IMG/VR virus record: IMGVR_UViG_3300020470_000096 | Span: 1-34,200 of that record | Source: a virus | Lineage: Duplodnaviria > Caudoviricetes | Length of the DNA stretch: 34,200 bases | Direction: 5' to 3' (one strand) | In this document: piece after piece, positions 1-34,200 of the stretch | Layout of the letters: every line of letters starts with the position of its first letter | How positions within the stretch are numbered: the stretch's first letter is position 1 | Notes under the pieces: generated by a model | What the model was told of the DNA's origin: nothing | The model's input: the letters and a program-made list of their open reading frames with translations, nothing else | The model's database searches: none | Translations under genes and position numbers: made by a program

Positions 1-656
1 TTCTTCGCATCAGCTCCAGTTTTAGATAATATTCCATATCGTGAATCTGAGGATATAGTGGCCTGGTGTACCAATTCTGATGATGCCATGAAAGAAAATC
101 CCGATCGACGGTTCTTAAGGTAGCACATTCCATAACACCTAGTATCGGATTTACACGCTTCCCAAAAAATAAAGAAAAGTCTGTTTGACTCTCGAAACTC
201 TGGCTTCCCAACATCAATCTTGGTCCACTGCAAGTACATATAATGAGAACCAGTAATGTAAGAAGGAATGCCTTTATTGTAAAACCAAAAGCCTTCTTCA
301 CGTCTTTTAAATTCTTCATCAATGTAATCATACCATTTATCTTTAAAATCTACAGAAGTATTATTCCAATCAAAAACTGTTTTTAATCTATCTAAAACTT
401 TAGGATATTCAAATACTTCCCAATATTGTTCTTCTTTTTTATTTGCTCTTTTATATACTTTTTCTTCTAACGGTAAAGCAATTTTGAGACCTTGGATTTG
501 ATATATTTCACCAATTTGGCCAGTTTTGCTGATAACCACGATATCATTTTCTTGATCGTACCCATATTTCCATTTTTTATATCTATTATTTCTTTTTATT
601 ATTTTTGGTTTAATATGATCAGATAAAATTTTATATAAAGTTTGTTTGTATGTCAT
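1..656 (-). CDS. terL: Terminase large subunit, N-terminal part (runs off window start)
   Basis: Not in the ORF track. Manual translation from ATG at 656: MTYKQTLYKILSDHIKPK...ITGSHYMYLQW...CYGMCYLKNRRSGFSFMAS. KxRRxGxS is the terminase-type Walker A variant. ATGA overlap with the upstream ORF. Confidence 0.85.
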   Translation of the reverse strand, partial: MTYKQTLYKILSDHIKPKIIKRNNRYKKWKYGYDQENDIVVISKTGQIGEIYQIQGLKIALPLEEKVYKRANKKEEQYWEVFEYPKVLDRLKTVFDWNNTSVDFKDKWYDYIDEEFKRREEGFWFYNKGIPSYITGSHYMYLQWTKIDVGKPEFRESNRLFFIFWEACKSDTRCYGMCYLKNRRSGFSFMASSELVHQATISSDSRYGILSKTGADAK

Positions 657-925
657 TTTGATCTACCTTCTGCGAAACCTTTAAAATTACTACCACGTGT
701 TTCTTGTTTAGTTTCTTTTAACATATTTTCTTCTTCTTCTATCCGATTTAATATCTCAAAAGCATCAAATACTGCTAATTTTTTTGTGGCAGCTGCGTTT
801 TTTAATCTATCTGCAGAAACATCATCTTCTGAATCAACTATTTTTTCTTTTGCTACTTTAATTAATTCTTCAACTGCTTTTTGACCAGCTAGGATTATAC
901 TCTTTTTGGTTTTTTTTGTGTTCAT
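653..925 (-). CDS. Hypothetical helical protein, possible terminase small subunit
   Basis: 90 aa, helical and charged, translationally coupled immediately upstream of terL. Function inferred from position only. Confidence 0.45.
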   Translation of the reverse strand: MNTKKTKKSIILAGQKAVEELIKVAKEKIVDSEDDVSADRLKNAAATKKLAVFDAFEILNRIEEEENMLKETKQETRGSNFKGFAEGRSK

Positions 926-1457
926 ATTTAATTACAATATCATTAGATTCCATACAATATAAAAGTTCGTTATCAATAATAAACTCAAATTCTCGTAAAG
1001 GTTTAAAACCTATCACATCTCCTGGAGTGATTTCAAGTACTTCTAATGAACTATTACCATATTTTAATATCCCTTTATTCTTTATTATTTTTCCATCTTC
1101 TAATAAAGGTTTTACAAAACAATAATTTTCATTAGTAATCCATGAATTTTTATAATACATATATATTTGAGAAGGTATAGCAAAATATAAATTCTCTTTA
1201 AAATATTTAGTACTATTAACAGATTTTCCTTTCATATTATAATACCTTCTAAATAAATTATGATGTACTATAACTTTATCTCCTTTAACTATATTTCCTT
1301 TATATGTTAATGGAATACTAACTATTTCTGCTTCTCTATTAATAAACTTATGATTTGATATACTTGAATTTACAATGAGTTCTTTTCCTTCGATATTTAT
1401 TTTATTGTTATATCTTTCACCAATAGGTTTTAAGATAAATTGATAAATACTTTTCAT
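870..1457 (-). CDS. Tandem (two-domain) GroES-like protein
   Basis: Two GroES-like repeats: FILKP..EAEIVSIP..VKGDKVIVHH and CFVKPL..KGILKYG..ITPGDVIGF..EFIIDNELLYCMESNDIV. Confidence 0.6.
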   Translation of the reverse strand: MKSIYQFILKPIGERYNNKINIEGKELIVNSSISNHKFINREAEIVSIPLTYKGNIVKGDKVIVHHNLFRRYYNMKGKSVNSTKYFKENLYFAIPSQIYMYYKNSWITNENYCFVKPLLEDGKIIKNKGILKYGNSSLEVLEITPGDVIGFKPLREFEFIIDNELLYCMESNDIVIKYEHKKNQKEYNPSWSKSS

Positions 1458-1711
1458 TAATACTCTAAATCATATTCTACAGATATAGCCATATTAGAAT
1501 TAAACTTTTTCCAAGGGAGTACTTCATCTCCTTTTTTAATAAATATATTATATGACTGTTCTGCTTCATCGTTTAAAATATGAGAAATTGTATGACCCCC
1601 ATACACTTGTTGTCCAACAGCATAGTGCATTGCATCATTTTTATAATCAGAACCAATACTGATTTTTCTTATAATGTTACTCACTATCTTTGGTTTTATC
1701 TTTATCTTCAA
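1457..1711 (-). CDS. Hypothetical protein
   Basis: 84 aa ORF in the co-oriented, overlapping gene string; the true start may be further downstream. Confidence 0.6.
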   Translation of the reverse strand: MKIKIKPKIVSNIIRKISIGSDYKNDAMHYAVGQQVYGGHTISHILNDEAEQSYNIFIKKGDEVLPWKKFNSNMAISVEYDLEY

Positions 1712-1952
1712 CTTCTATTACAGTATAACTCCCATCTTCAAGATTAATATTTATAGCTCCATATTGTTTTTCTAATTCAGCTTTATAATCTTCAGAATCT
1801 TGTACTACTCCAGCATACTTATGTAAAATAGCATGTTTTTGAGTTTCTAAAAACCCCACGTCTCTTAGCAATGTAGCTATATCTTCTTGTGATTGTTTAA
1901 TTTTTGAAAGTTGTTCTTCTGTAACTTTTAATTTTTTTTCTTCTTTTGTCAT
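1677..1952 (-). CDS. Hypothetical coiled-coil protein
   Basis: 91 aa, E/K-rich helical pattern, A-rich leader. Confidence 0.65.
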   Translation of the reverse strand: MTKEEKKLKVTEEQLSKIKQSQEDIATLLRDVGFLETQKHAILHKYAGVVQDSEDYKAELEKQYGAININLEDGSYTVIEVEDKDKTKDSE

Positions 1953-1982
1953 TTGAGTTAATTTAATTTAATTATTAATTTA

Positions 1983-2693
1983 TTAATATAATGCTACCAT
2001 TTCTGTAGCAGTTGTAGCTGAATCAGTTGTATAAACTTTTCTAACTAACATATCTAAAGTACTTCCAGCCGGAATACTTTGTATTGTAACTGTTTGATTT
2101 GGTGGAGCTGCTGCAAATTCTAATTTAATATCACCTGTACCTCCTACATATAATCCAAAACCATCAAATCCAGGTTCTGCTTCATAAACAGCGTTTGTTC
2201 CAGCATCACCTCCACTTGTGGGGGCTTGTAGATCTGATGTTTGTAAAGCTACATCAACTGTTCCAGTAATATCAGTTTGTCCAAAAGCTGTGTTTAAATC
2301 TGACGCGTTAAAAATAATAGTTTGTGCGTTAGCAGCCATATTAGGACCGGCTCCAGGATTAAGTGGCGCTCCTACAGCTGCCCCTTGATTTGTACCATCT
2401 GGTCTTGTTTGCATTACTTTTATTTCAGTAATTGCTCCTGCACCATTAGTTTCAATAGTATAATAAGCACCCCATTGTTTATTTTGGGCATTACTTGCTG
2501 AACCTAAAAAAGTACCTCCAGAAGCATAAGCTGTAACAACTTGAGCTGTGGCAGCTATATTACTAGAATTATCAGTTACTTGACCAATTGGTATACCACT
2601 AGATGAAGCCCCTGGTGCTCTTAAAGTAGCTACAGTTCCAATAGATACAGCATGGGTAGCAGCATCGCTTAAATTTTTTTGATATATTCCCAT
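1983..2693 (-). CDS. Putative virion structural protein
   Basis: 236 aa, A/G/T-rich. C-terminal LYVGGTGDIK...IPAGSTLDMLVRKVY...ALY resembles small beta-rich phage structural/spike-base domains. Confidence 0.55.
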   Translation of the reverse strand: MGIYQKNLSDAATHAVSIGTVATLRAPGASSSGIPIGQVTDNSSNIAATAQVVTAYASGGTFLGSASNAQNKQWGAYYTIETNGAGAITEIKVMQTRPDGTNQGAAVGAPLNPGAGPNMAANAQTIIFNASDLNTAFGQTDITGTVDVALQTSDLQAPTSGGDAGTNAVYEAEPGFDGFGLYVGGTGDIKLEFAAAPPNQTVTIQSIPAGSTLDMLVRKVYTTDSATTATEMVALY

Positions 2694-2701
2694 TTTTTTA
2701 T

Positions 2702-3121
2702 TTATTTATGCATTTTGTTTCCGAATACTTTTTCAACTCCACGAGAGCCAAAATAACCTCCGATTACTATAGTTAATAATGATGTTATAGAATCTAATGG
2801 ATATCCCATATACCATCCTATAACATAACTAATTGTTAAAAATATTAATGTTAATGGACGAACATTAGCAGCAAGCCATGCTCCTGAACGAGCGTCGGCG
2901 ACCCACCGCCTTGTTGTTCCATCAATTTCAGCCCTTTCTATTGTTAGTTTTTGTAACGCAACTTCTTTATCTTCAGCAGATAAATCTTTATTACCTGTTA
3001 TTAATTCTGAAATAACGTTACCTGGTAATATTGCATCACCAACAATACCTAAGATATTAGGTGCTTTTTCAATAAGAAATTTACCTACACCAGTATCTTT
3101 AAAGGCTTTTTTTTTACTCAT
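2702..3121 (-). CDS. Putative holin (GTA 3TM holin-like)
   Basis: RW.AD..S.WL..NVRPL motif followed by hydrophobic helices and GGYFGSRGVEK. Confidence 0.7.
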   Translation of the reverse strand: MSKKKAFKDTGVGKFLIEKAPNILGIVGDAILPGNVISELITGNKDLSAEDKEVALQKLTIERAEIDGTTRRWVADARSGAWLAANVRPLTLIFLTISYVIGWYMGYPLDSITSLLTIVIGGYFGSRGVEKVFGNKMHK

Positions 3122-3474
3122 TATCCACCAATATTTCTATTTTTCTTTGCTTCCATAGCTTTCTTTTCTTCGGTAGTATGTTTTATTCCCGTAATAAATT
3201 TACCTACCGTAGTATGAGCTGGTTTACGTCTCTGAGATTGTATATCACCTTCAGCACTTAAACCTCCTCTAATTTCCCAAGTAAGATTATCTGCAATTGC
3301 TTGTTTAGCTTTACCCCATAGATTATGATTATCATGTAATGGACTATTTGATCCTCTACCTGCTATTGAATGCTTGCTCATCCAAGAACCACTTGCGTGA
3401 TCCGGTATTGGATTAATCCCAAGTAAGTTTTTTCTTTCTTGAGCAGCAGATTCGTGTTTTTTACCTTTTCCCAT
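3121..3474 (-). CDS. Small basic hypothetical protein with SPL motif
   Basis: 117 aa ORF, contains SNSPLHDN. Confidence 0.6.
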   Translation of the reverse strand: MGKGKKHESAAQERKNLLGINPIPDHASGSWMSKHSIAGRGSNSPLHDNHNLWGKAKQAIADNLTWEIRGGLSAEGDIQSQRRKPAHTTVGKFITGIKHTTEEKKAMEAKKNRNIGG

Positions 3475-3485
3475 TTTATTTATTT

Positions 3486-3812
3486 TTATGCGTTTTTATG
3501 TGCCCTTTTTTCCCAAGCTAAAGCATGACTTCCTTCGTTCATTTTAGATCTAGGATGACATTTCCATTTACTATTTGGATCTTTACGTGTATAAACGCAA
3601 TCATCATCGTAATCTAAAATACCCATTTTAATTTCATTTATATGAAAATCTTCATGGGCTATTACTTCTGCTCGTTTTTTAGGGTCTGTTATTTTATTAT
3701 TAATTAATATATTTCCATTTCTATCAGCTTTACCTAATACACCATCTTCCATATCAATCTCATGAACTGGAGCAGTTGCTACGTAAGGAGGGTTATTAAG
3801 TTTAAAAGCCAT
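3486..3812 (-). CDS. Small HEXXH zincin-like metallopeptidase domain protein
   Basis: VIAHEDFH plus downstream WEKRA. Start reassigned to ATG at 3812 (MAFKLNNPPY), coupled to the upstream stop (TAATG). Confidence 0.6.
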   Translation of the reverse strand: MAFKLNNPPYVATAPVHEIDMEDGVLGKADRNGNILINNKITDPKKRAEVIAHEDFHINEIKMGILDYDDDCVYTRKDPNSKWKCHPRSKMNEGSHALAWEKRAHKNA

Positions 3813-3973
3813 TATTTTCTTGTTGAATATGGAAACATTTTGTTTAATGCATCTTTTCTTTGTTGACATCCACAAGGAATATTAAGACCTTCAGAGACAG
3901 AGTCAACGATGGTCTTAATACCTGTTTTAGTGGTAAACTTTTCAATAGAATCGCCTAATCCTCGTGATTTCAT
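3812..3973 (-). CDS. Small CGC-motif phage protein (53 aa)
   Basis: Manual translation MKSRGLGDSIEKFTTKTGIKTIVDSVSEGLNIPCGCQQRKDALNKMFPYSTRK; fills the gap between neighbouring genes. Confidence 0.7.
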   Translation of the reverse strand: MKSRGLGDSIEKFTTKTGIKTIVDSVSEGLNIPCGCQQRKDALNKMFPYSTRK

Positions 3974-3983
3974 CAACTAATTA

Positions 3984-4379
3984 TTATGCCCAAGTAGCAC
4001 CACTAAAATACATTTGTACTGGAGTAGCTGCTTGATCTTTAGGTAAACTTACAGTAGATTTAACTCCACCTGGATTAGCTGTCATTGCTTTTACAACTGC
4101 GTCATAAATTGGATTTGCTTCACCATTGTTAAGTGTTGGATCGGTAGTTGCAACCATATCAGCATGTACTGCAAAAGTAACTGTTTTAGGATTAGTAGAA
4201 TCCGGTGTTCCTATAGCTGCTTGTTTGAAACTTACAACTAAAGTTTTAGCGTTTTGTCCATCACCGCCCGTAGCTGCTATTTTAACTATGTCTTCAACAT
4301 TAAGTAAGACATCGTAACTTGGGCCGAACGGTTGATTCGCGTTAGTATTTACGCAATGAAAATTTATAAATTTTGCCAT
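3984..4379 (-). CDS. Hypothetical protein, probably an abundant virion protein
   Basis: 131 aa, A/T/P-rich, preceded by a long unstructured A/C leader. Confidence 0.65.
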   Translation of the reverse strand: MAKFINFHCVNTNANQPFGPSYDVLLNVEDIVKIAATGGDGQNAKTLVVSFKQAAIGTPDSTNPKTVTFAVHADMVATTDPTLNNGEANPIYDAVVKAMTANPGGVKSTVSLPKDQAATPVQMYFSGATWA

Positions 4380-4436
4380 TTTTGTTATTGTTTTTGTTGT
4401 TGTTATTGGTTTTGTTTTGGTTAGATTTATACAGTT

Positions 4437-4808
4437 CTATTCTGTTTTCTTATATTGTTCAGGTCTTCCTTTTATCTCATTTTTACTACCTGTTCCGCAT
4501 TTATGTAGGCGTCCAGAACCTGGTTCATGGCACGTTTGATGTTCATGCTCTGTTGATGTTTTATGATGTAGTGGTGAATGATGTTCTTTATCATATTTCA
4601 TATCTCCAGCTAATTTAGATATATGTTTCTCATCAGCTGTCATATCGATATCACTATGCCCATGCTTATCATCCCAAAGAACATCTCTTTTAAGATAATC
4701 TATGTGTGCAGCGTCATCACGCTCTGCAGCATGTACATTATGTGTAGTTACCGGTGTACGAGAATGTCTAGCGTTGCCAGAATATTCTCCAAAATGTCCT
4801 TTTTCCAT
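4437..4808 (-). CDS. His/Asp-rich hypothetical protein with SPL motif
   Basis: 123 aa, many His residues, internal repeat HIDYLKRDV / HISKLAGDM, and HHSPLHHK. Confidence 0.65.
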   Translation of the reverse strand: MEKGHFGEYSGNARHSRTPVTTHNVHAAERDDAAHIDYLKRDVLWDDKHGHSDIDMTADEKHISKLAGDMKYDKEHHSPLHHKTSTEHEHQTCHEPGSGRLHKCGTGSKNEIKGRPEQYKKTE

Positions 4809-4839
4809 ATTAATACTTATAATGATTTATTACTTATTT

Positions 4840-5064
4840 TTATATTTTTTTACCTTGTGCAATAGCGGTAATAGGATATTTTACTTGCATATCCAATTTA
4901 GAGTTCGGGAATTTAGATACTTGCATACCTTTTATACCTGAACTAGATCCAACTTGATGGATTCTTCCGACTTGGTTTAAAGGACCATCCCATATATGAG
5001 ATTCTCCAACAATACCAATTTTCTTTTGTTTGCTTGCTTTATTATATGCTTTATCTTCGTGCAT
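4840..5064 (-). CDS. Small basic hypothetical protein
   Basis: 74 aa ORF in the gene string. Confidence 0.55.
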   Translation of the reverse strand: MHEDKAYNKASKQKKIGIVGESHIWDGPLNQVGRIHQVGSSSGIKGMQVSKFPNSKLDMQVKYPITAIAQGKKI

Positions 5065-5081
5065 GATTACATGTTTAATGG

Positions 5082-5150
5082 TTATAATGCGTTCTCTAAT
5101 ATAATTATAAATAAAAATATAATTATACCCGCAATTAGATAACTACTCAT
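5082..5150 (-). CDS. Tiny single-TM peptide (22 aa)
   Basis: MSSYLIAGIIIFLFIIILENAL; TAATG coupling with the upstream stop. Confidence 0.4.
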   Translation of the reverse strand: MSSYLIAGIIIFLFIIILENAL

Positions 5151-5392
5151 TAGTCATCTTTTAGCTCTGGATACTTTCTGTATACACAAGCTTTAATTTT
5201 CGCAGGATTTTTTGCGTTATGAGCTAATTTTATAGCAGATTTAGCTCTTTCTAATGTATTTACAGGATATGTACCTTTTGGTCCACAGAAATCTGATTTT
5301 TTTACATTAGGATATTTACCTGCATTTGACATTCCAGGTTCTTTACGTATTTCTGAAATTGTCTTTTTTAAAAATGGTGAATTACTTTTCAT
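5150..5392 (-). CDS. Small basic hypothetical protein
   Basis: 80 aa, N-terminal KSNSPFLK, core GPKGTYPVNTLERAKSAI. Confidence 0.65.
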   Translation of the reverse strand: MKSNSPFLKKTISEIRKEPGMSNAGKYPNVKKSDFCGPKGTYPVNTLERAKSAIKLAHNAKNPAKIKACVYRKYPELKDD

Positions 5393-5403
5393 ATTATTAT
5401 CTT

Positions 5404-6399
5404 TTATTTGTATTTGTATGTCTGTAAAAAGTCATTATAGTTTTCCCAATTATCTCCATAAACATCCTTAAGTTCTTGTGTCTTTAAATCATGTTGCAAT
5501 AACTTCTTATTTTCGGTATTTACCTCTACTTCAGAATTTTCATTATCTACTCCCCATAATTTATTTTTTATATTTTGGGCACCTTGTACAAATTGACTTT
5601 GAAGTTTATTTTTTATCTTACCCCTAGCAGCTCTTCCTTTTTGTCTCATATTAATTCTATCTAATCTTCCTTGCATTCTTTCTTTTTTTGCAGGATTATC
5701 AGTTGAATCTATTTTTGCTTGAAGACGTTGTTTTCTAGTAGTTTTTTCCTTTTTTTCGTTTTTACCTTGAAGATTACTAATTATTGATTGAGCAGCGTCT
5801 CCCATTGATGCTGCTGTATCCATAATACTTTCTTGTTTATTAGTAACACCATCTCCATCATCATCAGGTTCCAAAATTCCTTGATATCCTCCTTGACTAT
5901 AAGCACCTCCATATTCACCAGCAAAATCCTTAGAAGTAACCTCTGCTAATTTTAATGGACTTTTATTTGCGAATGCAGTGTTTGTATTTAAACCACCTAA
6001 TATACTATTATATTGTTGATCAGCTAAAGTTCCTTGTTTTTGCGGAATAATTGATGATCCTGCGCTTACTGGGCCTTCTGTTAAAGCTGTTAAGCCACTC
6101 GCTTCAGCTACTTGATTTTTTTGTATATCAATAGGATTAACTACACCAGTGTTTTCTACATTATTTAAAGCCTCATTTTGCATTGCATTTGCATTATTAA
6201 TAGCATCTCCTCCGCTTTGTTGTAAGGCTAATCGACCTAAAGCGCCATGTATACCTCCTTTTTTAGCTAAAGCTTTTACGTTGTTTAAAGCGTTGGGATC
6301 ATTTGTATTAGAATTTCCTCTATTTTTTCTTCCAAAAAGACCGGATGCTAGCCCAGCAATACCTCTGCTTTGTTTGTGATTTAATGGACTTTTACTCAT
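5404..6399 (-). CDS. Low-complexity protein, candidate internal head/ejection protein
   Basis: 331 aa, N/Q/G/K-rich, two KSPL motifs. Confidence 0.6.
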   Translation of the reverse strand: MSKSPLNHKQSRGIAGLASGLFGRKNRGNSNTNDPNALNNVKALAKKGGIHGALGRLALQQSGGDAINNANAMQNEALNNVENTGVVNPIDIQKNQVAEASGLTALTEGPVSAGSSIIPQKQGTLADQQYNSILGGLNTNTAFANKSPLKLAEVTSKDFAGEYGGAYSQGGYQGILEPDDDGDGVTNKQESIMDTAASMGDAAQSIISNLQGKNEKKEKTTRKQRLQAKIDSTDNPAKKERMQGRLDRINMRQKGRAARGKIKNKLQSQFVQGAQNIKNKLWGVDNENSEVEVNTENKKLLQHDLKTQELKDVYGDNWENYNDFLQTYKYK

Positions 6400-6844
6400 A
6401 TCTATTTTTATCTTGGTTAACGTTTTTAATAGCTGTTATTAAAACTTTATCTGTATAAGTTTTACCCCTCATAATTGTATTTCTACGTTTACTAACAGGT
6501 ACATCATCTTGACCTAACATAATTCGGTACATTCGGGCTATTAGTTGTTTACACTTAAAAGAAACTTGATAGATATTATACTTTTGAGTTGTCCTGTTTC
6601 GATTTCTCCAAACTACAATCCAGTTGTTTTTTATCATTTTGTTCCAGCGTCTATTATCCCAACTGTAAGCATAAGTACCGATTTTAAAATCTTGTTTAGT
6701 AAATAAACCCATACAGTCAAAATAAATTAATAATTCTAAATCAGCATCATTTAAATCATTATTTCTACATGCCCATTTTCTTATTAATCTATAATGTTTT
6801 AATAAATTTAATTCTTTGATATCTGTTGCATTTAATTTTTTCAT
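6392..6844 (-). CDS. Hypothetical basic protein, possible winged-helix
   Basis: 150 aa; LNDADLELLIYF followed by helices and a beta-hairpin (WIVVW...KYNIYQVS). Confidence 0.55.
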   Translation of the reverse strand: MKKLNATDIKELNLLKHYRLIRKWACRNNDLNDADLELLIYFDCMGLFTKQDFKIGTYAYSWDNRRWNKMIKNNWIVVWRNRNRTTQKYNIYQVSFKCKQLIARMYRIMLGQDDVPVSKRRNTIMRGKTYTDKVLITAIKNVNQDKNRYE

Positions 6845-7104
6845 AGAACCACAACAACATCTTGAATTTTAATTATAGTAAATTTTTCTTTATTAAATTC
6901 AATTCCATGTCCAGCATGTTTATCATAAAATATTATATCTTTTTCTTTAAGAAATTTTATTTCATCACTTACTGAAACAATTGTACCTTTTTGATAACGA
7001 ATATCTTCTCTATCTTTTTCTATTATAAGTAATCCTCCTTTTGTTTTTTGAGTAGTTACTTTTTCAGGTTTTATTATTATATTATTTCCTACTGCTTTCA
7101 TCAA
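6841..7104 (-). CDS. groES: Co-chaperonin GroES
   Basis: AVGNNIIIKP..KTKGGLLI..KGTIVSV..DIIFYDKHAG..IIKIQDVV matches the Cpn10 pattern. Confidence 0.9.
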   Translation of the reverse strand: MMKAVGNNIIIKPEKVTTQKTKGGLLIIEKDREDIRYQKGTIVSVSDEIKFLKEKDIIFYDKHAGHGIEFNKEKFTIIKIQDVVVVL

Positions 7105-8653
7105 TTCTTAAATTATTGATTACACAATCAGTGGATAATATTGTAGTAGCTACTGAAGCAGCGTTTATAAGAGCACTTTTAGTTACAAGAAGTGGATCAA
7201 TAATACCTTCTTTTATCATATTAACAGCTTCACCTGTTACCACATTTAATCCTTTACCCTGTATTTTACCAAGTATTTCTGGTAAAGAGTTTTTAGGGCA
7301 CATTATACCTGCATTATCTAAAATTACTCTAAATGGAGATTCTATAGCTTTTAATAAAATTTTTTCTCCTTTATTATCTGTTTTAATTTTTTGTCCTGCA
7401 TTAAGTAGTGCTATACCACCACCTGAAACAATACCTTCTTTTATAGCAGCTTTTGTCGCACAAATAGCATCTTCTATTCTATCAGATTTTTCTTTTAATT
7501 CTATATCTGAATTAGCACCAACTTTGACGATAGCTATTTTAGCTGATAATCTTGCAAGTCTTTTTTCAAGTCTTATAAGATGAGCTGGATTAGGTTTATT
7601 TGTTAATTCTTCTTTAACAGTTTCTATAGCTTTTAAAACTATTTCATCGGGCTCACCTACTTGTAAAATAGTATCTTTTTCATCAGTTATAGATTTTAAA
7701 CAACTACCTAATAATTCAGGTTGAATTAAATCCATATCATCTCCTAAATCTTCATTTATGACAGTAGCACCAGTAAGCATTGCTAAATCATCTAAAGTTT
7801 CTCTTTTATTAACTCCAAATGTTGGTGCATTAATAATATTAACTTTTATATTACCTTTTGTCTTATTCATAGCAAGTGTTGCCATTACAGGTGCTTCAAC
7901 GTCAGCAATGATAAGTAAAGGTATATTCTTTTTTATAACATGCTCTAGTACTGATTGGATTTGTCTTATATTTTCTACCGGAGATTCTATTATAAGTACT
8001 GCTGGTTTTTCAAGTTCAGCTGTCTTTTTTGCTTTATTAGTAATAAAATGTGGATTGGTAAGTCCTTTATTATATTGAACACCATCTACTAAATCAACTT
8101 CTGTTTCTGGAAGTGATGAATGTTCCATCATTACTACTCCTGTTTGACCAACTGCTCTAAAAGCATCACCAATAATTTTTCCAAGTTTTGGATCATTATT
8201 TGTAGAAATTGTTGCTATTTGATCAATCATACTTCCTTTTACTGGAAGAGATATTTTTTCTAAATATTTAATTACTTTATCAACAGCACTTTCAATCCCT
8301 TCTTTTAATTCTCTAGAATTTATATCTATTCCTTTAGCTTCTTCTAAAATTGCATGAGCTAATACTGTTGCTGTTGTAGTACCATCTCCTGCTTCAGAAA
8401 CTGTTTTTCTAGCAGCTTCTTTTAAAAGTGTGGCCCCCATATTTTCTACAGGATCTAATAAAACTATTGAATTAGCAACGGTAACACCATCTTTAGTTAT
8501 AATAGGATTACCTTGATCATCTTCAAGTAGTACACATTTGCCGCTAGCTCCTAATGTGGAGCTAACAGCTTGTGTAAGTTTATCAATTCCTTTAAACACT
8601 TGATTTTGAGCGTCTTGCCCAAAATTAAGATTTTTGACTATTAAGTCTGACAT
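7082..8653 (-). CDS. groEL: Chaperonin GroEL
   Basis: ITKDGVTVA, AGDGTTTATVLA, IEDAICATKAA, GIVSGGG and GIIDP motifs; no GGM tail. Confidence 0.97.
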   Translation of the reverse strand: MSDLIVKNLNFGQDAQNQVFKGIDKLTQAVSSTLGASGKCVLLEDDQGNPIITKDGVTVANSIVLLDPVENMGATLLKEAARKTVSEAGDGTTTATVLAHAILEEAKGIDINSRELKEGIESAVDKVIKYLEKISLPVKGSMIDQIATISTNNDPKLGKIIGDAFRAVGQTGVVMMEHSSLPETEVDLVDGVQYNKGLTNPHFITNKAKKTAELEKPAVLIIESPVENIRQIQSVLEHVIKKNIPLLIIADVEAPVMATLAMNKTKGNIKVNIINAPTFGVNKRETLDDLAMLTGATVINEDLGDDMDLIQPELLGSCLKSITDEKDTILQVGEPDEIVLKAIETVKEELTNKPNPAHLIRLEKRLARLSAKIAIVKVGANSDIELKEKSDRIEDAICATKAAIKEGIVSGGGIALLNAGQKIKTDNKGEKILLKAIESPFRVILDNAGIMCPKNSLPEILGKIQGKGLNVVTGEAVNMIKEGIIDPLLVTKSALINAASVATTILSTDCVINNLRIDESSRK

Positions 8654-8685
8654 ATTAAATTAAATTTGATTTGATTAATTGAAAT

Positions 8686-8973
8686 TTATTTAAAGGTCTT
8701 AACGACTTTTGGACCGTTTAAGAACTCTATTTTTTTCTCGTAATGCTTTACGGAAGCTATTACAGCTTCTTCTGCGCCTTCGAGTGTTTCTCTACGGGTT
8801 ACATCCATCCACTGTTCTGTTTCTGGATCTTGGTATTCAGTTTGATAAAAACCATTAGGTAATTGGGTTATTCGCCAATTCTTCTTTTTAGCTATATGCT
8901 TCCAAAGGTTTTGGGTTTTTTCTGAAACTTGTGGTTGACTACTCCACGAATGAGTCTGGTAAAATAGTGTCAT
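8686..8973 (-). CDS. Hypothetical protein
   Basis: 95 aa, first gene of the probable groEL unit. Confidence 0.7.
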   Translation of the reverse strand: MTLFYQTHSWSSQPQVSEKTQNLWKHIAKKKNWRITQLPNGFYQTEYQDPETEQWMDVTRRETLEGAEEAVIASVKHYEKKIEFLNGPKVVKTFK

Positions 8974-9017
8974 AGGTTTTGGTTTTAATTGTTTGACATT
9001 AGGTTTCTAAATATATA

Positions 9018-9030
9018 GTTACTTGTTTTT
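9018..9030 (-). promoter_or_regulatory. Candidate late promoter motif AAAAACAAGTAAC
   Basis: Intergenic; near-identical copy at 23412-23424 and variants at 4829-4841 and 5066-5077, all upstream of minus-strand genes. Confidence 0.4.
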
Positions 9031-9050
9031 CTTGATTTTTAAGTGAATTT

Positions 9051-10616
9051 TTAATTACAAGCTATTTCATTATATAATTCTGTTACTTGAGTTTGTGTTA
9101 AGGCACTATTGAATACTCTAATTTGATCCATATTTCCATCAAAGTAATAAGTAAGTGATGTAGGATGTCTTCCTATATCAGTATATACTTGTGGAGTTAA
9201 ATCCCAAGTTAAAGCAAGAGAAGTGTTAGTCCCTAATAAAGTTCCATCTAAATATAATTCCCATTTATCATTATAAGCCCTAGTTAAAACTATATGTTGC
9301 CATGTGCCGGTTGATAAAGATCCGGTTTGAAAAATATCTCCCGATCCTGATGGTCCCGCTACCCAAGGTTCTAGAACAGCATAGTTCATATAAAAAAGGA
9401 ATCCATCATGTGTAGCAGATCCATACCCATCTGTCCCAAATATACCTTGCCATTGAGGGACCACTGTATCCGGGTTAACCCACATAGAAATAGAAAAATC
9501 CTTACTAAAATTAAAAAGATTAGTTATTTGTACATAACTATTAGTTCCATTAAAAACAGCGGCTTTACGGTATTTACCTGACGCAGTATATGGTTCTAGA
9601 TTATATGCTGTTCCATTATAATTACCACACGTGTCTTCGGTATTATTTTGAAATGTATATAAAGCAACATTAGTAGAATTAGGATAACTACATAAACAAG
9701 TAGTAGGTTGACCTGTTATATATGCATTTTCTGTTTGATACCAATTTGTACCATTATAATATTCTAATCTATTCACACTTTTATTAAACCGAAATTCACC
9801 TATAGATAAATTAGTTGTTGGTCTATATGCTTCTGTACCAGTTTCATTATATAACTCTGTTACTTGTGAAGAATTTAGATATGCAGAATAAAGACGAAAT
9901 TGATCTATTTCTCCATTCCACCATCTATCTGTTCCAGCATTTCTAGAACCAATAGAACACCCTGCATTACTGGCAGAATAAAATGTACCATTCCATGATG
10001 TATCAATTCCTTCTAAAGTTCCATTAACATATAGTTTCATATTATCTTTTTCTCCTGTAAACACTATATGATACCAAGTACCTGTTGTTATAGTACTTGT
10101 AGGAGTTACACAAATTCTTCCTGTACCAGTACTAGCTTCAGCTACTTCACCTTGTATCACTCCATCATATACTAATCTAAGATTTAAATAACTATTTTCA
10201 TAAAAAGAACAAATAAATAAATCATTAGTATAAGAACTTGAAGCGGGTAAAGCATTGGTATTAATCCATACTGAAATAGCAAATTGACCAGTAGCTAAAT
10301 AATCCGTTTCAATACTATTGGGTAATACAACATATTGATCAGTTCCATTGAATTCTCCCGCTTTATCAAATCCTGGTTTAGCTCCTGTTGTAAAAGTTAC
10401 TGGATTACTAGATTGAGTTCCATTATAATTACCACATGTATCATTTACTGTATCATTAAATTCATATAAAGCTGTTCCTTCTACTGATGAAGCTGTAGGA
10501 AAATTACATGCGTTAGTATAACCAACAGGAATTATTGTACCCGATGTATTCTTATTAGATATACTATCATTAGGAAAATCTAAGAGTTCTGAAGTATTTA
10601 TTTTAGTAATTGCCAT
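9051..10616 (-). CDS. Tail/capsid fibre protein with two LamG (concanavalin A-like) domains
   Basis: Two repeats of ALYxF...F(A/S)IS(V/M)W...W(Y/Q)HIV...LYxxG...G(E/N)(I/M)DQxR. Confidence 0.85.
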   Translation of the reverse strand: MAITKINTSELLDFPNDSISNKNTSGTIIPVGYTNACNFPTASSVEGTALYEFNDTVNDTCGNYNGTQSSNPVTFTTGAKPGFDKAGEFNGTDQYVVLPNSIETDYLATGQFAISVWINTNALPASSSYTNDLFICSFYENSYLNLRLVYDGVIQGEVAEASTGTGRICVTPTSTITTGTWYHIVFTGEKDNMKLYVNGTLEGIDTSWNGTFYSASNAGCSIGSRNAGTDRWWNGEIDQFRLYSAYLNSSQVTELYNETGTEAYRPTTNLSIGEFRFNKSVNRLEYYNGTNWYQTENAYITGQPTTCLCSYPNSTNVALYTFQNNTEDTCGNYNGTAYNLEPYTASGKYRKAAVFNGTNSYVQITNLFNFSKDFSISMWVNPDTVVPQWQGIFGTDGYGSATHDGFLFYMNYAVLEPWVAGPSGSGDIFQTGSLSTGTWQHIVLTRAYNDKWELYLDGTLLGTNTSLALTWDLTPQVYTDIGRHPTSLTYYFDGNMDQIRVFNSALTQTQVTELYNEIACN

Positions 10617-10626
10617 ATTTTATAAA

Positions 10627-13600
10627 TTAAGGAAGATAAATTTCACGATATAATTTTAAAACTTGATCTGCAGTTAAACTACGATCAAAAATACGTAAAT
10701 GATCAATCGAACCATTCCATGTACCATGTGGATCATAAGGAAAAATTGAACTACCAAAACAATTATTACATTTAATACTTCCTATATTATTATACTGATA
10801 ATAAGGACTAGAATAAGTAGCAAAAGTACCATTCCAAGCAGGTGATGGACTTGGTCCTGGACTAGTTGCGTCCGTTCCATTTATATATATTTTTAATCCA
10901 TCTGCCGCACTACCAGTAGTACAAACATGAGTCCATTCGTTTGCTTTTATTGGCACAACTGCCACTGCTTCCGGATAAACTGCAGTTTCTTCTACTATTA
11001 TTGTTTTCATAATACCACTAGGATACAATCTTAGTGAAAGATATATATTATCAAGAAAAGTAATTACGGTACCATAACCAATACTTGCAACAGTTAAGGT
11101 AGCTGGATTAACCCATGCAGATACAGTGAATTGTCCACTATTTCTTAAAGGCGTAGTTATAGAAGAAGATATATCTGTAACCGTAGATCCTCCACTTCCG
11201 GTTGTACCATTAAAAATAATTGATTGACCTCCAAATTTTCCAAGGCCATAAGTTATATTACTTACTGTTCCAGGATTATAAGTAGTTGGATCACACGTTG
11301 TATTACCATTAAATCTCCAAAAAGCTAGAGCATCAATTGGATAATCTTTAATACCTCCATTTAATGTAAATTCACCCCATCCTGAGGAGGAAAAATGTTC
11401 CATTTTATCTGTAGTACTATTATATCTTACCATTCCTATTTCAGCTCCCGGTTCGTCAACATTAGTAAAAGTTATATTACCTTCACCACTTTTAAATACT
11501 AAAGTATCAGTAGATCCACTTGTAAAATGGGTTTGAATCTCATTTTCTTTTTGCCACAGATCATAGATTTGAGCATCAGTTAAAACACTTTGATATATTC
11601 GTAATTGGTCTATTTCACCACTAAAATGACTAGTACCATCAAATCTACCAACTCTAAAATAATTATCACCCCAAGTTGACCACGGATTAGCTGTACCATT
11701 AGTCCACGCACTACCACTTTGTTTAAAAGTAGCTGAAGAAGTTACATTAATTCCATCTACAAATAATCCTAATAAACCAGCTGTTGTAGACGGAGCAGTT
11801 GTGCCATCTGATATATATGTCACAGCAACATGATGCCAATTATTATCAGCTACAACTTGAGCTGTGTAAGCATATGGTCCACCAGCAGCACCATTACCAC
11901 CATTACTTCCTCCTGCTGACACATTAAAATATAATTCGCCTCCTGTACCGATATACATCGCTGCTCCACTTGTTGAACTACCTGGTGAATTTCCTGCTAT
12001 ATGTTGTTCAGAACCAGTAGTGGAAGTTTTTATCCACGCAGACATTGTAAAACTTTTTGCATCGGTAGTACCTAATAATGTGCCAACTAGACCTGAAGTA
12101 GCAAAATAATTACTAGCACTAAATCCACTAGCAACTTCTCCAAATTTACCATTAGGATAACTTAAAGTACCTACTGTTGTTTGATTATTACTAGCACTCC
12201 CAGTACTATTACCATTTCCTTGAAATTCATATAGAGCTACAGCAGTTGCTCCAGATGGAAAACTTGGTTCGTCTATTGTTACATCGGATGATGTTTTAAG
12301 TAATGGTAAACTTCCAGGTTTAGAATTATTATAAATATTTTGAATATCTGTTAAAGATAAAATACTTGCATATAGTCTTACTTGTTCAATAGCACCATCA
12401 AAAAACTCCCAAACTCTAGGAGAATAACCATCAAGTACATAGGCTCCAATACTAGGAGTCATTGGATAACTTGTAATATATCCCGGGCCAGTAACACTCG
12501 CTGTAAGAACTAACTCGCCGTTTAAATAAATTTTTGATTCAGTAGAATTATAAGAAAGAGCTACGTGATACCAAGTATTACTAGTAATAAGACCTGTTGC
12601 AGTAGAAGAAGTAGTACCTACAGGATATTGTTGTACTCTAAGAGCAGTATTATTTACGTGAAAAATAACACCTTGAAATGTTAATCCAAGATCATACCCT
12701 GTGTTTCCCCAAATAGTTTGATTACTAGCAGAAGTAGCATTATCTGTGTTTATCCAAGCACTAACTGTATATTCAGAATCAATAAAATGATTATGGGCAA
12801 ATTCTACAAAACTTGTACTTCCATTAAAAGAAGCTGCTTGATTAAATTTGCCTCCAATATAAGTAATATCTGTTACTGTCCCATTAAAATTTCCCCCAAC
12901 ATCATTAGGATTTCCATTTAAAGGCCAATAGGCTACACCATATTTATCTGCAGGCCAATTAATTGTATAAGTATCACCACTATTATAACTATATCCACTA
13001 ACTTCTGTAGTATCATATTTTAAAATTACTACTCCAGAACCACCGGCACCTCCTGTGGCTTGACCATTACCATCACCACCACCGCCTCCACCAGTATTTG
13101 GCGTACCAATTTCACCATTTGTCCCTGATTGTCCTCCGGCTCCTCCACCGCCATCACCACCAGTTCCTTTAGTTCCGCTGTAAGCACCACCGCCACCACC
13201 ACCGGCTACATATACACTTGTAGAAATTACATCACCTATTTGTGCTAGATTAGCATTACTCGAATTTATAAACGCACTTATATCTACACCATTTCCTCCA
13301 GCTCCTCCATTTCCAGAAGAACTCGTAGCTCCTACACCACCAGCAACATTATAACCACCTCCACCTCCTCCTGTAGAGTTCCAATAAGGTGAACCTAAAC
13401 CACCAGCACCACCTGCATTACCTTGACTATTTAAAGAATCTCCAGCAGCACCTCCATTTCTTCCGCCACCACCGCCAGAACCTCCGTCCATTCCAACTGG
13501 ATCTGTACCAGCACTACCTCCGCCGCCGCCAATTGCTCGCAAACCATTAAATCCAGAATCACTACCATTTATTCCTCTAGGATGACTTGTTGGAGGATTA

Positions 13601-13887
13601 GGTTGTACTCCAACTCCTCCTTTGCCTACACTTATCATTGTGGGTTTACCACTGTATACAATACTATTTGTTCCTGTAAGATAACCTCCAGCACCACCGC
13701 CTCCAAGACCATCTGTGGCGCCAGCACCATTACTACCACCAGCTCCACCACCAGCTACTATTACATAATCAACTAATGAAGTACTAGGTGGTCTTTGAGC
13801 TTCTGTTCCATTACAACCTTTTAAAGCATTAGTAGAATCTGATTGATTTAAATCGGTAAGATCATTAATTACTTTTGTTATAGCCAT
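10627..13887 (-). CDS. Fibre protein with glycine-rich domain and three LamG domains
   Basis: VDYVIVAGGGAGG...GGSGVVILKY Gly-rich domain; three LamG repeats (T(V/M)SAW, WxHV, I(D/E)xxR(L/I)). Confidence 0.85.
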   Translation of the reverse strand: MAITKVINDLTDLNQSDSTNALKGCNGTEAQRPPSTSLVDYVIVAGGGAGGSNGAGATDGLGGGGAGGYLTGTNSIVYSGKPTMISVGKGGVGVQPNPPTSHPRGINGSDSGFNGLRAIGGGGGSAGTDPVGMDGGSGGGGGRNGGAAGDSLNSQGNAGGAGGLGSPYWNSTGGGGGGYNVAGGVGATSSSGNGGAGGNGVDISAFINSSNANLAQIGDVISTSVYVAGGGGGGAYSGTKGTGGDGGGGAGGQSGTNGEIGTPNTGGGGGGDGNGQATGGAGGSGVVILKYDTTEVSGYSYNSGDTYTINWPADKYGVAYWPLNGNPNDVGGNFNGTVTDITYIGGKFNQAASFNGSTSFVEFAHNHFIDSEYTVSAWINTDNATSASNQTIWGNTGYDLGLTFQGVIFHVNNTALRVQQYPVGTTSSTATGLITSNTWYHVALSYNSTESKIYLNGELVLTASVTGPGYITSYPMTPSIGAYVLDGYSPRVWEFFDGAIEQVRLYASILSLTDIQNIYNNSKPGSLPLLKTSSDVTIDEPSFPSGATAVALYEFQGNGNSTGSASNNQTTVGTLSYPNGKFGEVASGFSASNYFATSGLVGTLLGTTDAKSFTMSAWIKTSTTGSEQHIAGNSPGSSTSGAAMYIGTGGELYFNVSAGGSNGGNGAAGGPYAYTAQVVADNNWHHVAVTYISDGTTAPSTTAGLLGLFVDGINVTSSATFKQSGSAWTNGTANPWSTWGDNYFRVGRFDGTSHFSGEIDQLRIYQSVLTDAQIYDLWQKENEIQTHFTSGSTDTLVFKSGEGNITFTNVDEPGAEIGMVRYNSTTDKMEHFSSSGWGEFTLNGGIKDYPIDALAFWRFNGNTTCDPTTYNPGTVSNITYGLGKFGGQSIIFNGTTGSGGSTVTDISSSITTPLRNSGQFTVSAWVNPATLTVASIGYGTVITFLDNIYLSLRLYPSGIMKTIIVEETAVYPEAVAVVPIKANEWTHVCTTGSAADGLKIYINGTDATSPGPSPSPAWNGTFATYSSPYYQYNNIGSIKCNNCFGSSIFPYDPHGTWNGSIDHLRIFDRSLTADQVLKLYREIYLP

Positions 13888-13897
13888 ATTTTATTAT

Positions 13898-16066
13898 TTA
13901 AGAAGCGAATGCCATAAATAAATATTTTACACCCGGATCATTTAAATCATCTGAACCATCTGACGAAGGATAAAAACCATCAGTTGTTGTACTTATTTGT
14001 CTTACTCCAGAAAATGCTACTTCTGAATCATTTTTATTAGCCCATAAAAGATTATACCAAGGACTTGTAGTATTTCTTTTATTATCTAATATTACCCAAT
14101 TACCTACAGCATCTACGCTTTTTATCATAATCCATGCGGGAGAAAATCCAGTATAAACATAAGGTGAATTATCTGAAGCTCCGGTTCCCATATAAACTCC
14201 TATTTGAGAATACCCTGCAATAGATCTCCAACTATAAGCTACCATTTCACTACCACTAGAATTTGTTTCAGTAGCACCACTACTACCTGCTTGCCAAGTA
14301 TTTGAGTTTACAGTTCCAAATCTATTAGTCCACGTACTTGAAGTTGCATCGGCATTTATAAATAAGGTTTCACTACTTGCTGTAAAAACGCTTGACCATG
14401 TGGCCCAACTAGCACTAGCATTATCTAAATTTTTTACTATTATTATATCTGGTGTATCTCCAAGTCCATGAGGAATAGTATCCCCTAATGTAGAACTTCC
14501 TGTATATTTTACAATAGAAAATCCCGCTAATGAATTTATACTCATTTTATCTGGATAAAGAGTAGGACTTCCGCTTGGAGTATAAGCAGATTCTAAATTA
14601 CCATTTAATGATACACTACTAGCTGTCATAGCCCCACTACTCGCTACATTGGTAGCTGTAGGAGTTCCTCCAGCTTTCCAATTCCATGATACATATAATT
14701 CACTTGAAGCATTTACTGCGGTTCCATTACCCACAAAAAATCCATCACTATTCCATGCAAGAACACCATAATTACCTGAATATGTGGTTTGTGCATCAGT
14801 ATTATTAGAATGTAACCACTCATTAGCACCTCTAACAGTATCAAATAAGGCATGGTTTTCTGTATCATCTCTATCTTTTATCCACGTAAAATCTGCTTCA
14901 AATCCAACACCGGATATTGATTGATTAGTACCTCCGTTTCCAGTATATAATACGGTATTAAAATTATATAAACCAATAGCCGCTACTTCATCTAAAGTTT
15001 CATCTACAGATTTCCATCCTTCAGTTCCATTATAAATTTCTAATTTTTGAGTTGAAGTATTTGATCTTGTTTCTCCAATATTTGGTTCTGGAGAACTAGC
15101 TGAAAATATAACTGTACCTGTACCTTGCTTTATAACTAAAACTTTATAATCTCCTTCTGTATAAGGACCTGCTTCAGCTGTAAATCCAGATGTAGTAACT
15201 GTTCTAGTAGACTTATAACGTAAAATTATTACTCCTCTACCTCCAGATCCTCCTATATTTGTACGTGCTGGTGCTGTTGATCCACAACCTCCACCACCAC
15301 CACCAGTATTAGCCATACCATTTCCACCACTACTTGGATAAACAACTCCATCTCCACCACCACCTAATCCACCTGATAATGTTCCAGCAGTATTGGATCC
15401 AGCTCCTCCACCGCCTGCAAACCATACTCCAGAACCAGATACTTCACCAACACCAGCTGACGTTGCATTTGTGGAATTTATTATTGAAGATTTGTTTACT
15501 CCTATTCCTGCTGCCCCTGCTTGACCACTTCCACCAGCAGCGCCTGCACCTCCCCCACCAGCTCCAGCATAAGGAGAAGTATTAGAATTAACAGTTCCAC
15601 CCGCATTTCCTTGGCCAGGAGTTCCAGCACCTCCAGTACCTCCTGCACTTGACAAATAAGAACCACCACCACCGCCAGATCCACCAAGTTGACCATTAGC
15701 ACCACCTCGTTGTCCACCTCTTCCTCCACCAACAGCAGTTAATGTAAGTGAAGCACTATCTGTTAATACAGAATCATCTCCATTTTGAGCGGCTCCTGTA
15801 GGATAAGTTCCTATTCCTACTCCACCTTCTCCAACGGTTAAAGTAAAAGTAGTACCATCAGGCATGCTTACACTATCGTTTAATACACCTCCAGCACCTC
15901 CACCACCATCGTTATCAGCCCCAGTTGCACCACCACCAGCCACTATAAGATATTCCACTGTGTGTCTACCACTAGGTCTTTCTGTATTAGTACCTCTTGG
16001 CATCTTTAACCCGTTTGTATCCGAGCTAAGATCTATAGTATCGGTTATTATATTAGTTAAAGCCAT
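13898..16066 (-). CDS. Fibre protein with glycine-rich domain and C-terminal YTGNG-repeat domain
   Basis: VEYLIVAGGG Gly-rich domain; FNTVLYTGNG..GVGFEADFTWIKDR, GFSIVKYTG and YTGFSPAWIMIK repeats typical of marine phage fibres. Confidence 0.8.
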   Translation of the reverse strand: MALTNIITDTIDLSSDTNGLKMPRGTNTERPSGRHTVEYLIVAGGGATGADNDGGGGAGGVLNDSVSMPDGTTFTLTVGEGGVGIGTYPTGAAQNGDDSVLTDSASLTLTAVGGGRGGQRGGANGQLGGSGGGGGSYLSSAGGTGGAGTPGQGNAGGTVNSNTSPYAGAGGGGAGAAGGSGQAGAAGIGVNKSSIINSTNATSAGVGEVSGSGVWFAGGGGAGSNTAGTLSGGLGGGGDGVVYPSSGGNGMANTGGGGGGCGSTAPARTNIGGSGGRGVIILRYKSTRTVTTSGFTAEAGPYTEGDYKVLVIKQGTGTVIFSASSPEPNIGETRSNTSTQKLEIYNGTEGWKSVDETLDEVAAIGLYNFNTVLYTGNGGTNQSISGVGFEADFTWIKDRDDTENHALFDTVRGANEWLHSNNTDAQTTYSGNYGVLAWNSDGFFVGNGTAVNASSELYVSWNWKAGGTPTATNVASSGAMTASSVSLNGNLESAYTPSGSPTLYPDKMSINSLAGFSIVKYTGSSTLGDTIPHGLGDTPDIIIVKNLDNASASWATWSSVFTASSETLFINADATSSTWTNRFGTVNSNTWQAGSSGATETNSSGSEMVAYSWRSIAGYSQIGVYMGTGASDNSPYVYTGFSPAWIMIKSVDAVGNWVILDNKRNTTSPWYNLLWANKNDSEVAFSGVRQISTTTDGFYPSSDGSDDLNDPGVKYLFMAFAS

Positions 16067-16069
16067 TTA

Positions 16070-18574
16070 TTATGTTGTTGTTACTGTTTCAACTAAAGCA
16101 CCAGTTGGAAATACTGCTAAACCAGCTAATGTTAAGGTACTACCACTTACGGTATATGAAGTTTTACTTTGATAAACACCAGATACATATAGATCAACAT
16201 AGTATTCTGCGGGAGTTGCAGAAACAGTTACTCCTAATGCATGTGTAGAAACACCAGCACCAACCGAAGCTACTGTAGCTACAGTTTTAGTTCCACCTCC
16301 ACCAGCAGGTAATGTTGTCCAACTTCCTGTTCCACCATCTAAATATTCACCAGAACCTCCTCCTCCGGGTACATGACCTACATTATTACCTCCTGCAAAA
16401 GCATTAGAAACTACCGTAACAGTTCTAGTTGCTTGACTAATTGATATTGCATCATTAGCACCTGTTGATGTACCAGATGAACCTGTTGTAAATGTTACAG
16501 CATCTCCACTATTTACTGTCGCTGAAGTACTACCATCAGTTACATCCCATGTGTAAGTACCTGGAACACTAGCCCAAGTACCATCATCTTTTAAAAAGTT
16601 TCCAGAACCACCGCCTGTTATACCTAAAGTTAAAGTACCTGATGAGGTGACAGGTGAATTTGTAATTGTAAACGCAGCCATTGGAGATCCAGTACCATCA
16701 TCTGTGGCTAACCCTACAGATGTTACAGTACCAGCAACTCCGGTTTGAAAATAAGTTTTAAGATCAGATAATAAAATATCTTTAACAATATTACCAGCAT
16801 CATCATCATTTATAAGCATGCTATCATCACCATGCGGAGATGTTAAACTTGTTGCTGGAGCTAAAACAAGGTTGTTAGTTCCACTAAAATTTGGACTAAT
16901 TGTTATACTACCTGTTCCAGCACTTGTACTAAATCCTGTACCCACTGCAACTTGAGTTACCCCTGTGTTTTCAATTGTTAATTTATTTGGGGTTCCAGCT
17001 GTTACAGTAGTACCTATACCAGTTCCACCTTCATATTCTACTCTTAATGTATTTGTTACATTTACTGTTGTTGCATTATCTCCTTCTAACACCCAATATT
17101 GTGCAACACCACTTGGAACTGTAACCCATGTACCAGCTCCATCTAAATATTGACCAGCTGTACCACCTGCTGGAAGTGATATCCAACCTGATCCATTATC
17201 TGTAAAATAAGTATTATCAAATCCTGCAATTCCAATAACAGCAAGTGCTGAAGTATTAGCAGTTGCAACATCTATGTTCTTTTGAATTTCTGTCCAATCT
17301 GCTTCTGTTGTGGGATTATCTGTGTTGGCAATTAATAAATCCCCTGGTTCTAAAGTAATTGTCCAAAATCCAGACGCATTACCTGCATGTGTAACAGCAT
17401 AAGTAAAACCTTGTTTTATACTATTAGGACTAGTTGTTAAATCTGGAACATTAGTATTTGCATTATAAGGACCTTGATAAATTAAAGTACCTGAACCAGT
17501 GATAGATGTATCTACATAATTCTTAGTTGCTGCATCTTGAGCTGCTACAGGATCAGTAACACTTGTAATTTTATTACTACCCATGCTATAATCTCCGGTT
17601 GCAGTACTTAAATCATTTACTCCAAGACCAGTAACGTATGTTGTTATATCACTACCTTTAGCTAAATTATTTCCGCTATTAGCTGTAGGATCTCCAGTAA
17701 CAGCATTAACCACTGGACTTACACTTGGAGTTCCTGTAATACTAATAGTGTTTACATCGCCACTACTTACATCTGTAACTGTTCCTTGAAATGTTTCACC
17801 TGCTTCTATTTCAATTTCACCTGAACCTAATCTGGTTAAAGCAATATTTGTACCGGCGGTTAATTGTACTAATGATGAAGATCCAGTAGTTGCTGTTAAA
17901 TTAAGAAAAACGTTACCACCACCGGCATCAGTTGCATTAAGATCATATGTATCTCCAACAGCTGTAGAATTTACCCATTGTACTGCACTACCTCCTTGAG
18001 ATTGCAATACTTGTCCAAGTGTACCAGTACCTCCATTCGCACTAATAGTACCTGTTATAACAAGATTAGTAGAAGTTGCTGTGCCTGATAAAAATAAATT
18101 TTGCCATCTACCTGTTCCTGTAACACCTAAGTCGTAAGTTGCATCTGCAGACGGTGCAAAAGTTTTAGCAGAAGTTATTGTAGTACCTCCTGAAGTTTCT
18201 TCTAAAGATGAATTACCAAGAGCTGCACCACTAGTCCATATAGGAATTTTATCAGTTGTACCTGAAAGCCCACCTAACTTACTATTAAAAACAGTCCAAT
18301 CTGTTGCTGACAAATAACCATCAGTAGTCGTAGTAGCTTTAGGAATTCCTACTACACCACTTCCAGTTATAGTTCCACCAGTTAATGGAGCTGTAAATTG
18401 AATAGATGTAACTCCAATACCACCTACGCTTTTAATATATGCTATAAGATTATCTATCGAATAGCTTTTAGTTGTATTTTTCTTTTTGCCATTAACCTCA
18501 ACTGTAGAAGTTCCTACTAAAAGATCTGTACCTTGTATATTGGTTTCACTGGGATAACTATAAATTATTGCCAT
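16070..18574 (-). CDS. Tail fibre-like protein
   Basis: 834 aa, T/G-rich; DAATKNYVD, repeated GTVTSV and (Y/F)LxxxGxW motifs; N-terminus MAIIYSYP. Confidence 0.75.
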   Translation of the reverse strand: MAIIYSYPSETNIQGTDLLVGTSTVEVNGKKKNTTKSYSIDNLIAYIKSVGGIGVTSIQFTAPLTGGTITGSGVVGIPKATTTTDGYLSATDWTVFNSKLGGLSGTTDKIPIWTSGAALGNSSLEETSGGTTITSAKTFAPSADATYDLGVTGTGRWQNLFLSGTATSTNLVITGTISANGGTGTLGQVLQSQGGSAVQWVNSTAVGDTYDLNATDAGGGNVFLNLTATTGSSSLVQLTAGTNIALTRLGSGEIEIEAGETFQGTVTDVSSGDVNTISITGTPSVSPVVNAVTGDPTANSGNNLAKGSDITTYVTGLGVNDLSTATGDYSMGSNKITSVTDPVAAQDAATKNYVDTSITGSGTLIYQGPYNANTNVPDLTTSPNSIKQGFTYAVTHAGNASGFWTITLEPGDLLIANTDNPTTEADWTEIQKNIDVATANTSALAVIGIAGFDNTYFTDNGSGWISLPAGGTAGQYLDGAGTWVTVPSGVAQYWVLEGDNATTVNVTNTLRVEYEGGTGIGTTVTAGTPNKLTIENTGVTQVAVGTGFSTSAGTGSITISPNFSGTNNLVLAPATSLTSPHGDDSMLINDDDAGNIVKDILLSDLKTYFQTGVAGTVTSVGLATDDGTGSPMAAFTITNSPVTSSGTLTLGITGGGSGNFLKDDGTWASVPGTYTWDVTDGSTSATVNSGDAVTFTTGSSGTSTGANDAISISQATRTVTVVSNAFAGGNNVGHVPGGGGSGEYLDGGTGSWTTLPAGGGGTKTVATVASVGAGVSTHALGVTVSATPAEYYVDLYVSGVYQSKTSYTVSGSTLTLAGLAVFPTGALVETVTTT

Positions 18575-18587
18575 TGTTAATTTTTTA

Positions 18588-20150
18588 CTATATTAATTGT
18601 AATGTTCCTGTTATTGTTGTTACTACTGTTTGAGAACCATTGATAGTTCCTGCTGCTTGTACAATTGTAGGTGCTACTGCCCATGAATAAGCAGTTGGAT
18701 CCACAATAGAAATTGCTGTAGTAAAACTATATGTTAAAGATGATGCTATCGTTGTTGATTGTGTTGCACCTGTTACGTCACCTGTTAGATTATATGCTGA
18801 AGCTGGTCCTCCTTGAATATCTGTTACTACTAAAAGAGTAGCTTTAATTTCCGGGGTTGGTACCGCTACAATTTCCCCAGCTAATGTCATAGTAACATTT
18901 GTAGAAGCTGCCGAAGGTATTGTACCGCTTGTTACATTTCCACTTACAGGAGTAGAAAAATAATATCCTGCTTGAGGAGTAGCTATTACTTTAAATGAAT
19001 AAGGTTCGCCTTCAATACCACTTTGAGTTTTAGGTGCTGGTGTATCTCCACTTAAAATATAACCGGTACCTGTACCTGTTCCATCTGGACTTACAATACC
19101 ATTGGTAATTGTGGTTAATACAACATCGTTTGCACTAACTGGTCCAGTTGCTATAATATATAATGTATTAGGATCTGGAGTAGCTATACCACTATATTGA
19201 GTTGTTGTTAAACTTACTACATTCATAACTTTCGCAGTAGTAGTATAAGTATCAGTATTATTTTTTAAAGCAGGTTCATCTGCGTCGTCTATATATTTTT
19301 GCACTTTAGGCAATGCGCCTATAGGAATTTCACCAAGTGTAGTTGTTTTTATATCATTTGATGATATTTTATTAAATGCAATTATATCATCTGAAGTAGC
19401 TAAAGCAAGAGAAGATGAATTTAAAATGTAGTTATTAGATCCACTGTATGAAACACCAATTACTGGATTAGTTGTTAAGGTTCCAGAATCTAATACTAAA
19501 CCATCACCTGGAATTATACTTTGTACCGTTCCTGGATTATTAGTTGCATTAATTGTTACGTTTCCTACACCGGTTGTTGGCGCTAAAGTTACATTAGTTC
19601 CTGCAACTAAAGATCTTACACCTGTATTTGAAACTGTTACATCGCCTGTTGCTGCATCTATTCCAATACCAGTTCCTGCTATAATACTAGAAACTCCTCC
19701 AGTTGCTGCAGGTATTTGAATTGTTATATTATCACTTCCATCATTTGTTACTGTTACCCCTGCACCTGTAAAATTAAATGAACTTACTTCATTAGTTATT
19801 ATACTTCCCTCGTCTAATACTGGTAAAGTAATTACTCCAGATGTAGAAGCAGGCATCCATTTATTATCGCCTCTTAAAAATGTACTGCTAGATGGTGTGC
19901 CTGTTGCAGATAACGAAGCTGTTAAAGTACCAGTATTTATAATAGTACCTCCAGTCAGGTTTATAAACGTAGAATTTGCAGTTGAAACTTCTGTAACTGT
20001 TCCATCATTTGCATCTGCTGTAACTAAAGCTGCTAAACTACCAATAGTAAATGTTTTAGTAGGTTTACTATCATCGCTTATTGAAGTTCCTAACAACAGA
20101 TCATTAGTTGTTGGTGTTGATTCTAAAGGATAACTATATATTATTGCCAT
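18588..20150 (-). CDS. Tail fibre-like protein (paralog)
   Basis: MAIIYSYP N-terminus, FLRGDNKW, AGTxI repeats, LTTTQYSGIATPDPNTLYII. Confidence 0.75.
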   Translation of the reverse strand: MAIIYSYPLESTPTTNDLLLGTSISDDSKPTKTFTIGSLAALVTADANDGTVTEVSTANSTFINLTGGTIINTGTLTASLSATGTPSSSTFLRGDNKWMPASTSGVITLPVLDEGSIITNEVSSFNFTGAGVTVTNDGSDNITIQIPAATGGVSSIIAGTGIGIDAATGDVTVSNTGVRSLVAGTNVTLAPTTGVGNVTINATNNPGTVQSIIPGDGLVLDSGTLTTNPVIGVSYSGSNNYILNSSSLALATSDDIIAFNKISSNDIKTTTLGEIPIGALPKVQKYIDDADEPALKNNTDTYTTTAKVMNVVSLTTTQYSGIATPDPNTLYIIATGPVSANDVVLTTITNGIVSPDGTGTGTGYILSGDTPAPKTQSGIEGEPYSFKVIATPQAGYYFSTPVSGNVTSGTIPSAASTNVTMTLAGEIVAVPTPEIKATLLVVTDIQGGPASAYNLTGDVTGATQSTTIASSLTYSFTTAISIVDPTAYSWAVAPTIVQAAGTINGSQTVVTTITGTLQLI

Positions 20151-20156
20151 GTGTTT

Positions 20157-22958
20157 TTATATTTCTGATATTTCTACTTTTAATTTTATATCTCCTACTC
20201 CGGTATAGGTTCGACTAAGGCCAGTAAATGTATATGTAGGCCATCCAGTTCCTTGACCGATACCTCCATCAATATTTTGGGTGGATAAAAAAGGCATATT
20301 TTTTACTTCTGTCCACACAATACCATCTGTTGACGTCAAAAACTTAATATACCCATTAAAATAAGCTATACTATTTGGATAACTTCTCGTAACCGTTACT
20401 TCTATAGAACCAGCACTACCAATTTGACATAGCGTACCCAACCCAGCACCGGGCGTAGATTGTTCTATTGTAAAATTTCCAGAACCAGGTCCAGTTCCTG
20501 TTAAATAACTCCCATCTGCATTTTTTCCTCGCCAAAATACCACCCATGTAATTGCATCCACATCACCTCCATCTACTACTTCTCCTAAAGATGAAGTTAG
20601 ATTGATAGTAGAGAAGGCTCGCTTTAAAGTTCCTGTAATGGACAATGTTTCTATTTTTGGATCATAAGGAGTAATTGTCCCTGCTCCTGAAGCCGCAGGT
20701 GTTGTACCAAAAGTTCCACTTAATGTAGCACCAGGAGTAATGGTATATGTATTACTTGCTTGATCCCAATAAGTTCCAGGTGCATTTACAATACTAATTG
20801 GGGCATAACTATAATTTTCTCCTATAGCACCACTAACTTTTTGTTGACCTGTAGTACATGCTGGAGCAAAGGAACAAGGACTATTTGGAGTAATTGTTAA
20901 ATCTGTAATACTTACGGCATTAGTGCCACCAATAAAAGTAACTCCTGCTGTTACTGCAGCATAAGCATCAAGCATTCTATATTCCAGAGGTTTAGCAGCG
21001 GGATCATTACATAGTAAAGCTTTTGCATATACAGTAACTGTATTACCAGTTGTTGATGTAGCAATAACTTTTAAATCTGCAGGTGTTAATGCAGCACCTG
21101 ATGCATCTTCATACGTAAGTGCTGATGTAATTGTATAATCTGGAGAACTAGCTGTTAATGTCTGAACTCCCCAAGTAACTGTTTCATTATATCTAGCTAT
21201 TACATTATCTCCCTGTCCTGCTAATCTAGTTGGAGTAGCTACTATCATTGGGCTTAAACTATAAGAATCAGCTGGAGCTATGCCTGATCCTTGACAACTA
21301 CCTGTTGTATCAAGTGTTATTCTTGAAGTATCAACTACAATATTTGCAGGATATTCTACCCAATCCCACGTTGCATTAATATTGTGAGTAACAGGAATAG
21401 TAGTAGAAGGTGCAGTAGTTGAAATTGATCCACTGGCCCAAGCTGCTCCCCAAGCACCTCCATCATATGTTGGATTTACGCTCCATTTATATGTATTTGC
21501 ATCTTTTATTTTTATAAGTGGTCCAAATGAATAATTATATGGAAGCGTTGCTGAATAACCACTTGCTGGATCATAAGCACCAGGTAATGCATGTGATGTA
21601 TCATATTCCCATACTGTATTTAATCCATCTGTTATATTCCCTTGTAAATTAATATCAAGCAAAGCTCTTATACTTGGAATAACAGGACAAGTAATTGTAC
21701 CGGTTATTGCTATAGTAGCTGTAGAATCTGCAGAACCTATACTTCCAGAAGTTCCAAAAGCAGGACCCATACCACTGTAACTAGTACCTGGAGCAAAAAT
21801 TAAAGTAGTTAAAAAATCATAAGGTGTGCCAGTAGGTCCTGTAATTGATTGTGGCAGAGGAGGATCAAAACTATATGAACTATCACATGGTCCACCATTT
21901 ACTATTAAACCTGAAACATCATATTCTGCTGTAACTGTAAATTCTGCTGTTTCCCCAATTATAATATATAAAGTATTAGGGTCTTTAGCGGGTATTGCAT
22001 TGTATTGAGATTGAGTTAAAGTAACTGCATATTTAGCAACTGCAGTAGTATCATAAGTATCGGTGTTATTTACTACTTTATGCTCATCTCCAGTATCTGT
22101 ATGATCTTTAACCTTTACAAGCATTTCTTCGGTAAAATCTCTAGGCATCATATTTTTTACAGTACTCGATGTTGTTTGATTATATGATATTTCATCATTA
22201 AGACCAATTGGTGCATTGCTTCCTACCGATTCTATAATGTTATTATTACCTGAATACGATACTGCTAGTTTACCTGCTGCAGGTTCAGTTAAGCCGGGAC
22301 CACTTGAAAACCCTGTAACAGTACCAGGATTTGCAGTCGAACTAATTTTCACATTGTCACCACTTGTTGCGCTTAATGTTATATTACCTCCCGCTCTTAT
22401 TTCTGTTACCCCTGCATTTGTAATAGTAACTGCACCAGTGGGTCCACTCGTTGAGATTCCACCCCCGGGTATTATATTATTTGCAACTGCATTAGGTCCC
22501 TCGATCTTAACTGTGACAGCATCTAAAAAATTTGAAGCAATAACCCCGCCGTCTGTAAAGTCTAAAGTTACTGCTCCTCCGCCTACTGATGTAACATCAA
22601 AACCTTCCTTTCTGATAGGAAGTTCTTCAGGTACTGGGCCTGGCGTAGACCAGGTTCCATCACCTCTTAAATATGTACTTCTTGATGGAGTACCAGTGGC
22701 GGATATACTCGGTGTTATTGTACCTGTTGTAGTTAACGCAGGTATAGCAAGTCCACCTTGGGTAATTTGTAGGTTTATAAATGGTGAACTCTCTGTTTTA
22801 ATAGATGATACCGTACTTACTCCTTTCGATGCAAGTATTACAGCAGAAATCTCACTAACTGGGATGTTTCTTGTGACATTCTCATTGCTTCTGTCAACGC
22901 CGATTAAATAATCAGTGGAAGCAAGGGTTCCTGCCGGGTACTTATCTATTATTGCCAT
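20157..22958 (-). CDS. Tail fibre-like protein (paralog)
   Basis: First ~335 aa colinear with 18588..20150 (YLRGDGTW, NNTDTY, LTQSQYNAIPAKDPNTLYII), then divergent beta-rich domains. Confidence 0.75.
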   Translation of the reverse strand: MAIIDKYPAGTLASTDYLIGVDRSNENVTRNIPVSEISAVILASKGVSTVSSIKTESSPFINLQITQGGLAIPALTTTGTITPSISATGTPSRSTYLRGDGTWSTPGPVPEELPIRKEGFDVTSVGGGAVTLDFTDGGVIASNFLDAVTVKIEGPNAVANNIIPGGGISTSGPTGAVTITNAGVTEIRAGGNITLSATSGDNVKISSTANPGTVTGFSSGPGLTEPAAGKLAVSYSGNNNIIESVGSNAPIGLNDEISYNQTTSSTVKNMMPRDFTEEMLVKVKDHTDTGDEHKVVNNTDTYDTTAVAKYAVTLTQSQYNAIPAKDPNTLYIIIGETAEFTVTAEYDVSGLIVNGGPCDSSYSFDPPLPQSITGPTGTPYDFLTTLIFAPGTSYSGMGPAFGTSGSIGSADSTATIAITGTITCPVIPSIRALLDINLQGNITDGLNTVWEYDTSHALPGAYDPASGYSATLPYNYSFGPLIKIKDANTYKWSVNPTYDGGAWGAAWASGSISTTAPSTTIPVTHNINATWDWVEYPANIVVDTSRITLDTTGSCQGSGIAPADSYSLSPMIVATPTRLAGQGDNVIARYNETVTWGVQTLTASSPDYTITSALTYEDASGAALTPADLKVIATSTTGNTVTVYAKALLCNDPAAKPLEYRMLDAYAAVTAGVTFIGGTNAVSITDLTITPNSPCSFAPACTTGQQKVSGAIGENYSYAPISIVNAPGTYWDQASNTYTITPGATLSGTFGTTPAASGAGTITPYDPKIETLSITGTLKRAFSTINLTSSLGEVVDGGDVDAITWVVFWRGKNADGSYLTGTGPGSGNFTIEQSTPGAGLGTLCQIGSAGSIEVTVTRSYPNSIAYFNGYIKFLTSTDGIVWTEVKNMPFLSTQNIDGGIGQGTGWPTYTFTGLSRTYTGVGDIKLKVEISEI

Positions 22959-22961
22959 TAT

Positions 22962-23066
22962 TTATGAATATACTTCTATATCGCCTAAATATATTTTTGT
23001 TACTGACTGCGATCCTACATAAACCGCAGAAGGAGTTAAACTCCCTAATCTAATATCTACTGCCAT
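22962..23066 (-). CDS. 34-aa peptide resembling a fibre adaptor module
   Basis: Manual translation MAVDIRLGSLTPSAVYVGSQSVTKIYLGDIEVYS; exactly fills the gap between neighbours. Confidence 0.65.
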   Translation of the reverse strand: MAVDIRLGSLTPSAVYVGSQSVTKIYLGDIEVYS

Positions 23067-23068
23067 GA

Positions 23069-23371
23069 TTATAAGTTATTTTTTTTCTGATAGTTAGCTG
23101 TAATTCTGTCGTAGGCTAATTTGGTAGCCTCTATTTGTTCTTCGGGTGACAAATTCTTACCTATTGCCATTGCTTTTTTATATTTCCTATCAGCTGATTT
23201 CTTTAACCTTATACTTTTTTTAGTATGGATGAGCCCTTCATGCATATTGGGACCCACCTCATCGGCCTTTATGATGGCTTTCCCAAGTTTTTTACCAGCC
23301 TTCTTTACCTTACGGTTGAATAAAGGAGAACTCGAAACTCCTGTCTTATAAAATGGTGATTGTTTTTTCAT
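23069..23371 (-). CDS. Lys-rich small protein with SPF/SPL motifs
   Basis: 100 aa, MKKQSPFYK..SSSPLFNR; first gene of the late arm. Confidence 0.65.
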   Translation of the reverse strand: MKKQSPFYKTGVSSSPLFNRKVKKAGKKLGKAIIKADEVGPNMHEGLIHTKKSIRLKKSADRKYKKAMAIGKNLSPEEQIEATKLAYDRITANYQKKNNL

Positions 23372-23453
23372 GTTTTATATTTAAAGTGTATACTTACTAT
23401 ATTTACACAAAATCACTTGTTTTTACGTATAAAATAAGTTATTTACAAAAATA

Positions 23454-23544
23454 TGACATTAGGTAGTTATTCTTATACTACTTATAATGGTATTATATAG
23501 AATATAATACATAATATAACTAATAGTGACATAAGGTAGTTACT
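23454..23544 (+). repeat. Direct repeat TGACATWAGGTAGTTA (23454 and 23527)
   Basis: TGACATTAGGTAGTTA vs TGACATAAGGTAGTTA, 15/16 identical, 73 bp apart. Confidence 0.75.
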
Positions 23545-23570
23545 TAAGGTATATTTATTAGCTATTGTCA
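23527..23570. promoter_or_regulatory. TGACA-N34-TGTCA inverted site 1
   Basis: Exact 34-nt spacer, also found at 23807 and 29669. Confidence 0.6.
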
Positions 23571-23806
23571 CATAATTACTCGTATTTAGCTTGTAAGATA
23601 TAGAGAAGTGTTGTATTCCACCTATCCTCCTGATTATCAACCCATTACGAAAACGGTTTTCATTTTGGCCCACGGACCCCTTTTTCACATAATTTTATCA
23701 AAAGTTTTTGACTTTTTCTGTATATACATGGAAATATTTAGACTTTTAAGCTAAAGCTAATTCTACCATGTTTATAATTGTATTCATTTACATTTCAATT
23801 ACAATA

Positions 23807-23850
23807 TGACACTATGACATTAATATATATAATTATATGTCATGATGTCA
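23807..23850. promoter_or_regulatory. TGACA-N34-TGTCA inverted site 2, with inner duplicated half-sites
   Basis: TGACA CTA TGACA ... TGTCA TGA TGTCA. Confidence 0.6.
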
Positions 23851-23903
23851 TGTGGTATACATACTCAACATTTTTTATATACAAATAATTCTACACCTTT
23901 TTG

Positions 23904-23934
23904 TACAAACTAAATACGATGTCTAATAGATAAT
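23904..23934 (+). promoter_or_regulatory. Phage promoter-like motif, copy 1
   Basis: TACAAAC TAAATACG N9 AGATAAT. Confidence 0.75.
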
Positions 23935-23956
23935 ATAATAAAGAAATATAAATACT

Positions 23957-24097
23957 ATGACTATATATATTTACAATAACGAAAACAATAATTACATTGA
24001 CCAAATGTATTTAACTAATATTAATAATAAAAAAGAAATAGAAAATAATATAAAAGAATATTATAATTTAAACGAAATTTATTATTCAATAATGTAA
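23957..24097 (+). CDS. Tiny early ORF (46 aa)
   Basis: MTIYIYNNENNNYIDQ...; lies between motif copies 1 and 2. Confidence 0.5.
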   Translation: MTIYIYNNENNNYIDQMYLTNINNKKEIENNIKEYYNLNEIYYSIM

Positions 24098-24100
24098 TAA

Positions 24101-24131
24101 TACAAAGTAAATACTAATAACAATAGATAAT
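24101..24131 (+). promoter_or_regulatory. Phage promoter-like motif, copy 2
   Basis: TACAAAG TAAATACT N9 AGATAAT. Confidence 0.7.
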
Positions 24132-24165
24132 ATAATAAATAATAATAACAATAAATATAATAAAT

Positions 24166-24399
24166 ATGAATACTAATAAATTAACAAATAGATTTGTCAT
24201 AAGTGTAAATGGCATTAAAAATAAAGTAACTAACGAATTCGTGAATAAAAAAGGTGAAAGATTTGTCTATAATCAACACGTAATATTCACTCAATTAAAA
24301 GATAAATTTGAAAACATGAATTGTTTTAAAAAATATAAAACTTATACTTCAACTAATAATTTACCAACTTTCGTTAGAAATCTTGAGAAATTAGTTTAA
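24166..24399 (+). CDS. Hypothetical early protein
   Basis: 77 aa, between motif copies 2 and 3. Confidence 0.65.
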   Translation: MNTNKLTNRFVISVNGIKNKVTNEFVNKKGERFVYNQHVIFTQLKDKFENMNCFKKYKTYTSTNNLPTFVRNLEKLV

Positions 24400-24430
24400 T
24401 ACAAATTAAATACGATTATCAATAGATAAT
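24400..24430 (+). promoter_or_regulatory. Phage promoter-like motif, copy 3
   Basis: TACAAAT TAAATACG N9 AGATAAT. Confidence 0.75.
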
Positions 24431-24484
24431 ATAATAAAGAAGTTTTATAAAATTCGTTGCCTTCTAAAAAATATTAACGAATGA

Positions 24485-24528
24485 TTGAGTAAAAGGTTAA
24501 TGTGAGTTCGATTCTCACTACTCAACTA
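24485..24528 (+). ncRNA. tRNA-like minihelix (acceptor stem plus T arm only)
   Basis: TTGAGTA-AAAGGTTAAT-GTGAG-TTCGATT-CTCAC-TACTCAA-CTA: perfect 7-bp and 5-bp stems with a canonical T loop. Confidence 0.65.
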
Positions 24529-24656
24529 TGAATAAATTAAATAAAATATACGAAGAATTACAATTAATAGAAGAATTCGAATCTAACTTTAATATCACTA
24601 AAGAATCTAAAGAAAGACGAGAATACTTGTTAAAAATAATAAATAAAAATGAGTAA
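24528..24656 (+). CDS. Tiny early ORF (42 aa)
   Basis: MNKLNKIYEELQLIEEFES... Confidence 0.5.
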   Translation: MNKLNKIYEELQLIEEFESNFNITKESKERREYLLKIINKNE

Positions 24657-24813
24657 AATGTTTAAATTAAATCCGAGAATTAAAAACGATATAGAACAAA
24701 TCTTAGATGATTATGAGATAGATGAATTTTATCCTTTAAAAGAACAAGATTTTCATTATTTAGTGAAAAACTTAGTTGAATATGTAGAAAATTATAAAAA
24801 ATATGCAAAATGA
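24649..24813 (+). CDS. Tiny early ORF (54 aa)
   Basis: MSKMFKLNPRIKNDIEQIL...; overlaps both neighbours. Confidence 0.55.
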   Translation: MSKMFKLNPRIKNDIEQILDDYEIDEFYPLKEQDFHYLVKNLVEYVENYKKYAK

Positions 24814-24935
24814 GTAAAATGTATGAATTTGAAGGAAAATTACTAACTAGAAATGAATACTTCAATATAATGTTTGGCAATGAATTTATGAATTCAAATG
24901 ACAAAGGAACTTTAAAAGAATATAAAAATGAGTAA
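24810..24935 (+). CDS. Tiny early ORF (41 aa)
   Basis: MSKMYEFEGKLLTRNEYF...; ATGA overlap. Confidence 0.55.
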   Translation: MSKMYEFEGKLLTRNEYFNIMFGNEFMNSNDKGTLKEYKNE

Positions 24936-25128
24936 AACAAAAGAACTTAGAATGATAATTGATTGTGTAAAAGGAATTGTACATGATGAATTGGTAAAAG
25001 CAGTTGAGTGGCAAGTAGATGACACTTCAATTGGTGAATTAGAAAATGATGAATTTAATGAAAGTACAAATTACATCATGAAAATAACTTTAGAAGAATT
25101 ATTAGATGAAATTAATAGAAATAAATAA
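24928..25128 (+). CDS. Small acidic early protein
   Basis: 66 aa, D/E-rich. Confidence 0.6.
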   Translation: MSKTKELRMIIDCVKGIVHDELVKAVEWQVDDTSIGELENDEFNESTNYIMKITLEELLDEINRNK

Positions 25129-25486
25129 AAATGGTACAGAAATGTATCGATTAGACGATGGTAGATTAGGTAAAATTTATCCAAGTGGTTACGTTAGAGT
25201 AACAATAATAAATCATGGTATTGTTAATGGTAAATATTCTCACCGTGATTCTACTAAAAACAGTAGATGGTATCAAATAAATAAGGTAGAAAAATATAAA
25301 GATGATAAATATCCATCATGGAATTTTCACAGAAGAATATTAATACCACAGAAAAATGACAGATTGTCATTACTTCAAGCATTTAATGATAAAAATTGTG
25401 ACAAAATGACACATAAAATTAAAAAGCTAGAAAGTTACATAAAGAATTTATTGTGGATAATAAACAATGAAAGAAGTAAAAGATGA
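25106..25486 (+). CDS. Hypothetical early protein
   Basis: 126 aa ORF in the overlapping gene string. Confidence 0.65.
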   Translation: MKLIEINKNGTEMYRLDDGRLGKIYPSGYVRVTIINHGIVNGKYSHRDSTKNSRWYQINKVEKYKDDKYPSWNFHRRILIPQKNDRLSLLQAFNDKNCDKMTHKIKKLESYIKNLLWIINNERSKR

Positions 25487-25620
25487 AAAATTTATATTAT
25501 GGTTCAATTTTAAGACAAAATGACATAGATGGTATGACATATTGTCATGAAATTGGTAAATGGATAGATACAGAAGAATTAATAAAACACTATTATGAAA
25601 CAGGTGAAGAAATACGATAG
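25483..25620 (+). CDS. Tiny early ORF (45 aa)
   Basis: MKNLYYGSILRQNDIDGMTYCHEIGKW...; ATGA overlap. Confidence 0.5.
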   Translation: MKNLYYGSILRQNDIDGMTYCHEIGKWIDTEELIKHYYETGEEIR

Positions 25621-25717
25621 AAAAACTAAAACTAAAAGAATTAGTTTATTTAAATTTTCAAGAGCAGAATTTGAAGCATTTGAAAGAGAATATTGGAAGA
25701 AATATAATACAAATTAA
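25595..25717 (+). CDS. Tiny early ORF (40 aa)
   Basis: MKQVKKYDRKTK...; its stop codon is the TAA of motif copy 4. Confidence 0.45.
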   Translation: MKQVKKYDRKTKTKRISLFKFSRAEFEAFEREYWKKYNTN

Positions 25718-25738
25718 ATACGAATACAAATAGATAAT
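25708..25738 (+). promoter_or_regulatory. Phage promoter-like motif, copy 4
   Basis: TACAAAT TAAATACG N9 AGATAAT. Confidence 0.75.
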
Positions 25739-25754
25739 AATAATAAATAAGAAT

Positions 25755-25940
25755 ATGAATATAACAAAGAAAATGATTGATGAGAAATTGCTACAAATAG
25801 CAGAATTTGAAGCAAAATGGGGTGAAAACACTCATACCAGAGCAATGAAAAAATATTGCACGAATGAAAAATATAGAAATAATGTACATGCTTTTAATAA
25901 AGCAAGTGTTAATACAATGCTAGGTTATGAAAAATACTAA
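25755..25940 (+). CDS. Hypothetical early protein
   Basis: 61 aa, directly after motif copy 4. Confidence 0.65.
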   Translation: MNITKKMIDEKLLQIAEFEAKWGENTHTRAMKKYCTNEKYRNNVHAFNKASVNTMLGYEKY

Positions 25941-26091
25941 ATGGTGTTTTAAAAATAGTAGAAAACTAGGTAAAATTGAAGGTAAAATTTATGCCTTGAA
26001 ACTAATGATAAAAGGATTTTGTTCAGATGATAATCCTTTATTAGTACAAATAGAAGAAATAGAAGAATTAGTAAAACAAATAGAATTATGA
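25927..26091 (+). CDS. Tiny early ORF (54 aa)
   Basis: MKNTKWCFKNSRKLGKIEGKIY...; ATGA overlap with the next ORF. Confidence 0.5.
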   Translation: MKNTKWCFKNSRKLGKIEGKIYALKLMIKGFCSDDNPLLVQIEEIEELVKQIEL

Positions 26092-26309
26092 ACAGAGTAA
26101 TAAATAGATCAAGATTTAGAATTGGATTTCACATAAATAAGAAATATAATTTTGTAAAAGGATTAACAATAAGTCAAATCTTAGTATATACTTGGATTGG
26201 AATATTAGCGTTGACAGCTATTTTTGGAATAATTGCAGTATTTGCTACAGCGATTATTGATCCAGAAGGATTTGGAAATGCTATGAATTCAAGTGGATTT
26301 GAATTTTAA
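26088..26309 (+). CDS. Small membrane protein
   Basis: Hydrophobic stretch ILVYTWIGILALTAIFGIIAVFATAII. Confidence 0.6.
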   Translation: MNRVINRSRFRIGFHINKKYNFVKGLTISQILVYTWIGILALTAIFGIIAVFATAIIDPEGFGNAMNSSGFEF

Positions 26310-26310
26310 T

Positions 26311-26524
26311 AGGGAAAAGTCTGGAAACCAAATAGATATTGCTGTCATCGATGCAGGCAACTCTATAGGTAGAAGGGAAAAGTCTGGAAAGATTGTAGAT
26401 AAGAGAACCAGATGGTGCAAGGTGCGTCCTACGCACTGGTAATCTAGTAGATCAGAAAGGTGATATAAACAGAAAGTAGTGATAGTCGCGACCACGAAAT
26501 CATTCCAGTTTCACCCGTTCCCTT
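26311..26524 (+). ncRNA. Candidate structured non-coding RNA upstream of tRNA-fMet
   Basis: GC-richer island, 17-nt direct repeat, several complementary segments, and 5'/3' closing helices. Confidence 0.55.
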
Positions 26525-26529
26525 TATAT

Positions 26530-26601
<72 letters not shown>

Positions 26602-26620
26602 CTAATTTAAATAAAATACA

Positions 26621-26698
26621 ATGGTAGAACAAGGAGCAATTATAACATTATTATTAATAGTGTTAGCATTAGCAATTATATATAAACTATTTAATTAA
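26621..26698 (+). CDS. Tiny single-TM peptide (25 aa)
   Basis: MVEQGAIITLLLIVLALAIIYKLFN, A-rich leader. Confidence 0.45.
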   Translation: MVEQGAIITLLLIVLALAIIYKLFN

Positions 26699-26703
26699 TT
26701 AAA

Positions 26704-26916
26704 ATGAATAAATTTAAACAGAATCACACAATAGTAATCAATATTAAAAATTTGTCTGATGAAAATAGTTGGGCAATGGAAGAAAGATATGAATTAGATA
26801 TGAAACTATTATTTGAAAATAAAGTAATAGACAATAAATATAAAATTATTTATAAAAAATCTAAAATATTAAGAAAAATTATGAATTTTATAGAATTAAA
26901 ATATAATGAATTATAA
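26704..26916 (+). CDS. Hypothetical protein
   Basis: 70 aa. Confidence 0.55.
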   Translation: MNKFKQNHTIVINIKNLSDENSWAMEERYELDMKLLFENKVIDNKYKIIYKKSKILRKIMNFIELKYNEL

Positions 26917-26942
26917 ATTAAATACGAATAAAAATAGATAAT
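26912..26942 (+). promoter_or_regulatory. Phage promoter-like motif, copy 5
   Basis: TATAAAT TAAATACG N9 AGATAAT. Confidence 0.75.
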
Positions 26943-26948
26943 AAATAT

Positions 26949-27161
26949 ATGAAAACTATAAAACACATAAATAAAAATCTAATTTCTGTTAATAAACAGT
27001 TTTATAAAGGTTATTTACTTGGAGATTTACCTCCAACATTTTCTTTCTTATTTAAAGAAGAAATGAAATGGAATGACACAGAAGAAGAATATGAAACTAC
27101 AAAAGTATATGGAATTAGTAAATGGTTTAATTACAAAGGTTTAACATGGATACAATTATGA
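26949..27161 (+). CDS. Hypothetical protein
   Basis: 70 aa, directly after motif copy 5. Confidence 0.65.
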   Translation: MKTIKHINKNLISVNKQFYKGYLLGDLPPTFSFLFKEEMKWNDTEEEYETTKVYGISKWFNYKGLTWIQL

Positions 27162-27433
27162 AGAAATTAACACAAGAAGAATTAAATCAAAGAGCTAGTG
27201 ATAAAGCATTTTCTAAAATATTCTTTTTAGAAGAAGATTTAAAACAGGCTAAAAAGGATGTAATAACAGGTGGTGATGGTAGAAATAGTCAAGAATTATT
27301 AGAAATATGTCGAGATTCTACATATAGAGAATTACAAACCTGGAATTATATAGCTCAATTAATAGAGTTAGATAATAAAGAAGGAACTTCTGATGTAGAA
27401 GTTTTAAAAAATTTAATTAAAATAAATAAATAA
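27146..27433 (+). CDS. Hypothetical helical protein
   Basis: 95 aa; the true start may be the second Met (MKKLTQEE). Confidence 0.6.
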   Translation: MDTIMKKLTQEELNQRASDKAFSKIFFLEEDLKQAKKDVITGGDGRNSQELLEICRDSTYRELQTWNYIAQLIELDNKEGTSDVEVLKNLIKINK

Positions 27434-27568
27434 ATGGCGAATAAACCAATAAAACCTTATATATATCAAGTAACTTATGTTGAAAATGGTCATCAAATGT
27501 CGTTTCAAGGAAGTGCTAGAGATGTTATAATACATATATTGGATTCGCAAATTAAATATGGGAACTAG
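27434..27568 (+). CDS. Tiny ORF (44 aa)
   Basis: MANKPIKPYIYQVTYVENGHQMSF...; fills the gap. Confidence 0.5.
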   Translation: MANKPIKPYIYQVTYVENGHQMSFQGSARDVIIHILDSQIKYGN

Positions 27569-28022
27569 AAGTTTAACAAGAGTAATACCAAGACAAGAAG
27601 GTGTTGCGTATGACAAAGGTCATAAGATGATCAAGAAGTCGATAATAAATATGTACCAACAATATGATGGTTATCCATCTTATGTAGGTGTTAAATTAGC
27701 TGAGTTTGTAAAACCAATTAAAATAATAAATGGTATTTCAGGTTCAGTTAAAATAGGTGAATATGCTAATGGTCCGGGTTGTTTAGCAGCTCAGATAGTG
27801 CAGGAATTTAAAAAAGATGTAGGATATACTTATCTACATGAGTGTAATGGTGAAATTGGAGATCACTGGGAAGAATATATTTATACTCTTTATCCTAAAG
27901 AAGGTGAACCAACTTACATATCTATTTATGATGTATATAATAAATACGTTATGTTTGTAGGCACACCTGATGAATTACTTAAAAAGTATGAAATAAAGGA
28001 TCACAAACTAAATACGGTTTAA
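27558..28022 (+). CDS. Conserved phage protein (MGTRS...YDGYP type), function unknown
   Basis: MGTRSL and MYQQYDGYPS motifs; C-terminal EEYIY. Confidence 0.7.
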   Translation: MGTRSLTRVIPRQEGVAYDKGHKMIKKSIINMYQQYDGYPSYVGVKLAEFVKPIKIINGISGSVKIGEYANGPGCLAAQIVQEFKKDVGYTYLHECNGEIGDHWEEYIYTLYPKEGEPTYISIYDVYNKYVMFVGTPDELLKKYEIKDHKLNTV

Positions 28023-28032
28023 AATAGATAAT
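28002..28032 (+). promoter_or_regulatory. Phage promoter-like motif, copy 6
   Basis: CACAAAC TAAATACG N9 AGATAAT. Confidence 0.75.
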
Positions 28033-28040
28033 ATATATAT

Positions 28041-28286
28041 ATGAATGAAAGAGAATTAGATAGATTAGCTGAAAAAATAGCTAATAAAGTATTAAAAGCT
28101 TTTACAGAGTATTATGATAATCATGAGACTTTGGAAGTATATCGACCCACTGAGAAAGAAATGTTAGAAGTAGAAATAACACGACTTAAGGGTCTTTTGT
28201 CGCAATATGAACAACGTGAAGAGTATGAAAAAGCGGCAATTATTAAAAGAAAAATAGAAATAATTAATAAAAAATACAAAAAATGA
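28041..28286 (+). CDS. Small protein with C-terminal UVR-like coiled coil
   Basis: LLSQYEQREEYEKAAIIKRKI matches the UvrB/UvrC (UVR) EdYExAA motif. Confidence 0.6.
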   Translation: MNERELDRLAEKIANKVLKAFTEYYDNHETLEVYRPTEKEMLEVEITRLKGLLSQYEQREEYEKAAIIKRKIEIINKKYKK

Positions 28287-29116
28287 GTGATTTTAAAGTA
28301 ATGCTAGCACATCCAGTTGGTAAAAAAGAATTTGATAGAGATTCTTTTATACAACCAAAACTTGATGGAGTTAGATGCTATATAACAAAAGACGGTGCTT
28401 TTAGCCGCAATCATAAAGAGTTTAAAACTGTAAATCATATAAGAAGAGCATTTAAACCTTTATTTAGAAACCACCCAAACTTAGTGGTGGATGGTGAATT
28501 ATATAATCATCGATTTAAAGACAATTTCAATAAAATTATATCCCTTGTGAGAAAACAAAAGCCTAATGCATCAGACATTAAAGAGGCTACTAAATATATA
28601 CAATTTCATTGGTATGATTATTATTCTGATATCCATAATTATCCTTTTAGAATAAGAAATGAAAATATTAAAAGTAAAATTAAAGATTTAGGTTCTAAAC
28701 ATATCGTTGATGTACCAACACATGAAGTATCTATTATAGAAAGTGCTAAATTATGGCACGAGGATTTTCTAAAACAAGGATATGAAGGTAGTATAGTAAG
28801 ACTTAATAAACCTTATGAACAAAAAAGAAGTTATAATTTACAAAAATTTAAGGATTTTCAAGATTCTGAAGCAACAATTACAGGATGGGTTGAAGGCCAA
28901 GGAAAGAGAACTGGTACAATAGGAAAATTCTTAGCTATTGATAGCAATGGAATTAAATTTGGTTTACCAGTTATGGATGATTATAAAGTAATGGAAAAAA
29001 TGTATGATATAGCAGACTGGTATATTGGTAAAACTGCAACCTTTACATATTTCCAAAGAACTCCCTCTGGATCATATAGACATCCTCTATTTAAATGTAT
29101 CAGAAACTATGAATAG
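28283..29116 (+). CDS. lig: ATP-dependent DNA ligase
   Basis: Motif I QPKLDGVR, III VDGELY, IV YEGSIVR, V LQKFK, C-terminal OB fold with YRHP. Confidence 0.93.
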   Translation: MSDFKVMLAHPVGKKEFDRDSFIQPKLDGVRCYITKDGAFSRNHKEFKTVNHIRRAFKPLFRNHPNLVVDGELYNHRFKDNFNKIISLVRKQKPNASDIKEATKYIQFHWYDYYSDIHNYPFRIRNENIKSKIKDLGSKHIVDVPTHEVSIIESAKLWHEDFLKQGYEGSIVRLNKPYEQKRSYNLQKFKDFQDSEATITGWVEGQGKRTGTIGKFLAIDSNGIKFGLPVMDDYKVMEKMYDIADWYIGKTATFTYFQRTPSGSYRHPLFKCIRNYE

Positions 29117-29375
29117 TTTATCAGATTTAATAATTCCATCCTTTATGGCTCTTATTATGATGTTAAGTGGTTATATGGTAGCTTTAGTAGGAGACTGGAT
29201 AAAAAAAGTAATCATTATACCTGTTATATGTATGTTACTGTTTGATGGATTGATAGTATATATGTTTTATGCTATTGGAACAACAAAACTACAAATGATG
29301 ATGGGTATAATGCTTGGAACTATATTAAAAATTATTATATTTATATTATATCAAAAATATTTAAGTGATGAGTAG
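29109..29375 (+). CDS. Small multi-pass membrane protein
   Basis: Three hydrophobic segments; start reassigned to MNSLSD at 29109, overlapping the ligase stop. Confidence 0.55.
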   Translation: MNSLSDLIIPSFMALIMMLSGYMVALVGDWIKKVIIIPVICMLLFDGLIVYMFYAIGTTKLQMMMGIMLGTILKIIIFILYQKYLSDE

Positions 29376-29493
29376 AATTAAATTATATAAACACATGATT
29401 AAAGTTAATGCATTCGGTATTAACGCTAAACGTAAAACTAAAAAAGATGTTCGGAATAAAAAATATGCCAAAAGCAAGAAAAAAATCTCATAA
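29368..29493 (+). CDS. Tiny Lys-rich ORF (41 aa)
   Basis: MSRIKLYKHMIKVNAFGINAKRKTKKDVRNKKYAKSKKKIS. Confidence 0.4.
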   Translation: MSRIKLYKHMIKVNAFGINAKRKTKKDVRNKKYAKSKKKIS

Positions 29494-29668
29494 AGATTAT
29501 CTATGGGATTCTATCTACGATTTAAGAAGAGACATTACAAATTATGTTTTAACATGCAGAGCGAAAGATAAGAAGATTAACGTAAAAAAATTAAATCATA
29601 AAGCTGAATTAATAATTAAATATTCAGATAAATTAAGAAAATTTGAAACTCAGCCCACGCTGAGATAA
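29408..29668 (+). CDS. Basic hypothetical protein (start uncertain)
   Basis: ORF track; likely starts at MFGIK or MPKAR. Confidence 0.55.
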   Translation: MHSVLTLNVKLKKMFGIKNMPKARKKSHKDYLWDSIYDLRRDITNYVLTCRAKDKKINVKKLNHKAELIIKYSDKLRKFETQPTLR

Positions 29669-29712
29669 TGACAATAGGTAATAATATATAATAGAATAAC
29701 AGGCTAATGTCA
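29669..29712. promoter_or_regulatory. TGACA-N34-TGTCA inverted site 3, overlapping the start of the HTH gene
   Basis: TGACAATAGGTA...GCTAATGTCAC; the ATG at 29707 lies within the right arm. Confidence 0.6.
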
Positions 29713-30321
29713 CAAAGACGGATCGATTATTTAAATCGAAATAGAATTATATACAATAGAGATCCAGTAAATGATATACCAACACAGGTTTATCATTGGG
29801 GAAAGTATTATCAATATGGGACTTTCGAGTGCTATGAATTATTTAAAAGTAAAGCTAAAATAAGTAGTTTTAAATCATTAAAATGGCATTTGTTAGTCCT
29901 AAGATACTTAAATCCTGACTTGGAAGATCATAAATTTAAAGATATAGCATATTTTATAACTAATAAAAAAAATAATTTTATTACATTTAATATTAAGGAA
30001 AAATATTTAATAGACATGCTTAATAAATTAGATGATGAATTAGATAAACCTCCAGTTAATAGAAAAAGAAAAATAATATTTAATCAACAAACAGGTTTAA
30101 CTACTGAAGAAAAGCTTAAAATAGTAGGACAATTAGTAGGAAGAAATAAAAGTATTTATGAAGATGATATTTATCAATGCATGTTAGATATAAATGACCT
30201 TGGTAAAAAAATTACAATAAAGAAAATAGCTAATTCTTTAAATTGTTCTACAAGAACAGTTTACAGAACAATGGGAAATCAATTAAAACAAGAAAAAGAT
30301 CAATTAAATAAAATGATATGA
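29707..30321 (+). CDS. DNA-binding protein with C-terminal helix-turn-helix
   Basis: ITIKKIANSLNCSTRTVYRTM HTH signature. Confidence 0.75.
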   Translation: MSQRRIDYLNRNRIIYNRDPVNDIPTQVYHWGKYYQYGTFECYELFKSKAKISSFKSLKWHLLVLRYLNPDLEDHKFKDIAYFITNKKNNFITFNIKEKYLIDMLNKLDDELDKPPVNRKRKIIFNQQTGLTTEEKLKIVGQLVGRNKSIYEDDIYQCMLDINDLGKKITIKKIANSLNCSTRTVYRTMGNQLKQEKDQLNKMI

Positions 30322-31070
30322 AAAAATATAATATACCGAATTATATTAAGTATAAAGAGGATTTAAAAACCTCTCAACCAGTTAAAAAAGATTTATTAGA
30401 TTATGATCGTAATGAATTAATAGTTAAATTTCTACCATTAGTAGAAAATATAGCTAGAAAATTCTCTACTTCTCAACAAGCTGCTGGAGTGATGAGTATT
30501 TTAGATTTTATACAAGAAGGATCTGCTGGATTAACTAAAGCTGTAGATAAATTAGATTATACAATGCTAAAGGATTCTAAAGACAAGGAGAAAACTTTAA
30601 AATCTTTCTTTTTTAAAAGAATTAAAGGAGCTATAAGACGAGCAATAGATAAAAATAGAGGTGATATACGTATACCTGAGCATAAAATGAACGAAATACG
30701 TAAAAATCCTAAGGATAAGAAAATGGTAGAAATGTTTTTTAATTCTATCTTTTTGAGTATTGATGCTAAATTACAAACTCAAGATGAAGAATTATTATAT
30801 CAAATACCAGATGATTCTGAGCCTTATAATATTGGATTATTAAATACTTACTTAAAAGGTTTAATGAGAAAATATTTAACTGAAAGTGAATACGAAGTAT
30901 TAAGATTATCTTATGGACTTGATTGTGATAAACATTCTGCAAAGGAAATTGCCCCTAAAATAGGGATCAAAGGACCTAGTAGTTATGTACGTATTTCAGA
31001 ACTAAAAAAACAAGCTGTAAATAAATTAATAGACAATGTAGATCACTCGCAAGTGATTGATTATCTGTAA
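30318..31070 (+). CDS. Phage sigma-70 family RNA polymerase sigma factor
   Basis: Region 2 LPLVENIARKF..LDFIQEG..GLTKAVDK..IRRAI, IRIPEH; region 4 LTESEYEVLRLSYGL..SAKEIA. Confidence 0.9.
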   Translation: MKKYNIPNYIKYKEDLKTSQPVKKDLLDYDRNELIVKFLPLVENIARKFSTSQQAAGVMSILDFIQEGSAGLTKAVDKLDYTMLKDSKDKEKTLKSFFFKRIKGAIRRAIDKNRGDIRIPEHKMNEIRKNPKDKKMVEMFFNSIFLSIDAKLQTQDEELLYQIPDDSEPYNIGLLNTYLKGLMRKYLTESEYEVLRLSYGLDCDKHSAKEIAPKIGIKGPSSYVRISELKKQAVNKLIDNVDHSQVIDYL

Positions 31071-31132
31071 CTTACAGGTAGTAAATCTTCAAATTTATAT
31101 GTAATTATATTAATAGACAAACCCAAATACCT

Positions 31133-31648
31133 ATGAATATCAACGATAAGTTAGCAACTATTCAGACTAAATTTAAATCGAAAAAAAGTAGATTTAATTC
31201 ATTCGGCAAATATTACTTCCGATCCGCCGAAGACATTCTCGAAGCAACAAAACCCTTTTTATTAGAATTAGGAGTTACAGTGGTATTAAATGAAAATTTA
31301 ATAGCTAGTGAACCTATGCCTATACTTGAGAGTATGGCAACTATTTCTGATGGAGAAAATTCTATTCAAGCAACAGCTTTAGTAGGAGTAGATCTTATGC
31401 AGAAAGGTATGCAAACACCTCAACAATTTGGGTCAGCATCGAGTTATGGGAAGAAATATGCTTTAGGTAATTTATTTTTAATTGATGACACACAAGATAG
31501 TGATGCTGTAAATGATCATAAAACCACTATGAGTTCAGATCAAGTAGAAAAAGCTAAACAGTTTATTAAGTCAGGAGGAAAAATAGATGCAATTAAAGCT
31601 AAATACTCTTTAACTAAAGAAGTTGAAAAGGAATTAACAACACTCTAA
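31133..31648 (+). CDS. ERF-family single-strand annealing protein
   Basis: NSFGKYYFRSAEDIL and QQFGSASSYGKKYALGNLFLIDDTQDSD (ERF motif). Confidence 0.88.
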   Translation: MNINDKLATIQTKFKSKKSRFNSFGKYYFRSAEDILEATKPFLLELGVTVVLNENLIASEPMPILESMATISDGENSIQATALVGVDLMQKGMQTPQQFGSASSYGKKYALGNLFLIDDTQDSDAVNDHKTTMSSDQVEKAKQFIKSGGKIDAIKAKYSLTKEVEKELTTL

Positions 31649-32380
31649 ATGACGAAAAAAGAGATTTTAAAAAAGTTAGAAAATGATGAAGATTATTATG
31701 GAGCATTTGGTAAACAATATCTTAGTAATTCTGATATTTCTACTTTATTAAAAAACCCTTTAGCGTTACATACACCTAGTAAACAGACACCTGCGTTTTT
31801 GATTGGCGGCTATTTTCATACCGCCATTCTTGAACCAGATAAGCTTAAGAAGTTTAAAATTATAAAGTCTAATACAAGGAATACAAAAGCGTATAAGGAG
31901 ATATCAGATGGAGAATTATGTTTATTACAACAAGAAGTAGATCAAATAGAACTTATGGTTGATACTGTTTTAGCTAATAATGTTTGTAAAGATCTAATTC
32001 GAGGTAAAAAAGTAGAATATGAAATTCCAGGCATTTCCGAAATAGAAGGTGAACTATGGAAAGGTAAAGCTGATATAATAAATCATGATGAAAGAGTTAT
32101 TGTAGATTTAAAAACCACCTCAGATATAGATAATTTTAGATATAGTGCTTCGCGTTATAATTATGATAGCCAAGCTTTTATTTATAGTAAATTATTTGGA
32201 TATGAGATGATATTTATAACTATAGATAAAACAACTCATCAAATAAAAATTTGTGAATGCTCAGATGCTTTCTATGATAAGGGTCGTGAGAAAGTAAAAG
32301 AAGCTGTAGCTCAATACAAATTATTTTTTAAATCACCAGAATTCGATCCTAAACAATTTTTTAAAACTGAAATTTTATAA
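31649..32380 (+). CDS. PD-(D/E)XK exonuclease, RecE/DUF3799-like
   Basis: LSNSDI, GGYFHTAILEP, KGKADII, IVDLKTT, YDSQAFIY. Confidence 0.85.
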   Translation: MTKKEILKKLENDEDYYGAFGKQYLSNSDISTLLKNPLALHTPSKQTPAFLIGGYFHTAILEPDKLKKFKIIKSNTRNTKAYKEISDGELCLLQQEVDQIELMVDTVLANNVCKDLIRGKKVEYEIPGISEIEGELWKGKADIINHDERVIVDLKTTSDIDNFRYSASRYNYDSQAFIYSKLFGYEMIFITIDKTTHQIKICECSDAFYDKGREKVKEAVAQYKLFFKSPEFDPKQFFKTEIL

Positions 32381-32381
32381 T

Positions 32382-32591
32382 ATGGCAAGAATAAATAGAC
32401 GTACAAAAACTTGTACAATGACAGGATTACGATTTCCTGTATCACAATTTTATAGAAATGCAAATACAGTGGATGGATATCATCCTTATTCTAAAGTAGC
32501 AGATAACTTTAGACGTAGATTAAAAGATACTAACGTAACTACTATGGATTTACGTGAACTCTTTACTAACTTAAATACAACAGTAGCATAA
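32382..32591 (+). CDS. Small basic hypothetical protein
   Basis: 69 aa; KTCTMTG..PVSQFY..DGYHPYSK, a degenerate Zn-ribbon-like pattern. Confidence 0.6.
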   Translation: MARINRRTKTCTMTGLRFPVSQFYRNANTVDGYHPYSKVADNFRRRLKDTNVTTMDLRELFTNLNTTVA

Positions 32592-32902
32592 TGGCATCAA
32601 TATTAAAAACAAGTATTAATTTAAATAATATCCCTAAGGATAAAATCATTGTAGGAGCTAAAGGTAAGTATTTACCTATTAGTATAACTTTAAATGATGA
32701 AGTAGATCAGTTTGGAAATAATGGTCCTGTAATTGTAGAACAAACTAAAGAAGAAAGAGAAGCTAAAGTAGGTAAAGTATATCTTGGTAATGCTAGAGTC
32801 GTTTGGACCAATGGTCAAAATGTAGAAGCGGCCCCAAGAATGGATCAACCTAAAGCAATGCCTAAAGCAGAACCAGCAGAAGAACCTGATTTACCATTTT
32901 AA
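32591..32902 (+). CDS. Putative single-stranded DNA-binding protein
   Basis: Beta-rich core with acidic tail ending DLPF, located beside recombination genes. Confidence 0.65.
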   Translation: MASILKTSINLNNIPKDKIIVGAKGKYLPISITLNDEVDQFGNNGPVIVEQTKEEREAKVGKVYLGNARVVWTNGQNVEAAPRMDQPKAMPKAEPAEEPDLPF

Positions 32903-32933
32903 TATATACTAAATACGAAAATTCGCAGATAAT
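32903..32933 (+). promoter_or_regulatory. Phage promoter-like motif, copy 7
   Basis: TATATAC TAAATACG N9 AGATAAT, upstream of the primase-helicase. Confidence 0.7.
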
Positions 32934-32939
32934 AAATAT

Positions 32940-34200
32940 ATGCAGACAACAGAGATCAATGGATTCTTGATTGATAATTTCAATCAATATAGTTTAGAAG
33001 AAGGAAAAACACAAGGGACTTGTCCTTTGTGTTCCTCTTCTAGACAACCTAAAAATCAAAAGCTTAAATGTGCTTCATATGATTGGGAACGGGGTCTCGG
33101 TACTTGTCACAACTGTAACACTACTTTTCAATTACATACTTATCAGAGAAAAGGTAATAGTATTAAGGAGTATATAAAACCTGACTATTCAACTAAAACT
33201 CACAAATCAGTAGGTTCAAAAGTAATAAAATGGTTTGAGACAAGAGGTATATCTAAAAAAACTCTTGAAGATTTAAATATATCTGAAGGGCCTGAGTTTA
33301 TGCCACAAACCGGTAAATCCGAGAATACAATAAAGTTCAATTACATTATGGGTGATACTTTGATTAATATTAAGTATCGAGATGGTAAGAAGAACTTTAA
33401 ATTATATAAGGGTGCTGAAAAAATATTTTATAACATTAATAGTATTATAGGTTATGATACTTGTATAATTGTTGAAGGTGAAATGGATGCATTAAGTTTT
33501 CATGAAGCTGGATTACCTAATGTTATATCAGTACCAAATGGTGCAACTCTTAATTCAAATAATTTAGACTATTTAGATAATTGTATAGATTATTTTGAAG
33601 ATAAAGAAAAAATAATCTTAGCAGTCGATAATGATGAACCTGGCCAAGCCTTACAACAAGAATTAATAAGACGTCTTGGAGCCGAAGTTTGTTTTACTGT
33701 AGATTTTGAAGATTGTAAAGATGCAAACGAATACTTATTAAAACATGGAAAAGAAAACCTTATCCAGCAAATTACAAAAGCAAAACCCGTCCCTCTGGAA
33801 AATGTTACGACGTTTAAAGATATTGAAGGAGAGGTTACAGACTTTGTTAAACATGGTTTCAAACCAGGTTACCAAGTGGGTTTGGCGAATTTTGATCGTA
33901 TCTTTAGCACCTATACTGGTCAGTTTATTACTGTTACTGGTATACCATCTAGTGGTAAATCTGATTTTGTTGATCAAATGGTTATTGGATATAATTTAAA
34001 CTATAAATGGAAAACAGCTTTTGCATCACCTGAGAATCAGCCTACATATCTTCATGCTCATAAATTGATGAGAAAAGTATGGCAGGGAATGCCTACACCT
34101 GGAGATATTAATAGTAAAAAATGGAATGAAGTAGCAGAGCACGTAAATGATAATTTCTTTTTTATAGATATGGAAAGATATACTCTTGAATCTATATTAA
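32940..34200 (+). CDS. Twinkle/T7 gp4-like primase-helicase (runs off window end)
   Basis: Manual translation from ATG 32940: CPLC...CHNC zinc domain, TOPRIM IVEGEMDALS and AVDNDEPG, Walker A TGIPSSGKS. Confidence 0.92.
   Translation, partial: MQTTEINGFLIDNFNQYSLEEGKTQGTCPLCSSSRQPKNQKLKCASYDWERGLGTCHNCNTTFQLHTYQRKGNSIKEYIKPDYSTKTHKSVGSKVIKWFETRGISKKTLEDLNISEGPEFMPQTGKSENTIKFNYIMGDTLINIKYRDGKKNFKLYKGAEKIFYNINSIIGYDTCIIVEGEMDALSFHEAGLPNVISVPNGATLNSNNLDYLDNCIDYFEDKEKIILAVDNDEPGQALQQELIRRLGAEVCFTVDFEDCKDANEYLLKHGKENLIQQITKAKPVPLENVTTFKDIEGEVTDFVKHGFKPGYQVGLANFDRIFSTYTGQFITVTGIPSSGKSDFVDQMVIGYNLNYKWKTAFASPENQPTYLHAHKLMRKVWQGMPTPGDINSKKWNEVAEHVNDNFFFIDMERYTLESIL

Follow-up and report, generated by a model that had tools for sequence, protein, structure and literature searches.

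The 3' end of the vertebrate long noncoding RNA MALAT1 consists of an ENE triple helix followed by the tRNA-like mascRNA, with an RNase P cut between the two (PMC8457004). Plant mitochondrial t-elements have been proposed to guide cleavage by RNase P and RNase Z and so to generate mRNA ends (PMC1920247). Bacterial RNase P also cleaves hairpins made of an acceptor stem, a T stem and a T loop, measuring about 12 bp from the T loop and pairing its GGU with the RCC of the substrate (PMC11143913). The phage cassette described here, a predicted pseudoknot followed by a 43-nt mimic of the top half of a tRNA, was found in a linear virus record of 34.2 kb that was analysed whole and is called the window below. 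It is a real, selected and uncatalogued variant of tRNA-mimic RNA punctuation, and by analogy it would work like a t-element or a MALAT1 end while being a member of neither family. In the tRNA-like domain of tmRNA (RF00023), an acceptor stem is combined with a stemless D loop containing GG and a T arm. The phage mimic has the same acceptor stem, stemless GG loop and T arm, but it lacks both the G3:U70 pair (G:C or A:T pairs occupy that position) and an mRNA-like domain, and the tmRNA model gave a weak score on the T arm of relatives only.

As at the MALAT1 end, a putatively protective fold with U-rich and A-rich strands lies directly 5' of a non-decoding tRNA-like element (at a distance of 2-3 nt in the window, and with such an element beside 53 of 54 knots), and an RNase P cut is predicted between the two parts. 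Unlike the vertebrate RNA with its ENE stem-loop, as described in PMC8457004, the cassette belongs to a bacterial virus and carries a 45-nt H-type pseudoknot; an ENE stem-loop whose U-rich internal loop forms a triple helix with an A-rich tract was not found, and the mimic has neither a D stem, nor an anticodon arm, nor a match in Rfam. With t-elements it shares a non-decoding tRNA-like fold with a conserved T arm, placed between genes. The t-elements of PMC1920247 have a non-canonical cloverleaf, about 70 nt in the mapped ccmC element, and mapped ends, whereas the phage mimic is 43 nt long, viral and coupled to a pseudoknot. The AT1-type synthetic RNase P substrates of PMC11143913 likewise stack an acceptor stem on a T stem and T loop, but the mimic is natural and has a 10-nt GG linker, an 11-bp helix, and ACTA replacing RCCA. 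No Rfam family reached its cut-off for either the knot or the mimic, and the element is undescribed in the literature searched. It may sit among the 10,006 unnamed candidates of Fremin et al. (PMC10690425); the T-arm motif and three contig names were absent from supplements 3-6 of that paper.

The mimic and the tRNA used to set its register are as follows.

24486 to 24528, plus strand: tRNA top-half mimic of 43 nt, assigned from sequence, folding and family alignment
24486-91 with 24519-24, plus strand: acceptor-like stem of 6 bp, with an optional extra pair 24485:24525
24492-24501, plus strand: linker of 10 nt, with a D-loop-like GG at 24495-96
24502-06 with 24514-18, plus strand: T stem of 5 bp, enclosing the loop TTCGATT at 24507-13
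24525-28, plus strand: ACTA tail, overlapping the ATG at 24528
26530 to 26602, plus strand: canonical initiator-type tRNA-Met(CAT), the register control (A73 then CTA)

A T stem with a TTCGATT loop had been proposed in an earlier sequence-only reading of this DNA, and both sequence and folding confirmed it. The same reading described a 7-bp acceptor stem ending in ACTA. TTGAGTA (24485-91) does pair with TACTCAA (24519-25), but A24525 is then used twice; in the tRNA-Met at 26530-26602 the A of ACTA is the unpaired discriminator. The outer pair, at the position of 24485:24525, is broken in 16 of the 30 copies of the window's class, and the conserved form is therefore 6 bp plus 5 bp plus ACTA. 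The 10 nt said to replace the D, anticodon and variable arms are present as a linker, but this linker is no random remnant, for its GG is kept. The elbow of tRNA is the basis on which we infer that the linker is a D loop minus its stem. Compared with a tRNA, the mimic has the 5-bp T stem with a TTCRANY loop, has only the 10-nt linker where a cloverleaf has D and anticodon arms, and offers either a 7-bp acceptor stem or ACTA with an unpaired discriminator, not both. ARAGORN did not call it as a tRNA and found no tmRNA in the window. A Watson-Crick minihelix of 6+5 bp with a T loop occurred twice in 300 block-shuffled windows versus once in the real window, which exceeds chance, but folding energy was weak by itself (z -1.9; 11 of 200 shuffles were equally good).

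This unremarkable folding energy, together with a score of 21.9 bits for the Rfam tRNA model (RF00005) on the mimic, below the cut-off of 29, would suit a tRNA gene in decay or a functionless integration (attP) remnant. Comparison with relatives makes that reading highly improbable. An exact pattern search found four viral relatives, all with a 10-nt linker. With a pairing-blind pattern, in which the linker and T loop were fixed and the stems left free, we found at least 122 matches at 120 or more loci, with 77 distinct viral cores, and estimated about 250 viral stretches; gene-prediction, tRNA and Rfam scans miss the element despite this number, obtained with one narrow pattern. Among the matches listed, all five pairs of the T stem were formed in 74 of the 77 distinct cores. 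For the 74 cores with enough flank, the T stem failed in 3 and the acceptor in 7, and at least five of six acceptor pairs were formed in 64; in 34 the 6-bp acceptor followed a position that was mostly unpaired, and in 30, which form the window's class, there were 6+5 contiguous pairs. The covariation alignment took in only these 30 window-class members, chosen for pairing, with linker and loop invariant by construction, and in it 94% of cells were paired versus 40-52% for slid controls, with both-sided changes at 11 of 12 pairs. As an independent test, minihelices were picked by the neighbouring 77-aa protein alone: GG was present in the linker of 35/35 distinct minihelices and the ACTA end in 27/35, and the real tRNAs of the same loci ended in ACTA or ACAA in 18/32. 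The acceptor sequence drifts freely at every position while its shape is kept, and no identity elements are retained. Each of the five records searched held a single copy of the mimic pattern. In the related locus L008 the whole 92-nt unit (24437-24528) is near-unchanged between different flanking genes and its tail lacks an ATG, and the copy in L114 has diverged, its acceptor, T stem and upstream stem showing two-sided changes.

Judged by these comparisons, the minihelix is real and under selection. The covariation, the kept short GG linker and the occurrence of a full tRNA in the slot in 0 of 68 relatives all contradict decay, in agreement with the sequence-only reading, which had argued for selection; the compensatory changes and conserved short linker that it proposed to look for in relatives were found, and its homologs did not turn out to be full-length tRNAs. 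In addition, among 301 genomes from the likely host family the pattern was present in just one, and there it lay on the contig through which that genome had been included, so the mimic is no copy of host DNA.

Variants of the mimic were also seen. In L281, L303, L312, L313 and L344 the T loop is extended and the GG linker is different, with the same knot upstream. Longer mimics, composed of a GG loop, an inserted helix and a T arm, occur in L253, L260, L336, L365, L373, L378, L321 and L322; they have a tmRNA-domain-like layout, lie downstream of the 77-aa orthologue and are uncalled as tRNA. Because inserts of this kind lie between the GG loop and the T arm in some loci, conservation covers the top half and leaves the bottom half free.

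Upstream of the mimic lies the second part of the cassette.

24438 to 24482, plus strand: predicted H-type pseudoknot, with stems P1 (24438-42/24461-65) and P2 (24452-59/24475-82)
24443-51 and 24466-74, plus strand: its loop 1, U-rich, and its loop 3, A-rich, with predicted base triples

A 7-bp hairpin had been read here; ATTCGTT (24452-58) pairs with AACGAAT (24476-82) as claimed, but this is really stem P2 of a pseudoknot whose P1 had been missed. The 3' end of the knot is 2-3 nt ahead of the mimic in the window. The knot counts behind 77-aa orthologues come from profile searches, a regular-expression finder having been discarded because 41 of 354 shuffled segments were positive and evident cases were missed. 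Of 96 loci, 24 had a knot no more than 8 nt from the mimic, versus a shuffle expectation of 4.6 and 0 of 95 control stretches. P2 was 98% paired in the knot subtype of the window (n=7), with one two-sided change common to L114 and L206; L008 has one broken outer pair in P2, and inspection by eye showed that L114 and L206 have a P1 that is shorter or altered on both strands. Another subtype (n=13) showed two-sided changes at 5 of 11 pairs. The SAM-II and SAM-V models (RF00521, RF01826) gave no match at the knot up to an E of 10. The window has a single knot, and two knot hits were found in 6 of 53 loci, in tandem in five (L251, L267, L343, L351 and L362). A second conserved upstream fold, unlike the main knot, precedes the mimic in L151, L185, L188, L205, L271 and L368; in L185 it comes after a main-type knot.

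The majority of marine mimic copies sit behind orthologues of one small gene.

24166 to 24399, plus strand: 77-aa ORF, whose orthologues usually lie next upstream of the knot and half-tRNA cassette

The 77-aa protein had no match in Pfam over cut-off, in PHROG, in NCBIfam or by fold: its model reached a pLDDT of 86, but Foldseek returned none at E 0.001, the best Z was 2.6, and the Atlas gave no usable match. This early protein is widespread, with at least 474 viral stretches, and two copies are apparent in some loci. We fetched 157 loci by the protein alone, taking the 77 best viral and the 80 best metagenomic ones out of several hundred, and counted slot contents in the 118 distinct loci, window included, that had at least 350 nt downstream. 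Knot and T-loop element occurred together in 53 of these, the knot only in 1, the T-loop element only in 15 and neither in 49; with training sequences left out, the corresponding numbers were 22, 1, 15 and 49. Thus 53 of the 54 knots behind 77-aa orthologues were accompanied by a T-loop (tRNA-like) element. The Fisher p of 1e-18 for this association is overstated, since related phages are not independent samples. Two of the 15 T-loop-only loci look false, and several have variant knots by eye. ARAGORN found no tRNA in any of the 68 T-loop-positive segments. The knot started within 30 nt of the stop codon of the 77-aa gene in 36/54 cases, and a promoter motif between gene and knot was absent in 50/54 and present in 4/54.

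In 5 of the 118 loci the slot is occupied by a type I hammerhead core, suggesting that it is used for RNA cutting. In L379 (2707-2759) the Hammerhead_1 match had an E of 1e-4, below the cut-off, and in L206 (161-239) a core of 21 bits, also below the cut-off, lies 11 nt 5' of a window-type knot. Hammerhead cores at or near the slot in the early region were seen as well in L273, L353, L381 and L387. Terminators as a general substitute for the cassette were considered and dropped, since a crude terminator test was positive in only 3 of the 49 loci without it.

The cassette is flanked by a promoter-like motif and a further small ORF.

24109 to 24132, plus strand: promoter-like motif copy 2, which from its position would drive the 77-aa gene and read into the cassette
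24408 to 24431, plus strand: promoter-like motif copy 3 of 7, with a predicted start at about 24436-37, directly before P1
24528 to 24656, plus strand: 42-aa ORF, with its ATG overlapping the ACTA tail
30318 to 31070, plus strand: phage sigma-70-family factor, candidate reader of the repeated promoter-like motif

The seven copies of the motif span 23912-32934, and gene modules seem to be exchanged among relatives at or close to these copies. The motif is unlike the housekeeping consensus of Bacteroidota. In copies 5-7 the motif and the next ATG are 5-7 nt apart, which makes a transcription start no more than about 5 nt past the motif likely. P1 begins 6 nt past copy 3, where copies 5-7 have their ATG, and hence about 1-2 nt past the predicted start; L008 and L114 are alike in this. 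The dedicated promoter-like motif of the sequence-only reading does exist as copy 3 at 24408-24431, but it is confined to a lineage, being found in 4 of 54 knot-bearing loci.

Much the same holds for the ATG noted in the tail of the mimic. It is present at 24528, but only 9 of 64 members have their first ATG no more than 3 nt from the stem, so that it too is a lineage feature. This count weighs against a reading in which the element hides the start region of the downstream gene until it is processed, thereby controlling translation. Positions -4 to -14 relative to the ATG at 24528 are paired with a probability above 0.9, and the 42-aa ORF belongs to a real small-protein family. However, the L008 tail has no ATG, and the L206 copy of the gene has its start 15 nt past the stem. 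We regard translational control as very unlikely.

We judge the chance slightly better than even that this tRNA top-half mimic steers host RNase P to cut the early phage transcript, with the knot capping the new 3' end; an mRNA-processing tag is thus the best supported of the options that the earlier reading offered. The GG of the linker would dock on the T loop and rebuild the tRNA elbow. RNase P would cut before 24485, following its 12-bp ruler, or before 24486, following a pairing of ACU with the GGU of the enzyme that would include one G-U wobble. With a cut at either place the upstream RNA would end 2-3 nt past the knot, and the knot with this short tail would block 3'-5' exonucleases on the upstream message. 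The downstream leader may be freed by RNase Z or by trimming. In the lineage of the window, an additional product, an RNA of about 48 nt containing the knot alone, would be expected from the extra promoter at the 5' edge of the knot. A drifting acceptor sequence with a constant shape is what is expected for a nuclease that reads shape. Type A RNase P RNA is present in 13/13 genomes from the likely host family, and the 5 loci inspected, of 6, all have a GGGTAG segment.

Several observations run against this processing model. The metatranscriptome contig of a close relative (X1) spans the cassette unbroken, although contigs cannot show ends; two RNA runs (X2, X5) left the cassette uncovered and are uninformative. 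The helix has 11 bp (or 11 plus a mismatch) versus 12, and the end is ACTA versus RCCA, although the real tRNAs of these loci often end in ACTA or ACAA too (18/32). Neither element is present in 49 of 118 orthologous loci, and tandem knots, seen in five loci, are not needed by a simple cap. In the window, L008 and L114, where the knot is at the predicted start, and in L206, with its hammerhead 11 nt 5', the knot would cap little or no message. If the model is true, the cassette is a MALAT1-like protected RNA end (a structured cap plus an RNase P-cut tRNA mimic) of about 90 bases in bacterial viruses, and also a natural, selection-shaped minimal RNase P substrate that puts the requirements of the enzyme to the test with a helix of 11 bp, a GG loop lacking a stem, and ACUA at the end. 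It is small enough for direct in vitro work and could serve as a compact processing or stabilising unit.

The position of P1 about 1-2 nt past the predicted start in the window, and similarly in L008 and L114, the hammerhead core that L206 has 11 nt ahead of its copy of the knot, and the tandem knots in five loci all suit a different reading, in which the knot itself is the product. It would be a small RNA of about 45-50 nt with a host protein or a small molecule as its binding partner, for example as a decoy like a type III antitoxin. RNase P would make its 3' end, and a promoter, a hammerhead or decay would set its 5' end, the mimic being a release tag. Type III antitoxins are described as H-type pseudoknots arranged in tandem, each 34-36 nt long (PMC5086642), and pseudo-ToxI mimics are employed by phage PhiTE (PMC3475682). 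The likeness to the phage knot lies in small H-type pseudoknots that are sometimes in tandem. Unlike those antitoxins as the two papers describe them, the knot has no evident toxin gene beside it, its 77-aa neighbour having no Pfam match over cut-off, is mostly single copy and is accompanied by a tRNA-like element in 53 of 54 cases. Furthermore, ToxN (PF13958) was over cut-off in 0 of 301 host-family genomes in a search that had no positive control and covered this one type III family, the knot matched neither SAM-II, SAM-V nor any Rfam family, and 50 of 54 knots lie in a 3' UTR without a promoter motif of their own. We consider the knot as product unlikely. A broader form of the idea, which we likewise rate as unlikely, is that in marine phages the 43-nt mimic releases a pseudoknot RNA belonging to an undescribed class of trans-acting early counter-defence decoys or ligand sponges, its other end set by the promoter or a hammerhead ribozyme and the RNA sometimes made in tandem.

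It is also conceivable, in our view quite unlikely, that no 5' cut occurs and that trimming after A24525 and CCA addition leave either a stable 3' end made of knot and tRNA-like part or a free RNA of about 90-95 nt acting as a decoy for tRNA-binding proteins. The 3' tRNA-like structures of plant viruses, which have upstream pseudoknots, resemble such an arrangement. The discriminator-like A and tRNA-type trailer are conserved, L008 keeps the 92-nt unit intact between different flanking genes, and each of the five records has one copy, all of which would fit. However, aminoacylation identity is absent, the acceptor pairs varying at all positions, and there is no anticodon loop to engage anticodon nucleases. 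An elbow on an 11-12 bp helix with a short leader is, moreover, the textbook shape of an RNase P substrate in the account of PMC11143913, which weighs against an uncut 5' side. The sequence-only reading had put forward a decoy against tRNA-sensing or tRNA-cleaving defences; no positive evidence for it emerged, the mimic having no anticodon loop, a drifting acceptor and a tie to the upstream knot.

The phage carries structural-type genes on the minus strand and small plus-strand genes from about 23900 onward, and a Shine-Dalgarno motif was found at 0 of 29 start codons examined. It encodes a GroEL, an ATP-dependent ligase-like protein and the sigma-70-family factor. The GroEL and sigma content, judged without phylogeny, fits the 'group 2' putative Flavobacteriaceae phages as described in PMC5332604. 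The element matched genome bins four times, once in Flavobacteriaceae and three times in Gammaproteobacteria, and because of this split we only infer that the host belongs to Flavobacteriaceae. In the GenBank phage collection no record covered 80% of the element, and the 77-aa protein and the sigma factor were unmatched, so that no cultured relative with RNA data was found.

Two further features of the window were recorded. Immediately 5' of the tRNA-Met is a GC-richer non-coding insert (26309-26529) with a repeated 16-nt motif. It is missing from the close relatives L007 and L009 and from the X1 contig and has no match in Rfam, and L111 and L112 have a similar order of motifs ahead of the same tRNA; the insert is possibly a mobile structured RNA freed by 5' processing of the tRNA. 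The strand-switch region contains inverted-repeat hairpins at 23440-23570 and 23808-23854 with GTGACA/TGTCAC-type ends. Many relatives have similar hairpins behind the 77-aa orthologue, and those near the strand switch are possibly DNA sites.
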